Assembly: GCF_024223415.1 (NCBI RefSeq)
Contig: NZ_CP100502.1
DNA length: 64,000 bases
From: Escherichia coli
GTDB taxonomy: Bacteria; Pseudomonadota; Gammaproteobacteria; Enterobacterales; Enterobacteriaceae
Direction: 5' to 3' (one strand)
Under the pieces are notes generated by a model, which did not search any database, was not told where the DNA came from, and saw only the letters and a list, made by a program, of their open reading frames with translations. The translations under genes and the position numbers were made by a program. This document shows, one piece after another, positions 1 through 64,000 of this stretch. How positions within the stretch are numbered: position 1 is the stretch's first letter; each line of letters begins with the position of its first letter.

Positions 1-31
1 CCCGACGTTTCCCCGTGGAGTGAACACTGAT

Positions 32-811
32 ATGCAGCACCTGCCGGCACCGATCCACCATGCCCGGGATGCCGCTCAGCTTCCTGTTGCCATCGATTAT
101 CCGGCAGCGCTGGCACTCCGCCAGATGTCGATGGTTCATGATGAACTGCCCAAATACCTGCTGGCCCCTGAAGTGAGCGCCCTGCTCCATTACGTCCCGG
201 ATCTGCGCCGCAAGATGCTGCTGGCCACACTGTGGAACACCGGTGCGCGCATTAATGAAGCACTGGCGCTGACGCGGGGGGATTTTTCGCTCACGCCTCC
301 GTATCCGTTTGTGCAGCTTGCGACCCTGAAACAACGGACCGAAAAAGCCGCCAGGACGGCAGGAAGAACGCCCGCCGGGCAGCAGACTCACCGGCTGGTT
401 CCGCTCTCCGACTCCTGGTACGTCAGCCAGCTGCAGACGATGGTGGCCACACTGAAAATCCCCATGGAACGGCGTAATAAACGAACAGGCAGGACAGAGA
501 AAGCGCGGATCTGGGAAGTGACGGACAGAACGGTCAGGACCTGGATTGGGGAGGCGGTTGCCGCCGCTGCCGCTGATGGAGTGACGTTCTCTGTCCCGGT
601 CACGCCACATACGTTCCGCCATTCCTATGCGATGCATATGCTGTATGCCGGTATACCGCTGAAGGTCCTGCAGAGTCTGATGGGGCATAAGTCCATCAGC
701 TCAACGGAGGTCTACACGAAGGTGTTTGCACTGGATGTGGCTGCACGGCACCGGGTGCAGTTTTCGATGCCTGAGTCCGATGCGGTGTCTATGCTCAAAA
801 GAATTCCATAA
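32..811 (+). CDS. Tyrosine site-specific recombinase, plasmid multimer resolvase (ResD-like)
   Basis: seq: track ORF 20..811 (GTG at 20, ATG at 32; no in-frame stop upstream, so the 5' end may lie outside the window). C-terminal 'TPHTFRHSYAMHMLYAGIPLKVLQSLMGHKSISSTEVYTKV' carries the HxxR...H...Y catalytic signature of tyrosine recombinases. known: ResD-type resolvases sit beside plasmid partition loci. Confidence 0.75.
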   Translation: MQHLPAPIHHARDAAQLPVAIDYPAALALRQMSMVHDELPKYLLAPEVSALLHYVPDLRRKMLLATLWNTGARINEALALTRGDFSLTPPYPFVQLATLKQRTEKAARTAGRTPAGQQTHRLVPLSDSWYVSQLQTMVATLKIPMERRNKRTGRTEKARIWEVTDRTVRTWIGEAVAAAAADGVTFSVPVTPHTFRHSYAMHMLYAGIPLKVLQSLMGHKSISSTEVYTKVFALDVAARHRVQFSMPESDAVSMLKRIP

Positions 812-829
812 GCTCTGACTTTTTTAAAT

Positions 830-990
830 CCCTTTCGGATATCTCATGGATATATTATCGGTATTTCATATTCTGTTGACATGCAGGACCGGTATAGAGT
901 AAAAAAACATCTATTGAGTACCTCTTGGATATCCGAAAGGTGTCTTATGGGGTCTTTATGGGTATTACATGTGGATTCTGGAGATACACT
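830..990. promoter_or_regulatory. Short GGATAT/ATATCC-type repeat cluster upstream of parA (candidate centromere/operator); similar motifs recur at 1636..1721 and 2031..2110
   Basis: seq: repeated 'ggatat', 'gggtatc', 'ggtatcc' motifs flank the parA-parB pair. infer: partition-site or autoregulatory operator. Confidence 0.3.
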
Positions 991-1635
991 ATGCCTGTTA
1001 TTGCTAATACGCATCCCAAAGGTGGTGTGGGTAAGACAACTTCATCCGTAAACATTGTTGGTGAAATGAAGTCTGATACAGTTGATCTGGATACTCATAC
1101 CGGGCTTTCTATCATTCTGGGGCTGAGACCTGAAGGAAAAGAAATTTCCGTGAAAGTACCCAAAACAGTGGATGAGTTAATCGAAATTATGACTCCCTAC
1201 AAGAACAGCGATAAGACGTTACTTATTGACTGTGGGGGATTTGACTCAGATCTTACCCGTACTGCGATTGCCTTTGCAGACTGCGTTATTGTTCCTTCAA
1301 AAGACTCCCTGACTGAACGTATTGGTTTGATGCATTTTGATGGAGTACTGGACGAAATCAGCTCTATCATGGGGACCGATATAACTGCTCACCTGTATCT
1401 CTGTAAAGTTAATCCTAACAAGAAGAAATTCCCTAAGCTTGATGCAATCCTGCCATCGTTCAAACATCTGAAGCTGATGAAGAGCCGCATTTCTGCTCGT
1501 GCAGAATTTGAGGATGTCATTGAGACTGGGATGGGAATCACTGAGTCTGTTCATGGGCGCTATTCGGCAGGAGGTAAGGAAGTTATTGCCCTGATCGAAG
1601 AAATCAATCATCTGATTGAAAATAACAAACAGTAA
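991..1635 (+). CDS. parA: ParA-family partition ATPase
   Basis: seq: deviant Walker A 'KGGVGKTT' right after the start 'MPVIANTHPKGGVGKTTSS'; GGAG RBS 9 nt upstream of ATG 991 (track ORF starts at 925). Confidence 0.8.
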   Translation: MPVIANTHPKGGVGKTTSSVNIVGEMKSDTVDLDTHTGLSIILGLRPEGKEISVKVPKTVDELIEIMTPYKNSDKTLLIDCGGFDSDLTRTAIAFADCVIVPSKDSLTERIGLMHFDGVLDEISSIMGTDITAHLYLCKVNPNKKKFPKLDAILPSFKHLKLMKSRISARAEFEDVIETGMGITESVHGRYSAGGKEVIALIEEINHLIENNKQ

Positions 1636-1721
1636 GGTGTGTCTATTGGGTATCCATATAGTATCCTTTGGGCTTTTAATGGATATCTTTTAAGTATCTA
1701 ACAAACATCCTGGGTTATCTC

Positions 1722-2030
1722 ATGAGCAAAGCGAAATTTAGTGCACAGGCTGAAAAACTGAAAAACCTGGTGGATTCTGCCAGATTACAAACTTCTTCTT
1801 CTGCCGTAACAGCAACAGCCCCGTCTCAGCCAAATGAAGGTGCAGAGGAAGTTTCAGGTCGTCCCGTGGCTGCCAGGACGAAGGCTAAGAATCTTAAGGC
1901 CATACCGCTGTCGTATTTTGAAGCTCATGCGGAACTTAAAGCGACCAGTAAAACATCTCTGGATTTTAGCTCATATATTATTGAGGCTATAAGAGAGAAG
2001 CTTGAACGTGATGGTGCAATAGGTCAATAA
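1722..2030 (+). CDS. Small partition/DNA-binding partner of ParA (ParB/ParG-like)
   Basis: seq: 102-aa ORF immediately downstream of parA, flanked by the GGATA-type repeats. infer: by position only. Confidence 0.4.
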   Translation: MSKAKFSAQAEKLKNLVDSARLQTSSSAVTATAPSQPNEGAEEVSGRPVAARTKAKNLKAIPLSYFEAHAELKATSKTSLDFSSYIIEAIREKLERDGAIGQ

Positions 2031-2443
2031 ACTATCGGATACCTTAAGGGTATCTGATGTGTGTCTTTTAAATGCGTTATGGGGATTCTTCACGTACCTA
2101 AAGAGTCCCCATTAGACATCTTTCTGTTTATGGTGACATGATTCGTCACCGCTTTCCTTTCCTCTCAGTTTCACCATTTCATTCCTTTTCCCTTAACCTG
2201 AACCATGATGTCCACGATGTTTTTATATTGCATTTATGTATCACATATAACCTTCATAATGTTTTTGTATCTATGATTTCCTCTGGTCTTAAAGTTGTGT
2301 GTACAATGTACATGCAATTTATCGTGTTTTTATGTTACATTTGTCCTTTCAAAAAGACCGTTTTTTCATTATAATTGAATATACATTGCATGTATGAAGC
2401 ATGTTTGTTTTTTCTATTTGTTTATGAGCAACGGAGACTGGTT

Positions 2444-3424
2444 ATGAAAATCTTTATTGATGATGGTTCTACCAACATTAAACTTGCCTGGTTGGAGGAT
2501 GGTGACGTGAAAACGTTAATCAGCCCTAACAGCTTTAAACCGGAATGGTCTTTTAGTTTACTGGATGATGCTGCTCCGGCTAATTACGAGATCGACGGCG
2601 AGAAGTTTTCATTTGATCCATTAAGTGCTGATGCTGTCGTAACGACTGAAACACGCTATCAGTACAGTGATGTGAATGTTGTGGCCATTCAGCATGCGCT
2701 ACAGCAGACCGGCCTGAAAGCGCAGCCTGTTGATGTCATCGTCACATTGCCGATCTCTGAATACCTTGACGCCAACAATCAGAAAAATAAGCAAAACATT
2801 GAAAGAAAGAAAAAAAATGTGATGCGTGAAGTACGGGTGCAGGGGAGTGATGCATTTGTTATTCGCAGTGTTTCCGTTCTTCCTGAAAGTATTCCCGCTG
2901 GTTTCAGTGTTCTTGCGGGGCTTGAGGATGATGAATCCCTTTTGATCGTAGATCTCGGTGGTACAACTCTTGATGTGTCGCATGTTCGTAGCAAAATGAC
3001 AGGGATTACAAAAACCTGGTGTGATCCGAATATCGGCGTGTCCCTGATTACATCCGGGGTTAAGGAACAGATGGCTGTACATGCTAATACAAGAGTGAGC
3101 TCATTCCAGGCTGACAATATCATTGTGCACCGTAATGAACCTGACTACCTTTCCCGTCGCATTTATAATGCTGAACAGCGTGAGTCTATCATTAATGTTA
3201 TCAATGAACGGCAGAAGTTGCTTATTAAACGAGTTAATGATGTCATCAGCCGTTTCACCGACTATACACATGTAATGTGTGTTGGTGGTGGGGCTGAAAT
3301 TGTGGCCGAGGCTGTGAAGAACCTGACTAAGGTTCCTGATGAGCGCTTTTATCTGAGCTCATCCCCGCAGTTTGATTTAGTCATGGGAATGATAAAAATG
3401 AAAGGTGGTGTGACTAATGAGTGA
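2444..3424 (+). CDS. parM: ParM/StbA actin-like partition ATPase
   Basis: seq: N-terminus 'MKIFIDDGSTNIKLAW' matches the ParM/StbA phosphate-1 motif; GGAG RBS before ATG 2444 (track ORF from 2375); AT-rich region 2140..2440 upstream. Confidence 0.8.
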   Translation: MKIFIDDGSTNIKLAWLEDGDVKTLISPNSFKPEWSFSLLDDAAPANYEIDGEKFSFDPLSADAVVTTETRYQYSDVNVVAIQHALQQTGLKAQPVDVIVTLPISEYLDANNQKNKQNIERKKKNVMREVRVQGSDAFVIRSVSVLPESIPAGFSVLAGLEDDESLLIVDLGGTTLDVSHVRSKMTGITKTWCDPNIGVSLITSGVKEQMAVHANTRVSSFQADNIIVHRNEPDYLSRRIYNAEQRESIINVINERQKLLIKRVNDVISRFTDYTHVMCVGGGAEIVAEAVKNLTKVPDERFYLSSSPQFDLVMGMIKMKGGVTNE

Positions 3425-3833
3425 TGAAAATAAATCCAGACGCTGCTCATTTGAACTTTTCCCGGATGAACGGACAGGAGATAAGATAGCAGATGAGCTC
3501 ATTGCAAATGAAAAACTGAAGGAGCGGGGACGTTTCATGCGCGCGATGTTAGTTACTGGTGCGGCGTTTGCAGCTATAGATAAACGTCTTCCTTTGCTGA
3601 TATCGGAGTTACTGACAGAAAATACGACTCTGGATGATATTAATAAGGTGATTTCCAGCGTAATACCAGGTGCTTTTTCGGTTGAAAAGAAATTGCTTGA
3701 ATTACTGGAAAAACAATCTGGTCTCCATACGTCTGTGGATTGCAGTACTCCTCTTACAGAGCAGAGTCTGTCGAGAAATGACGGTGAAGACCAGACCAGA
3801 AGAAACGCTGAAAATATGTTCGGAGATGACTGA
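3417..3833 (+). CDS. ParR/StbB-like centromere-binding adaptor
   Basis: seq: 138-aa ORF whose start overlaps the parM stop (translational coupling). infer: by position. Confidence 0.45.
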   Translation: MSDENKSRRCSFELFPDERTGDKIADELIANEKLKERGRFMRAMLVTGAAFAAIDKRLPLLISELLTENTTLDDINKVISSVIPGAFSVEKKLLELLEKQSGLHTSVDCSTPLTEQSLSRNDGEDQTRRNAENMFGDD

Positions 3834-3834
3834 A

Positions 3835-5109
3835 CTAACCCAGCCTGGCCAGGGGAATATCTCGCCATTTAGTTGTATAACACTGACTCAACATTTCCCG
3901 TTTCATTTGCCATTCAGGGGCGGTTCCTCGCCCCGCAAACCACACTTTCCCTTTTCCCGACTGGTTCAGTTCATCGAGTGTTTTCATTAACTTTTCACTG
4001 TTTTTACGGGGCTGGATTTCATCAAATAATCCCGGCTGCGCTATACCCGATGGTGTGAAATCAGCCAGCATGACACCTGCCTTCATATAGCGGTACCCTT
4101 CACGCCAGACATGGTTTAAGGCTCTGCATGCGGCGGCAATAATGTCCCGGCTGTCCTGTGTGGGCAATGGAAGCTTTTCCACAGCGGCATTGCTGTAACA
4201 GGGTTCTTTTACTGCAAAGGGTGATGTCCGTACAAATGTCGTCACCTGCCGGCAATACTGACGCTCCCCACGTAGTTTCTCTGCGGCCCGCTCTGCATAC
4301 TGAACAACAGCCTGGTGCATGGCATCTTTGTCTGTGATTCGTTCACCAAAACTGCGACTACAGACAATCTGCTGTTTTGCCGGTGGTGCTTCTTCCAGGG
4401 ATATGCAGGACTCGCCGTTGAGTTCGCGTACCGTACGCTCAAGAATGACGCTGAAGTTTTTCCGGATGAATGCCGTGTTAGCCTGCGCCAGCTGCAGTGC
4501 TGTGTTAATACCCAGCGCATTCAGCTTTTCCGTCAGTCTGTGTCCTACTCCCCAGACCTCACCAACTGGCTGCAGCCCCAGTAGCTTCAAGATCCGATTA
4601 CGGTTTTCTGCCGTCAGCGCGACCACTCCGGAAAACTGTGGCCATTGCTTTGTTGCCCACTGTGCACTTTTAGCCAGCGTTTTTGTAGGCGCAATGCCCA
4701 CCCCCATGGTGAGTCCTGTCCAGCTCTTTACCTGTTTCCTGAGCTGATGACCAAAAAACTCCGGAGAGATGCAATGATTTATCCCCCGCAAATCAATGAA
4801 CATTTCATCAATTGAGTAGGGCTCAACTGCGGGAGAAAGCGACTCCAGAACAGCCATAACCCGTTGGCTCATGCTGTGGTACAGCGCATAATTGCTGGAA
4901 AATACATGTATTTTCTTCTCCAGGCGCATTTGTCTCACCTGAAACCAGGGCTGCCCCATTCTGATGCCAAGGGCTTTTGCCTCCGGGCTGCGCGCGATCA
5001 CACAGCCATCGTTATTGCTGAGTACGATGACCGGTTCGTTGCGAAGGTCCGGGCGGAAAACTTTTTCACATGAGGCGTAGAAACTGTTGATATCAGCCAG
5101 TGCAAACAT
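3835..5109 (-). CDS. impB: Error-prone translesion polymerase subunit (UmuC family)
   Basis: seq: 424 aa, N-terminus 'MFALADINSFYASCEKVFRPDLRNEPVIVLSNNDGCVIARSPEAKALGI' is the Y-family polymerase signature. known: impCAB is typical of IncI1 plasmids. Confidence 0.9.
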   Translation of the reverse strand: MFALADINSFYASCEKVFRPDLRNEPVIVLSNNDGCVIARSPEAKALGIRMGQPWFQVRQMRLEKKIHVFSSNYALYHSMSQRVMAVLESLSPAVEPYSIDEMFIDLRGINHCISPEFFGHQLRKQVKSWTGLTMGVGIAPTKTLAKSAQWATKQWPQFSGVVALTAENRNRILKLLGLQPVGEVWGVGHRLTEKLNALGINTALQLAQANTAFIRKNFSVILERTVRELNGESCISLEEAPPAKQQIVCSRSFGERITDKDAMHQAVVQYAERAAEKLRGERQYCRQVTTFVRTSPFAVKEPCYSNAAVEKLPLPTQDSRDIIAAACRALNHVWREGYRYMKAGVMLADFTPSGIAQPGLFDEIQPRKNSEKLMKTLDELNQSGKGKVWFAGRGTAPEWQMKREMLSQCYTTKWRDIPLARLG

Positions 5110-5546
5110 CAGCGTAACTCCCGCGTCCTGTGTATCACGTGAGTGACAACACCAAAAATACAGATGTTTTCCGGATACAGTGTGCGGAACTCCGGGCTGT
5201 CTGAAACCGGCTCCAGTGCCGGGCGTGGGCGCAACAGCAGTCGTTTGACGGTGAACTCACCGTCGATCTCAGCGATAACGATGTCCCCGTGTTGTGGTTT
5301 TTCGGCCCTGTCCACTACCAGCAGATCACCATTCTGCACGCCAGCCTGGTTCATCGATTCACCGCTGGCGCGCAGAAAGAAGGTGGCTGCAGGTCTGCTG
5401 ATGCAATAGCTGTTCAGATCCAGTTCCTGCTCAGCATAATCAGTGGCAGGCGAAGGAAAACCGGCCTGGCAACGATCGGCAAACAACGGTCGCACGTAAC
5501 TGTCATCGCCTGAAGGGTCAGCCGGACGGTGATAAACGGTACTCAT
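5109..5546 (-). CDS. impA: UmuD-like LexA-family self-cleaving protein
   Basis: seq: 145 aa with S24-peptidase-like region 'ASGESMNQAGVQNGDLLVVDRAE'; start overlaps the impB region. Confidence 0.85.
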   Translation of the reverse strand: MSTVYHRPADPSGDDSYVRPLFADRCQAGFPSPATDYAEQELDLNSYCISRPAATFFLRASGESMNQAGVQNGDLLVVDRAEKPQHGDIVIAEIDGEFTVKRLLLRPRPALEPVSDSPEFRTLYPENICIFGVVTHVIHRTRELR

Positions 5547-5791
5547 GCTGCAGGCAGCCAGCTGTCGTCCTGCCAGATTTCTTCCAGCAGAGACAGGATA
5601 CGTTCTTTATCCTTGTCGTTGCGGGCTCCTGTGACAGATACAGACGGGGCGCTGCCCTGGTCTATACGCAGCCAGATTTCCGGGTAGTGTGGTTTCAGAC
5701 GTTGTTCGATTTCATTCTGTAGCGCCTGAAGTGTGCCTGATTTGAGGTTTTTTGTGCTCTGGCGGTCGAAAAGAATTTCAATGCGGATCAT
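5543..5791 (-). CDS. impC: ImpC, small first gene of the impCAB operon
   Basis: seq: 82-aa ORF overlapping the impA start. known: size and order match impCAB. Confidence 0.7.
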   Translation of the reverse strand: MIRIEILFDRQSTKNLKSGTLQALQNEIEQRLKPHYPEIWLRIDQGSAPSVSVTGARNDKDKERILSLLEEIWQDDSWLPAA

Positions 5792-5812
5792 GTTCTCATC
5801 TCCCTTTTCTTT

Positions 5813-5832
5813 TGCTGTATGTATATACAGTA
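5813..5832. promoter_or_regulatory. LexA (SOS) box upstream of impC
   Basis: seq: 'tgCTGTatgtatatACAGta' fits CTGT-N8-ACAG about 25 to 40 nt upstream of the impC start. Confidence 0.6.
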
Positions 5833-5959
5833 TTCTAATAACTGAATCCGCACACAGTCAAATGTCATTGTTGTGACTAAAAAACGCTCAATTCTCTGAG
5901 TGTGTGGCTGTATGCCTGCTGTGGGCTGCTGTGTCCAGCTTATCCACAGCATTTTGTGC

Positions 5960-6160
5960 ACGGTTCTGTGGACAAAATACCTGGTTACCCAGGCCGTGCC
6001 GGCACGTTAACCGGGCTGCATCCGATGCAAGTGTGTCGCTGTCGCCGGCCTCCTCACCCGGTCACGTTTCGTCGTTCCTCCTCCACGCGCTGCGGCTTCG
6101 GGGCCGCACCTGCATTCGTATGCGGTCGCCCGGTAACAGGTGCGGCACGGCCTGATGGAG
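5960..6160. repeat. GC-rich structured region with loose similarity to the family-A ssi-like repeat
   Basis: seq: 'gcatccgatgcaagtgtgtcgctgtcgccggcctcctcacccggtcac' resembles the family-A core 'gggatgcaagggtacgcttcgccgctgcggtcacccggtc'; lies directly upstream of the + strand ORF at 6185. Confidence 0.3.
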
Positions 6161-6184
6161 GCCGCATGTGAGAGGAGAATTCCC

Positions 6185-7111
6185 ATGCCAAACTGGTGCT
6201 CGAATCGTATGTATTTTTCTGGTGAACCGGCACAGATCGCTGAGATTAAACGACTGGCCAGCGGTGCAGTTACACCGCTTTATCGCCGCGCCACAAATGA
6301 AGGTATTCAGCTGTTTCTGGCCGGAAGTGCCGGACTTCTGCAGATCACTGAAAATATCCGCTCTGAACAGTGCCCCGGAGTGACGGCTGCCGGACGTGGT
6401 GCTGTATCGACGGAAAATATCGCGTTCACCCGCTGGCTGACACACCTGCAGAACGGTGTACTGCTGGATGAGCAAAACTGCCTGATGCTGCATGAACTCT
6501 GGCTGCAGAGCGGTACTGGACAGCGTCGCTGGGAAGGATTACCGGATGATGTCAGGGAAACCATCACTGTGCATTTCACCGCAAAAAGAGGTGACTGGTG
6601 TGACATCTGGGGTAGCGAGGATGTATCGGTGTGGTGGAACCGTCTGTGTGACAACGTAGTGCCGGAAAAAACCATGCCGTTTGACCTGCTGACGGTTCTG
6701 CCGACCCGCCTGGATGTTGAAGTGAATGGCTTTAATGGTGGTGTTCTGAACGGTGTTCCTTCTGCATATCACTGGTATACAGAACGGTATGGCGTGAAGT
6801 GGCCTTGTGGGTATGACCTGAATATCAGTAGTCAGGGAGACAACTGCATTCAGGTGGATTTCGACACGCCGTGGTGTCAGCCGGAAAGCGACGTTGTTGC
6901 AGCATTAAGCCGCCGTTTCGGCTGCACGCTGGAGCACTGGTACGCCGAACAGGGCTGCAATTTCTGTGGCTGGCAGTTGTATGAGCGCGGAGAGCTCGTT
7001 GATGTGCTCTGGGGGGAACTGGAATGGTCTTCCCCGACAGATGACGATGAGCTGCCGGAAGTCACCGGACCTGCGTGGATAGTCGACAAGGTGGCGCATT
7101 ACGGGGGATGA
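6185..7111 (+). CDS. Hypothetical Cys/Trp-rich protein
   Basis: seq: GAGAGGAG RBS before ATG 6185 (track ORF from 6140); many Cys and Trp ('NWCSNRMYF', 'FGCTLEHWYAEQGCNFCGWQ'); no motif I can name. Confidence 0.5.
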   Translation: MPNWCSNRMYFSGEPAQIAEIKRLASGAVTPLYRRATNEGIQLFLAGSAGLLQITENIRSEQCPGVTAAGRGAVSTENIAFTRWLTHLQNGVLLDEQNCLMLHELWLQSGTGQRRWEGLPDDVRETITVHFTAKRGDWCDIWGSEDVSVWWNRLCDNVVPEKTMPFDLLTVLPTRLDVEVNGFNGGVLNGVPSAYHWYTERYGVKWPCGYDLNISSQGDNCIQVDFDTPWCQPESDVVAALSRRFGCTLEHWYAEQGCNFCGWQLYERGELVDVLWGELEWSSPTDDDELPEVTGPAWIVDKVAHYGG

Positions 7112-7123
7112 AGTATGACGGAG

Positions 7124-7150
7124 ACGGGCGGGCAACCGCCCGTTTCTTTT
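7124..7150 (+). terminator. Rho-independent terminator
   Basis: seq: stem 'acgggcgg'/'ccgcccgt' with loop 'gcaa', then 'ttctttt', 13 nt after the stop of the 6185..7111 ORF. Confidence 0.55.
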
Positions 7151-7490
7151 CCGACAAAGGATGTCGCCGTGCTCCTCTGTTTACTGCGCCGGCTGATGCG
7201 GCGCGGCATAAACGCTGCCTGTGGTCAGTGTCCCGCGTCCGGCGGGCACGGGACGGGCGCTTTTACCGCTCCCGGCTGGCGTCGGTGACAGTGTACGCCA
7301 GCCTGTCGCCCTTTTCTGATGAACGCCCTTCAAGCCGCTTTCGCGGCATATTCTCGCCGTCAAAAAGACGACGGCTGCGATATTCCACGGTCGGCCTGAC
7401 CCGTTACCGGACGCGGTGAACAGCCCACAGGCAGCGGGGAACGGGCACCACAGGGGTGCCCTCCCGGTGCCCTCTGAGAAAGAAGGAGTG
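7150..7490. repeat. GC-rich hairpin-rich non-coding region (possible diverged ssi-like element) upstream of the methyltransferase
   Basis: seq: 340 nt with several hairpins (e.g. 'gggcaccacaggggtgccc') and weak resemblance to family B ('cgctcccggctggcg'). Confidence 0.2.
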
Positions 7491-7495
7491 TTGTT

Positions 7496-8179
7496 ATGTC
7501 CCGTTTTGTCCTCGGTAACTGCATTGATGTTATGGCGCGTATTCCTGATAACGGCATTGATTTCATACTGACTGACCCGCCATACCTCGTCGGTTTTCGT
7601 GACCGACAGGGGCGTACCATCGCCGGCGATAAAACCGATGAATGGCTGCAACCAGCCTGTAATGAAATGTATCGCGTACTCAAAAAAGATGCGCTGATGG
7701 TCAGCTTCTACGGCTGGAACCGCGTCGATCGCTTTATGGCCGCCTGGAAAAATGCGGGATTCAGTGTGGTTGGGCACCTGGTCTTCACCAAAAACTACAC
7801 ATCGAAGGCCGCATATGTGGGTTATCGCCACGAATGCGCCTACGTTCTGGCAAAAGGCCGTCCGGCGCTGCCTCAGAAGCCATTACCCGACGTGCTGGGC
7901 TGGAAATATTCAGGCAATCGTCATCACCCGACGGAAAAGCCTGTTACCAGCCTGCAACCACTGATTGAGAGCTTCACACATCCGAACGCGATTGTGCTGG
8001 ACCCGTTTGCAGGCAGCGGCTCAACCTGCGTGGCTGCCCTTCAGTCCGGACGCCGGTATATCGGTATCGAGCTGCTTGAGCAGTATCACCGTGCCGGACA
8101 GCAACGTCTGGCTGCCGTACAGCGGGCCATGCAGCAGGGGGCCGCAAATGATGACTGGTTTATGCCGGAGGCTGCGTAA
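7496..8179 (+). CDS. Orphan DNA adenine (N6) methyltransferase
   Basis: seq: 227 aa with 'FILTDPPY' (motif IV, DPPY) and 'DPFAGSGST' (AdoMet-binding motif I); GAAGGAG RBS. known: orphan MTases are common in plasmid leading regions. Confidence 0.85.
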   Translation: MSRFVLGNCIDVMARIPDNGIDFILTDPPYLVGFRDRQGRTIAGDKTDEWLQPACNEMYRVLKKDALMVSFYGWNRVDRFMAAWKNAGFSVVGHLVFTKNYTSKAAYVGYRHECAYVLAKGRPALPQKPLPDVLGWKYSGNRHHPTEKPVTSLQPLIESFTHPNAIVLDPFAGSGSTCVAALQSGRRYIGIELLEQYHRAGQQRLAAVQRAMQQGAANDDWFMPEAA

Positions 8180-8401
8180 ATGAACTATGCCGGACATGAA
8201 AAACTTCGCGCCGAAGTGGCGGAGGTGGCCAATGCCATGTGCGACCTGCGTACAACCATGAATGAGATGGAGCGGCGGTACAGCTTTAATGCTGACACCC
8301 TGCCGGAACGTCTGGTGCGTCAGACGTTGTTTCGCGCAAACCGCCTCCTGATGGAGGCATATACCGAAATTCTGGAACTGGATTCCTGCTTCAAAGATTG
8401 A
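8180..8401 (+). CDS. Hypothetical small protein
   Basis: seq: 73-aa ORF whose ATG directly follows the methyltransferase stop codon. Confidence 0.4.
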   Translation: MNYAGHEKLRAEVAEVANAMCDLRTTMNEMERRYSFNADTLPERLVRQTLFRANRLLMEAYTEILELDSCFKD

Positions 8402-8412
8402 GGGGAGAGAGT

Positions 8413-8847
8413 ATGTACGGAACATGCGAAATACTCTGCCGGGAGCTGGCAGCAAAGTATCCGGCAGACACGCCACTGATGCTGGTTGTCTGGTCCCCTG
8501 AAGAGATTCAGGCCCTCGCTGACGGAATGGATATTTCCCTGTCCGATCATGAAATCAGGACCGTCCTGGCGCGCCTGGAGGACATCCCGGAAGACCAGCG
8601 GATTGAGTCCGGTATTTCTTCCGGCGTGGCGATGGAGATTATCAGCAACGTGAGAGAAAACCGCCAGGTGACCGTCCCTGCTGAACTGCTGGCGTCCCTG
8701 ATTCAGACCGCTGAACAGGCACTGTGGAAACGTGAATGGGCCGCCCGTGATAACGGCCTTGCCGTCCCGGAATGTGTTACCCGCCGTCAGGCAGTGATTA
8801 ATCAGGCCCGCACCCTGCTGAAAAACAACACACACGAAAACAACTGA
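8413..8847 (+). CDS. Hypothetical protein, paralog of the 10558..10980 ORF
   Basis: seq: GAGGGGAGAGAG RBS before ATG 8413; 'MYGTCEIL...[14 protein letters not shown]...[17 protein letters not shown]' aligns with 'MYCTVKEI...SDDELETVMQRLDD...RHVTVPAMMLEKVMALA'. Confidence 0.5.
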
Positions 8848-8897
8848 TGTTATCGCCGCCTGCCCTGCGGGCGGCGATACAGGGAGAACGCTTAATC

Positions 8898-9668
8898 ATG
8901 AACAAAACGCTGAATGCACTGGTTTGTCGTCACGCCCGTAACCTGCTGCTGGCGCAGGGCTGGCCGGAAGAGACGGATGTTGACCAGCGAAATCCGAACT
9001 ATCCGGGCTGGATCAGCATTTACGTGCGGCTGGATGCGCCCCGGCTGGCGACGTTACTTATCAACCGTCACGGCGGCGTACTGCCGCCGCTCCTGGCCTC
9101 CGCCATTCAGAGACTGACCGGAACCGGGGCGGAACTGGTACTGTCCGGCAGTCAGTGGCAGTCGCTGCCGGTACTTCCGGCAGACGGAACGCAGGTGTCT
9201 TTCCCGTATGCCGGAGAATGGCTGACCGAAGACGAAATCAGGGCTGTTCTTGATGCGGTGCACGATGCGGTACGAAGCATCTGTTACCAGGTGGCAGAAG
9301 ATGCGCGGCGTATCCGTGCGGCGCTGACCACCACCGGTCAGACGTTGCTGACCCGCCAGACGCGCCGCTTTCGCCTGGTCGTGAAGGAAAGCGATCACCC
9401 CTGCTGGCTCGATGAAGATGACGAAAACCTGCCCGTGGTGCTCGATGCCATCGTGAACCGGGGAGCACGTTTTTCGTCGGTGGAAATGTACCTGGTCAGC
9501 GATTGTATTGAGCATATCCTGTCCTGTGGGCTGGCCTGCGATGTGCTGCGTATACCCGATGAACCGCCCCGCCGCTGGTTTGACCGTGGTGTTCTGCGGG
9601 AGGTGGTCCGGGAAGCCCGGACCGAAATCCGCAGCATGGCGGATGCCCTGGCAAAAATCCGGAAATGA
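8898..9668 (+). CDS. Hypothetical protein
   Basis: seq: GGGAGA RBS before ATG 8898 (track ORF from 8847, overlapping the previous stop); last gene of a four-gene cluster. Confidence 0.45.
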
Positions 9669-9726
9669 TGACACTGGCGGGGTAAATCCCCGCCTTTTTC
9701 CTGCCGGTCCCCGGACAGAGCACAAA

Positions 9727-10057
9727 GGAAGTCGCCGCCGGCTCCGCTTTACCCGGCCATGCGGGGCATGGCCTTGTGGGTTTTCAGTTATGTGGCCACC
9801 GTGTCGTGTGCGGGCTGTGCCGTGCCTCCATCTTAGCCGGGCTGGCAGGGATGCAAGGGTACGCTTCGCCGCTGCGGTCACCCGGTCCCTCCTTCCCGTC
9901 TGCCGTGATTTTCCGGTCGTTCACCCGCTCAGATTTCGCGGTCTCACCCTCCAACTCCCGCCAGCCGTGTGCGTCAGGCTGCGGCTTCCCTTGCGCCCTG
10001 TGCATCCCCGCCTTATCGCCCGGCTTTTATGGAGGCACGGCACCGCCCGGTGTCGCG
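9727..10057 (+). repeat. Family-A ssi/Frpo-like repeat, copy A1
   Basis: seq: about 330 nt nearly identical to 16711..17041, GC-rich and hairpin-rich, ending about 30 nt before a gene start. known: IncI1 and F leading regions carry ssi/Frpo single-strand promoters. Confidence 0.6.
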
Positions 10058-10085
10058 GAATATGTGAACAACGGAGGAATACATC

Positions 10086-10511
10086 ATGCAATATGCGAAA
10101 CCTGTCACTCTGAATGTTGAAGAGTGCGACCGTCTGTTTTTTCTGCCTTACCTGTTTGGCCAGGATTTTCTGTATGTCGAAGCGTCTGTGTACGCGCTGG
10201 CGAAAAAAATGATGCCGGAATATGAAGGCGGATTCTGGCACTTCATCCGCCTGCCGGACGGTGGCGGCTACATGATGCCGGATGGCGACCGTTTCCACAT
10301 AGTGAACGGTGCAAACTGGTTTGACCGTACCGTGAGTGCTGATGCCTGCGGCATCATTCTGACTTCCCTTGTGATTAACCGCCAGTTGTGGCTGTACCAC
10401 GACAGCGGTGATGCAGGACTGACCCAGCTTTACCGGATGCGCGATGCGCAGTTGTGGCGTCACATCGAATTTCACCCTGAATGCAACGCGATTTACGCGG
10501 CTCTGGACTGA
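10086..10511 (+). CDS. klcA: KlcA/ArdB-family antirestriction protein
   Basis: seq: 141 aa, '[51 protein letters not shown]' resembles KlcA/ArdB from memory; GGAGG RBS. Confidence 0.65.
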
Positions 10512-10557
10512 TTAACGGACGGGGCGGCAATGCCGCCCCTGTAAAGGAGACGAGAAA

Positions 10558-10980
10558 ATGTACTGTACTGTTAAAGAAATTATCCGCGAAGTGCTGGATA
10601 CAGACGTGCCGGACAGTGAATGCGTTTTTGCCGTGGTGCTGACCCGTGGGGATGTGCGTCACATAGCCCAGGACTGGAACCTGTCAGACGATGAGCTGGA
10701 AACCGTCATGCAGCGGCTGGACGATGCCTTTGAGCATGGTGCGGATGTCAGCGTTGTTCACGACGTTGTTCGTGAACTGATGGAAGAAAAGCGCGCCAGC
10801 CGTCATGTGACAGTCCCGGCGATGATGCTGGAAAAAGTGATGGCGCTGGCAGGCAGTGAAATGAAGCGCCTGTATGCCGTCGGAAGTGAGAACGGGGGCG
10901 ACGGTGACGCATTCGTCAGGGAGGAACGCGAAGCAATGGACGTTGTGTTACAGGCGCTGGACGGGGAGACGATGTCATGA
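10558..10980 (+). CDS. Hypothetical protein, paralog of the 8413..8847 ORF
   Basis: seq: AAGGAG RBS; shared blocks with the 8413 ORF (see there). Confidence 0.5.
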   Translation: MYCTVKEIIREVLDTDVPDSECVFAVVLTRGDVRHIAQDWNLSDDELETVMQRLDDAFEHGADVSVVHDVVRELMEEKRASRHVTVPAMMLEKVMALAGSEMKRLYAVGSENGGDGDAFVREEREAMDVVLQALDGETMS

Positions 10981-11168
10981 ATATCAGCACAGAAACCCGC
11001 GAAATTCTGCGTAATTACAGGGCCGTGATTAATGCGCGGCGTCGTGAAATGGGGCAGAAACCGCTCACCACCGCGCAGATTGTTGATGAAATCTGCGATT
11101 TTGTGGCGAATCAGCAGGCGGTTTTCCTGGGCGGTCACTACATCTTACAGGGCAGCAGAAACAGGTGA
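10977..11168 (+). CDS. Hypothetical small protein
   Basis: seq: 63-aa ORF overlapping the preceding stop (ATGA). Confidence 0.3.
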   Translation: MNISTETREILRNYRAVINARRREMGQKPLTTAQIVDEICDFVANQQAVFLGGHYILQGSRNR

Positions 11169-11199
11169 TACAGGGGCAGGCGGTGGAGGCCGCCTGTCA

Positions 11200-11905
11200 G
11201 CCCGCGCGAAAACCCCTGGCAGGCTGACGCCTGCCGGAAGGGAAGCGGGCCACGCTGGCGCGTCGCCCGTTACCCTTCCCGTCTGTGATGTGTCTGACTC
11301 AGGAGTGTTTCTTTCTTATGTTATGGAACTGTTCCTGATGTTGTTGTTCCTTTATCTGCTGCTCTGATTCTGACTACTGCAGTGTTGTTCTGTCTGCCGG
11401 GCGCACCTTCGGCTCCCGGCTGCCTGGCGGCATCCGGTCGTCAGGCCCGACTCCGACAGGCAGCTGCTGGCGCACCCGCCAGTCTCCGCCGAACCCGCTG
11501 GCGCGGTTTCGGGCTGTCGCTACGGTCCGATGCGTGAAAACCCGGGCTTGCAGCGACCGTTCCGGTCGCGCCGCCTCTGTCGCGCCGTGACCTGCGCTCC
11601 CTGCACACCTGACGGTGTGTGAGGAAACTGCGCCTGATGGCGCAGCAGTCCTCCCTCCTGCCGCCACCTCTGCGGCCTGTTTCCCGCTGTGGACTTTCCG
11701 GGGGGCAGACGTAACCCCCTCCCGTTCCATCTGTCCAGGGTGAGATGCACCGGCCACAAAATTTTTAGCCATGAACCCGGCAAAAAATTTTGCGTCCGCC
11801 CCCGGACAGCTGTCCCGTGAGGCGGTAAACGGGCCCCCATCGGAAAGGTCCACTGCGGGGAGAAACCCCTGTGAAGTGGACGGCAGGAGGAGCTTTCGCT
11901 CCTCT
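11200..11905 (+). repeat. Family-B ssi/Frpo-like repeat, copy B1
   Basis: seq: long GC-rich repeat shared with 17600..18250 and partly with 20815..21140 (e.g. 'caccttcggctcccggctgcctggcggcatccggtcgtcaggcccgactccgacaggcag'); ends about 70 nt before ssb. Confidence 0.55.
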
Positions 11906-11973
11906 GAAGGGGCACATGAACGTCCCGTCTCCGGTATCCGGTTTATCTCACATCTTTCAGTCAGGAGGTTCTT

Positions 11974-12501
11974 ATGAGTGCACGTGGTATCAACAAGGTC
12001 ATCCTCGTCGGGCGTCTGGGCAATGATCCGGAGGTCCGTTACATCCCCAACGGTGGCGCAGTGGCAAACCTGCAGGTGGCCACGTCAGAAAGCTGGCGCG
12101 ACAAACAGACGGGGGAGATGCGGGAGCAGACGGAATGGCACCGTGTTGTGCTGTTCGGCAAGCTCGCGGAAGTGGCAGGTGAATATCTGCGCAAGGGCGC
12201 GCAGGTCTACATCGAGGGGCAACTCCGTACCCGTAGCTGGGACGACAACGGCATCACCCGCTACATCACTGAAATTCTTGTTAAGACCACGGGCACCATG
12301 CAGATGCTGGGGAGTGCACCACAGCAGAACGCTCAGGCGCAACCGAAGCCTCAGCAGAATGGGCAGCCACAGAGTGCTGACGCGACGAAAAAAGGTGGCG
12401 CGAAAACGAAAGGCCGTGGACGTAAGGCCGCGCAGCCCGAGCCTCAGCCGCAAACGCCGGAGGGGGAGGATTACGGGTTTTCAGACGACATCCCGTTCTG
12501 A
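11974..12501 (+). CDS. ssb: Plasmid single-stranded DNA-binding protein
   Basis: seq: '[48 protein letters not shown]...' is the canonical SSB OB-fold, with Gln/Pro-rich tail ending 'DIPF'; AGGAGG RBS. Confidence 0.95.
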
Positions 12502-12516
12502 TCGGGCTGACTGTGA

Positions 12517-12792
<276 letters not shown>

Positions 12793-12850
12793 GAGAGGTG
12801 CCGGACGCGCGAACGTCCGGCAGGACATAAGCAATTATAAGGGGATGATT

Positions 12851-14809
12851 ATGCCTGTAACGAAGTGTGAACCAGAAACCACCCGCAAAGCAAGCCGTAA
12901 ATCTGCAAAAACGCAGGAAACTGCCCTGTCTGCCCTGCTGGCGCAGACGGAGGAAGTGAGCGTGCCGCTGGCCTCACTGATTAAATCACCGCTGAATGTG
13001 CGCACGGTGCCGTATTCTGTGGAGTCCGTCAGCGAACTGGCTGGGTCCATTAAGGGCGTTGGCCTGTTGCAGAATCTGGTCGTGCATACCCTGCCTGGTG
13101 ACCGTTACGGTGTCGCCGCAGGTGGTCGCCGACTGGCTGCACTCAACATGCTGGCAGAGCGCAACATCCTTCCGGCTGACTGGCCTGTCCGTGTGAAGGT
13201 CATCCCGCAGGAACTGGCGACTGCCGCATCGATGACCGAGAACGGTCATCGTCGGGATATGCACCCTGCCGAACAGATTGCCGGATTCCGCGCATTGGCG
13301 CAGGAAGGCAAAACACCTGCACAGACTGGCGACCTGCTGGGCTATTCACCCCGCCACGTTCAGCGAATGCTGAAACTGGCAGACCTTGCGCCTGTCATCC
13401 TCGATGCGCTGGCAGAGGACCGCATCACCACCGAGCACTGTCAGGCGCTGGCGCTGGAGAGCGACACCGCGCGTCAGGTGCAGGTGTTTGAAGCGGCCTG
13501 CCAGTCAGGATGGGGCGGTAAACCGGATGTGCGGGTTATCCGCAACCTGATTACGGAAAGTGAAGTGGCAGTGAAGGACAACACTAAATTCCGCTTTGTG
13601 GGGGCTGATGCCTTCTCGCCAGACGAATTGCGCACCGATTTGTTCAGCGATGACGGGGACGGTTATGTCGACCGCGTGGCGCTCGATGCCGCCCTGCTGG
13701 AAAAACTCCAGGCTGTTGCAGAGTTCCTTCGGGAAGCCGAAGGCTGGGAATGGTGCGCCGGGCGCATGGAGCCTGTCGGTGAGTGCCGTGAGGATGCCGG
13801 AACATACCGCTGTCTGCCGGAGCCGGAAGCGGTGCTGACGGAGGCGGAAGACGAACGCCTGAACGAACTGATGACGCGTTACGACGCGCTGGAAAACCAG
13901 TGTGAGGAATCCGACCTGCTGGAAGCAGAAATGAAGCTGATGCGCTGCATGGCGAAGGTCAGAGCGTGGACGCCGGAGATACGTGCCGGAAGCGGTGTGG
14001 TGGTGTCCTGGCGTTATGGCAACGTATGTGTCCAGCGTGGTGTGCAGTTGCGCAGTGAAGATGACGCGACTGACGACGCTGACCGCACGGAACAGGTGCA
14101 GGAGAAAGCGTCAGTGGAGGAAATCAGCCTGCCGTTGCTGACGAAAATGTCCTCAGAGCGCACGCTGGCAGTCCAGGCGGCACTCATGCAGCAGCCGGAC
14201 AAATCTCTGGCACTGCTGGCATGGACGCTCTGCCTGAATGTGTTTGGCAGCGGGGCGTACAGTAAACCAGCACAAATCAGCCTGGAATGTGAACATTATT
14301 CGCTGACCAGCGATGCGCCATCGGGGAAGGAAGGTGCCGCATTCATGGCGCTGATGGCAGAAAAATCCCGTCTTGCAGCCCTGCTGCCGGAGGGATGGTC
14401 ACGGGACATGACGACATTCCTGTCCCTCAGTCAGGAGGTGCTGTTATCCCTGCTCAGTTTCTGCACCGCATGCAGCCTTAACGGTGTCCAGACCCGTGAG
14501 TGTGGTCACACGTCACGCAGTCCGCTTGACTCGCTGGAAAGCGCTATCGGATTCCACATGCGCGACTGGTGGCAGCCGACAAAAGCAAACTTCTTCGGAC
14601 ACCTGAAAAAGCCGCAGATTATCGCAGCCCTGAATGAGGCCGGACTGTCCGGTGCCGCACGGGACGCGGAGAAGATGAAGAAAGGTGATGCGGCTGAACA
14701 TGCAGAGCACCATATGAAAGACAACCGCTGGGTTCCAGGCTGGATGTGTGCACCACATCCACAGACAGATGCCACTGAACGCACCGATAACCTGGCTGAT
14801 GCCGCCTGA
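12851..14809 (+). CDS. Large ParB/Sulfiredoxin-domain (ParB-like nuclease) protein
   Basis: seq: N-terminal ParB-like region 'LIKSPLNVRTVPYSVESVSELAGSIKGVGLLQNLVVH...GGRRLAALNML'; AAGGGG RBS before ATG 12851 (track from 12761). known: a large ParB-like gene sits between ssb and psiB in F/IncI leading regions. Confidence 0.7.
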   Translation: MPVTKCEPETTRKASRKSAKTQETALSALLAQTEEVSVPLASLIKSPLNVRTVPYSVESVSELAGSIKGVGLLQNLVVHTLPGDRYGVAAGGRRLAALNMLAERNILPADWPVRVKVIPQELATAASMTENGHRRDMHPAEQIAGFRALAQEGKTPAQTGDLLGYSPRHVQRMLKLADLAPVILDALAEDRITTEHCQALALESDTARQVQVFEAACQSGWGGKPDVRVIRNLITESEVAVKDNTKFRFVGADAFSPDELRTDLFSDDGDGYVDRVALDAALLEKLQAVAEFLREAEGWEWCAGRMEPVGECREDAGTYRCLPEPEAVLTEAEDERLNELMTRYDALENQCEESDLLEAEMKLMRCMAKVRAWTPEIRAGSGVVVSWRYGNVCVQRGVQLRSEDDATDDADRTEQVQEKASVEEISLPLLTKMSSERTLAVQAALMQQPDKSLALLAWTLCLNVFGSGAYSKPAQISLECEHYSLTSDAPSGKEGAAFMALMAEKSRLAALLPEGWSRDMTTFLSLSQEVLLSLLSFCTACSLNGVQTRECGHTSRSPLDSLESAIGFHMRDWWQPTKANFFGHLKKPQIIAALNEAGLSGAARDAEKMKKGDAAEHAEHHMKDNRWVPGWMCAPHPQTDATERTDNLADAA

Positions 14810-14863
14810 TGAACAACCACACCGCCCCGCCGGAGACGGGGCGGCAGCAAGGGAGATACCGTG

Positions 14864-15298
14864 ATGAAAACTGAACTGACCCTGAATGCCCTGCAGTCCA
14901 TGAACGCACAGGAATATGAAGATATCCGTGCTGCGGGAAGCGATATGCGCCGTAATCTCACTCACGAGGTGATGCGTGAAGTGGACGCACCGGCTAACTG
15001 GATGATGAATGGCGAGTATGGCAGTGAGTTCGGGGGCTTTTTCCCCGTCCAGGTTCGTTTCACGCCAGCCCACGAACGTTTCCACCTGGCATTATGTTCG
15101 CCGGGAGACGTCTCTCAGCTCTGGATGCTGGTTCTGGTGAATTGTGGTGGACAGCCTTTCGCCGTCGTTCAGGTGCAACATATCTTCACGCCTGTCGCTA
15201 TCAGTCACACGCTGGCGCTTGCCGCGACACTTGATGCGCAGGGGTACAGTGTTAACGACATCATCCATATCCTGATGGCAGAAGGAGGTCAGGCATGA
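14864..15298 (+). CDS. psiB: Plasmid SOS-inhibition protein B
   Basis: seq: 144 aa '[32 protein letters not shown]...' recognised as PsiB; GGGAGA RBS; overlaps psiA by ATGA. Confidence 0.9.
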
Positions 15299-16014
15299 GC
15301 GCACGTTCACGGGCACTGATCCCCCTCAGCGCAGAGCAACAGGCCGCCATGCAGGCTGTGGCTGTCACCGAACAACGTCGTCGTCAGGGACGCACACTTT
15401 CAGCATGGCCTTATGCCAGCGCTTTCTTTCGCTGCCTGAATGGCAGTCGCCGGATTTCGCTGACCGATCTCCGCTTTTTTGCTCCTGCGCTGACGAAGGA
15501 GGAATTTCATGGCAACCGTCTCCTGTGGCTGGCTGCCGTGGATAAACTGATTGAAAGTTTTGGTGAAGTCTGTGTTCTTCCCCTGCCATCCGATGCGGGG
15601 CATCGTCTGTTCCCGTCCGTTCCTTTTCGTGAAGGTGAGCGGCGTCGTCAGAAAACCACGCTGACAGAGCAGAAATACAGCCGCCAGCGGGAACGTGAGG
15701 CAGAACGACGGGAACTGGAATACCAGACATGTTTTGCTCAGGCGCAGATTGACCTTGCGTTTCATACTCCCGCCACGGTCGGAAGCTGGTTGTCCCGCTG
15801 GTCTGGTGTTGTTGAGGAGCATGATCTGGAAACGATTTTCTGGGGGTGGTGCGGGCGTTTTCCATCACTGTCATCATTTGACCGGTTTTTCTGGCAGGAG
15901 GAACCACTCTGGCGGCTGATTTTTGAAGCCGGTGAGGCCGGTCGTGGTGCACCGGTACAGGTACGTGCACTTGAGCAGTGGATGATCCCGAACAAGCTGG
16001 AGAACGCAATATGA
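15295..16014 (+). CDS. psiA: Plasmid SOS-inhibition protein A
   Basis: seq: 239 aa directly coupled to psiB; size and position match PsiA. Confidence 0.85.
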
Positions 16015-16607
16015 TGAAATCAGACGAACAATATCAGGTTCCCGTGTGGATGCGACCTCTGTTGCCGTTGCTCTGCAATACCGGTGGTAATGATCCGGAG
16101 GAACTGCTGAATGATACAGAAACCACCGCCAGTGCGAATATTGTCCGTTATGTACTGATAGTTGCAGTGCGGTCGCAGATTGATCTGCTGCAGCTACTGT
16201 ACAGGAAAGGACTGTTGCGCACAGAGATACCAGGTGGCTTTTCACCGGAAGAAGCGCAGGAACTCCTGGATAATCTGGTGCGCAGCCATATCAGCAAGGC
16301 GTTGTCGGGTGAGCGAATGGCAGCCCGTGACAGAAATGCCGATCTGACCTGGATTCGCCAGCAACTGGTCGATGCCGCCTGGTTTGTCCGTGCCACACTG
16401 GAAGCGCATGGGATGGGCGTCGGAAATGAGAGTCCCTCTGCTCCGCCGGAGACAATGCCGGACATACAGACACGGGAACTGGTTATGTTGATCAAGCGAC
16501 TGGCATCATCGCTGAAAGCGGTGAAACCCGACAGTAGCGTGGTGCGTGAAGCGCAGGACTGGCTGTGCGACAGAAAACTTGTGGATATCACAGATATTCT
16601 CCGGTGA
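16011..16607 (+). CDS. Hypothetical protein
   Basis: seq: ATG 16011 overlaps the psiA stop (track ORF from 15978). Confidence 0.45.
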   Translation: MMKSDEQYQVPVWMRPLLPLLCNTGGNDPEELLNDTETTASANIVRYVLIVAVRSQIDLLQLLYRKGLLRTEIPGGFSPEEAQELLDNLVRSHISKALSGERMAARDRNADLTWIRQQLVDAAWFVRATLEAHGMGVGNESPSAPPETMPDIQTRELVMLIKRLASSLKAVKPDSSVVREAQDWLCDRKLVDITDILR

Positions 16608-16710
16608 ACCAGACATGTATATTTTACGCAGGGACACGCCGATCATGATCGTTTCATATCAGGGGTGGTCTGGAGGTCATGCGGCGTGTCCTCTGCACTC
16701 GCCGGAATAA

Positions 16711-17041
16711 GGAAGTCGCCGGCGGCTCCGCTTTTACCCGGCCATGCGGGGCATGGCCTTGTGGGTTTTCAGCTCTGTGGCCTCAGCGTCGTGTGCGGGC
16801 TGTGCCGTGCCTCCATCTTAGCCGGGCTGGCAGGGATGCAAGGGTACGCTTCGCCGCTGCGGTCACCCGGTCCCTCCTTCCCGTCTGCCGTGATTTTCCG
16901 GTCGTTCACCCGCTCAGATTTCGCGGTCTCACCCTCCAACTCCCGCCAGCCGTGTGCGTCAGGCTGCGGCTTCCCTTGCGCCCTGTGCATCCCCGCCTTA
17001 TCGCCCGGCTTTTATGGAGGCACGGCACCGCCCGGTGTCGC
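16711..17041 (+). repeat. Family-A ssi/Frpo-like repeat, copy A2
   Basis: seq: near-identical to 9727..10057; ends about 30 nt before ardA. Confidence 0.6.
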
Positions 17042-17069
17042 AGAACATGTGACTATGGAGGATTCGGGA

Positions 17070-17570
17070 ATGTCTGTTGTTGCACCTGCTGTATACGTTG
17101 GAACCTGGCACAAATACAACTGTGGAAGCATCGCTGGCCGCTGGTTTGACCTGGCCACGTTTGATGATGAACGCGACTTTTTCGCCGCCTGCCGCTCTCT
17201 TCACCAGGATGAAGCCGATCCTGAACTGATGTTTCAGGATTATGAGGGATTCCCGGGGAATATGGCCTCAGAATGCCATATCAACTGGGCCTATGTTGAA
17301 GGCTTCCGCCAGGCGCGGGATGAAGGCTGCGAAGAGGCTTATCGTCTCTGGGTGGATGATACCGGTGAGACGGATTTTGACACCTTCCGCGATGCCTGGT
17401 GGGGCGAGGCTGACAGTGAGGAGGCTTTTGCGGTTGAGTTCGCCAGTGATACCGGCCTGCTGGCTGACGTGCCGGAGACGGTGGCGCTCTATTTTGACTA
17501 TGAGGCGTATGCGCGGGATTTATTCCTGGACTCCTTCACCTTTATTGACGGTCATGTGTTCCGTCGGTGA
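17070..17570 (+). CDS. ardA: ArdA antirestriction protein (type I R-M inhibitor, DNA mimic)
   Basis: seq: 166 aa '[28 protein letters not shown]..' recognised as IncI1 ArdA, acidic C-terminal half; GGAGG RBS. Confidence 0.9.
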
Positions 17571-17599
17571 TTTACTCCCCCGCTCCGGCGGGGGTATGG

Positions 17600-18250
17600 C
17601 CTGCCAGGCCGCCGGAAAACCCTGGCAGGCTTACGCCTGCCTGAAATGCAGGAGGGCCGCGCCTGCGGCGCTGCCCTTCCTGCCCGTCATGGTGTGAGGC
17701 ATTTTTCTGTTATGTCGTTTCTGTTGTTCTGATTTCCGGAGGCGGGGACACCTTCGGCTCCCGGCTGCCTGGCGGCATCCGGTCGTCAGGCCCGACTCCG
17801 ACAGGCAGCTGCTGGCGCACCCGCCAGTCTCCGCCGAACCCGCTGGCGCGGTTTCGGGCTGCCGCTACGGTCCGATGTCTGAAAAACCAGGCTTGCAGCG
17901 ACCGTTCCGGTCGCGCCGCCCCTGTCGCGCCGGAAACGGCGCTCCCTGCACACCTTACGGTGTGTAAGGCAACTGCGCCTGATGGCGCAGTCAACCCTTC
18001 CGCCGCCACCCCTGCGGCCTGTTTCCCGCTGTGGACTTTCCGGGGGCTGGAGTAACCACATCCCGTTTCAGCAGTCCAGGGGAAGATATACCGTCCACAA
18101 AATTTTTAGCCATAAACCCGGCAAAAAATTTTGCGTCCGCCCCCGGACAGCTGCCCCGTGACGTGGTGACGGACGCCCCATCGGAAAGGTCCACTGCGGG
18201 GAGAAACCCCGAAGAAGTGGACGGCAGAAGGGGCTTTCGCCCCTCCGGGG
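17600..18250 (+). repeat. Family-B ssi/Frpo-like repeat, copy B2
   Basis: seq: aligns along its length with 11200..11905; starts right after the ardA stop. Confidence 0.55.
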
Positions 18251-18298
18251 AGCAACCGGTCGGCCCGGCGACCTGATTCAGCAGAAGGAGATGTTTTC

Positions 18299-18733
18299 AT
18301 GACAGTCAGCAGCACGATTTCCGTTTTTTGCCGCGACGGGGTGTTCCGTACCGTTTACTGCCACCTGCACGGGGAGCCGACCTGGAACGGTCGCATCCTG
18401 CATACTCACTATGCCACCGGTCAGCAGGCCGAAGCCCTGGTTGAACACGGTGATATCCGTTGCCTCGGTCCCCGTTGTGACAAACCCGCCGGGCATACGC
18501 TTCAGAACCCGGTGGACGGTGTGACGGCTTATTACGGACGTGACAGTGGTTTCCGGATGGACAGTGAGGCGCGTGAGTACCGTTCTTTCAGGGAGGCTAT
18601 TGCCACTGAAAGCACTGAAGAGGTGCGCTTCCATTATGTGTTCATCGACGGCTACTGGAAGGTGATGTACCGCACGCCGGAAGGCTGGAAGATGAAAGCG
18701 CTCGCGCTGGCACTGCGTCGCTGTCCGAAATGA
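18299..18733 (+). CDS. Hypothetical protein
   Basis: seq: 144 aa with strong AGAAGGAG RBS, first gene downstream of copy B2. Confidence 0.5.
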   Translation: MTVSSTISVFCRDGVFRTVYCHLHGEPTWNGRILHTHYATGQQAEALVEHGDIRCLGPRCDKPAGHTLQNPVDGVTAYYGRDSGFRMDSEAREYRSFREAIATESTEEVRFHYVFIDGYWKVMYRTPEGWKMKALALALRRCPK

Positions 18734-18824
18734 AAAAAAGGCAGGGCGATAAACCCTGCCTCTCTCCGCCGTTACTTCCCCGCCAGGAAGAGCGGCAGTC
18801 ATCAACAACATAAGGAGTAATATT

Positions 18825-19091
18825 GTGAGACCATCAATTATCTTCGCAACCGCCGAGTATGTAAAGCGTCTGCGTGAAGAGTGCCTGCGGGAGAATAAAC
18901 CCCTGCACCGCCATACCCGCTTCAGACGTCAGGAGCTGGCACAGGATGAGATTAACCCGGACGTCCTGGCGATGAGCGGCCATATCGCCAGACGCTGCAG
19001 TGAGCAGAAGCGGGTGCGTATCCCCGCTATGAAAGTCAGCGAATGGGGCCACCTGCTCCGCGCGCTTGAAATTGAGCGGGTCTGCCACTGA
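18825..19091 (+). CDS. Hypothetical small basic protein
   Basis: seq: 88 aa, GTG start with AAGGAG RBS. Confidence 0.4.
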   Translation: MRPSIIFATAEYVKRLREECLRENKPLHRHTRFRRQELAQDEINPDVLAMSGHIARRCSEQKRVRIPAMKVSEWGHLLRALEIERVCH

Positions 19092-19155
19092 TTAACCCTT
19101 GCCGTCTGCCTGTGCAGGCGGCAGGATACGTTCAGACATCTCACCAGGAGGAACC

Positions 19156-20097
19156 GTGAGTAAGAAGAAAAACACCACAACGCCCACGCCGCATGATGCC
19201 GCGTTCCGGTCGTTCCTGGCGAATCCCGACGTCGCCAGAGATTTTCTGGAACTGCATCTTCCTGCGGAGTACCGGCAGTTGTGCGACCTGTCCACGCTGA
19301 AGCTGGAACCCGCCACCTTTGTTGAGCCGGACCTGCATCAGTACGCCAGCGATATCCTCTGGAGCGTGAAAACCACCGGGGGTGAAGATGGTTATGTTTA
19401 TACGCTCATCGAGCACCAGAGCACCGAAAATCTGTACATGCCTTTTCGCATGTTACGCTACAGTGTGGCGGCGATGCAGAGACATCTGGAGCAGCACAAA
19501 ACGTTGCCACTGGTCATTCCGGTGCTGTTCTATCACGGTGAGCGCAGCCCGTACCCGTACAGCATGAACTGGCTGGACTGTTTTGAGAATCCGGCGCTTG
19601 CGGCTAAAATATACACAAAGCCGTTTCCGCTGGTTGATATCACTGTCGTTGATGACAATGAAATCATGAACCATCGCCGGATGGCCGCACTGACGCTGCT
19701 GATGAAGCATATCCGTCAGCGGGATATGCTGATGTGTCTGGACAACCTGGTCAGAGCACTGCAGGACATCCAGGATGAAGAGCAGATTACAGTTCTTTTC
19801 AACTATCTGCTTAATGGCAGCGAACATGTAACGGTTGAATTTTTGCAGACGCTGGCGCAGCGACTGCCGCAGCACGAGGACAGCATTATGACACTGGCAG
19901 AACGTCTTAAGCAGGAAGGTATCCAGCAAGGTATCCAGCAGGGTATCCAGCAGGGTATCCAGCAGGGAGTTCAGCAGGGGGCGCTTCAAAAAGCACGGGA
20001 AATCGCCCGGGAGCTCCGGAACGCGGGAATGCCGGCAGCACAAATCTGTCAGCTGACCGGACTTTCTGAAGCTGAACTGAAGAACATCACTCACTGA
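19156..20097 (+). CDS. rpn: Rpn-family (YhgA-like, PD-(D/E)XK) recombination-promoting nuclease
   Basis: seq: GTG 19156 with CAGGAGG RBS (track from 19099); N-terminal 'HDAAFRSFLANPDVARDFLELHLP...YASDILWSV...YTLIEHQSTE' matches the YhgA/Rpn family from memory. Confidence 0.75.
   Translation: MSKKKNTTTPTPHDAAFRSFLANPDVARDFLELHLPAEYRQLCDLSTLKLEPATFVEPDLHQYASDILWSVKTTGGEDGYVYTLIEHQSTENLYMPFRMLRYSVAAMQRHLEQHKTLPLVIPVLFYHGERSPYPYSMNWLDCFENPALAAKIYTKPFPLVDITVVDDNEIMNHRRMAALTLLMKHIRQRDMLMCLDNLVRALQDIQDEEQITVLFNYLLNGSEHVTVEFLQTLAQRLPQHEDSIMTLAERLKQEGIQQGIQQGIQQGIQQGVQQGALQKAREIARELRNAGMPAAQICQLTGLSEAELKNITH
19888..20097 (+). CDS. Candidate intragenic small protein (RpnS-like), in frame with the rpn C-terminus
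   Basis: seq: internal ATG 19888 preceded by GAGGA at 8 nt spacing; would encode 'MTLAERLKQEG(IQQG)n...ALQKAREIARELRNAG...'. infer: by analogy with Rpn/RpnS intragenic pairs. Confidence 0.3.
   Translation: MTLAERLKQEGIQQGIQQGIQQGIQQGVQQGALQKAREIARELRNAGMPAAQICQLTGLSEAELKNITH
19919..19978 (+). repeat. Five tandem 12-bp repeats (ggtatccagcag) encoding (GIQQ)n within rpn
   Basis: seq: ggtatccagcaa, ggtatccagcag x3, ggagttcagcag in tandem. Confidence 0.9.
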
Positions 20098-20109
20098 TGA
20101 GAGCCAAAA

Positions 20110-20134
20110 GGCCCGGCAAAATGCCGGGCCTTTT
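20110..20134 (+). terminator. Rho-independent terminator after rpn
   Basis: seq: perfect 9-bp stem 'ggcccggca'/'tgccgggcc', 3-nt loop, then TTTT. Confidence 0.7.
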
Positions 20135-20158
20135 GCCAGCAGGAGCAGAGAAAACAGT

Positions 20159-20329
20159 ATGACGATTGCAGAACGTCTTATACAGAAAGGTTTTGAAAAA
20201 GGTGCTCTTGAAGTGGCGCGGGAAATAGCCTGCCGGCTTCGGGATATGGGCTGGACGCCGGAACGGATTCAGGAGGCCACGGGACTTTCCGGTGAAGAAC
20301 TGAAAAAACTGTTTCCTGATGAGCAGTAG
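20159..20329 (+). CDS. Free-standing small protein resembling the Rpn C-terminal tail (RpnS-like)
   Basis: seq: 56 aa 'MTIAERLIQKGFEKGALEVAREIACRLRDMGWTPERIQEATGLSGEELKKLFPDEQ' aligns with the rpn tail 'MTLAERLKQEG...GALQKAREIARELRNAGMPAAQICQLTGLSEAELKNITH'; AGGAG upstream; below the track's 60-aa cutoff. Confidence 0.5.
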   Translation: MTIAERLIQKGFEKGALEVAREIACRLRDMGWTPERIQEATGLSGEELKKLFPDEQ

Positions 20330-20359
20330 CCTGGCATTCTGCCAGGCTGTGAACCACGC

Positions 20360-20611
20360 TCACACATCCTCTGCCGTTTCCCCCAGTTCATTTTCCAGAC
20401 GCCTGATGATATCTGCCTTGCGCATCCCCTGCATGTGAGGCAGCAGGTCACGGACTGAAAGTGCCTGGGTGGTCCTCCAGACGGTGACATCCACCTGTTC
20501 CGCATTTTCCCAGGCGTGCCATGTTCTCTGTGTCACGCCAAATTCTCTGGCCGCTTTTTCGCGTGACCAGAGCATGCTTTTTCGCCAGATTCGCAGTTCC
20601 CAGCCGGTCAT
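20360..20611 (-). CDS. Small helix-turn-helix regulator
   Basis: seq: 83 aa; 'REKAAREFGVTQRTWHAWEN' looks like an HTH; one of only two minus-strand genes in the leading region. Confidence 0.5.
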   Translation of the reverse strand: MTGWELRIWRKSMLWSREKAAREFGVTQRTWHAWENAEQVDVTVWRTTQALSVRDLLPHMQGMRKADIIRRLENELGETAEDV

Positions 20612-20625
20612 AAAACACCTTTGAA

Positions 20626-20712
20626 AAAGTGAAAAAACTTCACTTTATTTTATCACCATAACCACCAAATCAGCGCGAAAAATAAGTGTGAAAAAGTGAA
20701 GGAATTTCACTT
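20626..20712. promoter_or_regulatory. Two palindromic operator-like sites AAGTGAA-N5-TTCACTT upstream of the HTH gene
   Basis: seq: palindromes at 20627..20645 and 20694..20712. Confidence 0.4.
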
Positions 20713-20814
20713 TTTTTGATTGTAGGTGTCGTGCTGTTTTCTCTGTTTTCACCTGTGCGGGAGTGGTGTGCCAGTGACCACCACATGCCATTGTTGCGCC
20801 GTCGTTTTTCTTCA

Positions 20815-21140
20815 GTCGCGCCGGATGCGGCGCTCCCTGCACACCTTACGGTGTGTAAGGCCACTGCGCCTGATGGCGCAGCTGTCTCTGCCTGTCTGCC
20901 GCCGCACTGCGGCCTGTTCTCCGCAGATGGACTTTCCGGGGGTACATACACGACCACATCCCGTTTCAGTCGTCCAGGGGAGAGATGTACCAGCCACAAA
21001 ACTTTTTGCCGCAGGCGTCAAAAACTTTTGCGTCTGCCCCCGGACAACTGCCCCGTGACGTGGTGAGCGTCCCCCGTCGGAAAGGTCCACTGCGGGGAAA
21101 TCCCCGAAGACCCGGACGGCAGAAGGAGCTTCGCTCCTCC
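20815..21140 (+). repeat. Family-B ssi/Frpo-like repeat, copy B3 (5'-truncated)
   Basis: seq: matches the 3' two-thirds of B1/B2 from 'ggcgctccctgcacaccttacggtgtgtaagg' onward. Confidence 0.5.
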
Positions 21141-21187
21141 GGGAAATGACCTGGCTGACCCGGCAGTCGTGACGATGAGGAGACAAT

Positions 21188-22039
21188 GTGATGAATCAGA
21201 CTTTACCCACTGCTGACCTGAATACTGCCGGCACGACAGATGTTATTCCGTCTGTGGCCATCGACCGCATCATCGCGCAGCGTAACGAAGGTATTGCACT
21301 GTTCATGCAGGCGATGGAATGCCTGGCGACAGCGCGCAGGATTCTGCTTGATGCGTCAGGTGATATTTTTCTTTACGGTTTTGAAGACTGCGTGACCGAC
21401 TCCGTTCGGTGCATGGATAAACCGGAAGAAGCGAAAAGGAATATCACCCGTCTTGCCGACCGGAAAATCTGGGACCGCCTGATGACGGATACGGGGATGT
21501 ACACCTTCATGAGTTCATGTCAGCGTGATGAGTGGAACAGCCAGCTGATGAGCGACACCTGTCCTGAAATCACCCTGGACAATGTACTGGCAACTTTTCG
21601 CCATCTGAATGCCAGTAAGATGCAGACATTTGAACAGGGACTGATTGATGTCTACCGGAAATTGTCATGGGATTACAGAACCAATAATCCCTGCCGTCTG
21701 GGCAAGAGAATCATTATTGAAAACCTGCTGTACCGCTGGAGTAACGGGCGTGTTACGCTGGACTGCAGCGGACGGGAGGCACTGGATGACCTGGTACGTC
21801 CGTTTTATCTGCTGGAGGGGCGCAACGTTCCTGACTTCCGGAGCAGCATCGGGGCGCAGTACGGTGAATTTATCGGGAACGGCGACAATGTCGGTAAGCT
21901 GTTAGAAGGGGAATATTTTACGGTGCGTGGCTACCAGAAAGGGACCGTACACATTGTCTTTAAGCGTCCTGACCTTGTTGAAAAACTGAATGATATTATT
22001 GCACGGCATTATCCTGGTTCATTGCCGCCACGAGTCTGA
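21188..22039 (+). CDS. Hypothetical protein, oriT-proximal leading-region gene
   Basis: seq: 283 aa with GAGGAG RBS, directly after copy B3. Confidence 0.5.
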   Translation: MMNQTLPTADLNTAGTTDVIPSVAIDRIIAQRNEGIALFMQAMECLATARRILLDASGDIFLYGFEDCVTDSVRCMDKPEEAKRNITRLADRKIWDRLMTDTGMYTFMSSCQRDEWNSQLMSDTCPEITLDNVLATFRHLNASKMQTFEQGLIDVYRKLSWDYRTNNPCRLGKRIIIENLLYRWSNGRVTLDCSGREALDDLVRPFYLLEGRNVPDFRSSIGAQYGEFIGNGDNVGKLLEGEYFTVRGYQKGTVHIVFKRPDLVEKLNDIIARHYPGSLPPRV

Positions 22040-22050
22040 TTAAACAGAAA

Positions 22051-22080
22051 AGCCCTGGTATTTATGCCGGGGCTTTTTTT
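22051..22080 (+). terminator. Rho-independent terminator
   Basis: seq: 'agccc...gggct' stem followed by a T7 run just after the 21188..22039 stop. Confidence 0.5.
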
Positions 22081-22123
22081 CTGTAATCATCATAATATCA
22101 GAACATGATGTGACATTGTCACA

Positions 22124-22459
22124 TCAATTGTTGTTCATATCGATGCCATCTTTCCTGGCTGAATCTGTCTTTTTAGATGCTGTTTTAGAGGAAGAACGGC
22201 GGGATGGCTTTTTCGATTCTGCTTCCCGAATAATGTCACGAAGTGCCTTCTCTCCTACTTCATACCCTGCATTTTTGAGCGTATCACGAACATCTGCCAG
22301 TGTATAACCCTTTGTCCTTACCAGAACAATAATGTCATCACGAATGGCATCAAGAAAATCACGCAATGTTTTCCGTTGAGCGGTGAGATCTGGCAATTCC
22401 GATAAAGCAGCTTTTGCCAGCTGGATGTCATCATCTGAGTAAAATTTTTTAGAAGCCAT
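22124..22459 (-). CDS. Hypothetical protein with Lys/Ser/Arg-rich C-terminal tail
   Basis: seq: ATG 22459 with GGAGAG upstream (track GTG 22465); tail 'KKPSRRSSSKTASKKTDSARK' is histone-like; transcribed divergently from nikA. Confidence 0.4.
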   Translation of the reverse strand: MASKKFYSDDDIQLAKAALSELPDLTAQRKTLRDFLDAIRDDIIVLVRTKGYTLADVRDTLKNAGYEVGEKALRDIIREAESKKPSRRSSSKTASKKTDSARKDGIDMNNN

Positions 22460-22586
22460 TGGCACTTTCTCTCCGTTTCATGTTGAAGTCTGATTTTATC
22501 ATCAAAAACTGACTCCTGGCAGGGCTGCGCCCTGCCTCTGCCGTCTGCATAAGACTATGATGCACAAAAATAACAGGCTATAATGG

Positions 22587-22648
22587 CCTGAAAAACGGGA
22601 CAGGATGTGCAATTGTAATACCGTCACACGCGACGCTATTACAATTGC
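22587..22648 (-). other. oriT: Origin of transfer (oriT) core with 17-bp inverted repeat and nic region
   Basis: seq: minus-strand 'ggtattacaattgcacatcctgtcccgtttttcagg' with arms 22609..22625 and 22632..22648. known: from memory the R64 nic lies in 'CATCCTG|TCCCG'; position upstream of nikA fits. Confidence 0.6.
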
Positions 22649-22692
22649 CATCTGGTCAGGGCTTCGCCCCGACACCCCGTAAGGAGCCTGAA

Positions 22693-23025
22693 GTGAGTGA
22701 TAGTGCGGTAAGAAAGAAAAGTGAGGTACGGCAAAAGACAGTTGTCAGGACACTCAGATTCTCTCCTGTTGAGGATGAAACCATCAGGAAAAAAGCTGAA
22801 GATTCCGGACTTACTGTATCTGCTTACATCCGAAATGCAGCACTGAATAAGCGAATTAACTCCCGTACAGATGATGCTTTTCTGAAGGAGTTAATGAGAC
22901 TGGGAAGGATGCAGAAGCATCTGTTTGTTCAGGGAAAAAGAACCGGTGACAAGGAATACGCAGAAGTGCTTGTTGCCATAACCGAACTTACAAATACATT
23001 GCGTAAACAGTTAATGGAAGGTTGA
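22693..23025 (+). CDS. nikA: Relaxosome accessory protein NikA
   Basis: seq: GTG 22693 with AAGGAG RBS gives 110 aa 'MSDSAVRKKSEVRQKTVVRTLRFSPVEDETIRKKAEDSGLTVSAYIRNAAL', matching R64 NikA in size and sequence from memory. Confidence 0.85.
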   Translation: MSDSAVRKKSEVRQKTVVRTLRFSPVEDETIRKKAEDSGLTVSAYIRNAALNKRINSRTDDAFLKELMRLGRMQKHLFVQGKRTGDKEYAEVLVAITELTNTLRKQLMEG

Positions 23026-23035
23026 GGATTCTCCG

Positions 23036-25735
23036 GTGAATGCAGTCATTCCGAAAAAGAGAAGGGACGGCAAGTCTTCGTTCGAAGACCTGGTATCCTA
23101 CGTCTCTGTCCGGGATGACATGACCGATGAGGAACTGGATTTATCTTCTTCTTCGCAGGCTGAACAACCGCACCGAAGCCGTTTCAGTCGCCTTGTTGAT
23201 TATGCGACACGTCTTCGAAATGAGTCATTCGTGGCGCTGGTTGATGTCATGAAGGACGGCTGCGAATGGGTCAACTTTTATGGTGTCACCTGCTTTCATA
23301 ACTGTACTTCTCTTGAAACTGCCGCTGCAGATATGGAGTACATTGCCCGGCAGGCACACTATGCAAAAGATGACACTGATCCTGTTTTTCACTACATCCT
23401 TTCCTGGCAGTCACATGAAAGCCCGCGTCCGGAACAGATTTATGACAGTGTACGTCATACGCTGAAATCACTCGGCCTTGCCGACCATCAGTATGTCTCT
23501 GCCGTGCATACTGATACAGATAATCTGCACGTCCATGTGGCTGTTAACCGGGTACACCCTGAAACGGGTTATCTGAACCGGTTATCCTGGAGTCAGGAAA
23601 AACTCAGTCGTGCCTGCCGTGAGCTTGAACTGAAGCATGGTTTTGCTCCGGATAACGGTTGCTGGGTCCATGCACCGGGAAATCGTATCGTTCGCAAAAC
23701 CGCCGTTGAACGTGATCGCCAGAACGCGTGGACACGCGGGAAAAAACAAACTTTTCGCGAGTATGTCGCGCAGACAGCGGTCGCTGGTTTACGCAGTGAA
23801 CCTGTAAATGACTGGTTATCCCTGCATCGTCGTCTTGCGGAAGATGGTCTGTACCTGTCTCAGATGGACGGAAAATTTCTGGTGATGGATGGCTGGGATC
23901 GCAACAGGGAAGGTGTACAGCTTGACTCGTTTGGTCCCTCCTGGTGTGCAGAAAAACTCATGAAAAAAATGGGTGACTACACGCCAGTACCAAAAGACAT
24001 TTTCAGCCAGGTGGAAGCACCAGGACGCTATAATCCGGACTTCATTGCCGCTGATGTTCGCCCGGAAAAAATCGCTGAAACAGAAAGTCTGCAGCAGTAT
24101 GCCTGTCGTCATCTTGGAGAACGTCTGCCGGAAATGGCACGGGAAGGACGGCTGGAAAACTGCCAGGCTATTCACCGCACACTGGCTGAAGCGGGATTAT
24201 GGATGCGTGTTCAGCATGGTCACCTGGTTATCTGTGACGGTTATGATCATAACCAGACTCCCGTTCGTGCTGACAGCGTATGGTCGCTGCTGACGCTCGA
24301 CAATGTGAATCAACTCGATGGTGGCTGGCAGCCTGTACCAACAGATATTTTCCGCCAGGTTACGCCAACAGAACGCTTCCGTGGTCGTCGTATGGAGAGC
24401 TGTCCTGCGACCGATAAAGAATGGCACCGTATGCGTACAGGCACGGGGCCGCAGGGGGCTATCAAACGCGAACTGTTTTCTGACAAAGAAAGTCTGTGGG
24501 GATACAGCATCAGCCATTGTAGCCCTCAGATTGAAGAAATGATCACACAGGGTGAGTTTACCTGGCAGCGTTGTCATGAGCTGTTTGCACAACAGGGACT
24601 GATGCTACAGAAACAACATCACGGGCTTGTTGTCGTTGATGCCTTTAATCATGAGCAAACGCCGGTGAAGGCCAGCAGCATTCATCCTGATCTGACACTG
24701 GGGCGTGCAGAGCCACAGGCCGGACCTTTTGTGAGTGCCCCAGCAGATTTGTTTGACAGGGTGCAACCTGAAAGTCGCTATAACCCGGAGCTGGCTGTCA
24801 GTGACAGGTACGGGGTCAGCAGTAAACGTGACCCAATGCTGCGCCGGCAGCGACGTGAAGCCAGAGCTGAGGCCCGTGCTGACCTGCGTGCCCGCTATCT
24901 GGCATGGCGTGAACAATGGCGTAAACCAGATCTGCGTTATGGGGAACGTTGTCGGGAAATTCATCAGGCATGCCGTCTGCGGAAGTCACACATTCGTGCG
25001 CAGTACGATGATCCGGCATTACGTAAGCTGCATTATCACATTGCAGAAGTTCAGCGAATGCAGGCATTGATCAGGCTGAAAGAAGACATCAGGGATGAGC
25101 GACAGAAACTTATTGCTGATGGGAAATGGTATCCACCCTCTTACCGTCAGTGGGTCGAAATTCAGGCTGCTCAGGGAGACAGGGCTGCTGTATCGCAGCT
25201 GAGAGGCTGGGATTATCGCGATCGCCGTAAAGACAGGTCACGCACAACGACGACAGACCGCTGTGTCGTGCTTTGTGAACCGGGCGGAACGCCGGTATAC
25301 GGTAATACCGGTGATCTCGAGGCCCGTCTGCAGAAGAACGGGAGTGTTCGTTTCCGTGACCGTCGGACGGGAGAGTTTGTCTGTACGGATTATGGTGACA
25401 GGGTTGTTTTCCGTAATCACCATGACCGCAATGCGCTGGCAGATAAACTGGATTTGATTGCACCGGTATTATTCGGGCGTGATCCACGCATGGGTTTTGA
25501 ACCAGAAGGAAACGACAAACAATTTAACCAGGTCTTTGCTGAAATGGTTGCCTGGCATAATGTGACAGGCCGTACCGGTCACGAAGACTACAGGATTACG
25601 CGACCGGACGTGGATCATCACCGTGAAGGAAGTGAACGCTACTACCGCGATTATATCGCGGCGAACAGCAACAATGACGCATCACTGCCTCCGCCGGAGC
25701 AGGATAAACGCTGGGAACCGCCTTCTCCAGGTTAA
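23036..25735 (+). CDS. nikB: Relaxase NikB
   Basis: seq: 899 aa right after nikA; His-rich motif 'HTDTDNLHVHVAVNRVHP'; size matches R64 NikB. Confidence 0.9.
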   Translation: MNAVIPKKRRDGKSSFEDLVSYVSVRDDMTDEELDLSSSSQAEQPHRSRFSRLVDYATRLRNESFVALVDVMKDGCEWVNFYGVTCFHNCTSLETAAADMEYIARQAHYAKDDTDPVFHYILSWQSHESPRPEQIYDSVRHTLKSLGLADHQYVSAVHTDTDNLHVHVAVNRVHPETGYLNRLSWSQEKLSRACRELELKHGFAPDNGCWVHAPGNRIVRKTAVERDRQNAWTRGKKQTFREYVAQTAVAGLRSEPVNDWLSLHRRLAEDGLYLSQMDGKFLVMDGWDRNREGVQLDSFGPSWCAEKLMKKMGDYTPVPKDIFSQVEAPGRYNPDFIAADVRPEKIAETESLQQYACRHLGERLPEMAREGRLENCQAIHRTLAEAGLWMRVQHGHLVICDGYDHNQTPVRADSVWSLLTLDNVNQLDGGWQPVPTDIFRQVTPTERFRGRRMESCPATDKEWHRMRTGTGPQGAIKRELFSDKESLWGYSISHCSPQIEEMITQGEFTWQRCHELFAQQGLMLQKQHHGLVVVDAFNHEQTPVKASSIHPDLTLGRAEPQAGPFVSAPADLFDRVQPESRYNPELAVSDRYGVSSKRDPMLRRQRREARAEARADLRARYLAWREQWRKPDLRYGERCREIHQACRLRKSHIRAQYDDPALRKLHYHIAEVQRMQALIRLKEDIRDERQKLIADGKWYPPSYRQWVEIQAAQGDRAAVSQLRGWDYRDRRKDRSRTTTTDRCVVLCEPGGTPVYGNTGDLEARLQKNGSVRFRDRRTGEFVCTDYGDRVVFRNHHDRNALADKLDLIAPVLFGRDPRMGFEPEGNDKQFNQVFAEMVAWHNVTGRTGHEDYRITRPDVDHHREGSERYYRDYIAANSNNDASLPPPEQDKRWEPPSPG

Positions 25736-25741
25736 AAAAAA

Positions 25742-25766
25742 GGCCGCGCCAGAATCCGGCGCGGCC
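25742..25766 (-). terminator. Terminator hairpin between convergent nikB and trbC
   Basis: seq: stem 'ggccgcgcc'/'ggcgcggcc' with an A8 run on the + side (U-run for minus-strand transcripts). Confidence 0.55.
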
Positions 25767-25771
25767 ACTGT

Positions 25772-28063
25772 TCAGTACATTCCGTCCCAGTCCGGACGGT
25801 TGGTTTTTTTATGATGAAACCCGTTTACAGGACGCCCTGTCGGGTGGTTATTGTCCTGTGGAAGCGTTAACAGGTTTATACCTGCTCTTTCTGCTCTCAC
25901 TGATATCTGATTTTCCTCTTTTGTTTCAGGTAGTTCTGGTCTGTTCAGCGTGATATAGCGAATTCGTCGCTCTTCCCGTGTGGTCGTTTTAAGCGTATTC
26001 ACCGCTGTTTCCCACAAGGCACTTTCACGTGCGTTGATATCTGTGTCGTACTCTTCCAGCATTGCCATAGCCGCCTGACGTCCTGCAATGCGTTGCTGGA
26101 ATGTATCCACGATCGTGTGCGGCTCTGTGCGAATTTTTCGTCTTTTTCTGGAGGGTTTTGCAGTCAGGACGCCAATGATGGCACTGACATTTTCCGGTGA
26201 CGGTATTCGACGTTGAGTAGTACGGGGAACAAGACGGCGGAGACGGTCCAGGCGTGGCGCATCCACGCTGATATACCTGTTTATAACAACGGGATCGCTG
26301 CTGCAGCTTTTCTCATCGTCAGGGATGAAGAATGATGCTGATGGTACGGTTTCTCCCCGGAAAATAGAAAAGAACTCGCCAGGATGAAGTTCAATCAACT
26401 CCTGAACATTTATCTTGCTTTCCATCAGGATGCTGATTTGTGGGCTGTCAATCCATGATTCACCAAATATGCCGTCCTGACGCTGCAGGTTGTTCATTCT
26501 CGCCCTGGCTTCTTCACCGGCGGCGCTTTTCAGCGTTCTGGCCGTACTACCCTCGCTGACAATCCTGCCGGCAAATTTTGTCCCCGTGTTCTGCATCAGT
26601 GTTGCAGTATTCGTGGCTGTTGTCTGTCCTTCTATACGTTCCTGGTCCTGTGCCATCAAAATCAGAGCAAAATCCAGTGAACGCACCTGAGTGGCTTCCA
26701 CAGCAATACGGTCCGTATAGTATGCCCCCACTTCATCAAGGAAACACAGATAAGGGAAACGCCCCTTATATTTTTTGACTTCCAGTGCATCGGAATCAGT
26801 TCCTTCGAGGCGGTAGCCCAAATCACGGGCGAGAATCATACTTTTCTGGGTGATAAACATTCGTCCAAGAGCAGACGTTGTATGCGCTGATGTATCCAGA
26901 GCGGGGATCATTACCATCAGAATCCTGTCGCTGTGAATGCTGTCACGGATATCGATATCACCGGAATCTTCAGCAAAAATATCCCCGAATGCTTCCGTGA
27001 ATGTGCTGAAAGTTTCAGAAAACTGCCCGGAGAGATAAGCATGTTGTTTTCTGGGTTCTTCCGTCCAGGCTGATGGTGTCCTGACCAGCGACAGGTCGAA
27101 ACCGGGAACGTCCTGAAGGTAGTTACGTAACGGTGCGATAGCTTCTTCCGGCCACTGATCATCGAGGCCACGACAGTAAAGTTTGGCCATCCCTTCGAGA
27201 GTCATATGTTCACGGAGCATCTGCAGCGACATTGTTTTGCCTTCGCGCACACACCAGAATTTAGTACCAAATACTAGTGCCTTATTCATGGCAATGGCCC
27301 GGGACTGCCACTCGCCCCCCTGGACGTTCTGGGGCAGCATTGACTGCATTGTCTCCGCTGTGAATGCCTCAGTGCTGTAACAGAAGGGATTCCAGGTATT
27401 TGACTGAGGACGCGTTTTTTCACCACTCAGAATGATTTCACTGCGGGATTTTCCTCCGTTCATGAAGTTAATGACTTCCACATCGTCTTCACGTCCAAAG
27501 CGTCTGGCCAGATACCAGATCGTTCTTGCCGTATCATTCTGTGCCTTGCCATCGACAAGGGTGAATCCTCTTGCCCAGCAAAGTGGGTTAATCGCCCAGG
27601 CAAAGATGGTTTCCGTTTTACCGCCACCGGTGGTGGCGAAAAACATTATATGGCGGGTCAGATCGTCCATACTCAGCCATAACTCCCTGCCAATATCCCT
27701 GACGCGTTGATAACCAACATAGAATATGCCGCTGGCCGGTGATTCCAGAATGACCTCATACTGGAACAGGGTTGGCCAGAAGCTGAAAAGACTTCTTTTA
27801 ATCATTCTGTCCTGTGACGGGTCAGCACATTCCAGCGTCATGGGCATACGAAGAGGGCAGCGCCATCGCTGCAGACTAAATACCAGCATTGTTATCAGTG
27901 TGAACAACAGACATGCCGGTAATGCAAGTGGCCAGATAAAACTGGCCACAAGACTTGCCACCAGGCAAAAGCCATAGATATTGAGACTCTGGAGTGCATT
28001 CCAGACAGGATTTCCCCAGGCTGTACGGTGTAAAAGCTCGGGGTTAACGCGATGTTCACTCAT
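25772..28063 (-). CDS. trbC: TrbC, transfer protein with nucleotide-binding motif
   Basis: seq: 763 aa, N-terminal membrane spans, Walker A 'ATTGGGKT'. known: trbABC lies next to nikAB in R64. Confidence 0.75.
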   Translation of the reverse strand: MSEHRVNPELLHRTAWGNPVWNALQSLNIYGFCLVASLVASFIWPLALPACLLFTLITMLVFSLQRWRCPLRMPMTLECADPSQDRMIKRSLFSFWPTLFQYEVILESPASGIFYVGYQRVRDIGRELWLSMDDLTRHIMFFATTGGGKTETIFAWAINPLCWARGFTLVDGKAQNDTARTIWYLARRFGREDDVEVINFMNGGKSRSEIILSGEKTRPQSNTWNPFCYSTEAFTAETMQSMLPQNVQGGEWQSRAIAMNKALVFGTKFWCVREGKTMSLQMLREHMTLEGMAKLYCRGLDDQWPEEAIAPLRNYLQDVPGFDLSLVRTPSAWTEEPRKQHAYLSGQFSETFSTFTEAFGDIFAEDSGDIDIRDSIHSDRILMVMIPALDTSAHTTSALGRMFITQKSMILARDLGYRLEGTDSDALEVKKYKGRFPYLCFLDEVGAYYTDRIAVEATQVRSLDFALILMAQDQERIEGQTTATNTATLMQNTGTKFAGRIVSEGSTARTLKSAAGEEARARMNNLQRQDGIFGESWIDSPQISILMESKINVQELIELHPGEFFSIFRGETVPSASFFIPDDEKSCSSDPVVINRYISVDAPRLDRLRRLVPRTTQRRIPSPENVSAIIGVLTAKPSRKRRKIRTEPHTIVDTFQQRIAGRQAAMAMLEEYDTDINARESALWETAVNTLKTTTREERRIRYITLNRPELPETKEENQISVRAERAGINLLTLPQDNNHPTGRPVNGFHHKKTNRPDWDGMY

Positions 28064-29126
28064 GGCCAGACTCGCTGTCGGTGGTTTTCAGGAATAAATT
28101 AAGCGTGCCAGTTTCCTGCAGAATTCCTGTAGGCAGATGCCAGCCGGTGTCGGACAGCACCCATGGGGTACCGGCAAATCCGAACTTACGGAAGGCGACA
28201 TTGTTAACATCAATCGCAGCTCTGGCTGCTTTCAGGCATGTTTCATCTGCAGGCGTTGTTTCTTCTGATGGCGTCATCATTCCGTTATCTGCGGAATACA
28301 GTCGGTGCCAGCCGGCAGCACGTTTCTGAGCATCTTTTTCACACAGCAGTGGTGCCACACGGTCGGTGGATTCCTCTCCACCAATAACTGAAACCGGGTA
28401 GATAACGACATTGAAGTCGCTGGCCAGGCGTTTTAAGGCCGGCTCCAGAAGTCTGCAGTTAGGACAGGCAGGATCGAGAAATGCGAACAGGGTTCGTTCA
28501 TGACCGGATGACAGGTTGATGGTAAACATGCCCCGATCGGCGTTCCGCTTCAGAACAGTAGCCAGATTATGTCGCGCAGCTGCGGCTTCCGGATTTTTGC
28601 TTGTGATTGTTTTCTCCGGGACCTGGACGTCTTTTTTCGGGGGAACCGGGAGTTGAATGCCTTCATTTAATGGCACAGTGTGATTCAGGTGAGGGGGTAG
28701 CAGTCGTGGCTCACCTGCTGTCTGTACTGCTTCGGGCGTTGTATCATCCCAGAATACACGATCAACATAGCGGAACAGAGAGAAGCCAATCGTTGCCATT
28801 ACGAACAGCACAACGCTGGCGATTATGCCACGGAACAAAGGTGTTCTGCTGAAGCGGCGTTCCATCAGATATTCAAGGCGCAGGCAGGAATCAATAGCTG
28901 TAAGTATCTGGTCAGCGTTATGCTCCTGTTTATCAATCAGGACGGTTTCTCTGTTACGGGTGCCCATGGCGTCAAAGGCTATATGAATCAGTTGATTATT
29001 TCGTGTTACCAGCCCTGACAGGGCATCCCGTGGAAGGACGGCAATAATTTCTGTCCTGCCATCCGGCCAGATTGCCTGCACGGAAATATGTTTTGCAATG
29101 CGTGTTGCAAAGTACTCGATTGTCAT
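28056..29126 (-). CDS. trbB: TrbB, thioredoxin-fold disulfide isomerase-like transfer protein
   Basis: seq: 356 aa with CxxC 'DPACPNC'. Confidence 0.75.
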   Translation of the reverse strand: MTIEYFATRIAKHISVQAIWPDGRTEIIAVLPRDALSGLVTRNNQLIHIAFDAMGTRNRETVLIDKQEHNADQILTAIDSCLRLEYLMERRFSRTPLFRGIIASVVLFVMATIGFSLFRYVDRVFWDDTTPEAVQTAGEPRLLPPHLNHTVPLNEGIQLPVPPKKDVQVPEKTITSKNPEAAAARHNLATVLKRNADRGMFTINLSSGHERTLFAFLDPACPNCRLLEPALKRLASDFNVVIYPVSVIGGEESTDRVAPLLCEKDAQKRAAGWHRLYSADNGMMTPSEETTPADETCLKAARAAIDVNNVAFRKFGFAGTPWVLSDTGWHLPTGILQETGTLNLFLKTTDSESGHE

Positions 29127-29144
29127 TTTCAGTTCTCCGGATAA

Positions 29145-30353
29145 TCAGAATTCGTTGTCTGTAGCAGGTGTGCGGGGCAGGATGTCGTCGGTGAGGGACC
29201 AGTTGGTCAGGATGCGGCGTTTCCGGTCGCGATCTGGTTGTGGTTCATCCCAGATAAGACCGAGACTGAGCATATCCCGCCGTAAGCCTTCCACCGCTTC
29301 ATCAACACAGGGTTCAGGGCAGGGAAGACCAAAACGCATGGCTTCGGCCTCTGCACGTGCAACGGCCACCACGCCAGCGCCTTCAATAAATCCTTTCGTG
29401 GTATTGGCGCGGTGTAATGCATAAAACAGCGTCCTGTCCACGCCTTTCAGCCAAATCCAGTTGGGTGGCGTAAGCCGCAGGTCATGTGCATACAGCCAGA
29501 CCAGCCCACTGCGGACGTAGCGATGTTGTTTCAGCCATTGCTGTGCTCCGTTGCTTTTAATCACTCTCTGGAAAGCTGATTTGGCCAGTGAATAAACAGG
29601 GGTACAGAATTTCCCACTGTCCCGTTTGCTTTTAATTCTGCATGAGAGGTTCAGTGTATCCATGAGCTTTAATGCTGCCTTACGATCATCCAGGAAATAC
29701 TGAAGACCAAATATGGCAAAGAGCGCTTTTTCATGTGGTGCCATGTCTTTCCAGGACGTTAAAGGTTTACCCAACTGGGCCATGAAACATCGTCTTGCAG
29801 CTGCAACATCGAGCTGCATATTGGTGATGAGAGTATGCTGCTCGACAAATGCTTCCGGGGTGAGAGCAACCCGCCGTTCAGGTCGTTTGCCACCATGAAA
29901 GAGTTTTTCCGGATCACCATCTGCCAGTACAGGGGCGATAGCAGGGGACAACGAAGCAAAGATGTGTGGCAGTCGGGTAATATCTACTGGTCTGCGGGTG
30001 AAACGACTTTGTCCCGGATGTTGATACCACTCCCACAAACACCAGAGTGTCACAGGTAAGAGGTACATCCACAGAATACCTATGGTCTGCTCCATGACAT
30101 TAACCCACTGGCTATAGCTTATGTTGGCGGCGTTGTTACCGGTCATGGCAAGCAGGTTGTATCGTGGTGCTGCATAGTTATGAAATGGTCCCCAGTCAAC
30201 CAGTCCCCATAAGGTATGAAGAATCAGGCAGCTGGCGTAAACCACTTCCGGCAAGAATAACCATATAACGAATAGCAGCAGGATAAGAAGGACACCAACA
30301 GCGCCCCATATCTGCATAGGATCTTCTGCGACAGGCTGTCGATTGTAAGACAT
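29145..30353 (-). CDS. trbA: TrbA, membrane transfer protein
   Basis: seq: 402 aa with hydrophobic N-terminus; position in trbCBA. Confidence 0.7.
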   Translation of the reverse strand: MSYNRQPVAEDPMQIWGAVGVLLILLLFVIWLFLPEVVYASCLILHTLWGLVDWGPFHNYAAPRYNLLAMTGNNAANISYSQWVNVMEQTIGILWMYLLPVTLWCLWEWYQHPGQSRFTRRPVDITRLPHIFASLSPAIAPVLADGDPEKLFHGGKRPERRVALTPEAFVEQHTLITNMQLDVAAARRCFMAQLGKPLTSWKDMAPHEKALFAIFGLQYFLDDRKAALKLMDTLNLSCRIKSKRDSGKFCTPVYSLAKSAFQRVIKSNGAQQWLKQHRYVRSGLVWLYAHDLRLTPPNWIWLKGVDRTLFYALHRANTTKGFIEGAGVVAVARAEAEAMRFGLPCPEPCVDEAVEGLRRDMLSLGLIWDEPQPDRDRKRRILTNWSLTDDILPRTPATDNEF

Positions 30354-30505
30354 GACAAAGTCTCCATTTCTGGAATTTAAATCAAACGGAAAGGTTAAAA
30401 ATTTATTTGCAGGCGATAAGAGCTAACCAGAGGAATTAGCCGTGCGATAAAAGGATTGTTGCAGATACGAAAGTCGTTAGAATAGCTGCGGGCGCTTGAG
30501 GCTGT

Positions 30506-30790
30506 ATGCCGAAAGCGTTTTGTGGACGGTATACAGCAGAAAGCCCCTGGAGATTTTTTTATCAATCAACCAAGGGCTCTACTGTAATGCCTAGACAACA
30601 TTATAGTAGCCCGATAACCGCCGTAAGGCAATGGAGGGGCTATGATGCCACAGCGAACGTTTTTAATGATGTTAATCGTCATCTGTGTGACGATTCTGTG
30701 TTTTGTCTGGATGGTGAGGGATTCGCTTTGCGGACTCCGGCTCCAGCAGGGAAACACAGTGCTTGTGGCAACGTTAGCCTACGAAGTTAA
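30506..30790 (+). CDS. pndC: pndC (mok-like) overlapping reading frame
   Basis: seq: ORF overlapping pndA in another frame and ending 7 nt before its stop, as in hok/mok loci. Confidence 0.45.
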   Translation: MPKAFCGRYTAESPWRFFYQSTKGSTVMPRQHYSSPITAVRQWRGYDATANVFNDVNRHLCDDSVFCLDGEGFALRTPAPAGKHSACGNVSLRS

Positions 30791-30797
30791 ACGTTAA
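30645..30797 (+). CDS. pndA: PndA, Hok-family type I toxin
   Basis: seq: 50 aa 'MPQRTFLMMLIVICVTILCFVWMVRDSLCGLRLQQGNTVLVATLAYEVKR' recognised as Hok/PndA; GGAGG RBS 7 nt upstream; below the track cutoff. Confidence 0.85.
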   Translation: MPQRTFLMMLIVICVTILCFVWMVRDSLCGLRLQQGNTVLVATLAYEVKR

Positions 30798-30868
30798 CGG
30801 GCAACACGGCGGCAGGTTTTCTGCCGCCGCTTTGTTGCGAAGGCTGACCTCATTGCGCCCTTTCTTCT

Positions 30869-31120
30869 TCAATGAAGCGTATCCGGTATTGTTTCATTTT
30901 CCCTGAAGCCGATTAGCTCCAGCCGAATGCCTTTGCCATCGGGGGCCACGTTCTGCATTTCGCAGATACCACGTCGGGTCATGAGTGTGAAGGCTGTCAT
31001 TGCCAGCATGGCTAACGCGTTTTCCTCGCTTCCGCTGCGTTTCTCGAGAGCATCGGCAATTTCTTCTATGCTCCCCACCTGAAAGCAAGAGTCGAATTCT
31101 TTACTCCACTTTTCTGACAT
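30869..31120 (-). CDS. Hypothetical protein
   Basis: seq: 83-aa ORF convergent with pndA; weak RBS. Confidence 0.3.
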   Translation of the reverse strand: MSEKWSKEFDSCFQVGSIEEIADALEKRSGSEENALAMLAMTAFTLMTRRGICEMQNVAPDGKGIRLELIGFRENETIPDTLH

Positions 31121-31263
31121 CGGATTTTCTCTCTGTATTTATGGGTAGTTATCGAACTGAATGTGCCAGTTTTTTCAGGAGACGGCAAAGTTGAGATGAT
31201 TGGTTCTGATTCAGAGCATGAGTTTCCTCGGTGTGACGGGCATGTCGGGCGGATTTTGAGAAA

Positions 31264-31294
31264 CAACAGATGTAAAAAAACCGACTGGTGAGGT
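31264..31294. terminator. Bidirectional Rho-independent terminator
   Basis: seq: 'aaaaaaaccgacTGGTGAGgtcggttttttt', 6-bp stem flanked by an A-run and a T-run. Confidence 0.6.
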
Positions 31295-31336
31295 CGGTTT
31301 TTTTACTGTTCCGTTACAGAGTGGGTGGCCCTGACC

Positions 31337-31360
31337 GGAGGAAATCTCTTTTCAACTAAC
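31337..31360 (+). repeat. 24-bp direct repeat copy 1 (ggaggaaatctcttttcaactaac)
   Basis: seq: repeated at 31524..31547 with one mismatch; followed by TATAAT-like hexamers at 31366 and 31403; its first 10 nt are the reverse complement of 31593..31602. Confidence 0.8.
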
Positions 31361-31523
31361 GTTCTTATAATAGCGAGCTGTTCATTTGATAGCAACCATC
31401 CTTATAATCCGCAGGTTAGCTCTGTCTGGCGACACTTCTGCCGTGATATCCATCGGGACTATGGATGCAAGATTTTAAGTCCTGGCTGAACAAACAGGTG
31501 GTGCTGTGTTCAGTGCTCTGGCA

Positions 31524-31547
31524 GGAGGAAGTCTCTTTTCAACTAAC
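31524..31547 (+). repeat. 24-bp direct repeat copy 2 (ggaggaagtctcttttcaactaac)
   Basis: seq: see copy 1; lies about 70 nt upstream of the small hydrophobic ORF. Confidence 0.8.
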
Positions 31548-31618
31548 ACTGAAAGTGCCGTTGTGACAGGCAATGTAAGAGTAAGCAACGGTGATTTCCT
31601 CCAGTGATGGAGAAGCGG

Positions 31619-31714
31619 ATGATTAATCTGTTAATCATCGTTCTCAGGGCAGTAGTTGCCGTTGCAAACGCGCTGATTGCTGTTCTGGAACTGATCCGGG
31701 AACTTGTCGACTGA
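31619..31714 (+). CDS. Candidate type I toxin-like small hydrophobic peptide (DinQ/TisB-like)
   Basis: seq: 31 aa 'MINLLIIVLRAVVAVANALIAVLELIRELVD', GGAG 6 nt upstream, terminator downstream. infer: resembles DinQ/TisB-type helical toxins from memory. Confidence 0.4.
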   Translation: MINLLIIVLRAVVAVANALIAVLELIRELVD

Positions 31715-31735
31715 TAAGCCTGGAAACGTAACTAA

Positions 31736-31763
31736 GGGCAGGGAGTTACCGCTTCCTGCCCTT
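31736..31763 (+). terminator. Rho-independent terminator after the small peptide ORF
   Basis: seq: 'gggcagg...cctgccc' stem followed by TTT. Confidence 0.5.
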
Positions 31764-31778
31764 TAACAAAAAGAGATC

Positions 31779-31952
31779 TCACGTTAAAAATTTGTACCCT
31801 TCTTTAACTTCCAGTGCCTGCTCCTTTGACTCAAACATCAGTCTTGTTTTCCCGGGAACGCCCCATGAAATGTATTCAACATCTATCCACCATTTTCCAT
31901 ATTCTTTATATGGCCCGGATATTACTTTTTTGACAAAGGCGTCTACCAGATT
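31779..31952 (-). CDS. Hypothetical small protein
   Basis: seq: ATG 31952 with AGGA upstream gives 58 aa 'MNLVDAFVKKVISGPYKEYGKWWIDVEY...' (track ORF from 32063). Confidence 0.3.
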   Translation of the reverse strand, partial: NLVDAFVKKVISGPYKEYGKWWIDVEYISWGVPGKTRLMFESKEQALEVKEGYKFLT

Positions 31953-32340
31953 CATTATTTTTTCCTTTTTGTGTTGAAAATAATTAATGCCAGAGCACAG
32001 CGAAAATAATGAATGCGCTGGCTGTGATAATTGCGATTTTCTCCCATATGATATTTTTCTCATGGGGGTTTCTACGGAGATTATTTCTTCGCATTGAGAT
32101 ACCGGTATTCATGTTTTATCTTGGACTTTTGTTTTGTTGTCTGTCTGGCAGGCTGTTCTGCGCCCGTTTGTGACAAGGTTAGCTTATGGGGTTAAATGGT
32201 CACGGACATCATGCGGACGGTTCCCTGTCACATGCCATCTGTTTTTTTCATTCAAATTGAGAGATATTGCTAAGTTGAGTCGCTTGCGATAGTGGACTCC
32301 TGTTTGTAAGTGAGTGCCATTGTTTATTTCATGAAGAGGA

Positions 32341-32556
32341 TTGATTATGAGCATGCCTCCTGCGATAGCTAATACTTTCTTGTTTGAAATGATGAAGAGT
32401 AAATCAAAAGACGTTACACTTGCTGCGATCTATGCATTAGGTGAAGGCCGGTGTCAGGCGGAGAACATTACTCGTGAATTACATAGATTGAGTCAAAGTG
32501 ATGATATGGAAATAAAAATTGCTGCGATTAAAGCACTTGGTCGAATTTATCGGTAA
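32341..32556 (+). CDS. Hypothetical small protein
   Basis: seq: 71-aa ORF; no recognisable motif. Confidence 0.25.
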   Translation: MIMSMPPAIANTFLFEMMKSKSKDVTLAAIYALGEGRCQAENITRELHRLSQSDDMEIKIAAIKALGRIYR

Positions 32557-32627
32557 CGGCATAAGTTATCTGTTGTAATGAACAAAAGCCGGCTCATTTG
32601 AACCGGCTGTTATGGAGGGAGCTTATC

Positions 32628-33278
32628 TTAAAATACTTCGGCTACAGGCATGCCTGCAATCTGCTCCCACTCCTTACGCTTCTCCTGAATTAGGCGAGGA
32701 AAGTCGACAGGGTAATCATATCCTCTTTCTGCCATTGCATGCATTGTATCCGCCATCATTTTGGGATGGATGCATCCTGACGGAATTGAGACCATTGGTA
32801 TATTTATGTATTTTGTATAAATCTCTAGTGTCTTGGCGTCGGTCACAGTGCGTGTGAAGTTGTCAATGTCAAAGCCGATAATATCCATTATATTTCCAGG
32901 GTAAGCACGAGCATACAGCATAGTGCCTTTTTTGGTATCCACGCCAAAATAGACGCCCTGAGTAAAAGACAGTCCCTCATATTCTTTGTCAGGTGAATAA
33001 AAACCGGTGTTTTTTATCTCCGCGACAATTTTTTTTATTTTGTCTTTTCTTGAGCTTGCTCGGGAATACATCAATATTGCAGGGGCAATTAGTAAAAACA
33101 GACAGACGCAAGTATAAATATAATCTTCTTGCGTCACATATCTTGAAGATGTAATGGAGAGCAATCCGAAAAGAATAAAAATGGATAACACTGGTATGCT
33201 TATGAAATATATAAATCTAAGGGCGTAATATAATGTCCACCAAGCAGGATATCTATTGATTGTTTTTACCATTTGCAT
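32628..33278 (-). CDS. excA: Inner-membrane protein, candidate entry-exclusion protein (ExcA-like)
   Basis: seq: ATG 33278 has GGAGGG 7 nt upstream (track from 33302); two hydrophobic spans. known: excA lies between traY and pnd/trbA in R64. Confidence 0.5.
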
Positions 33279-33351
33279 AATAAACCCTCCATAAACACTC
33301 ATCGATATTTTAATGCGATTGAGTGTTTATGGCAAGGTTGTTTTATTAAAT

Positions 33352-35589
33352 TTATCCTTTTATTCCATCTTTATTATCATCCTTTGTGACATTTTTTAGT
33401 CTGTCCTCTCTAACTCCAGGGCTGTGTCTAATATTTCTATTAGAACCTGCAAAAATATCTTTTACTGATGAGGTGAGGTTGCCAAGAGTATTTACACCAT
33501 CTCTACCACCCAAGAAATTGATAACATGGTCAGGAAGATATGCTTGTAAAGCAAATATTGCAGCTACAGACGTTGTACACATACGGGCGTAAATTAGCAG
33601 GAACCCGGCAAGGCTGAATATCCCTGTTAATGATTTTACCTGTACGTTAACTAGTGCTGCGCCAAACAGTGAGTTTAATATTGTGCCGACGGCAATGATG
33701 GCGACAGAGGCAAAAAAGAAACCGAATACCATGAGAGGTGGTCTTATCATGCTGTCAATTAAGTATATATATCCGTAAGCTGCTCGACTTCCTCTGTCCT
33801 CTGATGTTCCTAGATGTGTTGCTGCCCACAGAGGCCCGGCAGTGCATCCTATTAATACGCTTACTATCCAGTTCCCAATGCCTGTCATCCAGAAAATGAA
33901 TGGTATAAATGGTAGGTAAATTGATAAGGAAAAACCCGCACAAAACAACAGGAACAACAAGAAATATATTGGGGGAGCTGCAGCATCCAGCAGAGCAACA
34001 AATCCTTTAGGTAATCCAGAGAACAAATTAACAGCCTTTCCGAAAATAGAGTTATCACCCATTGTCGCGAGAACTCTGACAGTTGTATATCCTGTCCAGA
34101 GAATTTCTGTTGTACCCAATGTATAATCGCCGATGTTTTTCATCTTAATTAATGGGTTAACTTGGTTGCTGGTTGTTCCTGTTCCTGACCATTCAGTAGC
34201 AGCTTGGTTTGTCCATTTTAATATGGTTGGCGCTATACTTTTCATGACCACACTTTGTGGGTCTGTGCTATTAGCTGCATTACTTTCATCTTGAGTTGTT
34301 ATCGTTCCTATCGTTGGAGTATATGTGGAGTTCTGTAATTGAGTCTTGTATGCCCCCATAACAGCACTAAATAAATCAGTATCGCCAACTTCCCCAAGTG
34401 ATGACATTGAAGTTACAGCTGGAGCTCTGTCAGCCAGCTCTGCCAGACGCTGGTTAGCAGTGGCAAAGGTCTGATACCACGCGCCAAGCGTCACCCATCC
34501 ATAGGTTGTGAGATAAGACTTGAGAGCTTCTTTCCTGGATTGTTCTCCGTTATCAATAGGTAGCGATTTTTGTACAGCGCGTTCATACTCGTCGGCTGCT
34601 CTCTGAATCCGTGTCTCGATATCCGGCAATATTCCGTTGCCAGAATTTCTTTTTTCCAGAAATGTTGTCACAAACTCACTGGCAGCGTTGTCCATGTCGC
34701 TAATCATATTATCCATGGCTGCACGTTGTGCTGAGATAACACCGCTGTATTCGTTTTTACTGAAGGGATTAAAGAATTTTCCAATCGTCGATTGATCTGT
34801 TGTTCCGTTTCCTTCTACTGACAGGCTGGCTGAACCACAGATACCGCTGCCATTGGATACCGTGACAGTGTAATTACCACTGGCGGTTTTAGCTGATTCT
34901 GTCATCAGTGAAGTCGAGGATTTGACCGTCTGATTAAAATCATTTAGTCCTGCGTTAACCGCATACTTACACAGTTCCATTTCAAAAATGCCACGCGCTG
35001 CTGTTCGTGTGGATGCCTGAACTGGCTGTACAGTCATTGAATAACCATTTGCGATATTATCAGCGGCAAGTTGCACCATCACATTGGCGGACCCAACCCC
35101 CATTATCGATGCGCCCCATAACATAATGAGCTGAGCGATACTCCAGCCATTTCCGGTTGGAACGATCATCAGAAAACCTGCAACGACACTCAGTGTGCCG
35201 ACGATATCGCGTCCGGTGCTGAATACCTGTCCCTGATGCCCCGAACGCACAACATGACGGATACCAATGAACATAAACCAGACAACGGCAAGTACGGCGA
35301 TGATACTGTTGAACGCCCCGAACATGCTTCCGATCAGAGTGGGGGCGCTGGTTGACAGTGGATTGGTGACTACATCACCGAATATCGTGACCAGCGCCTG
35401 GCGAGACAGATCGTCAGGATTGGTTGCGGCAGACACAATATCCTGATAGGTCACTGAAGCCATTGCCGGCAGTGAGGATATAGCAAGGCCTGCACAGAGT
35501 GCGCGAAGTAAAATTTTCACAGTAACTCCGGAATAGAATTGCGTATGGGCAAAGGCCACACAGGATTTAATTAAGGGGGATGGCGACAT
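33352..35589 (-). CDS. traY: TraY, polytopic membrane protein of the I-type T4SS
   Basis: seq: 745 aa with multiple hydrophobic segments; last gene of the block. Confidence 0.75.
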   Translation of the reverse strand: MSPSPLIKSCVAFAHTQFYSGVTVKILLRALCAGLAISSLPAMASVTYQDIVSAATNPDDLSRQALVTIFGDVVTNPLSTSAPTLIGSMFGAFNSIIAVLAVVWFMFIGIRHVVRSGHQGQVFSTGRDIVGTLSVVAGFLMIVPTGNGWSIAQLIMLWGASIMGVGSANVMVQLAADNIANGYSMTVQPVQASTRTAARGIFEMELCKYAVNAGLNDFNQTVKSSTSLMTESAKTASGNYTVTVSNGSGICGSASLSVEGNGTTDQSTIGKFFNPFSKNEYSGVISAQRAAMDNMISDMDNAASEFVTTFLEKRNSGNGILPDIETRIQRAADEYERAVQKSLPIDNGEQSRKEALKSYLTTYGWVTLGAWYQTFATANQRLAELADRAPAVTSMSSLGEVGDTDLFSAVMGAYKTQLQNSTYTPTIGTITTQDESNAANSTDPQSVVMKSIAPTILKWTNQAATEWSGTGTTSNQVNPLIKMKNIGDYTLGTTEILWTGYTTVRVLATMGDNSIFGKAVNLFSGLPKGFVALLDAAAPPIYFLLFLLFCAGFSLSIYLPFIPFIFWMTGIGNWIVSVLIGCTAGPLWAATHLGTSEDRGSRAAYGYIYLIDSMIRPPLMVFGFFFASVAIIAVGTILNSLFGAALVNVQVKSLTGIFSLAGFLLIYARMCTTSVAAIFALQAYLPDHVINFLGGRDGVNTLGNLTSSVKDIFAGSNRNIRHSPGVREDRLKNVTKDDNKDGIKG

Positions 35590-35616
35590 GCCAGTGGTAC
35601 TGGCATCTGGACGTGA

Positions 35617-36201
35617 TCAGTATTGTTTACTGGTTACGGCAATTAATGTGGCATTGCGCCAGCCATTGCGGTCGTTCAGAAAATCACGGAAAGTCCCCTG
35701 CTCGGGTTCGCTGACTTTTCGTTCATGCAACTGCCAGAGGCGGTATGTAACAATCAGTGCTCTGGAAGCACAAAGAGCGACGCCTGACAGTATCAACACA
35801 AGAGTGCTGATGGCGCGTACCAGAGTCGTAAGAGGTAATGAAGAGGCGGCAAAGAGCATACCACTGAGAAACAAAGCGATGGCCAGCAGACTCCAGCAAC
35901 AGAATCGCCATACTGTTCTGCGCCGGCGGAAACGACGATCCAGATCGTCTACTGACATATGGCTGGCCTGCAGAGCTTCTTCCCACGTGAGGTGGAGTTG
36001 CGCCTTTTTATTATTTACCTGACGAAATCTGTCCAGCCTGCGTTTTTGTTGTTCCAGCATATGCTGTACAGAATTCGTTATCAGGCGAGTCTCCATCAGA
36101 GGAACAAAAATGTTAATAATCCCCCGGGTGGCTATGCGGGTTATGGATGGTGATTTTTTGACGTTTTTCGTCTGGTCTGAATTTTCCGGTAACTTATTCA
36201 T
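35617..36201 (-). CDS. traX: TraX, membrane protein
   Basis: seq: 194 aa; by order in the traL to traY array. Confidence 0.65.
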   Translation of the reverse strand: MNKLPENSDQTKNVKKSPSITRIATRGIINIFVPLMETRLITNSVQHMLEQQKRRLDRFRQVNNKKAQLHLTWEEALQASHMSVDDLDRRFRRRRTVWRFCCWSLLAIALFLSGMLFAASSLPLTTLVRAISTLVLILSGVALCASRALIVTYRLWQLHERKVSEPEQGTFRDFLNDRNGWRNATLIAVTSKQY

Positions 36202-36229
36202 TTTTTCAGTCCTGTTCTGACGTCAGCTT

Positions 36230-37432
36230 TCAACGTGCGTTTGCCTGATTGATTGTTTTCTCAAGGCTACCGAGTTGTTTTTCATAATACTGGCGGGCGG
36301 TCAGAGCCAGTTGCTGTCCAGAGATGACATTACCCTGGCGGATCTGTTCTTTCAGGTCGTTCAGTTGCCAGTTCATTTGCGCAGTGATTCTTACCAGTTC
36401 ACGGAGCAGGTTATCTCCCTGCATTTCCTGTAAATCCACCAGGTATGCTGTGTTGGCGTAGCGCCGGCCAGCCTCAAAAGCTTCAAACTCACGGGTACTC
36501 ATATATCCCCGTGCTTTTGCTTCTGGTGAAGCCACCTGGTCGAAGTAAGCGGCCGCTGAGTCTGACTGCAGTGTTTCAGCCAGTGCTTTACGTGTGCTTT
36601 CATTAGGCGTGCTGTCAGCAATCAGCGTCAGTTGGGGATTCGACGCAGAATCAATGATGCCGTTGTATTCGTTCTGGAGTCCGACGTAGGTTCGCCCACT
36701 CTGGGTATTCACTTCTCCTTTACCCAGAGCACGACCGGCAGAGGGGCGGGAAGTGTTTTTCATGTAAGCCGTCGCTGCATCTATTTGCTTCTGATCCCAT
36801 GTCAGTGCTGCAGGTGTGTCCGCTGTACCTGCGCCGTGGTAAATCGAGCGTACCTGACTGTCTCCACCTGGTATTTCGCCCACAGAAGGACAAACGGCGG
36901 TTCCTCCAAAACGTGCATATTCTGCTTCTGTACAGTAACTGGCGTGTATGGCCGCGCCATCATAAGCTTCCCGCACGGGAGAGTTTGCTGCGCTGGCCAG
37001 ACGGTCGCGGATGCTACGGTTGCTCACACCGCCACCTTTACTGAGTTTTGAGGCTGCGGATGCTGAGGCACTTTTGCTTTCTGTTGCAATCCCTGATGCG
37101 GATTCACTGCAGATGGAGTCTGGCACGGTGAAGCTTTTCCGTGCCTCCTCGAGGCGCTGAGTTTCATTACTGAAAATCATCTGCTGACGTGTCGCCTGTC
37201 CGTTCTGGGCAATGACACTTGCCAGCTTTTCAGAGTTCTGATTGATAGCGGTACCCGTGGCTGTCTGGGTACTCAGTATGTTGCCAAGGACATCTTTGAT
37301 GGCTTCCATTCTGGGGATGACCTGCTCTTCAACAGGCCGGCTGGCGACGACGGTGACTGAATAAGCATGAGCCTGGCATGCCGTTCCACTCAGGGTGGCT
37401 ATAAGGGCTGCGAGTAATGTTTTTCTTTGCAT
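36230..37432 (-). CDS. traW: TraW, secreted/lipoprotein component
   Basis: seq: 400 aa with signal peptide 'MQRKTLLAALIATLSGTACQA'. Confidence 0.7.
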   Translation of the reverse strand: MQRKTLLAALIATLSGTACQAHAYSVTVVASRPVEEQVIPRMEAIKDVLGNILSTQTATGTAINQNSEKLASVIAQNGQATRQQMIFSNETQRLEEARKSFTVPDSICSESASGIATESKSASASAASKLSKGGGVSNRSIRDRLASAANSPVREAYDGAAIHASYCTEAEYARFGGTAVCPSVGEIPGGDSQVRSIYHGAGTADTPAALTWDQKQIDAATAYMKNTSRPSAGRALGKGEVNTQSGRTYVGLQNEYNGIIDSASNPQLTLIADSTPNESTRKALAETLQSDSAAAYFDQVASPEAKARGYMSTREFEAFEAGRRYANTAYLVDLQEMQGDNLLRELVRITAQMNWQLNDLKEQIRQGNVISGQQLALTARQYYEKQLGSLEKTINQANAR

Positions 37433-38013
37433 TTTATTGTCTCCTGCTCGGGATGGAGCACAAGGTCAGGAAGGCTGTCGTATTTTCTGTTTTCAGGTAG
37501 TGGGGCCAGTGGGAAACACTGAAATCGCCTGGTGATATAACCTTTCCTGTTCCGGTTATCGATGATGCTGAAAGAACGACGTCTGACGCGCCGTAAGGTG
37601 GAAGGGTCAGTATCCATAACAGGCCAGTCACCGGCACTCAGTGCCGGCGTTCCGGGAACGGATGGCCATAACCAGGTATCATCGGACATCAGCGAAGCCA
37701 GCGGTGAAGGGAGTATCCACTGGATGACATGCTGAACGTCGAATGGTGCTTCATCCGGGACAGAAACCTGCCATATTGCCGTTGTTATCAGCTCATCTGT
37801 GCTGGACGGCAACAACAACCGCATGCCTGTAACCTTTCCCTGTGTTCTGGCATCCGAGGCGTATATCACTCTGGGATTGGGAGCCGGATGTAACCTGAAG
37901 ACACGTGACGGCAGAGTGAATGAGAAACTGTCACCTTTTACCTCAAGTTTTTTAAGAAATACCTGCCCTCTGGCAGGTCTCCGGCAGCGTGGGGTGATAT
38001 GAATTGTACACAT
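37399..38013 (-). CDS. traV: TraV
   Basis: seq: 204 aa; by order. Confidence 0.65.
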   Translation of the reverse strand: MCTIHITPRCRRPARGQVFLKKLEVKGDSFSFTLPSRVFRLHPAPNPRVIYASDARTQGKVTGMRLLLPSSTDELITTAIWQVSVPDEAPFDVQHVIQWILPSPLASLMSDDTWLWPSVPGTPALSAGDWPVMDTDPSTLRRVRRRSFSIIDNRNRKGYITRRFQCFPLAPLPENRKYDSLPDLVLHPEQETIKCKEKHYSQPL

Positions 38014-41000
38014 CAGAGATTGTATCCCTGTTTTCGGATGAGCTCCGAGGCCAGTTCTTCAATAACATTGTCACTGTTATGTTGGCCCGCCCGGTGCTCA
38101 ATTAATGACGTTGCAGAACCTCTGGGGAAGTTTTCGGCCAGAATCTTACGTGCTCGAACTGAACCTAACTTATTTGTCAGTGTTTTACGCAGGGCACTGT
38201 CTTTTGGCGATGAGTTCAGCGCCCATAGCTCCAGTGGACCGACGGTAAATTTGAGTATTCTCGCAAGCGTGCCACTTTTTACCCTGAATACTCCCAGAAC
38301 AGGAACACCACTACCATCTGGTGCCGGGCCTTCCGGCATTTTCAGGAAGCGTTTCAGCATAAATTCAGGAACGTTGAAGTTATCCCTCAGTACGGGGATA
38401 TCTTCGGGTTTGTAGCGCAGTAACCAGAGAGTATTTGCTGACTTAAGAACGCTTTCCGGGTAGTCCCTCAGATACTGCGTACTCAGAACCGTGCGGATAG
38501 CAAACTTGCGTTGCTCACGCTCCTGGGTATCCAGATTTTCCCAGATGAAGTCAATGCCCCGGGCGTTATGCAGTTCATCATAAACTTTTGTCTTAACCTC
38601 CTGATCAAGTTGGTTAATACGTTTAAGAGCGATTTCATGGTATTCCCGTGGAAGCTGCTTTAACACTTCATCCCTGTATTGTGGCAGGGTGAAGTCACCA
38701 CCGGCGATCTGACCTGCAAGCAGGTACATGATGCCGGTTTTAAGCCTGCCTGCAGGCGTTTTGTCACCGGCAACATTATTCAGATCGACAGCGATGACCC
38801 GGGTTTCCGGGTTGATCATAAACCGGGTATACCCGGATATCATGGGGTAGTCGTTATGTCCCTGCTCCAGGGCGCGGCGGATGTAGTCCAGCAGAAGCTC
38901 GTTTGAACCATCACGCTGAACAGTACCGAAAACATCCCTGAGACTGGTATGGCCCAGCATCGAGGACACTTCGGGAAGCTGGGGCATTGCCTGATAATGT
39001 GCCCGCTGAGCCGCCATGATATACCCGGCATTGTGGAGCATATCCCGGACTTCAAACCAAGTTGATCTGGCCCACCAGGCTGCATCATGTTTTTCATACA
39101 GTCCCGAGTCCTGCAGTGCTGAATCCACCAGTTCTTCCGTTGAGGCGCGATAAAGTCGCGGATTATTTTCACCGTACTCTTTAAAAGCCAGCTCGATAAG
39201 CTGGTTGATAATTTGTCGGGTGTCTCCGGGGTTACAGGGTTGACCGGTACCGGTATCGACACAGAGAGCACACAGCACCGATGACATGAAATTCTTTTCC
39301 GGCGTAATAGGCTTTTTAGCGCCGTACATCACGTCAAAAAGGTTACGGGTGTATTCCGGATCATTGCTCAGAATAATACCGACAGCTTCGTCTTTTCTTT
39401 CCGGAGGAAGACTGTCGCGAATAAGCTGAACCAGTCCCTGAGCACTGTATCCCTTATCGATATAGGCAATGAAGGGCAGGTTTTTCTGAGCAGATGATAT
39501 CTGTATTTCCGACAATGTATTAATCAGAACTGATTTACCCAGTCCCGGATCGCCTGGTGCGAGTTCTGTATGTTTATTTTGTTGGGATGACGCCAGACCA
39601 ACCTCAATTGCGGAACCGTCTTCTGTATGTAACATCAGATTCCCTTTGCCTCGCCAGACAGAGCCTGCCCTGTTAAGCGGGAAAAGCGAGATGGCATGTG
39701 ACAACGGGGGATACAGGGGAACCGGGCCGGAGCCTCCGGATGCCGCGAGAATGGTATTCACCCAGGCGCGTCGGGGATCGCCAAATGTTGTCGTGGTGCC
39801 ACATACGCCCCAGCCTTCAATGGCTGATTTCAGAATGGCCTGGTTTCGTGTGCATATTTCACGTGTTTTTCCCCACGTGGAGGCCATGATGGTCATTATG
39901 CAGACAGGTTCTTTTTCATCCGTTGCCGCCAGGGCCATAACGGATTCATACATTGGACGAACGGCAGAAATGAAACTGCTGTAAGTCAGAAGCGTTTTCT
40001 TCAGATTAAGAGCCTTCATCCCGCCGGGCATCAGATCCATTCTGATGCGCCAGGGGACTGCGCGGGGGACGGCACGGACCAGTTCGTTAAACGTCTGCAG
40101 ATTTTGCGGAGGTAAAGTAATCGATACCATTCCGTGCCAGAGTCCGCCCGCCTGAACCAGGTTGCCCTGTGTGGTCACCTGAGTGTTGAATAACTGCAAA
40201 TGCAATGAAGGAGCATGTAGTACGGATTCATCGTCAGTCCAGCGATATCCCGCTGGCTGGGCATCTTCAGGCAGGTGGGGTTGCCAGTTACGCGGTGTGC
40301 TGTGCCGTTCTGTCTGACGACGTATTTCACGCCCGACCTCGTGTATATCCAGTAGCCGGAGAATCAGGCCATCAGATGAATGTCTCAGTGCCTGTTCCAC
40401 ATTATCAAGAAAAGCTTCGTGGCGGATTTTCAGTGCAGATAAGGTCCACTGCCAGGGGGACTGGGCAAAGCGTGCTTTCGGTACCCGTTCAGCCAGTCTT
40501 CTGACAAGCTCATCATGGGCGGTGCGATCGCTGTTGCTGATAAGGTCGGGTCCACTCCAGATCGCCAGCCAGCAACGCTCCCGGACCAGCCATGGGGACA
40601 GTGTTGTGACTTTCTCATCGACCACATCCTGTAACTGGATACCTGTATTAGCCAGTGAGCGCTTTTGTGGGGCGACCATGTCTTCGATTTCTTCTTTCCC
40701 CATGTCAGGATCACGCTCAAAAACGAAGCTGATTTTATGACCGCTGTTTTTATATGCCGTATTCAGGCTGTCACTCATGCTGGTGATCAGCGATTCCAGT
40801 GAACCTGGGCCAGTCTGGTCGGATGCTTCATCCATTTCCCTGAAAGCACCGCTGACTTCAAAGACAGAGAGATATTCTCCACGCTTTGTGGCTGCAATAT
40901 AGGGCGAATTCAGCCATGGGCGACGTTCACGATCCTGTCTGTCCAGACCTATTACAGTACGTAAATCGCAATACTCAACAAAACTGCTTGCGACAGAGAA

Positions 41001-41057
41001 ACGGGATAGCGTGTTCAGACAGTCTTCGATAGTGAAGATTAAACGGTTTATGTTCAT
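38013..41057 (-). CDS. traU: TraU, VirB4/DotO-like T4SS ATPase
   Basis: seq: Walker A 'GDPGLGKS'; internal Met 41057 gives 1014 aa (track ORF 1045 aa from 41150), matching my recollection of R64 TraU. Confidence 0.8.
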   Translation of the reverse strand: MNINRLIFTIEDCLNTLSRFSVASSFVEYCDLRTVIGLDRQDRERRPWLNSPYIAATKRGEYLSVFEVSGAFREMDEASDQTGPGSLESLITSMSDSLNTAYKNSGHKISFVFERDPDMGKEEIEDMVAPQKRSLANTGIQLQDVVDEKVTTLSPWLVRERCWLAIWSGPDLISNSDRTAHDELVRRLAERVPKARFAQSPWQWTLSALKIRHEAFLDNVEQALRHSSDGLILRLLDIHEVGREIRRQTERHSTPRNWQPHLPEDAQPAGYRWTDDESVLHAPSLHLQLFNTQVTTQGNLVQAGGLWHGMVSITLPPQNLQTFNELVRAVPRAVPWRIRMDLMPGGMKALNLKKTLLTYSSFISAVRPMYESVMALAATDEKEPVCIMTIMASTWGKTREICTRNQAILKSAIEGWGVCGTTTTFGDPRRAWVNTILAASGGSGPVPLYPPLSHAISLFPLNRAGSVWRGKGNLMLHTEDGSAIEVGLASSQQNKHTELAPGDPGLGKSVLINTLSEIQISSAQKNLPFIAYIDKGYSAQGLVQLIRDSLPPERKDEAVGIILSNDPEYTRNLFDVMYGAKKPITPEKNFMSSVLCALCVDTGTGQPCNPGDTRQIINQLIELAFKEYGENNPRLYRASTEELVDSALQDSGLYEKHDAAWWARSTWFEVRDMLHNAGYIMAAQRAHYQAMPQLPEVSSMLGHTSLRDVFGTVQRDGSNELLLDYIRRALEQGHNDYPMISGYTRFMINPETRVIAVDLNNVAGDKTPAGRLKTGIMYLLAGQIAGGDFTLPQYRDEVLKQLPREYHEIALKRINQLDQEVKTKVYDELHNARGIDFIWENLDTQEREQRKFAIRTVLSTQYLRDYPESVLKSANTLWLLRYKPEDIPVLRDNFNVPEFMLKRFLKMPEGPAPDGSGVPVLGVFRVKSGTLARILKFTVGPLELWALNSSPKDSALRKTLTNKLGSVRARKILAENFPRGSATSLIEHRAGQHNSDNVIEELASELIRKQGYNL

Positions 41058-41146
41058 AGGTGAGGGAACTCCGGACTTACAGGAGGGAGGTTTGTGCAGT
41101 TTGATTTTTTTAATGCCACCCCGCGCTGGAGTGGCATGAAGAAAAA

Positions 41147-41947
41147 TCAATCAACGTATTCTTTTTTGATGAATGAATCTGGTGTCAGAATCAGGGCAAT
41201 CCCGTTCATTTTTTCACGCAGGGGCGAACGACCGGAAGGTGGATAGCGACGAAAAACGTCAGCGAAATCGGCCGGGCGGAAACTGCGGAATTTATCCTCA
41301 ACCGCCAGTCTGTTTTGCATCAGTGCAGAGAGCGCTTCCCGTCCCCGCCGGACCCGGAACTTATCATTACTGAAAACTTCCTGTAATGAACGACGGTTAA
41401 GGGCCACGACCGTGGATGGATGAAGGTCGGGTAGCCACACCATAACGCCCTGTGCTGCGGCATAACCATTCAGTGAATGCCAGGCGTGGCAGAAAGCACA
41501 TAAGCTGTAAGGCGGGCCGTCTTCATGAAACAGTTCCTGCTCTTTCTCTGACAACGACTCTGTACTGGTGATTTCAGCTTTCTGTACATGGCGGAGTGAA
41601 AGACGTCTGGCAGACAGACGGGCCTGCTCAAGCGCCCGTTCAGCGGCTTTTACTGCCGTGTTGTACTTTTCCTTTTCGCCGGTTGCGACTGGTTCACCAC
41701 GCTTTTTTAACTTATCCAGATGTTCTGTGGCCTTATTAAGACGAACTCGTGTGTCACTGATTGTGTCGGTAAGCTGTCTGAGTGGCCATGAGTCATCCAG
41801 TCTGAAACGGTGCCTGACGTTTTGCCGGCAGCAGATACATCGACCGGGCGTTGTTAATTCCGGTTCCGGTAACAGTGGCTCCTGTGTATGAACCACATCA
41901 ATTTCTGGAAAGGGATACAACCACAAGTCTTTAATGCTGTGTTGCAT
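41147..41947 (-). CDS. traT: TraT
   Basis: seq: 266 aa; by order. Confidence 0.65.
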   Translation of the reverse strand: MQHSIKDLWLYPFPEIDVVHTQEPLLPEPELTTPGRCICCRQNVRHRFRLDDSWPLRQLTDTISDTRVRLNKATEHLDKLKKRGEPVATGEKEKYNTAVKAAERALEQARLSARRLSLRHVQKAEITSTESLSEKEQELFHEDGPPYSLCAFCHAWHSLNGYAAAQGVMVWLPDLHPSTVVALNRRSLQEVFSNDKFRVRRGREALSALMQNRLAVEDKFRSFRPADFADVFRRYPPSGRSPLREKMNGIALILTPDSFIKKEYVD

Positions 41948-42119
41948 GAGCAGGCTCCGTACTGGTGTAACGTTTCACGGCTTCCAGAATGATGTTTGCG
42001 ATTTCATCGGAACAGCATTCTGCAAAAATGAATTCCTGATCGTCCCGACTGTCGTGGGCAATCACATTGCCGTTTTCTGTTCGTCGTAACGTTATGTGCT
42101 CCGGGCTCCAGGCAGACAT
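41931..42119 (-). CDS. traS: TraS, small protein
   Basis: seq: 62 aa; by order. Confidence 0.45.
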   Translation of the reverse strand: MSAWSPEHITLRRTENGNVIAHDSRDDQEFIFAECCSDEIANIILEAVKRYTSTEPAHATQH

Positions 42120-42182
42120 ATGTGCCTCCTTGTATTGCCGAACAGGAAGGGCACCGGATAAATGCCAGTGCCCTGGACAAGA

Positions 42183-42587
42183 TTAGCCAATGGAAATTGT
42201 GGAAATCCCCAGCTGTTTCTGGCTGCGACTCATCATTTCAGGTCCGGCGGCAAGTAGCGCCCCAATGACGATAGATAGAATGCAACCAGCCAGTCCCATC
42301 CCCCCTTGTTTCCCAACTTTTTTCAGCCCAATCAGGCCCCCGAGAAACGCAATTACGCCGATGAACTGCGCAATAGTCAGTGATGATGACTGTGCTGTTT
42401 TGGCACCTTGTTCGACATTGCGAACCATATCGGCAAGATCTCCATCGGCAAGAACGGCTTTGGGCAGCAACATCATGGGAATGAGCAGCAGGAACTTAGT
42501 CAGTTTGCTCCGGCATGACATTACAAACAGTTGTGCGTGGATAAATGCGGCGTACAGACGGGCCGCTACGACACGAATACGTGACAT
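42183..42587 (-). CDS. traR: TraR, small membrane protein
   Basis: seq: 134 aa with hydrophobic segments. Confidence 0.6.
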   Translation of the reverse strand: MSRIRVVAARLYAAFIHAQLFVMSCRSKLTKFLLLIPMMLLPKAVLADGDLADMVRNVEQGAKTAQSSSLTIAQFIGVIAFLGGLIGLKKVGKQGGMGLAGCILSIVIGALLAAGPEMMSRSQKQLGISTISIG

Positions 42588-42637
42588 AGTTTCTCCTTAA
42601 ATGGATATATCAGTGGTTTATATGAAGGTGAAAAAAA

Positions 42638-43165
42638 TCAGAAGACGATTCCAATGCTTGCCAGCAGGGCATTGAGGACACGATCGATAAAGACCAGCAG
42701 GACGCCGGCAATAAATTTGACGTTTCCCTTACTGACGGATTCACTGGCACTCAGTGCGGTATGTCCATCGAGTCCGGCCTTGCGCCAGATGGATATCCCG
42801 TTCATGACAAATCCCACACCGGCCAGCTTGGCCAGCGACAGAACTGCATTTGCTGCGCCAGCAGCAGCGCCAAACGTCTGAGGTTGCACATATGCAATCG
42901 GGCCAAATGAGTCAGCCCTGAATCCCATTTGTACGCCTCCGGCGTTAATCATTGCCGGGAGTGATACGAGCATGCAGCTGGTTAACATCCCCGCAATAAA
43001 TTTTCCGGGAGACATTTTTACCGGACCGGCTGAACGGGCGCGGGCAAACAGGGTAATCATGCTGATCACCCCGATGAATTCTCCCCAGGTAAACAGGAAA
43101 TCCATTCCGGCACTGAAAATACTGCTGGCAAAGTTCTCAATGGCGGTCAGGGCATCCATGTTCAT
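42638..43165 (-). CDS. traQ: TraQ, membrane protein
   Basis: seq: 175 aa, hydrophobic. Confidence 0.65.
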   Translation of the reverse strand: MNMDALTAIENFASSIFSAGMDFLFTWGEFIGVISMITLFARARSAGPVKMSPGKFIAGMLTSCMLVSLPAMINAGGVQMGFRADSFGPIAYVQPQTFGAAAGAANAVLSLAKLAGVGFVMNGISIWRKAGLDGHTALSASESVSKGNVKFIAGVLLVFIDRVLNALLASIGIVF

Positions 43166-43869
43166 CAGCGTAACGTCCCTGCACTGGTGATGATGGTCCG
43201 GGTAGTCGGATCAATCCGCTGGATCACCACATTGCCCAGCGTCTGACCTTCTCTGACAGCCCAGGTACTACCCTGCCAGCGAATCCAGGCCATACCAGTT
43301 TCCATCGACATGATTTTCATTCCGTTAAGTACAGACGACGTTTTTTTCTTTGCTGGATGCGGTGTGGAAGAGGATTCAGTGACGCTTTTCTGTGTCATTA
43401 TTCCGTTCAGGCGGCTCCGGATATCATCCAGCTGACGGCGTGTTTCCTGTGCGTATTCTTCATCCTTTTTTATAGCTTCGCCCAGCTTGTTAATGCTGTC
43501 GTGAAGCATATTCAGTGTTGCCTGAATTTTTTCATCGCGGTTATCCAGCTCTGTTTTTACATCCCGGGCAAGCTGGCTCATATCTTCTCCTGTCCGGACA
43601 GTCATAGTCTCAGTGGACTGAACGGAAGGTGATGATTCTTGTGTGGTTTGCCAGGTCTGTACGCCAGCATCCGCATCATTAAACGGAGGCATGCCTGTTT
43701 CCGATGGCGCTCTCAGGAACAGATACCATATGGCTGCGAGCAACACGACTGCACATAGCCCCCATGTTGCTACAGATATCCCCCAGACGGAACGTTTCCA
43801 GAAGGGGGCGGGTTTCTCTTCGGGTTCACCGAAGCTGCCGGTTTCATCTATTTCTGTTTCAGGTTTCAT
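43165..43869 (-). CDS. traP: TraP
   Basis: seq: 234 aa with one N-terminal span; coupled to traQ. Confidence 0.65.
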   Translation of the reverse strand: MKPETEIDETGSFGEPEEKPAPFWKRSVWGISVATWGLCAVVLLAAIWYLFLRAPSETGMPPFNDADAGVQTWQTTQESSPSVQSTETMTVRTGEDMSQLARDVKTELDNRDEKIQATLNMLHDSINKLGEAIKKDEEYAQETRRQLDDIRSRLNGIMTQKSVTESSSTPHPAKKKTSSVLNGMKIMSMETGMAWIRWQGSTWAVREGQTLGNVVIQRIDPTTRTIITSAGTLR

Positions 43870-45158
43870 TATGGTGTCTCCGGTTGTTCATCATACCGAC
43901 GTTGCATCACAGCTTTTCTTTGCTCCATGGCTGTCTGCATTCGTGCCTGCGAGCGTTGTTCCGCCTGTGATGTACGATTAACTGAAGGGGAAATGCCACT
44001 GGAAAGGGAAGATGACCTGGCGTCGTTTGTCATTACCGGGTCAACAAACAGAATTGATACGACTTCATGCTGATACACTTCTACCTGTTTATAGGGCTCA
44101 CTTTCTGCCTGGCGGGTTAATATCTGACTTCCTCTTTCCGCCATACCACCGGCAATAACGCCCGCAACAGCTTCACCACTGGGCATTCCCACGCGTCCGG
44201 TAACCGTGCCATAGTTACCCTGAATAACCTGCGTGTTGGCATCTTTATAAAGTGTGCCAATACTGCCCACACCTCCTAACACTGACGGCAGAATGATATG
44301 TTTAAACCAGCGTGTATTCACATTGCTGGCCACGGATGACATCAGGTTGTCTTCCCGTTGAGCATATGCATTGACCTTAAGGTCCATGCCGTTCCAGCTC
44401 ATCCGGTCGAAATGGATCTCCACGCCGTTACCCACCAGTTTGACTCCCGGACTGAACAGCGTTGCCCCTGCCCAGGGGCCAGCGGGAATGGTTGCGATAA
44501 CCTTGGATGACGGGTTATCAGAATCCACTGCAGTATCAATATATGCCGGTATACGGGTCAGGGCAGGTATCAGTTGTATCCCTTTTTCTGCTACAGGCGT
44601 GGACAGGCTGGCATTCTGTAATGCGAATTGCTGCGTACCATTCTGCCCTGTTGTTTCTGCCGGAGATTTATTCCACATAGTCGTTGCTATGGTTGGTGTA
44701 CTACCGGCAGGATGCTGATCTTTTATTCTTACAATCAGCTTTTGCAGCCGTTCCATACGCTTTTCACTGGCTGCTCGATCCTCCTGTGGTGTGCCGGAAG
44801 CCTGGCGATAAGCATAGTTTTCCGGTTTTGCTGCAGGCTGTTGTTGCTTTTCCGGAGTGTCCGGAATATCAAGCCCCTGCGGAAGACTGGCAATGAACGT
44901 CTGATTATTGCGGGCTGCCGCCGCAGCCCCTCGTTCATTATCCGCTCTTAACAGTTCACGATAGTGAGGCGTTTCGGTAACGCTGCGCGTACCGCCACTT
45001 GCAGCACTGTTTATGTTCACGGCTGACTGCATATCGCTGTTACTCCCTGATAGTTTGGAAAACGCGATATAGCTGCCGCCAAATAAGATGATGCTGCTCA
45101 GCCCAAGCAGGGCAGCCAGTTTCTTTCCGGATTTACCGGCATCCTGTTCAGCACTCAT
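43869..45158 (-). CDS. traO: TraO
   Basis: seq: 429 aa with N-terminal span; coupled to traP. Confidence 0.7.
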   Translation of the reverse strand: MSAEQDAGKSGKKLAALLGLSSIILFGGSYIAFSKLSGSNSDMQSAVNINSAASGGTRSVTETPHYRELLRADNERGAAAAARNNQTFIASLPQGLDIPDTPEKQQQPAAKPENYAYRQASGTPQEDRAASEKRMERLQKLIVRIKDQHPAGSTPTIATTMWNKSPAETTGQNGTQQFALQNASLSTPVAEKGIQLIPALTRIPAYIDTAVDSDNPSSKVIATIPAGPWAGATLFSPGVKLVGNGVEIHFDRMSWNGMDLKVNAYAQREDNLMSSVASNVNTRWFKHIILPSVLGGVGSIGTLYKDANTQVIQGNYGTVTGRVGMPSGEAVAGVIAGGMAERGSQILTRQAESEPYKQVEVYQHEVVSILFVDPVMTNDARSSSLSSGISPSVNRTSQAEQRSQARMQTAMEQRKAVMQRRYDEQPETP

Positions 45159-45160
45159 GA

Positions 45161-46144
45161 TTACTCCAGTTCTGGTGTCACGTGAACGGACTGGCCATTC
45201 ACAGAGAAAGTCAGTAGTGGGGTGACGGGAAGCTTCCAGAGATGAGTTCCGTCGGCAGAGGACAAGGTCTGTTCAAATTCATCGCGCAATATCGCCCGGG
45301 AACGAACCAGAAGGTCATCGCCGTGTTGCCAGATCGTTGTATCCGGGACATTACCTGTGAATTTCAGCCTCTTAACTGAAGGGTCCCGGGGAGGAATACC
45401 ATCCAGAAATGCCTGTAATGTTGCGTCATGCAGGGCGATTTTATCCGTCGGGATGGAGACAACCGGGCTGGTTGGTCCCTGCCGTGGTATTCGCAGATCC
45501 AGACGACTGTCCATTTCCTGACTGGATGACGGCGTATCTGTTTCGCCACTGGTTACGTTCAGGATGACCGGTACCGACAGACCTTTCAGGTAGACAGAAA
45601 TGTTTCCGGATGCCCATGGCCGCAATGGTGTGATTGTCACCATGTTCTCGTTGTACTGCACATCAAAGAGTTTTGGTGCCGCGTTATAAGGAGGATCGGA
45701 TTGTGGCCATGGTGAACCGTTGATATCGGTAAATGTCACTACGCTCAGGTTGTTCATGGCTGTGCGAACAAGAGGAAGGCTGGCACCGGGGGACAGATTA
45801 ACTGTCAGAGAGCTGATACGGGGTACAACACTGGTGATGGGCGCATTGATGGCCCGCTCGTTATCCGCCATGAGACTGCGTAGTGAGCGAATCTCATCGG
45901 CGGAGAGCTCAGAATCAAGTCTTGCCGCATCCTGTACCAGCGGGCTGGCCTGCCCGGGGGCAGGCAGCTCACCTTTTACCAGTGTTGCCGGAACACCTCC
46001 GGTGTTTTGGGAGGCGTTCTGAACGTGATCGCTGGCAGAATTTGTCGTTTGTGGTGTGCGTGCGTTCTGCCATCCTGCGTTATCTGCAGACGTGGCGGCG
46101 CTGCACACCAGGAGCAGTGTGCTCAGTAAATAACGTGATTGCAT
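45161..46144 (-). CDS. traN: TraN, secreted component
   Basis: seq: 327 aa with signal peptide 'MQSRYLLSTLLLVCSAATSA'. Confidence 0.7.
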   Translation of the reverse strand: MQSRYLLSTLLLVCSAATSADNAGWQNARTPQTTNSASDHVQNASQNTGGVPATLVKGELPAPGQASPLVQDAARLDSELSADEIRSLRSLMADNERAINAPITSVVPRISSLTVNLSPGASLPLVRTAMNNLSVVTFTDINGSPWPQSDPPYNAAPKLFDVQYNENMVTITPLRPWASGNISVYLKGLSVPVILNVTSGETDTPSSSQEMDSRLDLRIPRQGPTSPVVSIPTDKIALHDATLQAFLDGIPPRDPSVKRLKFTGNVPDTTIWQHGDDLLVRSRAILRDEFEQTLSSADGTHLWKLPVTPLLTFSVNGQSVHVTPELE

Positions 46145-46154
46145 ATTACTTATC

Positions 46155-46847
46155 TCAGGAGTTCGGTCCGGCGTTACGGGAGATCATCTGCCGGATTTCC
46201 ATACCGGATGGTTTCAGTCTGGGGTCAACACGCTGGATGGTGATTTCGAAAACAAAAGACTGTTCTGGCTTGCTGGTTGTCTGGCCGACCAGACGCATAC
46301 GGACAGGATACTGAAATGTCCAGAACCATACGCCGTCGGACATTTGTCCCTGTCGTACCAGAACGCCAGCGCCTGTCGTGGCGGTCAGATTCATCTTCTC
46401 TTTCTTGATCGTCTCCAGAATGTTAGATGCCTGTAATGCATTCACATATCCGGCAAAACCTTCGTCAGAAAAACGCGGAGACAGAGAGGAAATCTGTGAA
46501 CGATAGTGCACAAAATCCAGGTTGAATGCGGTCGCCAGTGCCTGGCTGCCAAAGGCCATTGCGTCATTCTGACTCCATGCTGGCTGATTTGTTGGTGCCA
46601 GCCTGACCAGACGACCATTGTCTGTAGCGAAATATTCGCGCTCCACATTCGTTGAGTGCCAGTACTGAATGGCGTTACCAGTAATACTGATAAGAAGACA
46701 TGTGCCCGTACATAAAAGCGCTTTTATCAGCGCAGGGACATTATTTGCCCGCTGTTCTGACTGCTTCATAGCCCTGATTGTGCTCTTCAGTATTTCCGGG
46801 TCAGGTGCCGGATGTGATGGCGAGGATGGCTCGGTATTTTCGGTCAT
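46155..46847 (-). CDS. traM: TraM
   Basis: seq: 230 aa with N-terminal span. Confidence 0.65.
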   Translation of the reverse strand: MTENTEPSSPSHPAPDPEILKSTIRAMKQSEQRANNVPALIKALLCTGTCLLISITGNAIQYWHSTNVEREYFATDNGRLVRLAPTNQPAWSQNDAMAFGSQALATAFNLDFVHYRSQISSLSPRFSDEGFAGYVNALQASNILETIKKEKMNLTATTGAGVLVRQGQMSDGVWFWTFQYPVRMRLVGQTTSKPEQSFVFEITIQRVDPRLKPSGMEIRQMISRNAGPNS

Positions 46848-47191
46848 AGGTTGTAGTCCTTCCAGGGATCAATATTCCCCGGCAGCTTTTCATTCACCTT
46901 GTCCACGACCGCGTCGCAGACCTGGTTTTCCAGCTGCGACAGAATGTCGTCAAGGCTGGGGAACTGGGGGAGGTTTATGCTGATTTTTTTGATTCGTGAC
47001 AGACAGGACTGCAGGGATGAGGAAACATCGTTTTCACGTTGTGACCATGCATCCGCAGCTGCACGTGCTCGCTCATATCCTGTATTACTACCGGCCTGTG
47101 CCGCGCTACCCGCACGACAGGTTGCAGCACTTGCCGTGGATGAAATCAGGATAAGGCCGAGCACGGCAACCAGAGACTTATGCATGTTCAT
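46844..47191 (-). CDS. traL: TraL, secreted small protein
   Basis: seq: 115 aa with signal peptide 'MNMHKSLVAVLGLILISSTASA'. Confidence 0.6.
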   Translation of the reverse strand: MNMHKSLVAVLGLILISSTASAATCRAGSAAQAGSNTGYERARAAADAWSQRENDVSSSLQSCLSRIKKISINLPQFPSLDDILSQLENQVCDAVVDKVNEKLPGNIDPWKDYNL

Positions 47192-47208
47192 ATGGCTTCC
47201 TTACCGGC

Positions 47209-50200
47209 TCATCGGCCGGGGCTGTGGGAGAGATCCTGATGCAGAGTTTTTTCCTGCCTGTCCTCCGGCTTTTGGCTGTTGGACCACTGCTGCCATGACT
47301 GCTCGAAGCCCAGGTTTCGGTACAACGCATCAGGTTGTTTTTCCGGCGTGTAGACAGCAGCAAAAAGCGGTTCTTCCCGGGTTTTCAGATGAAACTGCAT
47401 AAGCTCCGGTGCGGGGCGATTCGTGCTGTCAGCATCGTGGTTTACCGCTTCACCATAACCTGCAAAGCGTAAACCTTTGTCGGTCAGCGCATTGATAACC
47501 AACTGACTGTTGTCGGCCGATGGGGTGGCCAGTGCCGGATACAATGTGCCGTTCAGCCGGACCACACCCTGCAGATGTTCATCGGCACTCTGGACAAGTA
47601 ACAGGTTGAGTTCACGCGTATCCTTATCCACTGATCCCAGAACAGGTGTCAGCTTGTCAGGGGCTGCGCTGGTTATTTCTGTTACCTGATTCGCGTTCTG
47701 TGGCGCGGAGACCGGATGTCGGTCTTCACCGATAAACAGATGTGAGCCGACGTTTTCTGGCATACGTAACGCTTTCATCTCTTCGGGCCACCCCTGGCTG
47801 ATTTGCGCAGCCACTTTCATAAAGGTTTCGACCGGAATCGCCTGAATACGCTGACCTTTATCCGGATTATCATGTGATACCGAGATCCCGTTGGTAACTG
47901 ACTCCATGGACCACTTATTCCGGAAACGTGCTTTTTGCTCTCCCGGGAGGATGAATTGTTCGCGGTTCTGAAGTGTCAGTGTCACCACGTCACCTTTCTG
48001 ATGGTTTTTGACCAGACTTTCCAGTTGTTCCCCCCAGTAGAGTTTGCTGCCACTGCGGTTTTTAAGCTCAACAAAGAAACTCTCTCCTTTGCCGGGTGCA
48101 TATTCAGCACGACCAAAATTGTGCAGTACGGCAGTCACGCTCTCTCCCGGGCGAAGTTTTCCTGGTGGTTCTTCGTCTGGTGCCACATCTGCCGTTTTGC
48201 CTGGTTCAGCCGGTGATGGTGCAGAGGCGGTGCTGACGGTTGATGCTTCAGGGGCAACAGGGGACGCCGGGGATTGTGTGGCTTCTTTTTCCTGAACGGG
48301 GTCAGGGACAGCCGGTTGTTCTGGGGTATTCCGGTTAAGTTCCGGTGTTGGCTGATGGGTGACAACTGCATCCTTACTGACAGCCATTTCCTTGCGTAAT
48401 TTTTCTAGTTCAGCCCGTTGATCTGGCAATTTCATCCGGACATCGATGTTGTGCTCGATAATCAACTGCATTGCTTTTTGCTTAAAGGCATCACTGCCCG
48501 TCAGCTCTATGACGCCCCCATAAAATTTGGTGGCCACAGCAAGTGCGGCCAGAACGCTGCGATCGTCATTGCTGGCACCGTTGACCATTTCCAGCCGGTT
48601 TACCCGGTCAATGAAGGCAGGTTTGCCATCCAGTTTGTACAGGACGGTTCTGTCTGCTCGTTTTTCCCAGTCAAGCTCTTTAAGAATTTCGTCCATGTTG
48701 AGCGATATCGGTGCATCAGAACGTTCCGGGGCGTAGACAATACTGTCAGGTATCGGTGGAGTCGTCGTGGTTTCCGCTGAGGGCGTGGGATCACTGTTCT
48801 CATGTGCCTGTGAATCCGTTTTTTTACGCGTAAAAAAGCCACGCGCTTTGTCGAGAAACGATGAAGTATTATCAGAAGGTGATGTGCTCTGAACAGGTTG
48901 CTGTGGAGTGGGTTCATCCCGGACAGCCGGTTCTGCAGTATCTGTTGTGGCCTGAAGTTCTGACTCATCTGCCTGAACGTGGTCTGTGTCCGGTTGCGAC
49001 GGCATATCACTGTTTTCCTGCAGATGCTCAGGATTTTCATTGTTCATCAGCTCCTGATATGCGCTGTAGTTTTCGTATTCTTCGGGGCCATCTGACTCAG
49101 GAAGGAACGGCTCTGGCTGAAGGGGAATGTCTTCAGTTACATGGTTGACCGCCTCTTCCCGGGGAGTATCCGGGGATATTCCGGTGCTTTGTTTGTCATC
49201 AGGCTCCGTCATCACGGTCATTTCCTCTTTGACTGCATCAGGGGAAGGTGATGGCTCGGCTGATTCATTCATGGTTTCAGATGAGGGACTGTCTTCAGGG
49301 GATGCGGGGGCGGCAGCAGGGGCCGGTATTTCAGGTGAAGTGCCGGATTCCTGTTGTGACTCGTTTTTTTCCGGTTGTGACAGTTCGGCTTCAAATTCAC
49401 GCCAGTCTTTATCTGTGGCCACCGAGACAACTTTTTCCGGAGGTTCCGCCGGATGAGCGGGTTCATCAGGGGCAGATGCCGTTGTACTTTCCGGGGACGC
49501 CGGTGATTCTGCAGGGGAGTCCTGAACTACAGAGCTTTCCGTTTGCGCCTGAACGTTATCAGCGTGCCGCTCATCTTTGCCGTTATTTTCAGTGGCGTGA
49601 CTGGTAAATGACTGTGTTTCATCAGCAATGTTACTGCTGGAAGCAGCTGGTTGTTCCTGCTGCGTGGCGGACGGCAGAGAAGGTCCCTGGTCATGGCTGT
49701 GCCCTGTATCGGGTGATGTTTCAGGATATTCTGTCGGAGTCATGGTTTTTTCCTCAGTGTGGACCGGTGTAAAAACGAGGTTGCCGATCACCAGTGCCTC
49801 GCGGATTTCCGGGGTGTTACTGTTGGGGGTGGAAACCCCGATGTGTTCTAACTGGGCGTTGATGACATGCTGAAAAGCGGCCCGTCCCCGGCTTGCGTCC
49901 AGGTCATTGAAATCGGTCAGCCCCTGCGCTTTTTCGGCATCGGTGAACGCAGGAAAGATGACCGTTCCTCCTGTCAGTTCTGCGGCTTTTGTTGCACTGA
50001 CGATACCTTTGTTAACCCGGATTGCATGATCGTTGTCGGCACAGAAGATAAAGGGGCTTTGCGTCCACTTTTGCCGGGCATTTTCGGCAACGGCAATCAT
50101 GTTGCCTCCATCCACCGTCATCAGTACCGGAAGGCCCGTGGCTTCGTGCAGGGAGGCCGCAGTGGCATAGCCCTCGGCAAACAGTACCGGCTGACCGTTG

Positions 50201-50976
50201 CGCGGTGTGCCCAGCGCAAACCAGTTACCGGTTTTCTCTGAATCTTTCAGGATGCGGGCATCCTTCCCCCCGGTGACCGGAATACGCTGGTAAGAGCGTA
50301 TCGCGCCGTTACGGTTACTGAAGGGAATAACCAGTTCATTTTTGTTGTTTACCCGCACCCCCGGTGCAGCCTGAATGCCTTTCCGGGTCAGGTATTCATG
50401 TGCTGTGGCCTGCGGCCATTTGTTGACATAGCGGCGGGCATACGCGGCCTGTCGGTTGTACTGTGCTTTCAGTTCCCGCTCCGCGTCCTCCCTGCGTTGC
50501 ATTGAATGCGCTTTCAGGTGGAGTCTTGCGCGGGGATCTGTCTGTTCTCCGCCGGAGAAGGTCCAGGTGATCGGCGAATCATCCGCGCTGCGATAATCCC
50601 TGTACCAGCCGGCAGGTCTGCCGTCCAGGAATCCGCGATATGCGCCACTTTTTTGTCCTTTTTTGTCATCGGCGGTCGGGACACGGTGGATTTTCCCGTC
50701 CATGACCGGCAGTTCTTTCAGAACCAGTCCGGCATTCTCCAGAACCTGGGCAAACTCGGTGACCGGATCACTGCCGTTCATGGAGACGTCCTGTGGCCGG
50801 GGCAGCCAGCGGTCCAGCCTGGACAGGTCCGCCCCCGGGCGGGCGAACCAGAGTTTGTGCTCCTTGTCCCAGATGACGGGCGTGTGCCCGTTCATCGGGG
50901 GATGTGCTTTTTTGAGATCTTCTATTTCATCTGCAGGCACGGCAAGCCAGGTGCGGTAGCGGGATACAGACGGCAT
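47209..50976 (-). CDS. sog: Sog conjugative DNA primase
   Basis: seq: ATG 50976 with GGAG RBS gives 1255 aa 'MPSVSRYRTW...' (track ORF 1301 aa from 51114); acidic/Pro-rich middle region. known: size and position match IncI1 Sog. Confidence 0.85.
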   Translation of the reverse strand: MPSVSRYRTWLAVPADEIEDLKKAHPPMNGHTPVIWDKEHKLWFARPGADLSRLDRWLPRPQDVSMNGSDPVTEFAQVLENAGLVLKELPVMDGKIHRVPTADDKKGQKSGAYRGFLDGRPAGWYRDYRSADDSPITWTFSGGEQTDPRARLHLKAHSMQRREDAERELKAQYNRQAAYARRYVNKWPQATAHEYLTRKGIQAAPGVRVNNKNELVIPFSNRNGAIRSYQRIPVTGGKDARILKDSEKTGNWFALGTPRNGQPVLFAEGYATAASLHEATGLPVLMTVDGGNMIAVAENARQKWTQSPFIFCADNDHAIRVNKGIVSATKAAELTGGTVIFPAFTDAEKAQGLTDFNDLDASRGRAAFQHVINAQLEHIGVSTPNSNTPEIREALVIGNLVFTPVHTEEKTMTPTEYPETSPDTGHSHDQGPSLPSATQQEQPAASSSNIADETQSFTSHATENNGKDERHADNVQAQTESSVVQDSPAESPASPESTTASAPDEPAHPAEPPEKVVSVATDKDWREFEAELSQPEKNESQQESGTSPEIPAPAAAPASPEDSPSSETMNESAEPSPSPDAVKEEMTVMTEPDDKQSTGISPDTPREEAVNHVTEDIPLQPEPFLPESDGPEEYENYSAYQELMNNENPEHLQENSDMPSQPDTDHVQADESELQATTDTAEPAVRDEPTPQQPVQSTSPSDNTSSFLDKARGFFTRKKTDSQAHENSDPTPSAETTTTPPIPDSIVYAPERSDAPISLNMDEILKELDWEKRADRTVLYKLDGKPAFIDRVNRLEMVNGASNDDRSVLAALAVATKFYGGVIELTGSDAFKQKAMQLIIEHNIDVRMKLPDQRAELEKLRKEMAVSKDAVVTHQPTPELNRNTPEQPAVPDPVQEKEATQSPASPVAPEASTVSTASAPSPAEPGKTADVAPDEEPPGKLRPGESVTAVLHNFGRAEYAPGKGESFFVELKNRSGSKLYWGEQLESLVKNHQKGDVVTLTLQNREQFILPGEQKARFRNKWSMESVTNGISVSHDNPDKGQRIQAIPVETFMKVAAQISQGWPEEMKALRMPENVGSHLFIGEDRHPVSAPQNANQVTEITSAAPDKLTPVLGSVDKDTRELNLLLVQSADEHLQGVVRLNGTLYPALATPSADNSQLVINALTDKGLRFAGYGEAVNHDADSTNRPAPELMQFHLKTREEPLFAAVYTPEKQPDALYRNLGFEQSWQQWSNSQKPEDRQEKTLHQDLSHSPGR

Positions 50977-51064
50977 GAGTGCTTCTCCTGAAAAAAGACG
51001 GAAAAAAACCACCGCCGGAAGCCGGGGGGGCTGGGGGGATAGAAAATCGGGGGAGAAATGTTTG

Positions 51065-51616
51065 TCAGGGTTTCCAGTCTGTACCCTTATTCCAGCGATC
51101 CTGCCAGTGTTCAAGATATTGTGCGGCTACATCCGGCATATTCTTGAGCACAACGACATTCTCTGAATTCTTGCGTGCAGCAGCACGAGAGAAGTTATAG
51201 GAGCCAGTTTCAACCGTGTTTCCGTCAACAATGATGACTTTGTCGTGATGGATGGGGAAGGCATCTACAGTCCGGAGAGGAATGTCCAGCAGGTTGATAT
51301 ATTTCATCGCTTCCTGACTTGCCCGGTTCGTATTCCCCTTGTCATCAACAACAATACGGACGTCCACTCCGCGTTTTTTCGCTTTTGCCAGCGCATGCAT
51401 TACATCCGGGTCGGTGAAGGAATATGCCATCATCCTGATGGAGCTTTCCGCACTGTTGATTGTGTCAAGCACCAGAGCGGATGCGCTTCCTTCAGGAGAA
51501 AAGCCGACCTTCACGGATGGCGTGTCGATCATTGCAAACGATGGTGTCGTGAACAGTAACGGGCATGCCAGTAGCGATACCCGGAGCAGAGTAACGATAG
51601 TTTTTTTACCTGACAT
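51065..51616 (-). CDS. nuc: Secreted phospholipase-D-family endonuclease Nuc
   Basis: seq: ATG 51616 with GGAG RBS gives 183 aa 'MSGKKTIVTLLRVSLLACPLLF...'; HKD motif 'IHHDKVIIVDGNTVETGSYNFSRAA' (track ORF 303 aa). Confidence 0.8.
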   Translation of the reverse strand: MSGKKTIVTLLRVSLLACPLLFTTPSFAMIDTPSVKVGFSPEGSASALVLDTINSAESSIRMMAYSFTDPDVMHALAKAKKRGVDVRIVVDDKGNTNRASQEAMKYINLLDIPLRTVDAFPIHHDKVIIVDGNTVETGSYNFSRAAARKNSENVVVLKNMPDVAAQYLEHWQDRWNKGTDWKP

Positions 51617-51630
51617 AAAGACTCCAGAAT

Positions 51631-51921
51631 TTAATCGAGGCCAGTCCAGTCTCGTGGTGATTCCGTATGGTGGCGATACCACCATGGACGACCGGAGGCG
51701 ATGGCCCCTCTCAGAATGCTGAAAATGCGTGTACAGATAGTCCTGACAGTCCAGCCTGAACGGTCGAGAATAACGAAAAATAAAATGATGCCGGTGCAAA
51801 TCCAGAAGGTTGTTTTGGAGGGAAAGGGGCATATAAACAGATAAATCATGGTGAACGGCAGAGGTACGCCCTGGATGTTGACTGGCGGTGTTGCATATCG
51901 CCAGAAACCTTCTCTTTTCAT
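51631..51921 (-). CDS. traK: TraK, small membrane protein
   Basis: seq: 96 aa, hydrophobic core; coupled to traJ. Confidence 0.55.
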   Translation of the reverse strand: MKREGFWRYATPPVNIQGVPLPFTMIYLFICPFPSKTTFWICTGIILFFVILDRSGWTVRTICTRIFSILRGAIASGRPWWYRHHTESPRDWTGLD

Positions 51922-53066
51922 GACCGTAACTCCCCTGGCGGGATAAAAAGAATCGCTTCTCTTCGGTCAACTTCATTCCGGATATACATTTCCAGAATCT
52001 GGTCCCGGATACGGCGCTTCTCCTGCCGGATTATGGCATCAATGTGATGCCCCCACTCTGCATGCGGCATTCCGGAAAGATTGTCGCGAAGCTCATCGTT
52101 AATGACGATATATTCCCGGACGGCTTTACGACCACCGTCATTTGTTCTGACCAGAACCTGAACCAGAATGAACTGCAACAGTGACAGGACAGCCCAGGCC
52201 ATCGAATCCCTGATGACAGGGGGAAACAGCCCAAGAAGACGTGCCAGCGTTTCACCAGGAGATTTCGTATGCATGGTGCTCAGGCAGTAATGCCCGGTGT
52301 TGCCTGCCTGTACCGCTGCGTCGGCGGTTTCGTTATCCCTGATCTCACCAACACCGATAATTTCGGGATTACGTCGTACAGCAGAACGCAGTCCGGCAGC
52401 AAAACTGACCACATCACGCCCGATTTCTGCCTGATGCGGTGGGAGCAGATCGTTTTCATTTCCCAGGATATATTCCACCGGGTCTTCATATGTCACGATT
52501 TTGGCGTCGGGGAAATTGTCCATAATGTAACGGTACAGTGCTGAACACAGCGTTGATTTTCCTGACCCGGTTTCACCACATACAAATCCCAGACCGCTTT
52601 TGCAGACCATTGCTTCAAGCAGGTCTGGTTCAATGTTCATGGAGAGAATGTCCGGTATTTCTGTCGGGATGACACGCATGGTTATTGAGATTGCTTTCTC
52701 CTCCGCACCAGATGTGCCCTGAATGAGGTGAGAGCGTAACCGGATGCGTTCTCCGCGTTTAAGACCATAGCGCCCGGATGCATCCCCGTTAATCTGTATC
52801 GTCCTGTCAACCGGATTGCCTGCCAGAACGCGGGGAATGACTTCCCGACCGAACAGTTCATCAATCAGGGAGGACATGAGTGTGGTTGGTAACGTTGCAC
52901 TGGAACAACGCACCCGTCGGCCAAAGCGACTGACAGATACAGGTGACCCGCCGGTCAGATCCACATCACTGACTTTATGTGCGGCACACCAGACAAAGAA
53001 ATGCCGTAGTTCATCTGCAGTGAAACGCTGAAACGGAAAAAGACCAAACTCATCAGGAATATTCAT
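51918..53066 (-). CDS. traJ: TraJ, PilT/DotB-like T4SS ATPase
   Basis: seq: 382 aa with Walker A 'GETGSGKST'. Confidence 0.85.
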   Translation of the reverse strand: MNIPDEFGLFPFQRFTADELRHFFVWCAAHKVSDVDLTGGSPVSVSRFGRRVRCSSATLPTTLMSSLIDELFGREVIPRVLAGNPVDRTIQINGDASGRYGLKRGERIRLRSHLIQGTSGAEEKAISITMRVIPTEIPDILSMNIEPDLLEAMVCKSGLGFVCGETGSGKSTLCSALYRYIMDNFPDAKIVTYEDPVEYILGNENDLLPPHQAEIGRDVVSFAAGLRSAVRRNPEIIGVGEIRDNETADAAVQAGNTGHYCLSTMHTKSPGETLARLLGLFPPVIRDSMAWAVLSLLQFILVQVLVRTNDGGRKAVREYIVINDELRDNLSGMPHAEWGHHIDAIIRQEKRRIRDQILEMYIRNEVDRREAILFIPPGELRS

Positions 53067-53881
53067 CGGGAGCCTCCTTCAGTGCCTATAAGCGGACGCC
53101 AGTGAGATTTCTGAAGATTGAATTCCGCATGATTTTTAAGGCGACGAACACGATCTCCAGTGACCAGTTTTTTCCCGTCACCTGTAACGGTTTGCATTTG
53201 ATCAGAAACATCCGGACGGGTGATCATGCCCTGACGCCAGAGAAGTGAGTACAGCATCATGCCCCGGTAATCACGGGTGAGGGTTTTCTGGTTGGCTTCA
53301 AGCGTCAGGTCGGCGTTTTGTCTTCCTTCCTGCCATCCCTGCCGTAATGCGGTTTCCCACACTTTTCGTTGCACGCTGTCTTCTGGAACGACGCTGCCTT
53401 CTGTACCCGGAGTGGCTGTTGTTGAAAGCCCCCGGAGAAGCCAGTCACGCCAGCCCGGTGGATTGCTGACAAAGCGTTCAGGGCGAATGATGGTCCAGAC
53501 CCGGGAAGAGGTCCGGATTTGATCTGGCGTGATATGAGCTACGTCCTGTGCTTCATCAATAACCGGTGGTAGCCAGCCTTCCGGGCTAATCAGTGGCCGG
53601 AAATCGTATAAGGCATTAAGTGTGCTTTCCCGGGCGTTGAGCGCCTGAATCAGCTCCCATGAACGCTGAGCCTTGCCACCACGAAATCCAAGCGTTTTAC
53701 CTGCGTCTGTCAGCATTTTCCAGCGTGTTTCTGACAGACTATCCGGCTTTTCACTTCGTGGTTTAAGCCATGCATTAATGTCAGGTGGTGGCGTATTGAC
53801 ACCACCTGGCGAGATGGTAGGGGAAGAAGAACAACCAGTAAGCAGTATTACTGGCAAAAGGAGAGAGGTGAGTGCTTTCAT
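53063..53881 (-). CDS. traI: TraI lipoprotein
   Basis: seq: 272 aa with lipobox 'LLLPVILLTGCSS'. Confidence 0.7.
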   Translation of the reverse strand: MKALTSLLLPVILLTGCSSSPTISPGGVNTPPPDINAWLKPRSEKPDSLSETRWKMLTDAGKTLGFRGGKAQRSWELIQALNARESTLNALYDFRPLISPEGWLPPVIDEAQDVAHITPDQIRTSSRVWTIIRPERFVSNPPGWRDWLLRGLSTTATPGTEGSVVPEDSVQRKVWETALRQGWQEGRQNADLTLEANQKTLTRDYRGMMLYSLLWRQGMITRPDVSDQMQTVTGDGKKLVTGDRVRRLKNHAEFNLQKSHWRPLIGTEGGSR

Positions 53882-54336
53882 TTTTTCCGGTTCTCCGGCT
53901 GCATGAAGCTGACCTGTAACAAGCCCGGATATTGATGGATTGTTGCTCTCCAGGCTGTCTGGGCTTCAATAAGTCTCAACGTATTGGAAAACGTCATATC
54001 CCGGACGTGAAGGTTGACTGGTAACGGCAGGCGGACACCATTGTAGTTAAACTGCATCCCCCTGACTCTGGCCAGTTCGTTCAGTAATTCAATTGCATCA
54101 CCTTCCCAGTCAAAGGAAAGGCGATCGCTGTTAGCTGTCAGAAGATGAGACCCCGTTGAAACCGGAAGTTGGCCGGAAAATACACCTTTGTCCCATAATG
54201 TGTACTGAGTGTGCCGGGTAACCGCCACATCAGAGGCAGCACCGTAGTTACGCGGAACAGGAGTATGCTGAGAAGGGGAGTTGCAGCCAGCCAGAAAAAG
54301 GGCGGCAAGACACCCCGCAGGTATAATACGGTTCAT
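53878..54336 (-). CDS. traH: TraH lipoprotein
   Basis: seq: 152 aa with lipobox 'LAALFLAGCNS'. Confidence 0.7.
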   Translation of the reverse strand: MNRIIPAGCLAALFLAGCNSPSQHTPVPRNYGAASDVAVTRHTQYTLWDKGVFSGQLPVSTGSHLLTANSDRLSFDWEGDAIELLNELARVRGMQFNYNGVRLPLPVNLHVRDMTFSNTLRLIEAQTAWRATIHQYPGLLQVSFMQPENRKK

Positions 54337-54730
54337 AATAATTCCTGAGCAGTTAAATCAGAATGGGATATACCGGTGCTCCGGTACAGACAGGATGATG
54401 TTTGTTTCCGGCTATACTTGCGTTACCGGAAATAAATGCCAGTGTGGCCAGGTAAATAGCCTCATAGTTTACTGAAGGTGATTATTCCTGATACTGGCTG
54501 GTTGATGTGTCGTCAGACATAAAACGAATATGAGCGTAATCTTTAACGCTCCGCGCCGAATCGATCCATGATGGATGACTCGACGATTTATGAATCGAAC
54601 GTACCGGCGCTTGTCCCTGAAACAGTTCCCGGCCCTCGTCCGGATAACCTGCAATTCAGACAGGCACATGTGCCCGTACACTCTTGTATCTTACTGAGTA
54701 TATCAGAATTTATGTAAATTCAAATATCCT

Positions 54731-55315
54731 CTATGCCTCTTTGTTGTATTTTCCGTCAAGTATGAGCCGGGTACCATCGTAATGCATGATCAGGGCATCA
54801 AGGTACGCCGGTTTGAATTTCTTGCCGAGCCTATCTCTGGCCAGAAATGATAAACAATGATTATGTGTCATTATTACTATGTTCCTTTTATGAGATTCTC
54901 TTGCGATTGATTCAAGCGTCTTATAAAGATCATTATTGCAGTCTGATAAACTGTCCATAACGACGGGTTCTTTACCGGAGAAGAATTTTGCAGTTTGTAT
55001 GGTTCTTACCGCATTGCTGGAGTAAATATCATATTCACTGAAGATTGTTGCGAACTTAATACCTTCCTGCTGTGCTTTCTCTGTACCGGTAATAGTGATT
55101 CCGCTTTTATCCGAATAGCATGGCATATCTGAACGGTCGCAACGTTCTCCATGGCGGAAAAGGAAAATAACGGTGTTATCAGCATTAATTTCTTTTGCCT
55201 GTTCCAGGGTGATATCGGGAAGCGAGCTTTTTGCTTTTGTCACTGCCGCTACCAGGAAAACAGAAAATAAAAGAATGAATGCTGTTTTTGAATAAGAAGA
55301 ACGTGGTTTCATCAT
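54731..55315 (-). CDS. Secreted histidine-phosphatase-superfamily protein (possibly traG)
   Basis: seq: 194 aa with signal peptide and RHG motif 'FLFRHGER'. infer: traG naming by position only. Confidence 0.55.
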   Translation of the reverse strand: MMKPRSSYSKTAFILLFSVFLVAAVTKAKSSLPDITLEQAKEINADNTVIFLFRHGERCDRSDMPCYSDKSGITITGTEKAQQEGIKFATIFSEYDIYSSNAVRTIQTAKFFSGKEPVVMDSLSDCNNDLYKTLESIARESHKRNIVIMTHNHCLSFLARDRLGKKFKPAYLDALIMHYDGTRLILDGKYNKEA

Positions 55316-55374
55316 GTTATTTAAACTGAATATAAAAATACCCCCGGGTTTAGTGCCGGGGGCGGGGACAGTAA

Positions 55375-56577
55375 TCAGAAAGTGAACTGAAGTTGTGCCA
55401 TTGCACCGTAATCGTGGTCAGTTCCTACCAGGCCGGAAACATCGATATGTACGACGTCAAATGGAGAGATACCAACGCCAGCGGTGAAGGCGCTTCCGGA
55501 GTTTGATGCCATGTTCTGACGATAACCGGCACGCAATTGCGCCCATTTCCATGCGTTAAATTCAGCACCAACACTTGCAAACTGACGTTTGCTGTCAGAA
55601 GTGAAGCCACTGGCAGGAGTCAGATCAATGTCAAGAGCAGTGGTAAACAGGTCATTATGCCAGGATACACCGGCGGTTGCCTGCGGACGAACTTTGAAGG
55701 TTTCTTTAAAGCCATTGACGACTTTAGTATCAATACTGCGTGGAATGATGTTCTGGGCAACAAGACCGACAGTCCAGTTGTCATTCAGGTCTGTATAAGC
55801 ACCAATATCGGCGTTGAATCCGTTTTTCGTGTTGTGGTACTTGTCACCGTCAAAATCGTCTTTGTCGTAATCACGAACCGTTACGTTGTAGTTAAACAGG
55901 TCCACACGCTGATATTTTGGTGTGACGCCAAGAGACCATTTTTGTCCGGCCGTTTCCAGTTCTTTGGCAAATGAAATTCCGACGTCGGTAATTACAGCTG
56001 CACGCCCGAATGCGCGTGAGGTCAGGGCATTCTTATCGACGTCGGTAATTGTTCCATTGGCAACTTTGTCCAGATAATCCAGGTCTGCATCGTTTACTTT
56101 TCCGTTTACGCTGACAGTTCCGTAAGACTTGACCATAAGGGCAAACGGCAGAGTGTCATTTGCCATGGCTGCTACAGCTGATACACCTACCTGAGCATCT
56201 GCATTGATATTGCGGAATTCCTGCAGACGATGTTTAAGATTTGCCGCTGCCTGTTGTACGCCATGCTGGTTATCTACAGCACTGTCAAACAAATCCCAGT
56301 CATCTTTAACATCATCAGCTTTATTTGATACATCATCAGGATCAGCAACTTGTGCCCCAACAGACGGCAGAAGAAGGCTGAAATCATCATTGCTGTTGTG
56401 CTTTGTCAGTAAAGCCGGGTTTGCCAGAGGTGCCACACCATAATGGGAAGATGCTACCCCGGTACCACCCATTGCATCGTTACGCGCTTCAAAATATGAC
56501 GTCGCTGCTGCAGCGTTAAAGGAAAATAATACAGCAGATGCAATGATGGTGCGGGTAATATGATTTTTCTTCATCAT
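55375..56577 (-). CDS. Outer-membrane beta-barrel-like protein (possibly traF)
   Basis: seq: 400 aa with signal peptide 'MMKKNHITRTIIASAVLFSFNAAAA' and C-terminal 'QLQFTF'. infer: traF naming by position only. Confidence 0.55.
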   Translation of the reverse strand: MMKKNHITRTIIASAVLFSFNAAAATSYFEARNDAMGGTGVASSHYGVAPLANPALLTKHNSNDDFSLLLPSVGAQVADPDDVSNKADDVKDDWDLFDSAVDNQHGVQQAAANLKHRLQEFRNINADAQVGVSAVAAMANDTLPFALMVKSYGTVSVNGKVNDADLDYLDKVANGTITDVDKNALTSRAFGRAAVITDVGISFAKELETAGQKWSLGVTPKYQRVDLFNYNVTVRDYDKDDFDGDKYHNTKNGFNADIGAYTDLNDNWTVGLVAQNIIPRSIDTKVVNGFKETFKVRPQATAGVSWHNDLFTTALDIDLTPASGFTSDSKRQFASVGAEFNAWKWAQLRAGYRQNMASNSGSAFTAGVGISPFDVVHIDVSGLVGTDHDYGAMAQLQFTF

Positions 56578-56661
56578 TTAATTTCCTGTTTATCAGAATT
56601 TAGACAAAACAACGCTATGACACGGATGTGCCGTAATTTTTACTTTGGTACTATCTGGTAT

Positions 56662-56928
56662 TTACCAGGGTAATAAAGACGTATTAAATAAGCTAACAGG
56701 TAGTATTTGCCCTGTAATAAGGTTCCCGGCAAGGCCAGGTCTCAACGTGACGCGTCGCAAAGACATTGTTGTATTCTGCCTGGTTGTATATTCAGTTAAC
56801 CATTTTCTTTTTTCATCGTTCAGAAGTGTTGGTGATAATGATAGTGCCGGATATATTACAGAGCCATTTATTTCTTTTTTCTGTCTCAATATTACCCCGC
56901 AATATTCTCTTTTCGTGTTTCCTGCGAA
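56662..56928 (-). pseudogene. 3' part of a traE-like gene separated from its 5' part by IS2
   Basis: seq: minus-strand frame continues from 58265 across the duplicated GGGGA into 56928..56662 ('...HSFP|FAGNTKREYCGVILRQ...'), reconstructing a 273-aa ORF. Confidence 0.7.
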
Positions 56929-56944
56929 GGGGATGGATTTGCCC

Positions 56945-57850
56945 CTATATTTCCAGACACCTGTTATCACTTAACCCATTACTGGCCTGCTGCCGCAGAT
57001 ATTCCCGTGGCGAGCGATAACCCAGTGCACTATGCGGATGCCATTCGTTATAATGCTCGAACGCCTCTGCAAGGTTCTTTGCTGCCGTTAACCCGTCTGG
57101 TTTAGGCATGATACTGATGTAGTCACGCTTTATCGTTTTCACGAAGCTCTCTGCTATGCCGTTACTCTCCGGACTCCGCACCGCCGTGTTCTTCGGTTCA
57201 AGCCCCAACATCCGGGCAAACTGCCGTGTTTCATTAGCCCGGTAGCATGAACCATTATCCGTCAGCCACTCTACTGGAGACGCCGGAAGCTCGTTGCCGA
57301 AGCGGCGTTCCACCGCTCCCAGCATTACGTCCTGTACTGTTTCACTGTCGAAGCCGCCCGTAGTGACTGCCCAGTGCAGTGCCTCACGGTCACAGCAGTC
57401 CAGCGCGAACGTGACTCGCAGTTTTTCTCCGTTATCACAGCGGAACTCGAACCCGTCAGAGCACCATCGTTGATTGCTTTCTTTCACGGCCACTTTGCCA
57501 GTATGTGCCCGTTTCGATGGCGGTACAGCGGTTTTTCGCTCAAGCAACAGCGCATTCTGGCGCATGATCCGGTAAACACGTTTGGCATTGATCGCAGGCA
57601 TACCATCAAGTTCGGCCTGTCTGCGAAGCAGCGCCCATACCCGACGATAACCATACGTGGGCAGCTCTCCGATAACATGGTGTATACGGAGAAGCACATC
57701 CGTATCATCTGAGTGACGGCTGCGGCGACCATCTTTCCAGTCATCGGTTCGTCTGAGAATGACGTGCAACTGCGCACGCGACACCCGGAGACAACGGCTG
57801 ACTAAGCTTACTCCCCATCCCCGGGCAATAAGGGCGCGTGCGCTATCCAC
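56945..57850 (-). CDS. insD: IS2 transposase orfB (DDE integrase core)
   Basis: seq: 301 aa '...[31 protein letters not shown]...[16 protein letters not shown]'. Confidence 0.9.
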
Positions 57851-58218
57851 TTTTTTGCACGCCCGTATTCAACGGCTTCTTTAAGGAGTTCATTTTCCAT
57901 CGTTTTTTTGCCGAGCAGGCGCTGGAGTTCTTTAATCTGCTTCATGGCAGCAGCAAGTTCAGAGGCAGGAACGACCTGCTCTCCTGCGGCCACAGCAGTA
58001 AGACTTCCCTCCTGGTATTGCTTGCGCCAGAGAAATAACTGGCTGGCTGCCACACCGTGTTGCCGGGCAACAAGGGAGACCGTCATTCCCGGTTCAAAAC
58101 TCTGCTGAACAATAGCGATCTTTTCCTGTGTAGTACGCCGTCTGCGTTTCTCCGGTCCTAAGACATCAATCATCTGCTCTCCAATGACTAGTCTAAAAAC
58201 TAGTATTAAGACTATCAC
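57808..58218 (-). CDS. insC: IS2 transposase orfA (HTH)
   Basis: seq: contains '[56 protein letters not shown]'; true start probably internal to the track ORF. Confidence 0.8.
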
Positions 58219-58264
58219 TTATTTAAGTGATATTGGTTGTCTGGAGATTCAGGGGGCCAGTCTA

Positions 58265-58822
58265 GGGGAAACTATGCCAGAAAATAACTTCAGTGTTGCT
58301 GCTATCACTAATAAGCATTCTGAAATTATCAGCAGTATCTGGCCATTCACCGGACAACGCTATCGGATAGTTTTCATGGCCATTCAGCCAGTCCGGATTG
58401 AGATTAAAACATTCAGCAAGATGTTCGAGAGCGTCAGCTGAAAGATAGTCTGCAAGTCTGGCCGGGTCCTGTATAACCGTGGAGCGGATATTCCATGGCG
58501 ACAGCAATGTTGCCAGTAATGGCGCATTTATATCATGCGACAGCATGATGTATTCAATTCTGCTTATTATGTTTCCTGTGGTGTTATCCGCAGGCATAAA
58601 CATATTATGAAGAGCATCCTCAAGCAGGATTCGGGTTAAATCAGCGGTGGATATGGCTAATTGTTCGCTCATTATCCCCAGAACTTCTCTTACCCCTTGG
58701 GGGTAACGGACCTGCAGAGGTGTCGGGTTTATCTGACGACCGTTGATGAGTTTTTCGCCGATTGCTTTTTTGTCCAGCGAGAGCATCATTCGGGCCGCAA
58801 TACCGGTCGTATTCAGTCTCAT
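58265..58822 (-). pseudogene. 5' part of the traE-like gene (185 codons) truncated by IS2
   Basis: seq: the ORF's stop codon (58262..58264) is supplied by the IS2 terminal 'cta'; see 56662..56928. Confidence 0.7.
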
Positions 58823-58972
58823 TGTTCCTCCGACTGAAAAAGTCTTTTCAGCTCATGTGGTTATTGTATCTTCGGTGTTTTTTCTGGTGAAACGAATAAT
58901 TTCGATCATGCAGATCGAATGTGTTTGGCGAGTTGTTGCAACTCGCCTTTCTGTATGTGTTTTGAATGATGT

Positions 58973-60017
58973 TTACAGCGGGGTGCTGCCCGGGTTCAGA
59001 GGGCAAATCATAATGTAGTCAGGGTCGTTAACAGGTAACGCTCCGGGAGATGGGACACGTTCGCCTTTCTGTGCTGCAATGGCCAGTGTACGCAACAAAA
59101 CCTCACTGGCGCGGTGAACTGCTTCCTCTTTCGTTGTGGCAGTGACGTGAAGGTTATCAAAATCACCGATCTCAATACGATGCGCTTTCTGCCCATTTTC
59201 TTCATCGATGGTCGTGATATGGGCAGGATACGGCACAAACCATGCTGCCACTTTTTGTGTCTGCCGCCGGCGGGCATCAAGCTTACTGACCAGTTGCCAT
59301 GCACGAAGATGAGTATACCGTTTCAGCATATTCATGGAACGATGTCCTGATATTGCAGCAATCTCCATTACATTCAGGCTACCCAGTTCGAAGAAGCGGC
59401 TTATTGCTTCATGCCGTAGATCGTGAAAATGCAGGTCCTCGATGCGAAGTCGTTGTGTGGCTATTCTCCAGGCATTTTTAAAGCCGGATGCGGTGTAATC
59501 AAAAACATTGCCGTGGAGATTAACGGGCATCATCTGAAGAAAGTTACGGGCACGTCTGGACAGAGGAACATCCCGTGAGTGACCGTTTTTGGTTTCAGGT
59601 AAATGAGCCACACCGTGGCGCAAATCAATGTGCTCCCAACGTAAGGCCAGTATTTCGCCCTGCCGCATGGCTGTCTCAAGGGCAAGATGGAAAATGACAT
59701 ACAACATCAGATTTTTTTCGCGGAAATAGCGAGAAAGGCGACGTTCTTCTGAAGACGTTAGCCGGCGATCTCGTCCCGAGGATACTTTCGGCTTGCGAAC
59801 CAGTTCAACCGGGTTAGTACGACAGGTTCCCCATTCAACACGAGCAATATTGAACAGAGATGACAGAAGGGCGAGTTCAAGACGTACAGTATTACCTGTA
59901 ATGGGTTTACCCGTTCGGGGGTTGATTTCTGCTAAACGAACGTCTCTGTATGTAGCAATATCAACGGTTGTTATTTCGTCCATATTCCGAAGGGCAATGG
60001 GATATCGCTTGATAACA
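58973..60017 (-). pseudogene. rci: rci (shufflon-specific tyrosine recombinase), 3' portion downstream of the IS66-family insertion
   Basis: seq: 336-aa ORF with '[40 protein letters not shown]'; joining with 62468..62577 across one TSD copy gives exactly 384 aa '[19 protein letters not shown]...[18 protein letters not shown]...', the size I recall for R64 Rci. Confidence 0.85.
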
Positions 60018-60088
60018 GTAAGCGTACAGCCTGAACCGTCTGGTCAGAATCTGACGAATTAGACAAAGTGGTGTCCACCAAATAAGTA

Positions 60089-60490
60089 GTGGGAACCAAA
60101 GTGTCAGATATGCAGAAAAATGTGACTCCCGGCAGGCGAAAAGGCTGCCCTAATTATCCTCCCGAATTTAAACAGCAGCTCGTTGCTGCCTCCTGTGAAC
60201 CCGGGATATCCATCTCAAAACTTGCTCTTGAAAATGGCATTAACGCCAATCTGTTGTTCAAATGGCGACAACAATGGCGCGAGGGAAAGCTGCTATTACC
60301 TTCTTCAGAGAGCCCCCAGCTACTTCCTGTGACTCTCGATGCAGCTGCCGAACAGCCAGAATCGCTCGCAGAGGACCCGGAAACCCTCAGTATCAGCTGT
60401 GAGGTAACGTTCCGGCACGGGACGCTCCGCTTCAATGGCAATGTCAGCGAAAAGCTCCTGACTCTGCTGATACAGGAACTGAAGCGATGA
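60089..60490 (+). CDS. IS66-family accessory protein TnpA (orfA)
   Basis: seq: 133 aa, first ORF of the element. Confidence 0.75.
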   Translation: MGTKVSDMQKNVTPGRRKGCPNYPPEFKQQLVAASCEPGISISKLALENGINANLLFKWRQQWREGKLLLPSSESPQLLPVTLDAAAEQPESLAEDPETLSISCEVTFRHGTLRFNGNVSEKLLTLLIQELKR

Positions 60491-60834
60491 TCCCTTTACC
60501 TTCCGGGACCAAAATTTGGCTGGTTGCCGGTATCACCGATATGAGAAATGGCTTCAACGGCCTGGCTGCGAAAGTACAGACGGCGCTGAAAGACGATCCC
60601 ATGTCCGGCCATGTTTTCATTTTCCGGGGCCGCAGCGGCAGTCAGGTTAAACTGCTGTGGTCCACCGGTGACGGACTGTGCCTCCTGACCAAACGGCTGG
60701 AGCGTGGGCGCTTCGCCTGGCCGTCAGCCCGTGATGGCAAAGTGTTCCTTACACAGGCGCAGCTGGCGATGCTGCTGGAAGGTATCGACTGGCGACAGCC
60801 TAAGCGGCTGCTGACCTCCCTGACCATGCTGTAA
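60487..60834 (+). CDS. IS66-family TnpB (orfB)
   Basis: seq: 115 aa '[31 protein letters not shown]...' overlapping the orfA stop. Confidence 0.8.
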
Positions 60835-60883
60835 ATCTCTTTATCCTGGTTGTCACAGAATAAGCCCGGTAAAATACGGGCTT

Positions 60884-62422
60884 ATGAACGACATCTCTTC
60901 TGACGACATCTTCCTGCTGAAACAGCGCCTGGCCGAACAGGAAGCGCTGATCCACGCCCTGCAGGAAAAGCTGAGCAACCGGGAGCGCGAAATAGACCAT
61001 CTGCAGGCGCAGCTGGATAAACTCCGCCGGATGAACTTCGGCAGTCGTTCCGAAAAAGTCTCCCGCCGTATCGCACAAATGGAAGCCGATCTGAACCAGC
61101 TTCAGAAAGAGAGCGATACGCTGACTGGTAGGGTGTATGACCCGGCAGTACAGCGTCCGTTGCGTCAGACCCGCATCCGTAAGCCGTTCCCTGAATCACT
61201 ACCCCGTGACGAAAAGCGACTGTTGCCTGCGGCGCCGTGCTGCCCGAACTGCGGCGGTTCACTGAGCTATCTGGGCGAGGATACCGCCGAACAGCTGGAG
61301 TTGATGCGTAGCGCCTTCCGGGTTATCCGGACGGTACGGGAAAAACATGCCTGTACTCAGTGCGATGCCATCGTGCAGGCACCTGCACCTTCGCGGCCCA
61401 TCGAGCGGGGTATCGCCGGACCGGGGCTGCTGGCCCGCGTGCTGACCTCGAAGTATGCAGAGCACACCCCGCTGTATCGCCAGTCAGAAATATACGGCCG
61501 GCAAGGTGTGGAGCTGAGCCGTTCACTGCTGTCGGGCTGGGTGGATGCATGCTGCCGGCTGCTGTCTCCGCTGGAAGAGGCGCTTCATGGCTATGTCATG
61601 ACTGACGGCAAACTCCATGCCGATGATACCCCGGTCCAGGTACTGATGCCGGGTAATAAGAAGACGAAGACCGGGCGGTTGTGGGCGTATGTTCGTGATG
61701 ACCGCAATGCCGGGTCAGCGTTGGCACCTGCAGTGTGGTTCGCTTACAGCCCGGACAGAAAAGGCATCCATCCGCAGACTCATCTTGCTTGCTTCAGCGG
61801 TGTGCTGCAAGCGGATGCGTACGCCGGGTTCAACGAGCTGTATCGCAATGGTGGGATAACGGAAGCTGCCTGCTGGGCTCATGCCCGCCGAAAGATCCAC
61901 GATGTGCACGTCCGCATCCCGTCAGCACTGACGGAAGAAGCCCTGGAGCAGATCGGTCAGTTGTACGCCATAGAGGCGGATATAAGGGGAATGCCGGCAG
62001 AGCAGCGGCTTGCTGAACGTCAGCGAAAAACGAAACCGCTGTTGAAATCCCTGGAAAGCTGGTTGCGTGAAAAGATGAAGACCCTGTCGCGACACTCAGA
62101 GTTGGCGAAGGCGTTCGCGTACGCACTTAACCAGTGGCCGGCACTGACGTACTATGCGAACGATGGCTGGGTGGAAATCGACAACAACATCGCTGAAAAT
62201 GCCCTGCGGGCGGTAAGTCTGGGTCGTAAAAACTTCCTGTTCTTCGGCTCTGGCCATGGTGGTGAGCGGGGAGCGCTACTGTACAGCCTGATAGGGACGT
62301 GCAAACTGAATGACGTGGATCCAGAAAGCTACCTTCGCCATGTGCTTGGCGTCATAGCAGACTGGCCGGTCAACCGGGTCAGCGAACTGCTTCCGTGGCG
62401 CATAGCACTGCCAGCTGAATAA
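60884..62422 (+). CDS. IS66-family transposase TnpC (orfC)
   Basis: seq: 512 aa with N-terminal coiled-coil/leucine-zipper, CxxC pairs and a DDE-like catalytic region. Confidence 0.8.
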
Positions 62423-62467
62423 CACATCCCCGTCAATACGGCCCTCGCTGTACGCTTACTGATAACA

Positions 62468-62577
62468 TTGCTCCGGTAAAACTCCTGTTGATGCCCTTTC
62501 TTGTGAACAGAAACTGTTTTCAGGTACTTATCCAGTGCGCGTGACAGGGACATTTTACGGATGCGTGGAGACGGCAT
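62468..62577 (-). pseudogene. rci: rci 5' fragment (first 39 codons) upstream of the IS66-family insertion
   Basis: seq: ATG at 62577 '[39 protein letters not shown]' runs into the IS inverted repeat. Confidence 0.8.
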
Positions 62578-62628
62578 GCTAACCTCAAAAGAGGCAAAAA
62601 ATAATGCCAACAATCATTCTCTGCAAGC

Positions 62629-62647
62629 GTGCCAATCCGGTACCTGG
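62629..62647 (+). repeat. Shufflon 19-bp recombination site (sfx), direct orientation
   Basis: seq: 'gtgccaatccggtacctgg', encodes CQSGTW in the cassette frame. Confidence 0.8.
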
Positions 62648-62893
62648 GGCGCTCCTAAAATTCAATTCACAACGCAGACCTACAACATAGCTAAAAACAC
62701 TCGTAATTTAAGGCTCGGGGTCCATGCATATTGCTCATGGACTTACCTGAATGGCTCACCCTTTGGTGGTTTTCAACAGGTATATTCCGACCAAAACAAC
62801 GTTTGGTATGTGAGTAATTATGCTTGGGGAAATTATGAGTCTGGTGGGACCATATCAGTCACATGCCTCAATCTTCCTGGTGCTGGAGCTTAA
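62630..62893 (+). CDS. pilV: PilV C-terminal cassette in shufflon segment 1 (no own start; expressed only when fused to pilV)
   Basis: seq: frame begins in the sfx repeat ([13 protein letters not shown]...) and stops at 62893; track ORF 62561..62893 is the same frame with a spurious upstream start. Confidence 0.6.
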
Positions 62894-63120
62894 TTAAAGG
62901 GGCAACAGTAGGCATCGACATGTTCCTCATCAACACCATCACCAATACCGTACATGCGTGTTCCAGTCATAATGTATCCAGTCGGACATTGAATCGGCTT
63001 GTAATAGATCGAACCACCACTCTTACCGCCGATAAAGTGATTCATTGCTACGGATGATTTGTACCAATTACATGCTGAGTAATTAATTTTATTACCCCCT
63101 GACCACCGACCGGATTGGCA
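62890..63120 (-). CDS. pilV: PilV C-terminal cassette in shufflon segment 1, opposite orientation
   Basis: seq: frame begins in the inverted repeat ([19 protein letters not shown]...); stop overlaps the convergent cassette's stop in 'ttaa'. Confidence 0.6.
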
Positions 63121-63121
63121 C
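63103..63121 (-). repeat. Shufflon 19-bp recombination site, inverted orientation
   Basis: seq: 'ccaccgaccggattggcac', reverse complement of the sfx consensus. Confidence 0.8.
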
Positions 63122-63129
63122 TGGCCTAC

Positions 63130-63148
63130 GTGCCAATCCGGTACGTGG
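63130..63148 (+). repeat. Shufflon 19-bp recombination site, direct orientation
   Basis: seq: 'gtgccaatccggtacgtgg', 8 bp from the preceding inverted copy. Confidence 0.8.
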
Positions 63149-63484
63149 AAGACTTCTGGTTCGCTCAATGGTTCTTACACAAACTTAGGTTCACATAGAG
63201 GTTCATTCTCAGGGCGGAATTCAGGGGGCAGTACATTGTTTATTTATGCATCTGGAGGTAATGGAGGATCTGCCGGAGGTGCATGTGCAAATACATCCCG
63301 ACTGCAGGGATATGTTGGTGGGACGCTAATTAGCGTGAATGCCAGCAATAACCCTGCATATGGAAAAACAGCCTTTATCAGCTTTGCTGTACCTGCAGGT
63401 ACTTCCTATCAGATAACATCCTATCCAACAGAAAATACATCATGTGGTGCCGGGGTATTTTCAGTATTTGGATATCAAACTTAA
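63131..63484 (+). CDS. pilV: PilV C-terminal cassette in shufflon segment 2
   Basis: seq: CQSGTWKTSGSLNGS...FGYQT from the repeat at 63130; Gly-rich. Confidence 0.55.
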   Translation, partial: CQSGTWKTSGSLNGSYTNLGSHRGSFSGRNSGGSTLFIYASGGNGGSAGGACANTSRLQGYVGGTLISVNASNNPAYGKTAFISFAVPAGTSYQITSYPTENTSCGAGVFSVFGYQT

Positions 63485-63702
63485 TTGAGCGTTACACACG
63501 ACGCAATACAACCTGTCTTATGCTCGTATTTGTACCATTTGCGTGAACCTGCTGGGCTCTCAACTACCTGGCAGTAGTGGGCATCCTCTGCGTTGCCCAT
63601 TCTGGCAATGGCACAGAAGTCGAATTGCCCCAGATAACCTGTGGTGGAAAGCTGAGTAACTTTGAGTTTTCCACCTATTGTCCCCCACGTACCGGATTGG
63701 CA
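63481..63702 (-). CDS. pilV: PilV C-terminal cassette in shufflon segment 2, opposite orientation
   Basis: seq: my translation from the inverted repeat gives CQSGTWGTIGGKLKVTQL... to a stop overlapping the + cassette stop; not in the track (no Met start). Confidence 0.5.
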   Translation of the reverse strand, partial: CQSGTWGTIGGKLKVTQLSTTGYLGQFDFCAIARMGNAEDAHYCQVVESPAGSRKWYKYEHKTGCIASCVTLN

Positions 63703-63703
63703 C
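63685..63703 (-). repeat. Shufflon 19-bp recombination site, inverted orientation
   Basis: seq: 'ccacgtaccggattggcac'. Confidence 0.8.
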
Positions 63704-63711
63704 TGGCCTAC

Positions 63712-63730
63712 GTGCCAATCCGGTACCTGG
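63712..63730 (+). repeat. Shufflon 19-bp recombination site, direct orientation
   Basis: seq: 'gtgccaatccggtacctgg'. Confidence 0.8.
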
Positions 63731-63976
63731 AGAAAGGTAGGATCTGGTGAGCTTCAAATTGCTACAGCACAGGCCACAGGTTGGCGCTTTCCTGGAGCAA
63801 CAGCTACTTGTCCAACTGGAAAACGTGTTACAGGTGGCGGCGGAATATGCACCTCACGAACTGGTTACATATGGCTTACCAGGTCATTCCCATCAGCCAA
63901 TAACTCATGGTCGGCTGCGTGCGATACAACCGAAGATCAGAATGGTTCAATAACTGTATATGCCATTTGCCAATAA
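63713..63976 (+). CDS. pilV: PilV C-terminal cassette in shufflon segment 3
   Basis: seq: CQSGTWRKVGSGELQIATAQATGW...YAICQ from the repeat at 63712; segment continues past the window end. Confidence 0.55.
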   Translation, partial: CQSGTWRKVGSGELQIATAQATGWRFPGATATCPTGKRVTGGGGICTSRTGYIWLTRSFPSANNSWSAACDTTEDQNGSITVYAICQ

Positions 63977-64000
63977 GCTATTTCAAGCAAGTAATCTTCA

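Follow-up and report, generated by a model that had tools for sequence, protein, structure and literature searches.

The IncI1 leading region in the window, as we call the whole 64,000-nucleotide stretch of Escherichia coli DNA analysed here, has as its first gene an open reading frame on the minus strand (22124-22459) which, according to the ORF list and its translation, encodes 111 amino acids followed by a stop codon. Its ATG lies at 22459-22457 and its stop codon at 22126-22124. The same coding sequence is annotated in ColIb-P9 as WP_000157098.1, and the R64-type records LC567080 and LC567070 carry the name yggA. The ORF is a real, previously named IncI1 plasmid gene; the coordinates, the translation and the ColIb-P9 annotation all agree with the first-pass annotation of a 111-aa ORF beside oriT that is transcribed away from nikA. 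Beyond oriT, on the plus strand, lie nikA (22693-23025), which encodes the relaxosome accessory protein (Pfam NikA-like, 2e-22; ColIb-P9 annotation), and the relaxase gene nikB (23036-25735; ColIb-P9 annotation). These two genes are the presumed regulatory target of YggA.

An in-frame GTG at 22465, two codons 5' of the ATG, could serve as an alternative start and would yield a protein of 113 aa. The annotated start stands against it: the ATG is common to the homologues of IncB/O, IncK2/Z and more distant plasmids, which have no upstream start at all, and PGAP chose the same ATG for yggA of ColIb-P9. A Shine-Dalgarno sequence, GGAGAG (22469-22474, minus strand), can be read 9 nt 5' of the ATG, and a GGAG-type motif occupies the equivalent place upstream of the IncB/O and IncK2/Z homologues. 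Approximately 131 bp separate the ATG from the boundary of the minimal oriT, which matches the distance of about 130 bp given earlier. An overlapping ORF (22110-22307, plus strand, 65 aa) and other small ORFs across the locus are without support.

Thousands of IncI1 entries show 97-100% identity to the YggA of the window. Many database records call the protein 'molybdopterin-guanine dinucleotide biosynthesis protein MobC' and others 'hypothetical'. The molybdopterin label is an annotation error derived from the gene symbol MobC. At oriT, mobC genes of the RSF1010 type likewise diverge from the relaxase gene. YggA has no match to MobC (PF05713) in Pfam or NCBIfam, and MobC (RSF1010/ColE1 type) is a ribbon-helix-helix protein, whereas the model of YggA is all-helical and has no N-terminal β-strand. 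In the accessible text of the paper on RNA-seq of early pESBL conjugation, Hp23 (YggA) is named only as a component of a qPCR standard.

The oriT and the transferred strand

The minimal oriT (22590-22681) comprises the nick region and two inverted repeats detected by the repeat finder, one of 17 bp (22609-22625 and 22632-22648) and one of 8 bp (22655-22662 and 22666-22673). This segment is exactly what small Col-type plasmids keep. We take the nick to be at about 22600/22601 on the minus strand, approximately 141 nt from the yggA ATG. The R64 oriT was likewise defined by two repeat sets adjoining nikA (PMC3817090).

Two other genes of the leading region, ardA and the DUF4942 gene, are on the plus strand (ColIb-P9 annotation). 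The incoming single strand serves as the template for leading-region genes (PMC3817090, PMC12672017), which identifies the minus strand of the window as the one transferred. For yggA this is the sense strand rather than the template, and the gene can be expressed from duplex DNA only. The earlier claim that the transferred strand is not the template of yggA agrees with the orientation of the plus-strand leading-region genes. The donor-side function derived from it was too narrow, as yggA would also be expressed in transconjugants after the synthesis of the complementary strand.

Promoters, repeats and terminator

A consensus scan predicted a yggA promoter at 22493-22522 on the minus strand, with the −35 hexamer CTGCCA (22522-22517) and the extended −10 motif TGaTAAAAT (22501-22493). 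In five diverged plasmids the TGnTAnnAT columns do not vary, and the motif lies 41-45 nt 5' of the start codon in each; this segment may act as the yggA promoter. Back-to-back with it, the plus strand carries TATAAT (22579-22584) within a CATTATA block that is invariant in the alignment. We consider TATAAT a candidate −10 element of nikAB; it is accompanied by no good −35 element, and the consensus scan made no call there.

Between the two divergent promoters, the repeat finder located a GC-rich inverted repeat, GGCAGGGC-gca-GCCCTGCC (22518-22536), which overlaps the −35 hexamer of yggA. The repeat is conserved, with compensatory G>T and C>A changes in both arms in plasmids of S. diarizonae and E. 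hormaechei. It resembles the 8-bp repeat of oriT, the motif occurring twice in the oriT region, and its hairpin is the most stable one in the single-stranded leader (z = −3.07). It may be an operator, to which a protein would bind, or a hairpin on the transferred strand. Near-matches of the GC-rich motif at 5645 and 18425 are inside coding sequence and were judged to be due to chance. The repeat belongs to the IncI1 clade and is not seen in IncL/M. The distant loci contain a repeat of the NikA type (17-19 bp) but lack the second, GC-rich one, and no family-wide operator can therefore be defined. The interval from yggA to the nick contains no repeated operator array like the stbDRs, only the single GC-rich inverted repeat and two-copy repeats at chance level. 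The direct repeats D1-D4 were likewise judged to be chance occurrences, being short, present in two copies and mostly within coding sequence.

The neighbour of yggA is the convergent DUF4942 gene, and a terminator-like hairpin, AAAAGCCCTGGTAT / ATGCCGGGGCTTTT (22048-22084), with A and T runs on its flanks (repeats I3/I6 and reading of the sequence), lies between the two genes. It is likely a bidirectional terminator for both, although it was not called under the stricter rule of the terminator scan. With such a shared terminator, yggA would be monocistronic.

Conservation and predicted structure of YggA

The homology search, which had been proposed as a check, recovered a family of 79 cluster representatives (E<=1e-3) for which no family model exists. 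Three 'homologues' from the first search (P0039, P0053 and P0058) were left out since they were frameshifted or chimeric. Across aa 1-78, tblastn with YggA as the query matched IncL/M plasmids at 38-44% identity. The leading region has yggA as its first gene, divergent from nikA-nikB on the other side of oriT, both in the window and in each of the 12 loci fetched, which reach as far as Pseudomonas syringae and Tatumella. This synteny is firm and, together with the sequence similarity, places the window protein in the YggA/Orf35 family of MOBP12/MPF_I plasmids.

Codons 1-82 showed dN/dS ratios of 0.04-0.17 in comparisons with four diverged plasmid lineages, synonymous sites being almost saturated, whereas those for the tail (aa 83-111) were 0.4-1.6; the tail drifts in sequence and keeps its composition. 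Judged by these substitutions, the core is under strong purifying selection and the reading frame is far beyond chance.

The conserved core (aa 1-82; 22214-22459, minus strand) consists of a helix (aa 9-20), an LPDL motif and a tri-helical helix-turn-helix (HTH), with helices predicted in the structure model at aa 32-48, 54-63 and 70-82. The last of them, EKALRDIIREAES (22214-22252, minus strand), is the predicted recognition helix according to predicted secondary structure, conservation and the hhalign register, in which it stands opposite helix α-3 of StbA. R74, which is invariant among the close homologues, is opposite StbA R61, and the conserved positions G51, L61, G65 and R74 of YggA coincide with G38, L48, G52 and R61 of StbA. 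The remainder of the protein (aa 83-111; 22127-22213, minus strand) is a basic, Ser/Thr-rich tail which is without secondary structure and predicted to be disordered (pLDDT 51-58). It contains nine K+R versus three D+E (net charge +6, pI 10.6), as opposed to the acidic core (pI 5.1), and gives the whole protein a pI of 9.4. Of 12 diverse homologues, 11 have such a tail. The C-terminal string that had been quoted as resembling a histone-like basic tail, KKPSRRSSSKTASKKTDSARK, corresponds to residues 83-103. The basic composition was thus borne out, whereas the histone-like reading was not: the likeness is one of composition only, the conserved part is a predicted HTH of the kind usual in sequence-specific regulators, and no match to HU, IHF or H-NS was found.

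The structure models were of moderate confidence (mean pLDDT 72-75, pTM 0.42-0.44). Pfam, NCBIfam and PHROG scans of YggA and seven homologues or comparators gave no model above threshold, only scattered weak HTH-like matches, and the NCBIfam StbA_2 model did not match YggA. A Foldseek search of the YggA model against the PDB returned nothing significant (best E=0.4, calmodulin-like helical matches on top); StbA, at a non-significant E=2.6, had the highest TM-score, 0.63. Using hmmsearch against the PDB, the HTH of sigma-54 (E=6e-4) and StbA (E=0.04) were matched. YggA has only the generic HTH scaffold in common with the C-terminal domain of sigma-54 (RpoN; PDB 2ahq, 2o8k); the RpoN box (ARRTVAKYR) is not conserved, EKALRDIIRE standing in its place, and the other sigma-54 regions are absent. 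Profile comparison by hhalign gave a probability of 66.7% (E=5e-5, 80 columns) for the StbA family, which is below the usual thresholds, 42% for the TraK family (HTH only, in the same register as StbA and YciA_R721) and 38% for YciA_R721, compared with 96.6% between StbA and YciA_R721 and 0.1-0.6% for YggA and unrelated HTH controls. YggA is most likely composed of a predicted HTH DNA-binding core and a disordered basic tail, and as modelled it very probably binds DNA.

Discussion

[quoted passage not shown] As with yggA, the genes for Orf35 and for its counterpart in the IncL plasmid pOXA-48 come first in the leading region and diverge from nikA-nikB across oriT, and the proteins belong to the same size class with a conserved core and a basic tail. 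The orf35::cat insertion left self-transfer unchanged but raised the nikA, nikB and traH mRNA levels approximately 40-, 23- and 80-fold, respectively, and increased oriT-plasmid mobilisation more than 100-fold (PMC6112013; PMC8125031). A construct lacking orf35 and carrying no cassette at the locus also performed approximately 100-fold better (PMC7440800). The authors of the study in which the IncM homologue was removed noted that no DNA-binding motif was known for the protein. The predicted HTH fold would offer such a motif. In Tn-seq of the IncI1 plasmid pESBL, YggA scored 0.99 for non-essential, 0.00 for maintenance and 0.01 for transfer (PMC4288162), and the homologue was not among the required genes in the published studies of an IncB/O/Z plasmid by TraDIS and of pOXA-48 by Tn-seq. 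Published TraDIS of the I-complex recovered no conjugation repressors; a change in self-transfer was not expected anyway.

Our preferred reading, in which we place moderate confidence and which leans on the analogy with Orf35, is that YggA, an HTH protein with a basic tail, would repress nikAB and its own promoter from a site proximal to oriT. YggA would bind specific sites within the interval of approximately 230 bp between the yggA start and nikA, the best candidate being the conserved GGCAG-containing inverted repeat at 22518-22536. Bound to this repeat, it would repress both promoters, those of yggA and nikAB lying back-to-back, and the relaxase would be kept low in established hosts. The tail probably makes non-specific phosphate contacts or mediates cooperativity of neighbouring monomers, by analogy with StbA, in which full repression requires the poorly conserved C-terminal part. 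As the repressor would be made only after complementary-strand synthesis, a new transconjugant would pass through a repressor-free period. Negative regulation of nikAB as a phenotype belongs to pCTX-M3 Orf35 only, and we extend it to IncI1 YggA by inference, the two proteins being about 30-38% identical. In IncM, nikAB heads the long tra operon and the loss of Orf35 derepresses T4SS genes too, whereas the nikAB genes of IncI1 form a two-gene operon of their own, a long way from tra; the regulon and the phenotype may therefore differ.

YggA might instead be an architectural component of the relaxosome resembling TraK of the IncP plasmids RP4/R751 (PF17273, DUF5338), which we consider unlikely. 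It would coat or wrap the DNA between the nick and yggA and modulate nicking or unwinding, in a stimulatory or inhibitory but non-essential way, and the transcriptional effects would be a by-product of promoter occupancy; to this extent the explanation overlaps the repressor model. NikA and NikB suffice for nicking of the R64 oriT in vitro, which counts against it. TraK is an oriT-binding protein of similar size, and traK is placed and oriented like yggA with respect to oriT and the relaxase operon. According to the title of Furuya & Komano 1991, as cited in PMC3817090, the R64 and IncP oriTs share their global organisation, and TraK binds between nic and traK (cited in PMC3098194). The basic disordered tail would suit non-specific DNA wrapping, and loss of function in IncM was seen mainly as mobilisation of oriT plasmids; that loss, however, raised mobilisation rather than lowering it, and, in contrast to TraK, which is said to promote relaxosome formation, the YggA homologue behaves like a negative factor. 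The weak profile similarity (42%) follows a GY...I...G register, and one of 57 family members touches DUF5338 (E=0.004), but the window YggA has no match to Pfam PF17273/DUF5338 at E<=1 and the conserved C-terminal motif of TraK, GFTFDATPKKEDLL, is absent from the YggA-family alignment. YggA also differs in that TraK has a proline-rich linker and that traK is followed by traL, which encodes a StbB-like ATPase, and traM. The protein is dispensable for transfer in IncI1, IncB/O/Z, IncL and IncM, and the minimal oriT kept by hitch-hiking small plasmids leaves out the yggA-proximal DNA. The first-pass proposal of a relaxosome accessory was not borne out, at least for a required factor, in view of the non-essentiality in pESBL and the increased nikAB expression and mobilisation upon the loss of Orf35.

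The homologue phenotype could also be a cis effect of DNA or divergent transcription, with the protein having another role or none. All published alleles remove DNA adjoining the nikA promoter, and trans-complementation of orf35::cat was weak and condition-dependent, which leaves room for a cis effect of removing that DNA. We nevertheless regard this explanation as quite improbable. The protein core is under strong purifying selection, the family is conserved (about 79 cluster representatives, always at the oriT-nikAB locus) and its predicted fold is a DNA-binding one. In addition, orf35 was toxic or growth-disturbing when added to cells with pCTX-M3 but not alone, which implies a trans-acting Orf35 product.

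The genes for StbA, TraK and YciA all hold the position of yggA: each comes first in the leading region and faces the relaxase operon. StbA acts as an HTH repressor, its gene lies beside oriT, and its deletion raised conjugation 50-fold (PMC3098194; bioRxiv 2022.04.29.490116), just as the loss of Orf35 raised mobilisation. It was the top structural and the top profile match of YggA, below the usual thresholds, and has the layout predicted for YggA, a conserved N-terminal HTH followed by a poorly conserved disordered C-terminal part. YggA could accordingly be imagined as a positioning or segregation protein of the StbA type without StbB, which, by anchoring the oriT region to the nucleoid, would strike a balance between vertical inheritance and conjugation. 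This is very improbable. StbA is needed for plasmid stability, whereas the pESBL Tn-seq score of YggA for maintenance was 0.00; a dedicated stability Tn-seq recovered only the parAB region (PMC7602700), and IncI1 carries its own type Ib ParAB. StbA (IncW plasmid R388, PDB 7pc1; its superfamily includes StbA_R46, YciA_R721 and TraD_NAH7) has stbB/stbC partners and a stbDR direct-repeat array, and YggA lacks both: no deviant Walker-A ATPase of the StbB/TraL type is encoded next to yggA in the window, where the neighbour is the DUF4942 gene, and none of the 12 loci has a stbB-like neighbour. YggA is also shorter (111 aa versus 135-175 aa), and IncI1 (MOBP12) is outside the plasmid groups listed for StbA homologues (PMC3098194; bioRxiv 2022.04.29.490116).

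Least probable of all is a non-specific, histone-like nucleoid-associated protein acting via its basic tail, since, despite a tail rich in lysine/arginine and serine and a basic pI of the whole protein, selection acts on the acidic HTH core and not on the tail, no nucleoid-protein model in Pfam or NCBIfam was matched, the tail has no AT-hook or SPKK-type motif, and the strict linkage to oriT-nikAB, seen in every plasmid, suggests a role that is local and specific.

The repressor model can be widened, in a form that we consider rather unlikely as a whole. YggA/Orf35 would be the MOBP12 branch (IncI1, B/O/K/Z, L/M) of an ancient StbA/TraK/YciA superfamily of oriT 'gatekeepers', which has lost the ATPase and acts as a delayed negative-feedback timer with a spreading or wrapping tail. 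The yggA gene would enter the recipient first, yet on a strand that cannot be transcribed, and would stay silent until the complementary strand is made. A burst of relaxase and of onward transfer could then take place in the new transconjugant before repression closes, and the basic tail would make the protein spread cooperatively along the DNA near the nick or wrap it.

As the gene, its location and the homologue phenotype have all been published, the present analysis refines existing knowledge rather than reporting a discovery; its new part, a fold and a family assignment for a known gene, is modest. Plasmids of the IncI1, IncB/O/K/Z and IncL/M groups, pOXA-48 among them, play a major part in carrying ESBL and carbapenemase genes. 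The yggA gene is conserved beside the transfer origin in thousands of plasmids, and yet its product is labelled 'hypothetical' or wrongly assigned to molybdopterin synthesis, a mis-annotation that should be corrected. Deletion of yggA might improve IncI1 mobilisation tools, as the deletion of orf35 did for IncM. The HTH assignment and the link to StbA and TraK provide a testable mechanism for the unexplained 100-fold derepression upon the removal of the IncM homologue, and suggest that divergent control of the relaxase operon by an HTH protein from the oriT side may be common to most MOBP and MOBF plasmids.

The yggA gene

The open reading frame divergent from nikA that had been reported in the first-pass annotation is present exactly as claimed, running on the minus strand from an ATG at 22459 to a stop at 22124 (111 aa; ORF listing and translation), and the basic string quoted from its C-terminus corresponds to YggA residues 83-103. 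The observation is correct, and the gene is known but poorly annotated. The window belongs to an IncI1 plasmid; over the 661 bp around yggA, ColIb-P9 and hundreds of IncI1 plasmids from Escherichia coli, Salmonella and Shigella match it at 99.8-100% identity. The identical CDS of ColIb-P9 is annotated by PGAP as a hypothetical protein, and R64-style records name the gene yggA. Many older records (thousands of entries, e.g. the protein entries P0003 and P0011; plasmids CP043738, CP074613) misname the product 'molybdopterin-guanine dinucleotide biosynthesis protein MobC', while 'mobilization protein MobC' is used for some homologues. Neither name is backed by a model or by the fold, and the molybdopterin name is erroneous. 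The possibility of a better alternative start was checked and the ATG was kept, since it is common to all homologues; it is preceded at a distance of 9 nt by the ribosome-binding site GGAGAG (minus strand; read from the sequence). Neither the IncB/O nor the IncK2/Z sequence has an equivalent of the other possible start, the GTG at 22465.

The convergent neighbour of yggA is a DUF4942 gene (21188-22039, plus strand). The terminator-like hairpin between them (22048-22084), with a GC-rich stem and A and T runs on either side, is probably a bidirectional terminator. A second hairpin (22106-22126), a perfect 10-bp palindrome TGATGTGACA/TGTCACATCA, overlaps the yggA stop codon. On the other side, beyond the oriT repeats, nikA (22693-23025) is followed by nikB (23036-25735), both on the plus strand.

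Judged from its sequence, yggA is a real gene. Against four orthologues (from IncB/O, IncK2/Z, Salmonella diarizonae and Enterobacter hormaechei plasmids), codons 1-82 gave dN/dS values of 0.04-0.17, with synonymous sites near saturation, and the last 29 codons gave 0.4-1.6. The sequence of the tail is thus free to drift, though its character is kept: of 12 diverse homologues, 11 have a Ser/Thr-rich segment with a net charge of +2 to +6 after the core. The core itself is acidic to neutral.

No model in Pfam, NCBIfam or PHROG covers YggA. The family is small: just 79 relatives reached E<=1e-3 when 1.8 billion cluster representatives were searched exhaustively with HMMER. A translated search of 72,556 plasmids gave yggA matches in 3,556 records, those below 60% identity including IncL/M (pOXA-48 type), Serratia, Enterobacter, Pseudomonas syringae and Tatumella plasmids. 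The 100% identical copy in the 10,410-bp E. coli plasmid NZ_CP083485.1 (match H31) suggests that IncI1 oriT-region fragments including yggA move into small plasmids. In all 12 fetched loci the yggA homologue is divergent from a nikA-like gene (often labelled mobA) and a MOBP relaxase gene, and the 190-450-bp spacer holds an oriT-type inverted repeat of 17-19 bp. None of the 12 has an ATPase gene downstream of the homologue, and yggA is therefore apparently monocistronic. The annotated starts of nikA-like (mobA) genes or yggA homologues in the pOXA-48-type and related loci L002 (3409-3936 and 3971-4366), L006 (2375-2794) and L007 (2423-2815) look over-extended, because the N-terminal extensions are absent from other family members and oriT would be left with almost no intergenic space.

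Predicted fold and probable relation to StbA and TraK

Two AlphaFold2 models, built from 12-sequence and 57-sequence alignments, both contain helices at aa 9-20, 32-48 (kinked), 54-63 and 70-82, with pLDDT of 82-90 over aa 31-80 and an unstructured tail (pLDDT 51-58). The YggA family profile matched the C-terminal HTH domain of Aquifex sigma-54 (E=6e-4) and R388 StbA (7pc1; E=0.04). In hhalign comparisons, the YggA family aligned with the StbA family (probability 66.7%, E 5e-5, 80 columns), the TraK family (42%, E 2.6e-4, 46 columns) and R721 YciA (38%, E 3.4e-4, 43 columns), whereas three unrelated small HTH proteins used as controls (ArdK, KorA and an Xre-type regulator) gave 0.1-0.6% (E 0.1-0.55, 5-26 columns). 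The StbA family itself aligned with YciA at 96.6% (E 5.4e-10, 55 columns) and with the TraK family at 29% (E 5.7e-4, 72 columns). The YggA matches to StbA, YciA and TraK share one register, and G51, L61, G65 and R74 of YggA stand opposite G38, L48, G52 and R61 of StbA, so that conserved positions coincide. Remote homology of YggA to StbA/TraK is probable, though unproven, on these profile comparisons.

In R388, stbA is the first leading-side gene at oriT and is divergent from trwA-trwB-trwC. StbA is an HTH repressor which binds repeats adjoining oriT, and its deletion increased conjugation 50-fold and destabilised the plasmid (PMC3098194). Its conserved N-terminal HTH is followed by a C-terminal half of low conservation and partial disorder, without which repression is incomplete (bioRxiv 10.1101/2022.04.29.490116). 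In iterated PSI-BLAST searches, Guynet et al. connected StbA with TraK_RP4, MobC_pTF-FC2 and YciA_R721, which are similarly placed; IncI1 and IncL/M are not among the plasmid groups listed for its relatives. Two testable hallmarks of StbA, a StbB-type partner gene and a direct-repeat array, were looked for and are absent from YggA, which is why we do not file it as a StbA family member but only as a protein working alike.

Function of YggA

The best-supported mechanism, towards which we lean slightly, is that YggA works as an HTH repressor close to oriT, acting on the divergent nikAB and yggA promoters; its basic disordered tail would aid DNA binding. [quoted passage not shown] In the authors' proposal, the tra operon is repressed in an orf35-dependent manner; they also remarked that Orf35 has none of the known DNA-binding motifs. 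The same gain in mobilisation was seen with a later helper plasmid that lacks orf35 and carries no cassette at the locus (PMC7440800; review PMC8125031). As a caveat to the repressor reading, orf35 in trans lowered mobilisation slightly and under special conditions only. The main rival, an architectural role like that of TraK, overlaps with repression and would suit the weak TraK match; we consider it unlikely.

An essential relaxosome role of YggA finds no support, and neither does the first-pass 'histone-like' idea. In Tn-seq of the IncI1 plasmid pESBL, 'Protein YggA (Hp23)' scored 0.99 for non-essential, 0.00 for maintenance-essential and 0.01 for transfer-required (PMC4288162), and a pESBL stability screen yielded the par locus only (PMC7602700). 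The yggA homologue was not flagged in pOXA-48 Tn-seq (PMC12365149). An IncB/O/Z plasmid screened by TraDIS yielded no conjugation repressor, and the yggA homologue was not among the genes listed as required (PMC10286972).

Regulatory region and oriT

Alignment of the yggA-nikA spacer across five diverged plasmids revealed three conserved features besides the known oriT elements. A predicted extended −10, TGnTAnnAT (22501-22493, minus strand), is invariant in the five plasmids, where its distance upstream from the yggA start is always 41-45 nt. The hexamer TATAAT (22579-22584, plus strand), also invariant and immediately next to the nick on its leading side, is a candidate −10 of the nikAB promoter; it has no good −35, and the promoter consensus scan did not call the site. 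Between the two lies the block GACGGCAGAGGCAGGGCGCAGCCCTGCCAG with a GC-rich 8-bp inverted repeat (22518-22536), which overlaps the predicted yggA −35 and is the best operator candidate. In two lineages, G>T in one arm is paired with C>A in the other, so that the symmetry of the repeat is kept, and its sequence is much like that of the 8-bp repeat beside nikA in the minimal oriT (22655-22673). The repeat itself is located outside the minimal oriT, at 65-83 nt from the 5' end of the transferred strand, and of the hairpins in the single-stranded leader it forms the most stable one. A structural role on the transferred strand is just as conceivable as an operator, for example as a transfer-termination or priming signal. 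The repeat was not found in distant YggA-family loci.

We take the nick to be at 22600/22601, inside ACATCCTG|T and at a distance of 8 nt from the 17-bp repeat, the position attributed to Furuya & Komano 1991. Many Col-type plasmids of 1.5-5 kb (E. coli, Klebsiella, Salmonella) contain the segment 22592-22681 at 78-97% identity. These small plasmids with a borrowed IncI1 oriT retain only this segment, i.e. the nick region with the 17-bp and 8-bp repeats, which places the yggA-proximal DNA outside the cis-acting transfer origin. They carry neither nikAB nor yggA and are thus presumably oriT hitch-hikers mobilised by I-complex plasmids.

Strand orientation and implications

For genes of the leading region, the incoming single strand serves as the template of transcription (PMC3817090; PMC12672017). 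As ardA and the DUF4942 gene of the leading region are on the plus strand, the transferred strand is the minus strand of the window; it runs 5' to 3' from the nick toward lower coordinates and is the sense strand of yggA. The earlier claim that the transferred strand is no template for yggA was therefore right. The donor-side function deduced from it does not follow, because yggA would also be expressed in the transconjugant after the duplex is restored; this delay could give a repressor-free period. A small HTH regulator gene (20360-20611) and an adjacent small ORF (20645-20842), both on the minus strand, are likewise opposite to the surrounding leading-region genes. The leading region also contains an Rpn-family (recombination-promoting nuclease/transposase-like) ORF (19099-20097) with four tandem QQGI units near its C-terminus.

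The candidate nikAB −10 and nikA (22693) lie on the leading and the trailing side of the nick, respectively. If the TATAAT belongs to the nikAB promoter, the linear transferred strand would carry the promoter at one end and the operon at the other, and only recircularisation would bring the two together again. The HTH assignment and the link of YggA/Orf35 to the StbA/TraK class appear to be new relative to the literature searched, and represent a modest refinement.

Follow-up and report, generated by a model that had tools for sequence, protein, structure and literature searches.

An intergenic unit of ~91 bp, carrying a 17-bp and an 8-bp imperfect inverted repeat, lies directly upstream of nikA and nikB in the window, by which we mean the whole 64-kb stretch of DNA that was analysed. 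The features assigned at this locus are as follows.

22579–22584, plus strand: TATAAT, the probable −10 element of a nikAB promoter, proposed from its conserved position
22591–22681, minus strand: complete oriT unit (~91 bp), with the minus strand as the predicted nicked and transferred strand
22591–22608, minus strand: conserved nick region ACATCCTGTCCCGTTTTT, delimited by identity across related oriTs
22600–22607, minus strand: nick-site 8-mer CATCCTG↓T (arrow, predicted nick), which fits the MOBP consensus (PMC3772185)
22609–22625: repeat A, the nick-proximal arm of the 17-bp inverted repeat and presumed NikA binding site, assigned from the repeat, its spacing, and its conservation
22632–22648: repeat B, the distal arm, with one mismatch to repeat A, with which it covaries
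22655–22673: distal 8-bp imperfect inverted repeat GTCAGGGC-TTC-GCCCCGAC, read from the sequence
22693–23025, plus strand: nikA, ribbon-helix-helix (RHH) relaxosome accessory protein
23036–25735, plus strand: nikB, MOBP-family relaxase

The product of nikA was identical to R64 NikA in all 110 residues, matched the Pfam NikA-like family (PF21983, 79 bits), and was identical over residues 2–52 to the solved NikA structure (PDB 2BA3). NikB was identical to its R64 counterpart at 897 of 899 residues (99.8%) and matched both the Pfam Relaxase family (PF03432) and the NCBIfam TraI/MobA(P) conjugative relaxase model, the latter with 416 bits (cutoff, 250). The window as a whole represents an IncI1 plasmid and was collinear with R64 from 44.4 to 90 kb (~45 kb), except for ~1.2 kb at the excA/traY junction. 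This segment, at 33099–34312 in the window and assigned to the junction by R64 coordinates, was the sole break in the megablast collinearity with this part of R64 and is plausibly an entry-exclusion specificity variant. The leading-region genes ssb, psiB, and ardA are located at lower coordinates and are coded on the plus strand, with the gene order taken from the collinearity with R64. Dispersed repeats of ~330–500 bp were also seen in the leading region as secondary BLAST matches to R64 (9725–10078 and 16709–17062; 11398–11904 and 17752–18245; 17924–18249 and 20815–21143). They may be Frpo/ssi-type single-strand promoter repeats, as mentioned for IncI plasmids in PMC3817090.

On the other side of the unit, a divergent, yggA-like 111-aa open reading frame (ORF) is found at 22124–22459 on the minus strand. 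It is annotated as "hypothetical" or, dubiously, as "MobC," and gave no match in Pfam or NCBIfam. Its 32%-identical homolog in pCTX-M3, Orf35, is reported to repress nikAB-tra transcription (PMC6112013), and by analogy the ORF may regulate the relaxosome operon here. Between yggA and the oriT unit, a perfect 8-bp GC-rich inverted repeat, GGCAGGGC-TGC-GCCCTGCC, was observed at 22518–22536; this palindrome is perfect because the window has one more G than R64.

The arms of the 17-bp inverted repeat read GCAATTGTAATACCGTC (22609–22625) and GACGCTATTACAATTGC (22632–22648) on the plus strand and are separated by a 6-nt spacer. They are complementary at 16 of 17 positions, the exception being C22621 opposite C22636, in agreement with the imperfect 17-bp repeat with one mismatch described in an earlier reading of the sequence alone (hereafter, the sequence-only reading). 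When inverted repeats of 17 nt with at most one mismatch and a loop of 0–20 nt were searched for, only two loci were detected in the 64-kb window, and such repeats appeared in none of 200 first-order Markov simulations. The second locus, at 63687–63730, consists of CACGTACCGGATTGGCAC and GTGCCAATCCGGTACCTGG, 8 nt apart. Its core, GTGCCAATCCGGT, is presumably the R64 shufflon sfx recombination site, and the locus resembles a head-to-head pair of sfx sites bordering the pilV shufflon, a region cut by the end of the window. The arms of the 8-bp repeat (22655–22662 and 22666–22673) are paired at seven of eight positions around a TTC loop, with one A·C mismatch.

The minus strand was found to contain exactly the sequence quoted in the sequence-only reading, in the order GACGGTATTACAATTGC-ACATCCTG-TCCCGTTTTTCAGG, with ATCCTG at 22606–22601. 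On this strand, ACATCCTG↓T, which matches YATCCTG↓Y, comes directly after the nick-proximal arm. The MOBP consensus nick sequence is 5′-(C/T)ATCCTG(C/T)-3′, of which ATCCTG is needed for cleavage by RP4 TraI and VirD2 (PMC3772185), and the 8-mer CATCCTGT (minus strand, 22607–22600) fits this consensus. No YATCCTGY 8-mer was found nearby on the plus strand; near the site, the consensus is present on the minus strand only. The nick is predicted to lie between G22601 and T22600 of the minus strand, based on the consensus, on the analogy with RP4, and on work on R64 in which Furuya and Komano, in 1991, reportedly placed it between G and T, 8 bp from the repeat. ATCCTG followed by a pyrimidine-rich tract, proposed as a nick-region signature in the sequence-only reading, is not diagnostic by itself. 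ATCCTG occurs 61 times and YATCCTGY 20 times on the two strands of the 64-kb window, and the motif by itself is therefore no evidence. What exceeds chance is the combination of the repeat, the 8-nt spacing, the motif, the position upstream of nikA, and the identity to R64.

The alignment with the published R64 oriT that had been suggested in the sequence-only reading was carried out, and the unit at 22591–22681 was identical to R64 (NC_005014.1, 66946–67036) at 91 of 91 positions (100%). It was also 100% identical to ColIb-P9 (39626–39716), and a search of a plasmid collection returned the exact 91-bp unit in 675 records. Over ~280 bp, the intergenic region upstream of nikA showed two differences from R64 (NC_005014.1), T22589 (C in R64) and one extra G near 22523, both located outside the 91-bp unit. 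The 701 bp around the site matched many IncI1 plasmids at 100%, and the genes under or beside these matches were annotated as nikA (IncI1-type relaxosome accessory protein) and nikB (IncI1-type relaxase). In R64, where the sequence is the same, NikA plus NikB have been reported to nick in a strand- and site-specific manner, as has cis-acting mobilisation, and the work of Furuya and Komano on R64 is said to have defined an oriT core of 44 bp. The R64 oriT has been described as ~93 bp long, with the "nick region and repeat A" as the core required for transfer (PMC4743918), and as lying directly upstream of nikA with 17 bp and 8 bp imperfect inverted repeats (PMC3817090). Furthermore, pEC156, a small plasmid lacking nikAB with an oriT copy 84% identical to that of R64, was mobilised by R64, and this mobilisation was lost when its F-type and R64-type oriT loci were removed together (PMC4743918). 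The best explanation of the site is, with near certainty, an IncI1 plasmid oriT identical to that of R64, and none of the results speaks against it. The R64-type IncI1 oriT is already known in detail, and there is nothing new at the site itself.

A sensitive search with a 141-bp query from the oriT region returned 3,777 plasmids, ~1,700 of which were typed as mobilizable. Many of the mobilizable matches were Col-type replicons of 1.5–5 kb that lack nikAB and match query positions ~32–122 alone, corresponding to ~22591–22681 of the window. In the flanks of the 91-bp unit, identity to the small plasmids dropped to 0.26–0.35. Since small plasmids without nikAB keep precisely the ~91-bp unit, they provide independent evidence that this is a cis-acting unit. 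The range originally noted, 22587–22648, covers the core but omits the distal 8-bp repeat (22655–22673) of the full unit.

Eighteen oriTs were aligned, comprising those of the window, R64, six other nikA-bearing large plasmids (I-gamma, B/O/K/Z, and K2/Z types, and one from Enterobacter), eight small plasmids, and two special cases, namely, a copy on an IncF plasmid without adjacent nikA and an IncI1-like plasmid with a deletion. The mean identity of the nick region (22591–22608) was 0.86 across the 17 related oriTs, compared with 0.55 for the next 26 nt, and its plus-strand sequence CGGGACAGGATGTG was near-invariant in the alignment. The 8-bp repeat was likewise near-invariant (identity, 0.91), and its A·C mismatch was present in 18 of 18 oriTs. 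At least five sequence types of the 17-bp arms were observed among the 18 oriTs, with complementarity kept. Seven of the nine outer arm pairs were changed on both sides, and 95% of the cells at the outer pairs were paired, compared with 31%–40% when the partner was slid by 1–3 columns. The covariation score of the arms was 0.257, compared with 0.079 in shuffles. The covariation count refers to the outer nine pairs; indels fell at non-paired columns of the MAFFT alignment, and the full arms were analysed per sequence. This covariation fits a DNA hairpin, symmetric duplex binding, or an RNA hairpin alike. Exactly 8 nt separate the end of repeat A from the predicted nick in the window and R64, as well as in every related oriT with ATCCTG and full-length arms. 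PMC4743918 cites a paper by Furuya & Komano (1997) whose title expresses a need for precise spacing.

The two arms were not equally conserved, with values of 0.82 for the proximal and 0.63 for the distal arm. In 1995, Furuya and Komano reportedly found that NikA binds only the nick-proximal arm (repeat A) and not the whole palindrome, and the better conservation of this arm is consistent with such binding. In every lineage, at least one mismatch was located in the inner third of the arms (positions 9–16 from the outer end), and the outer 8–9 bp were perfect. The divergence of NikA was mainly found in the N-terminal ~60 residues, which form the RHH DNA-binding part, with residues ~61–110 well conserved. 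This distribution fits a specificity of NikA that may have co-evolved with the arms.

The arm types of the tiny plasmids of 1.5–5 kb matched particular types of large plasmids. The arms of a 1598-bp plasmid were of the K2/Z type, those of a 1549-bp plasmid were of the B/O/K/Z type, and those of a 2495-bp Enterobacter plasmid were the same as in pECL189-3. These matches suggest helper-specific hitch-hiking cohorts of tiny plasmids. We consider it rather unlikely that two things hold jointly, namely, that oriT-only plasmids form helper-type-specific cohorts and that the asymmetry of repeats A and B is under selection, beyond being a tolerated imperfection. Parts of this reading have been published, as far as the citation of Moran & Hall 2017 in PMC9282650 conveys, and in work on oriT-only plasmids. 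In the IncI-type plasmid pCTXM14_020022 (NZ_CP032888.1, 695–822), an 18-bp deletion was observed that removes exactly the nick region GAAAAACGGGACAGGATG. This plasmid retains both repeats and an R64-identical nikA and is typed as "conjugative"; provided that it was assembled correctly, it is expected to be incapable of starting transfer in cis.

We also considered whether the repeats are mainly a regulatory element of nikAB, either an operator for NikA autoregulation or a 5′-leader RNA hairpin, and not a transfer origin. Transcription from the TATAAT at 22579–22584 would start at ~22591 and would thereby include the whole unit in the nikA leader. The TATAAT was at the same relative position in eight of eight nikA-bearing large plasmids and was absent from all eight small oriT-only plasmids. 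The plus-strand RNA was predicted to fold into the same hairpins (−43.8 kcal/mol, z = −3.1), and RHH accessory proteins are often autorepressors, such as MobC of RA3 (PMC4175270). However, the predicted RNA fold leaves the AAGGAG ribosome-binding site (RBS) and the GTG start unpaired, and the sequence is identical to the experimentally shown R64 oriT. Moreover, in the small plasmids without nikA and nikB downstream, the two repeats and the nick region are retained, whereas the TATAAT and the RBS are missing. A promoter and terminator scan of 22300–22800 gave two minus-strand sites, a weak promoter-like one and a terminator-like one, of which neither exceeded the expectation from shuffled sequences; the plus-strand TATAAT was missed by this consensus scan because its −35 is poor. 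No Rfam RNA family overlapped the oriT site. Elsewhere in the window, Rfam matches at the gathering score were obtained at 30490–30647 (plus strand) for the sok antitoxin RNA (hok/sok-type pnd locus) and at 31272–31359 (minus strand) for the AgrB antisense RNA, beside what is the dinQ-like toxin gene region in R64. A mainly regulatory identity is therefore highly improbable on the evidence of the small plasmids, the RNA fold, and the R64 identity. The site may well have a regulatory role in addition to acting as oriT, but regulation as the sole function is excluded.

It is even less credible that the site serves site-specific recombination or multimer resolution and not conjugative transfer. 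NikB reportedly recombines tandem oriT copies independently of recA, according to a citation in PMC5714925, but this activity is a by-product of the nick-and-rejoin reaction at this very site and hence no alternative identity; in addition, no Xer-, resolvase-, or integrase-type recombinase gene lies next to the site. A functionless chance palindrome beside a chance ATCCTG, conceivable from the 61 copies of the motif and 20 of the 8-mer consensus in the window, can be dismissed, given the absence of such a repeat from all 200 simulated sequences, the covariation of the arms across lineages at a fixed 8-nt spacing, and the conservation of the unit in >2000 plasmids, including unrelated small replicons.

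With the site taken as an R64-type oriT, the following course of transfer is proposed. NikA, an RHH protein, would bind repeat A at 22609–22625; its binding is established for R64, and the restriction to this arm is reported from earlier work. Bound there, NikA would position NikB on the nick region exactly 8 nt away, a spacing known from the comparison, with the recruitment itself being presumed. NikB would then cut the CATCCTG↓T of the minus strand behind its G (22601/22600) and stay covalently attached to the 5′ end, as expected from its family. The minus strand would probably move 5′ to 3′ from T22600 towards lower coordinates, with the leading region (ssb, psiB, and ardA) entering the recipient first and nikAB, trb (trbCBA), and tra entering last. 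After one round, the A/B repeat and the distal 8-bp repeat can fold as hairpins in the displaced single strand. As single-stranded DNA, the nicked strand had a predicted fold of −30.5 kcal/mol (z = −7.65) with both hairpins formed. The hairpins may let NikB recognise and rejoin the ends, and the R64 work of Furuya and Komano is said to have ascribed such a role in termination to both sets of repeats.

The exact oriT, the predicted nick, the probable transfer direction, and the relaxosome genes are now annotated in the window. IncI1 plasmids are major carriers of extended-spectrum β-lactamase (ESBL) and other resistance genes, and the ~91-bp unit also lets many small plasmids hitch-hike on them. 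The site also serves as a validated positive control, a textbook element that was recognised from sequence alone.

Among known systems, the oriTs of R64 and ColIb-P9 are like that of the window in the 17-bp and 8-bp imperfect repeats, the nick region, and the 8-nt spacing, and R64 has the flanking genes in common with it, namely, the yggA-like ORF, the DUF4942 gene, and trbCBA. The oriTs of the I-complex (IncB/O, K, Z, and I-gamma) and of small oriT-only or nikA-only Col-type plasmids share with that of the window its architecture, the nick region, the 8-bp repeat, and the 8-nt spacing. They differ in having other arm types, matched by divergent NikA N-termini (47%–88% identity), and in some of them the arms are 15 or 20 nt long.

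For IncP-1alpha, the oriT of pBS228 was used as the reference; a 50-nt RP4 nick-region sequence matched IncP-1alpha plasmids exactly. IncP-1alpha and the window are alike in the nick consensus YATCCTG↓Y and in having a MOBP-family relaxase. In pBS228, the proximal arm is followed by CTATCCTG↓C with 8 nt to the nick, as in the window, and the accessory gene traJ is on the repeat side and reads away from the nick, which is also the layout here. The IncP-like nic motif pointed out in the sequence-only reading is thus borne out by a geometry in common with pBS228 (imperfect repeat, 8 nt, and ATCCTG↓C). By contrast, the pBS228 repeat is a 19-nt imperfect repeat with 84% complementarity and a 2-nt spacer, whereas the window has 17-nt arms and a 6-nt spacer, and the IncP-1alpha arm sequences are unrelated to those of the window. 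In the IncP-1alpha (pBS228) oriT, nothing corresponding to the distal 8-bp repeat was found. NikA and IncP TraJ were ~30% identical over 46 residues, and the TraJ equivalog model, with a cutoff of 134 bits, gave NikA a score of 29 bits. Membership of the site in the IncP (RP4-type) oriTs was rejected on the unrelated arms and on this NikA score. The mating-pair apparatus also differs, being MPF_T in IncP and MPF_I here. Judged by these comparisons, the site would work like an IncP oriT but belongs to the IncI1 family.

Follow-up and report, generated by a model that had tools for sequence, protein, structure and literature searches.

The closest known systems to the locus studied here are the pnd modules of plasmids R64, R483 and R16, with R64 used for the DNA comparison. 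The hok/mok/sok (parB) system of plasmid R1 has in common with pnd a toxin of approximately 50 amino acids, an overlapping leader frame, pairing between the 5' and 3' ends of the mRNA, a target hairpin whose loop contains CUAG, and an antisense promoter that overlaps the Shine-Dalgarno (SD) region of the toxin gene; the pnd leader matches the Rfam model common to both systems over its complete length. Hok of R1 is only about 32% identical to PndA (tblastn, E = 2.6e-7), and, as the antisense sequences of R1 and pnd differ, no cross-regulation between the two is expected. The srnB/srnC and flm (F-type) systems and the Hok loci of Proteus and Vibrio share the Rfam leader with pnd (68-105 bits); the toxins of srnB, Proteus and Vibrio are 45-61% identical to PndA, and their tac and fbi elements differ from those of pnd by compensatory changes.

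We considered a 64,000-nt stretch of Escherichia coli DNA (hereinafter, the window). The locus is almost certainly the pndBCA post-segregational killing module of an IncI1-type conjugative plasmid, working like hok/mok/sok of R1. The module in the window is an intact, textbook, already known one: studies of pnd go back to the 1980s, thousands of plasmid records annotate it, and the module itself adds nothing new. Many conjugative plasmids of the IncI type from Escherichia, Salmonella and Shigella contain the segment 30380..30860 (481 nt) with 100% identity; in total, 1943 plasmid records match it, 787 of them at 99% identity or higher. The pnd module of R64 has 99.5% DNA identity to the window over 411 nt (two differences), an identical PndA, and the same neighbours trbA, dqlB, excA and traY. 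In the window, trbC, trbB and trbA are situated upstream of pnd, trbA ending 137 nt before the start of the pnd mRNA, and a small hypothetical gene, dqlB, excA and traY follow downstream. As this gene order is the same as in R64, the IncI1 reference, the window derives from an IncI1-type plasmid. Furuya and Komano (1996), judging by the title cited in PMC10286972, placed pnd within the transfer region of R64. A search for a second hok-type locus within the 64,000-nt window found none. The presence of pnd identifies the window as backbone of an IncI1-type plasmid whose addiction system is intact.

The original prediction had claimed a hok/mok-type pnd module at 30506-30797. Its nature is confirmed by the agreement of Pfam matches, Rfam matches and the identity to R64, the Pfam and Rfam scores being well outside chance expectation. 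The module does lie in this span, but 30506 is only the first ATG of a maximal open reading frame (ORF), and the functional unit, with the promoter, the 5' tac element and the 3' fbi element included, is approximately 30456..30865 and hence exceeds the predicted one. Coordinates are given in Table 1, including those of the elements omitted by genome annotation (pndC, PndB, tac and fbi). To follow variation, we used a set of eight variants, comprising the window, R64, and six further pnd copies from IncK/Z, IncB/O and IncI-gamma plasmids, the latter being 90.5-96.6% identical to the window.

Table 1. Features of the pnd locus and of the adjacent agrB-dqlB module (window coordinates)
Feature	Position	Strand	Basis
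pnd mRNA promoter: -35 TTGTTG (30456..30461), 16-nt spacer, -10 TAGAAT (30478..30483)	30456..30483	+	predicted; conserved
Full-length pnd mRNA, ~374 nt	30490..30865	+	5' end from Rfam start and -10 spacing; 3' end from U-rich run
tac-like 5' element, GGGCGCUUGAGG	30490..30501	+	folds; invariant in 8 variants
Leader 5' hairpin	30501..30537	+	folds; matches Rfam consensus helix
PndB antisense RNA (antitoxin), ~60 nt	30536..30596	-	predicted; each end uncertain by a few nt
Antisense target hairpin: stems 30581..30589 / 30599..30607, 9-nt loop 30590..30598, CCUAGACAA	30581..30607	+	predicted fold
pndC, mok-like frame, 67 codons, stop TAA 30788..30790	30587..30790	+	67 codons in 8/8 variants
pndB promoter-like site: -35 TTGCCT (30631 to 30626), 17-nt spacer, -10 TACTAT (30608 to 30603)	30603..30631	-	predicted
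pndA Shine-Dalgarno GGAGG	30633..30637	+	read in sequence; consensus structure
pndA, 50-aa Hok/Gef-family membrane toxin, MPQRTFLMMLIVICVTILCFVWMVRDSLCGLRLQQGNTVLVATLAYEVKR	30645..30797	+	Pfam HOK_GEF; R64 identity
G+C-rich 3' hairpin, 10-bp stem with 8 G-C pairs	30807..30829	+	between stop codon and fbi
fbi-like 3' element, CCUCAUUGCGCCC, complementary to tac	30848..30860	+	starts 50 nt after stop codon
AgrB-like small RNA	31272..31359	-	Rfam RF02891, 55 bits
DqlB, 31-aa DinQ-like toxin	31619..31714	+	NCBIfam NF041473, E = 9e-19

The toxin appears in the ORF list as an ATG ORF of 51 amino acids (30642..30797, MMPQ...), the 50-aa form starting from ATG 30645. As the five variants that diverge most (approximately 91% identity; IncK/Z, IncI-gamma and IncB/O types) have GCG in place of ATG 30642, the conserved start of pndA is ATG 30645. 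The Pfam family HOK_GEF (PF01848) matches the toxin with 47.5 bits against the cut-off of 22 (E = 1.3e-12). The NCBIfam models HokA and Hok also match it (E = 3e-19 and 1.2e-11), both under their curated cut-offs; hence PndA is a member of the family and not a HokA equivalog. The 50-aa frame claimed by the earlier reading is therefore present, matches Hok/Gef and has a translation identical to PndA of R64, and in the alignment to R64 pnd the toxin frame is undisrupted relative to functional pndA. The description of the toxin as unannotated was true of the ORF track used at that time, but not of public records, which annotate the gene: the exact protein is recorded as "Protein PndA" or "Hok/Gef family protein", and its UniRef cluster is named after the Swiss-Prot entry PNDA2_ECOLX. 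The same RefSeq protein accession, WP_001331364.1, is used in both R64 and pSTM7, the latter being 100% identical to the window in this region. In the eight variants, 10 of the 16 variable sites of pndA fall on codon position 3. The SD sequence of pndA would be sequestered in the full-length RNA, as in the consensus fold 30637..30643 is paired with 30606..30612.

The mok-like frame pndC lies in the -1 frame relative to pndA and, as had been seen in the ORF list (30506..30790), stops 7 nt before the pndA stop. In that list it extends 27 codons further back, to ATG 30506, yielding a 94-codon ORF. In three of the eight variants a 1-nt deletion breaks the frame of this extension, while the 67 codons are always kept; thus, 30506 is the boundary of a maximal ORF, not of a gene, and, as judged from conservation of the frame, the conserved start of pndC is ATG 30587 rather than ATG 30506.

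The substitutions in the overlap region are distributed unequally between the two frames, with 1 synonymous and 16 non-synonymous substitutions in the pndC frame versus 8 and 9, respectively, in the pndA frame. Thus, selection acts on PndA, and pndC resembles a frame that needs only to be translated, as described for mok. By analogy, pndC would be translated to permit translation of pndA, its own peptide probably not being selected, as far as the substitution pattern can tell. Pfam and NCBIfam searches with the pndC frame yielded no family match. The exact 67-aa product is recorded as "ORF1" or "hypothetical protein", and its variant with two changed residues (P0020), as "post-segregation killing protein".

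The same observations bear on whether the complete ORF 30506..30790 could be a genuine protein-coding gene with a product that matters, which we consider very unlikely. This ORF is open in the window, has GAGG 4 nt upstream of ATG 30506, and its 94-aa products are deposited in databases, some of the entries being named "post-segregation killing protein". On the other hand, its first 27 codons are out of frame in three variants, 16 of the 17 substitutions in the overlap alter the amino acid in its frame, no Pfam or NCBIfam family is matched, and ATG 30506 is located inside the stem of the 5' hairpin. We rejected the 94-codon gene on the indels, the substitution pattern and the absent family match, and retain the 67-codon pndC.

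The promoter hexamers of the pnd mRNA are weak, with 3/6 and 5/6 matches to the consensus. A sigma-70 consensus scan of 30350..30950 that required at least 4/6 matches per hexamer and at least 9/12 overall listed no site; a relaxed scan was run at 8/12, and the sites it yielded (8-9/12) were accepted solely on the recurrence of their positions in relatives. Nine pnd copies keep the two hexamers and the motif GATTGT(T/G)GC, while the spacer varies. The 3' end of the mRNA was taken as the U-rich run after fbi, within 10 nt in either direction.

The leader is matched by the Rfam model RF01794, named "sok antitoxin", at 30490..30647 on the plus strand over its complete length (model positions 1-157 of 157; 134.2 bits versus the gathering threshold of 59; E = 5.6e-32). 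The RF01794 consensus opens with the tac sequence and closes in the toxin AUG, and in all five other loci matched it lies on the toxin-coding strand; hence RF01794 models the leader of the toxin mRNA. If the name is read literally, the plus-strand feature 30490..30647 would be the antitoxin RNA itself. The name and the strand of the match are all that speaks for this reading, whose probability is negligible given the extent of the model and its strand in the five other loci; besides, both the strand-asymmetric hairpin and the promoter-like site described below are on the minus strand. We rejected the plus-strand match as the antitoxin and treat it as the mRNA leader. Under a literal reading, the annotated antitoxin would be 2.5 times as long as the real one and on the incorrect strand, which is a trap for automated annotation.

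In the single-sequence fold, the whole 377-nt stretch folds with z = -9.4 and both ends paired; in the consensus fold of the eight variants, columns 1-11 are paired with columns 360-371. The models suggest two partners for tac, fbi in the full-length RNA and AAAGCCCC (30540..30547) in the leader folded alone. The tac-fbi duplex in the window has -21.7 kcal/mol, 6 of 300 shuffles being equally good. The pairing keeps its position in pO104_H21 as well, and four of the five distant homologues tested have it too, with compensatory changes: a Proteus plasmid, the F-type srnB locus and two Vibrio plasmids differ in their 5' sequences (GGGUGCUUGA, GGGUGUCUG, GGGCGCUCUCGGCU and GGGAGCU), and each has the complement located 50-61 nt past its stop codon. 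The compensatory evidence for tac-fbi comes from these distant homologues only, as in consensus folding of the close pnd variants no pair changed on both sides, the changes being one-sided and compatible with pairing. In the 5' hairpin, all four variable sites still pair, via G-U or G-C changes. The stem of the 3' hairpin is kept across the variants, while its loop varies. Just past fbi (30862..30880), 16 of the 19 columns are variable among the pnd variants, compared to 8-33% of columns inside the unit; this sharp drop of similarity directly after fbi thus marks the end of the pnd unit.

The hairpin 30807..30829 is likely the point where 3' exonucleolytic trimming stops, by analogy with R1, and would then define the truncated translatable mRNA. 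In work of the Gerdes laboratory, the equivalent hairpin in hok of R1 is reportedly where the trimming stops. The minimum free energy fold of the 3'-truncated RNA (30490..30833) did not form the expected tac stem, which is formed only by the isolated leader, the latter folding in agreement with the Rfam model; hence the refolding step is adopted here from the literature.

One distant homologue has no fbi partner, and a transposase gene of the IS421 family is located 79 nt downstream of its toxin stop. Alternatively, the pnd copy in the window could be decayed and non-functional, like several chromosomal hok loci, which are often inactive (bioRxiv 10.1101/2025.08.07.668861). This general frequency is the only argument for decay, nothing specific to the window pointing to it, and we regard it as extremely unlikely: both promoters, tac, the target hairpin, pndC, the SD sequence, pndA, the 3' hairpin and fbi are present and match R64, and there is no IS element near the locus, in contrast to the IS-flanked homologue without the fbi partner. 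With every element present, we rejected decay and treat the module as intact.

Sequence features (the promoter-like site, the fold and the strand asymmetry) argue strongly for a minus-strand antisense gene over the pndC start, as the original prediction had proposed. Promoter and terminator prediction on the minus strand found TTGCCT and TACTAT separated by 17 nt, together with a hairpin followed by a U-run. An alternative -10 box is a perfect TATAAT at 30605 to 30600, overlapping TACTAT. The -10 region is invariant in the eight variants, and minus-strand promoter-like sites at comparable places are found in pO104_H21 as well as in the Proteus, srnB and Vibrio D3112 loci, the latter being three of the five distant homologues that were scanned. 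The predicted PndB consists of an unpaired 5' tail of 12 nt, the terminator hairpin, and UUUCU (-25 kcal/mol, z = -4.1). The tail is complementary to the target loop and to the AUG of pndC; the latter is situated in the 5' stem of the target hairpin, and the loop contains CUAG of the YUNR type.

In all eight variants, the PndB hairpin has -20.6 to -21.7 kcal/mol on the minus strand versus -8.1 to -14.7 kcal/mol on the plus strand, where it is weaker because G-U pairs on one strand correspond to A-C mismatches on the other. The stability of the hairpin is conserved on the minus strand only, and therefore a structured RNA has been selected on that strand. The antisense RNA had been thought impossible to delimit by eye; approximate limits, from 30596 to 30536 on the minus strand, could nevertheless be obtained. 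They agree with a pndB target of 63 nt, which we derived from the overlap percentages (87.3% and 14.3%) given in PMC3562002.

The toxin identity, the leader structure, the tac-fbi pairing with compensatory changes, the selection on the pndA frame, and the signatures of the minus-strand RNA and its promoter have been demonstrated here, and, as all parts are present and match, the published hok/pnd mechanism is the best explanation of the locus. The RNA half-lives, 3' processing, translational coupling, RNase III cleavage and membrane killing in the following scheme are adopted from published hok/sok and pnd studies. The weak promoter would yield a stable mRNA, in which tac is paired with fbi and the ribosome-binding sites are buried, so that this full-length form would be neither translated nor bound by the antisense RNA. 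Slow trimming of the 3' end to the hairpin would remove fbi, and the leader would refold, exposing the target hairpin and the pndC start. In a plasmid-bearing cell, the short-lived PndB would be transcribed from the opposite strand, and its free 5' tail would pair first to the target loop and next to the region of the pndC start, blocking the translation of pndC and the coupled translation of pndA; the duplex would be degraded. In a plasmid-free cell, PndB would decay first, and the leftover processed mRNA would be translated, PndA then damaging the inner membrane and killing the cell.

The function is supported by experiments on nearly identical loci. [quoted passage not shown] The IncI1 plasmid pJIE512b was cured with the interference plasmid pJIMK56 lacking intact pndA; neutralising pndBCA sufficed (PMC5330492). 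R64 lost its stability once pnd was inactivated (Furuya and Komano 1996, cited through PMC4083329); in pCT, the inactivation had no effect on stability (PMC4083329). The contribution of pnd to stability can be masked by other systems.

It could also be suggested that the module is intact, while its main role is different from segregant killing, e.g. phage exclusion or abortive infection, a membrane response to stress, or competition between related plasmids. We consider this improbable, if less so than the readings rejected above. Inactivation of pnd alone destabilised neither pCT nor pESBL, exclusion of phage T4 has been reported for hok/sok of R1, and the balanced frequencies of the loop alleles (see below) hint at selection arising from interactions between plasmids. 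At the same time, there is direct evidence of the killing of plasmid-free cells in pESBL, maintenance was observed in R64 (as cited) and addiction in pJIE512b, and the sequence indicates no phage sensor. We thus retain segregant killing as the main role of the module.

The only part of the locus worth a further look is the polymorphism of the antisense recognition loop. Both differences between the window and R64 are located in this loop, at 30591 (C in the window, T in R64) and 30593 (A and C, respectively). As a result, codons 2-3 of pndC encode Pro-Arg in the window versus Leu-Arg in R64, and the 5' tail of PndB differs. Among the eight variants, loop positions 30591, 30593 and 30594 are polymorphic, while the 21 surrounding stem positions are invariant; the polymorphic sites belong at the same time to the PndB tail and to pndC codons 2-3. 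We counted the alleles by exact 35-mer searches of the plasmid collection, where approximately 1880 records contain the otherwise near-invariant 35-mer, the 32 nt flanking the three polymorphic positions being almost invariant. The allele of the window, CCTAGA, occurs in 703 records; CTTCGA, the allele of R64 and ColIb-P9, in 578; CCTCAA, in 556; and CATCGA, in 79. Position 30592 is U throughout, and only purines occur at 30594. When metagenome contigs were searched by pattern for the target hairpin with its loop left free, there was no match, and hence the counts refer to the plasmid collection.

The loop polymorphism is compatible with antisense specificity classes; relaxed constraint could explain it as well. 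Tentatively, and with the odds rather against it, the allele pattern may mean that the three loop nucleotides define at least four pnd specificity classes, such that PndB of one class would poorly neutralise the mRNA of another. As the antisense RNA and its target are transcribed from the same DNA, each loop mutation alters both together, and such coupled mutation would let the specificity change while the function is retained. A parallel for such a change is provided by the single-base incompatibility mutants of ColE1 RNA I. With U fixed at 30592 and a purine kept at 30594, the U-turn of the loop would persist. The classes would protect the killer of one plasmid from being disarmed by a related plasmid and would make tandem pnd modules independent. 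If they exist, they matter for plasmid curing by pndB supplied in trans and for competition among resistance plasmids of the I-complex. All 125 IncI1 plasmids were stated to have identical pndB (PMC5330492). This statement would conflict with the loop alleles if PndB starts at approximately 30596, and would fit them if the published limits of pndB exclude the loop.

Several plasmids contain additional pnd copies or fragments. In pNDM-T2 (NZ_MN335919.1; positions 867..2000 of locus L018), there are two complete tandem pnd modules approximately 720 bp apart, with unlike loop alleles (CCTCAA and CATCGA) and unlike toxin variants. In pSF-468-2 (NZ_CP012627.1; positions 7111..7192 of locus L020), an orphan 85-bp copy of pndB only, extending from the terminator hairpin to the -10 box, is situated approximately 155 bp upstream of a full pnd; it is 91.7% identical and has a fifth loop sequence, and the full pnd is the same as that of the window. 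The window does not contain the extra 85-bp pndB-like fragment. Such orphan fragments and tandem copies probably explain the extra places found in the searches (approximately 2,690 places in approximately 1,880 records). The IncFIB plasmid pI66 (LC620533.1; positions 601..822 of locus L010) contains a partial pnd-like leader fragment, about 76% identical, beside a transposase gene; it has no match to the Rfam sok model and no annotated toxin, and is probably a decayed copy.

Downstream of pnd in the window, an ORF of 83 amino acids (30869..31120, minus strand) is convergent with pnd, its stop codon being 9 nt from the end of fbi. In R64 and related plasmids it is listed as hypothetical protein WP_001291964.1, and neither Pfam nor NCBIfam has a family that matches it.

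A second type I toxin-antitoxin module, agrB-dqlB, is located at 31272..31714, approximately 400 nt downstream of pnd. Like pnd, it comprises a small hydrophobic toxin under the control of an antisense RNA, but the toxin is DinQ-like and belongs to an unrelated family, and the antisense RNA is encoded approximately 165 nt upstream of the matched site and pairs via a 24-nt repeat, instead of overlapping the transcript as in pnd. The 5' end of the AgrB-like small RNA lies within one copy of this repeat (31337..31360), and the second copy (31524..31547; 23 of 24 positions matching) lies in the presumed dqlB leader. On an IncX3 plasmid, agrB-dqlB was shown in 2025 to be a plasmid-stabilising toxin-antitoxin system (PMC12317039). 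It may be the "additional TA" that was postulated but unfound in the 2020 study of pESBL (PMC7602700).

Follow-up and report, generated by a model that had tools for sequence, protein, structure and literature searches.

The chromosome of E. coli K-12 carries dinQ/agrAB at arsR-gor (Weel-Sneve 2013; Kristiansen 2016, PMC5066626), and the mechanism of this system has been worked out through SHAPE probing, translation in vitro and cleavage by RNase III; according to the resulting model, the dinQ mRNA is activated by 5' processing at about +44, and the binding site of the small RNA AgrB has been mapped to G88-A119 of dinQ (PMC5066626). The name of the DqlB family dates from 2016. On pOXA-48, toxicity of dqlB, rescue by agrB and plasmid addiction were demonstrated in 2025, the agrB region being essential for maintenance of this plasmid, and supplied agrB rescued the cells from curing-induced death (PMC12365149). 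Toxicity and plasmid stabilization were reported in 2025 for dqlB of the IncX3 plasmid pOXA-484 (PMC12317039), and dqlB has been reported to occur in 67.4% of IncI1 plasmids (PMC12365149, PMC12317039). The DqlB/AgrB family, its mechanism and its prevalence among IncI1 plasmids have hence been published, and the copy analyzed here holds nothing that is conceptually new.

The window, a stretch of 64,000 nucleotides of E. coli DNA, is 100% identical to the IncI1 plasmid R64, and its positions 31272-31766 very probably hold the dqlB/agrB module of R64, a type I toxin-antitoxin system that belongs to the plasmid branch of the dinQ/agrB family (Table 1). The locus is real and intact, has already been described and is not novel. 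Within the IncI1 transfer region it is flanked by pnd and excA. The toxin ORF, which a preliminary description of this DNA had regarded as unannotated, is listed as dqlB in the RefSeq record of R64 (NC_005014.1, WP_001303310.1) and likewise in hundreds of further RefSeq plasmids, so that the earlier statement is true of older records only. The proposal that a second type I killer module resides near pnd is borne out by the dqlB/agrB family matches beside pnd, and in R64, as in other IncI1 plasmids, two such modules, pnd and dqlB/agrB, are adjacent, which is of relevance for curing and stability work on IncI1 resistance plasmids. The antisense antitoxin gene agrB was absent from the preliminary description; it is also without annotation in the RefSeq record L001, where the toxin CDS is the sole listed feature at the locus.

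Table 1. Position of the features of the R64 dqlB/agrB locus and of the neighboring pnd module within the window.
Feature	Position	Strand	Remarks
pnd module (hok/sok family)	30490-30797		neighboring plasmid type I post-segregational killing module
agrB sRNA gene, ~89 nt	31272..31360	- (31360 -> 31272)	Rfam RF02891
agrB intrinsic terminator	31272..31306	-	14-bp stem, 7-nt loop, then T-rich tail
AgrB 5' recognition segment (repeat copy 1)	31328..31360	-	33-nt direct repeat
Predicted agrB sigma-70 promoter	31367..31395	-	-35 TTGCTA 31395-31390, 17-nt spacer, -10 TATTAT 31372-31367
Predicted dqlB -10 TATAAT	31403..31408	+	by homology; -35 weak
Predicted dqlB primary transcript, ~350 nt	31415..31766	+	+1 G31415 by alignment to mapped dinQ +1
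Element 1, GACACUUCUGCC	31431..31442	+	predicted partner of element 2 in full-length mRNA
Stem-loop SL2	31485..31514	+	conserved in 5' UTR; overlaps CTG-N10-CAG 31482-31497
AgrB target in dqlB 5' UTR (repeat copy 2)	31515..31547	+	direct repeat; contains element 2 (31520-31533)
Stem-loop SL4	31557..31592	+	conserved in 5' UTR
Element 3, GAUUUCCUCCA	31593..31603	+	includes the 10-nt segment; pairs with element 2 or SD
Element 4 with Shine-Dalgarno (UGGAG)	31608..31612	+	5-bp hairpin with 31599-31603
Shine-Dalgarno GGAG	31609-31612	+	spaced 6 nt from ATG
dqlB toxin CDS	31619..31714	+	31 aa, MINLLIIVLRAVVAVANALIAVLELIRELVD; NCBIfam match and RefSeq annotation
dqlB terminator hairpin	31734-31745 / 31752-31763	+	12-nt arms, 92% complementary

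Of 14 related plasmid loci, 12 share the arrangement of agrB and dqlB, as does the dinQ locus of the chromosome. The layout known from pOXA-48, in which agrB lies upstream of the toxin gene in divergent orientation and AgrB is complementary to the 5' UTR over about 30-35 nt, is common to R64, and the spacing of the repeats is nearly the same (187 nt in R64, 188 and 191 nt in pOXA-48 and an IncF plasmid). DqlB of pOXA-48 (IncL; L012) belongs to the same NCBIfam family and is identical to the R64 peptide at 25 of 31 positions (81%); the same number applies to the IncX3 representative in our set (L011, p1-Ec-BERN-042), the pOXA-484 peptide itself being outside the comparison. In contrast, the recognition sequences of R64 are entirely unlike those of pOXA-48 and IncX3, R64 reaches E < 0.01 with the Rfam AgrB model while the IncL/M loci do not, and the pOXA-type locus is situated between repA and trbC instead of pnd and excA. 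The dinQ 5' UTR is homologous to that of R64 (~70% identity over 183 nt), shares switch elements 2, 3 and 4 as well as a candidate element 1, the duplex energies being alike, and is accompanied by a member of the same AgrB sRNA family; however, the dinQ peptide comprises 27 instead of 31 aa, R64 possesses a single agr gene in place of the agrA and agrB pair, and between R64 and dinQ no cross-match of AgrB with the target is seen (10/20).

The DqlB peptide matched the NCBIfam equivalog profile NF041473.1 (“DinQ-like type I toxin DqlB”) over its full length, residues 1-31 aligning to profile positions 1-31, with 67 bits (E = 9e-19) at a curated cutoff of 35 bits. It is of the short single-helix type with a GRAVY of 1.89 and 77% hydrophobic (AILMVF) residues, and in gapless alignments 24-25 of its 31 residues are identical to those of other DqlB peptides. 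The family signature IIVL...LELIR is present, the peptide has the motif IIVL...LIAxLELIR in common with DinQ, and the DinQ model NF041472 was reached with 20.7 bits, below its cutoff of 30 and with residues 18-29 only. Of the earlier assignment to DinQ/TisB-like toxins, the DinQ part is well supported by the DqlB profile match, the adjoining AgrB and the RefSeq annotation, whereas the TisB part has to be dismissed: the peptide had no match to the TisB family in NCBIfam at E <= 1, and a search for IstR in Rfam gave no match at E <= 10, so that a relationship of the locus to TisB is unsupported by either database. Every feature named in the preliminary description, the ORF with its SD sequence among them, is present. 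The program-made ORF listing opens dqlB at an upstream GTG (31604), which would yield 36 aa; this start was rejected, as the DqlB profile and the SD spacing fit the ATG and the GTG is unconserved in other loci. The SD block GGAGAAnCGGATG is kept in 8 of 11 aligned loci, with L008, L015 and L016 deviating within or just past GGAG.

Conservation in related plasmids, on which the preliminary description had made its proposal depend, was confirmed for the ORF, which is intact in R64. Across diverged plasmids its pooled pN/pS amounts to 0.18, indicating purifying selection; between R64 and L004, for instance, 12 synonymous and 2 nonsynonymous differences were counted. Both alternative frames of dqlB are interrupted by stops. 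The CDS is identical in about 1,000 plasmid records, and the regulatory core in about 480.

On the minus strand, positions 31359-31272 matched the full Rfam AgrB model (RF02891, model positions 1-84) with 55.3 bits (E = 4e-8), the gathering score being 40 and the chromosomal agrB used as a control scoring 91.5 bits. The E-values of the peptide and sRNA matches lie well outside what chance would yield. The RNA is predicted to fold into an internal stem and the terminator hairpin, which was found by the terminator scan and is formed by an inverted repeat with 100% complementarity. By consensus match only, the predicted agrB promoter was the sole promoter-like site that a generic scan recognized in the intergenic region; its position suggests a +1 at about G31360, in agreement with the 5' end of the Rfam match. 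Accordingly, the two genes would be divergent and would not overlap, 55 nt separating the end of agrB from the presumed dqlB +1. AgrB also matched OrzO-P (33.6 bits versus a gathering score of 60) by way of a near-identical terminator hairpin. Further matches to AgrB on the plus strand (31211-31306, 20.8 bits), RNAI and mir-5985 were discarded as artefacts of the bidirectional terminator hairpin.

Both TATAAT hexamers of the preliminary description are found on the plus strand, at 31366-31371 and 31403-31408. The former was rejected as a dqlB promoter, as it lies 7 nt off the AgrB 5' end and, together with a -35 at a spacing of 17 nt, constitutes the predicted minus-strand agrB -10. The latter aligns column-wise with the dinQ -10 TATGAT, and a GTATAAT-like hexamer is kept at this position in 10 of 11 loci; the conserved TTATAAC of dinQ (position 1121) was considered as the counterpart and abandoned, since the multiple alignment puts the R64 hexamer on TATGAT. 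This putative dqlB promoter, with its weak -35, was not called by the generic promoter scan. When the +1 is placed by means of dinQ coordinates, which were reconstructed from Kristiansen 2016, the dqlB 5' UTR would extend over about 204 nt, compared to 194 nt in dinQ. A terminator following the ORF, as noted earlier, is present as a hairpin at 31734-31763 and is homologous to the dinQ terminator; the generic terminator scan missed it because of the short U-tract.

The two direct repeats that had been noticed upstream of the ORF turned out to be longer than claimed, comprising 33 nt at 88% identity instead of 24 nt (31328-31360 and 31515-31547), with an inner 24-nt part that is identical at 23 positions. 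As RNA, the AgrB 5' end and the target in the UTR may form 29 Watson-Crick and 3 G-U pairs with a single mismatch, as derived from the repeat alignment, which was used in place of an RNAduplex prediction for whole AgrB against the whole mRNA that was over-extended and uninformative. The 3' edge of the target lies 71 nt before the dqlB ATG, upstream of the RBS, and the target corresponds by homology to the AgrB binding site mapped in dinQ. Across diverged plasmids AgrB and its target co-vary: the first 20 nt of AgrB match the UTR of their own locus at a mean of 17.6 of 20 positions, and those of other plasmids at 12.3. That three differences between the repeats are wobble-compatible was also considered as a signal of selection, but this is not significant (chance of about 0.125 for three out of three).

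The 5' UTR further contains counterparts of the dinQ switch elements, with element 1 as a candidate. Two stem-loops are conserved across the loci, SL2 (11 loci) with 95% of cells paired and compensatory changes at 7 of 11 pairs, and SL4 with 87% of cells paired and compensatory changes at 3 pairs. Element 3, which is identical in sequence to nt 15-24 of AgrB, includes the 10-nt segment 31593-31602; this segment is, as had been stated, an exact complement of 31337-31346 in copy 1, and it is complementary to 31524-31533 in copy 2 at 9 of 10 positions plus one G-U pair. The duplex of elements 2 and 3 is 91.8% paired across loci with 5 of 10 pairs covarying, compared to 46-66% pairing in slid controls, and has a predicted energy of -17.9 kcal/mol in R64 and -17.1 in dinQ. 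The alternative hairpin of elements 3 and 4 is 94.5% paired and gives no covariation signal because it is nearly invariant; when the AgrB target is masked in the fold, pairing of element 3 to the SD is predicted with P ~0.99 for R64 as well as for dinQ as a control, in line with the model. Thus, the mutually exclusive 2:3 and 3:4 pairings of a dinQ/agrB-type system are found in R64. For elements 1 and 2, duplex energies of -19.0 kcal/mol in R64 and -21.9 in dinQ are predicted, with a mean of -19.2 for own-locus versus -14.8 for cross-locus combinations. A lock formed by these two elements is nevertheless the least certain part of the model, as the pairing is absent from the full-length MFE fold, and neither MFE nor ensemble folds of the assumed full-length R64 mRNA reproduced a locked state with both 1:2 and 3:4 pairing. 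Thermodynamic folding also did not reproduce the open SD of trimmed dinQ that is known from SHAPE, and in silico folds are therefore no evidence for the activation step.

What has been observed directly thus comprises the assignment of peptide and sRNA to their families, the complementarity and co-variation between sRNA and target, purifying selection on the ORF and conserved helices in the RNA, while for R64 we infer the transcript ends, the processing step, the RNA half-lives, toxicity and plasmid stabilization. From divergent, back-to-back promoters, the plus strand would be transcribed into dqlB mRNA (about 350 nt) and the minus strand into AgrB (about 89 nt). By analogy with dinQ, element 1 might occupy element 2 in the full-length mRNA, leaving element 3 free to form a hairpin with the SD, so that the message would stay untranslated; 5' trimming would strip off element 1, upon which element 2 may take up element 3 and the SD would open. 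The 5' 33 nt of AgrB are expected to bind to 31515-31547, including element 2, thereby making element 3 return to the SD, and the resulting duplex is probably a substrate for RNase III. As long as the plasmid is present, toxin production would be blocked by AgrB. Upon plasmid loss, the antisense RNA presumably decays faster than the dqlB mRNA; DqlB would then be synthesized, enter the inner membrane and kill or arrest the plasmid-free cell, resulting in post-segregational killing.

The exact complementarity between copy 1 and the 10-nt segment had led the preliminary description to propose that pairing within a long 5' UTR keeps the mRNA silent. Such regulation purely in cis would imply an mRNA that starts upstream of 31337 and includes both repeats, with silencing by pairing of copy 1 to 31593-31602 and without any antisense RNA, and the complementarity indeed extends to 18 nt at 83%. 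However, the -10 at 31403-31408, homologous to that of the mapped dinQ promoter, sets the +1 to about 31415, downstream of copy 1, and the promoter scan identified no promoter-like site on the plus strand upstream of this repeat. Copy 1 itself resides in the above-threshold, full-length AgrB match on the opposite strand, which is equipped with its own promoter and terminator, and it is copy 2 with which 31593-31602 covaries. Moreover, in the published dinQ model, pairing of elements 2 and 3 opens the SD, and silencing is brought about by the hairpin of element 3 with the SD and by AgrB binding. We therefore consider control in cis alone to be very improbable, and silencing through copy 1 was dropped from the model. 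An inactive remnant, i.e. an untranslated ORF or a decayed system, would have precedents in degenerate copies elsewhere, such as L014, which lacks the inter-repeat interval and has a 27-aa ORF, and L016 and L009 with altered C-termini; in R64, however, all parts are intact, the DqlB match is full-length, the ORF is under the purifying selection described above, and core and CDS recur unchanged in the many records already mentioned, which makes decay extremely improbable.

A different function would be that of a stress toxin which is mainly SOS-inducible through LexA at CTG-N10-CAG (31482-31497) and does not mediate plasmid addiction. Chromosomal dinQ is regulated by LexA, the motif at 31482 is the sole one in R64 within 31201-31800, and an identical 20-mer of the IncI1 plasmid pTF2 has been published as a predicted LexA site at -119 of dqlB with a heterology index of 11.64. 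However, with a position about 68 nt past the presumed +1, the motif is off the promoter. It also falls inside SL2, where invariant flanks and seven covarying pairs allow its conservation to be explained as RNA structure. The true dinQ operator overlaps the -10 and is not conserved in R64, in which the dinQ box TACTGTATGATTATCCAGTT aligns to ATCCTTATAATCCGCAGGTT without CTG-N10-CAG. The homologues on pOXA-48 and IncX3 are addiction or stability modules, and in published SOS proteomics DqlB was unchanged and undetected. That DqlB was undetected in one IncI1 proteomic study is in itself uninformative, as a repressed toxin is expected to escape detection; apart from the LexA box prediction and this negative proteomic result, our literature search for experiments on dqlB of R64 or IncI1 plasmids found none. 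Taken together, a role mainly in the SOS response appears unlikely, and post-segregational killing rather than a response to DNA damage is the presumed role in R64, as the module is plasmid-borne.

With regard to other type I systems, tisB/istR-1, zorO/orzO and shoB/ohsC similarly possess an antisense RNA that is divergent from the mRNA, does not overlap it and binds to a long 5' UTR upstream of the RBS, and their primary transcripts are inert until processed at the 5' end into an active form. They are analogues of another family, as there is no match between the toxin sequence families. The neighboring pnd likewise encodes a small membrane toxin, but its toxin and RNA families are unrelated to those of dqlB; in hok/sok systems antisense RNA and mRNA overlap in cis and control operates by translational coupling to mok/pndC, in contrast to the divergent, non-overlapping sRNA of dqlB/agrB.

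Comparison of the related loci also indicated that plasmids with an identical toxin gene exchange the AgrB/UTR recognition core in the manner of a cassette, an observation that may be new. In R64 (IncI1), L006 (IncI-gamma) and the group of L008, L017 and L018, the dqlB CDS, the agrB 3' halves and the flanks are 99-100% identical, whereas the cores of about 290 nt, encompassing the AgrB 5' end, the promoters and the 5' UTR, fall into three non-matching types with 44-76% identity. An R64-type CDS is present in roughly 1,000 plasmids, about half of which are without the R64-type core. It might tentatively be speculated, although we regard this as rather doubtful, that in I-complex plasmids toxin gene and recognition core are separate, exchangeable cassettes, that switching averts cross-neutralization and that orphan agrB copies act in anti-addiction. 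If so, recognition switching would stop related, competing plasmids from neutralizing each other's addiction modules, and an orphan agrB would enable an incoming plasmid to displace an R64-type resident while the host is spared. Cassette swapping and the orphan copies are the sole aspect of the locus that might merit a dedicated study; L008 and L007 each possess an intact, extra R64-type agrB that is mismatched to their own dqlB.

The plus-strand ORF at 31619-31714 encodes the peptide MINLLIIVLRAVVAVANALIAVLELIRELVD, whose full length matches NF041473.1, the NCBIfam model for the DinQ-like type I toxin DqlB (67 bits, curated cutoff 35), while the DinQ model itself yields 20.7 bits, under its cutoff of 30; IIVL...LELIR is common to the peptide and DinQ. 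The ORF, its GGAG Shine-Dalgarno sequence (SD) 6 nt before the ATG, the downstream hairpin with 12-bp arms (31734-31763) and two TATAAT hexamers (31366-31371 and 31403-31408) are all located where the preliminary description had placed them. However, the ORF is not unannotated, as had been stated: the window is 100% identical to the IncI1 plasmid R64 (NC_005014.1), and RefSeq names the gene dqlB in R64 and in hundreds of other plasmids. The R64 peptide shares 25 of 31 residues with DqlB of pOXA-48 and likewise with that of the sampled IncX3 representative, p1-Ec-BERN-042. Pooled pN/pS of the ORF is 0.18, and R64 dqlB differs from that of another plasmid locus, L004, by 12 synonymous and 2 nonsynonymous changes. 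The dql (dinQ-like) genes were named, and divided into dqlA and dqlB, by Kristiansen et al. 2016 (PMC5066626), who also recorded them on natural enterobacterial plasmids. In 2025, dqlB of pOXA-48 was reported to be toxic, to be counteracted by agrB and, with agrB, to cause killing upon plasmid loss, and dqlB was found in 67.4% of IncI1 plasmids (PMC12365149); an IncX3 locus, distinct from the sequence sampled here, is toxic and plasmid-stabilising (PMC12317039). T1TAdb covers the DinQ/AgrB family and holds predicted antisense RNAs for dql loci. Intact and typical, the R64 copy belongs to a family that is already known, has a name and RefSeq annotation, and for which mechanism and plasmid-addiction role are in print; the locus is not new. 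Our literature search found no experiments on the R64 or an IncI1 dqlB copy; IncI1 dqlB appears there solely in a LexA-box prediction and in a proteome in which DqlB went undetected.

The locus had been described without an antisense antitoxin gene. Such a gene is present on the minus strand, where Rfam AgrB (RF02891) matches 31359-31272 over the whole model (55.3 bits, gathering score 40; E = 4e-8), ending in a terminator and preceded by the sole sigma-70-like site that a promoter scan located in the intergenic region (see table). The direct repeats noted earlier do exist, but they extend over 33 nt at 88% identity instead of 24 bp. Copy 1 (31328-31360), given the Rfam match and the minus-strand promoter and terminator, represents the 5' recognition end of this sRNA gene and is not part of the toxin 5' UTR, in which copy 2 lies; similarly, the first TATAAT is the opposite strand of the agrB -10. 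The second aligns with the dinQ -10, TATGAT, from which we infer G31415 as the dqlB +1, a position that would leave copy 1 outside the mRNA. In the RefSeq record NZ_CP182389.1, no agrB ncRNA is annotated in the interval equivalent to 31272-31360, despite a score above the Rfam gathering threshold; the toxin CDS alone is listed at the locus. A sub-threshold Rfam match to OrzO-P also covers AgrB (31274-31339, minus strand; 33.6 bits, gathering score 60); it is due to the terminator hairpin, nearly identical in the two RNAs and with CUCACCAG as its loop, and this resemblance may point to shared ancestry or convergence of AgrB and the OrzO/OrzP antitoxin sRNAs.

For dinQ, a switch of four 5'-UTR elements has been demonstrated by experiment: the inert +1 transcript adopts 1:2 plus 3:4 pairing with the SD hairpin closed, the active +44 transcript adopts 2:3 pairing with the SD open, and AgrB binding at G88-A119, a stretch that includes element 2, closes the SD hairpin again, prevents translation and targets the mRNA for RNase III cleavage (PMC5066626). 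We rebuilt the published coordinates on the chromosomal dinQ locus and built an alignment of this locus, R64 and nine divergent plasmid loci.

Features of the R64 dqlB/agrB locus and predicted duplex energies
Feature	Position	Strand	Remarks
agrB terminator	31272-31306	-	perfect 14-bp stem, 3' end of Rfam match
agrB sigma-70-like promoter	31395-31367	-	TTGCTA, 17 nt, TATTAT; 5' of Rfam match
Candidate element 1	31431-31442	+	mapped from dinQ by alignment
AgrB target (repeat copy 2)	31515-31547	+	contains element 2
Element 2	31520-31533	+	within copy 2
Element 3	31593-31603	+	includes the 10-nt segment
Element 4 (SD)	31608-31612	+	mapped from dinQ by alignment
1:2 duplex			R64 -19.0, dinQ -21.9 kcal/mol
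2:3 duplex			R64 -17.9, dinQ -17.1 kcal/mol
3:4 duplex			R64 -7.6, dinQ -7.8 kcal/mol

The segment GATTTCCTCC (31593-31602) is, as had been observed, the exact complement of 31337-31346 in copy 1, but its partner is element 2 in copy 2, where it is complementary to 31524-31533 with one G-U pair. Since element 3 has the sequence of nt 15-24 of AgrB, the two compete for element 2, which also provides a simple explanation for the exact complementarity to copy 1. The pairing had been proposed to silence translation; in the dinQ model its effect is the opposite, as 2:3 opens the SD. In the 11-locus alignment, pairing within the 2:3 duplex reaches 91.8% (slid controls, 46-66%), and 5 of its 10 pairs show compensatory changes; covariation also occurs at 7 of 11 pairs of the stem-loop SL2 and at three pairs of SL4, and the SD hairpin (3:4) is 94.5% paired but invariant. 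Folding with the AgrB site masked left the SD paired with element 3 at P ~0.99, in R64 and the dinQ control alike. The open SD state was not obtained by folding, dinQ control included, nor was the 1:2 lock in R64 RNA, so that the processing and activation step is transferred to R64 by homology only. Derived from the repeat alignment, the R64 AgrB:target duplex comprises 33 nt with 29 Watson-Crick and 3 G-U pairs and one mismatch. The layout with near-equal repeat spacing is common to the R64 (187 nt), pOXA-48 (188 nt) and IncF (191 nt) loci.

Control by the SOS response might be considered, as the only CTG-N10-CAG motif of the locus (31482-31497) has been predicted as a putative LexA box for dqlB of the IncI1 plasmid pTF2 (heterology index 11.64). 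The motif sits about 68 nt inside the predicted dqlB transcript and within the covarying SL2, so that RNA structure better explains its conservation, and the dinQ operator, which overlaps the dinQ -10, is not conserved in R64. SOS is unlikely to be the main control of R64 dqlB.

The 5' 20 nt of AgrB vary widely among plasmids (mean 11.9 of 20 identical), yet 17.6 of 20 positions fit the UTR of the same locus, versus 12.3 for the UTRs of other loci; at the sequence level, AgrB 5' end and target co-vary between plasmids. With only 10 of 20 positions matching the chromosomal dinQ UTR, cross-talk of R64 AgrB with the host system is unlikely. The locus is mosaic: between R64 and an IncI-gamma locus (L006, NZ_CP023534.1), flanks, agrB 3' half and dqlB CDS are 98-100% identical, whereas identity falls to 44-76% over a core of about 290 nt (31328-31618) that spans the 5' recognition end of AgrB, the two promoters and the 5' UTR. 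L008 (NZ_CP095858.1), L017 (NZ_CP024292.1) and L018 (NZ_CP024146.1) have a core of a third type joined to a 100% identical CDS, giving at least three types; between R64 and these four loci, the agrB 3' half is 100% and the CDS 99-100% identical, with near-identical flanks. PLSDB holds 1,014 records with the R64-type CDS and terminator (at least 99% identity), whereas the R64-type core is present in only about 480. Antisense specificity, these patterns suggest, may be exchanged in modules. Two loci, L008 (157-244; recognition match 222-245) and L007 (105-192), carry, upstream of a full agrB/dqlB unit whose specificity differs, an extra intact R64-type agrB with promoter; in L008 this is accompanied by the dqlB promoter of the R64 type and about 40 nt of the mRNA 5' end. 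The extra copy fails to match the UTR of the resident dqlB (19-20 of 36); an agrA-like paralogue and an 'anti-addiction' antitoxin are both conceivable, and such orphans might act against addiction. We found no description of modular specificity exchange or of anti-addiction orphan agrB in the literature. The locus of L014 (NZ_CP141231.1, 545-788) is degenerate: its AgrB repeat is joined without a gap to the downstream UTR, and the ATG follows the repeat by 73 nt, as it follows copy 2 in R64. The interval between the repeats appears to be lost, which fits a recombinational deletion between the two that took both promoters with it. The ORF, cut to 27 aa, is still annotated dqlB.

The module is adjoined by a pnd module (30490-30797, plus strand) with an Rfam sok match (134 bits, 30490-30647) and a 51-aa Hok-family toxin ORF (30642-30797; HokA model E = 3e-19, under its curated cutoff). 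Two small conserved hypothetical genes lie on the minus strand on either side, one (30869-31120) encoding an 83-aa protein (WP_001291964.1) with no NCBIfam match. The other (31779-31955; 58 aa, WP_001054904.1) converges with dqlB, ends 16 nt past its terminator hairpin and accompanies dqlB in other I-complex plasmids.
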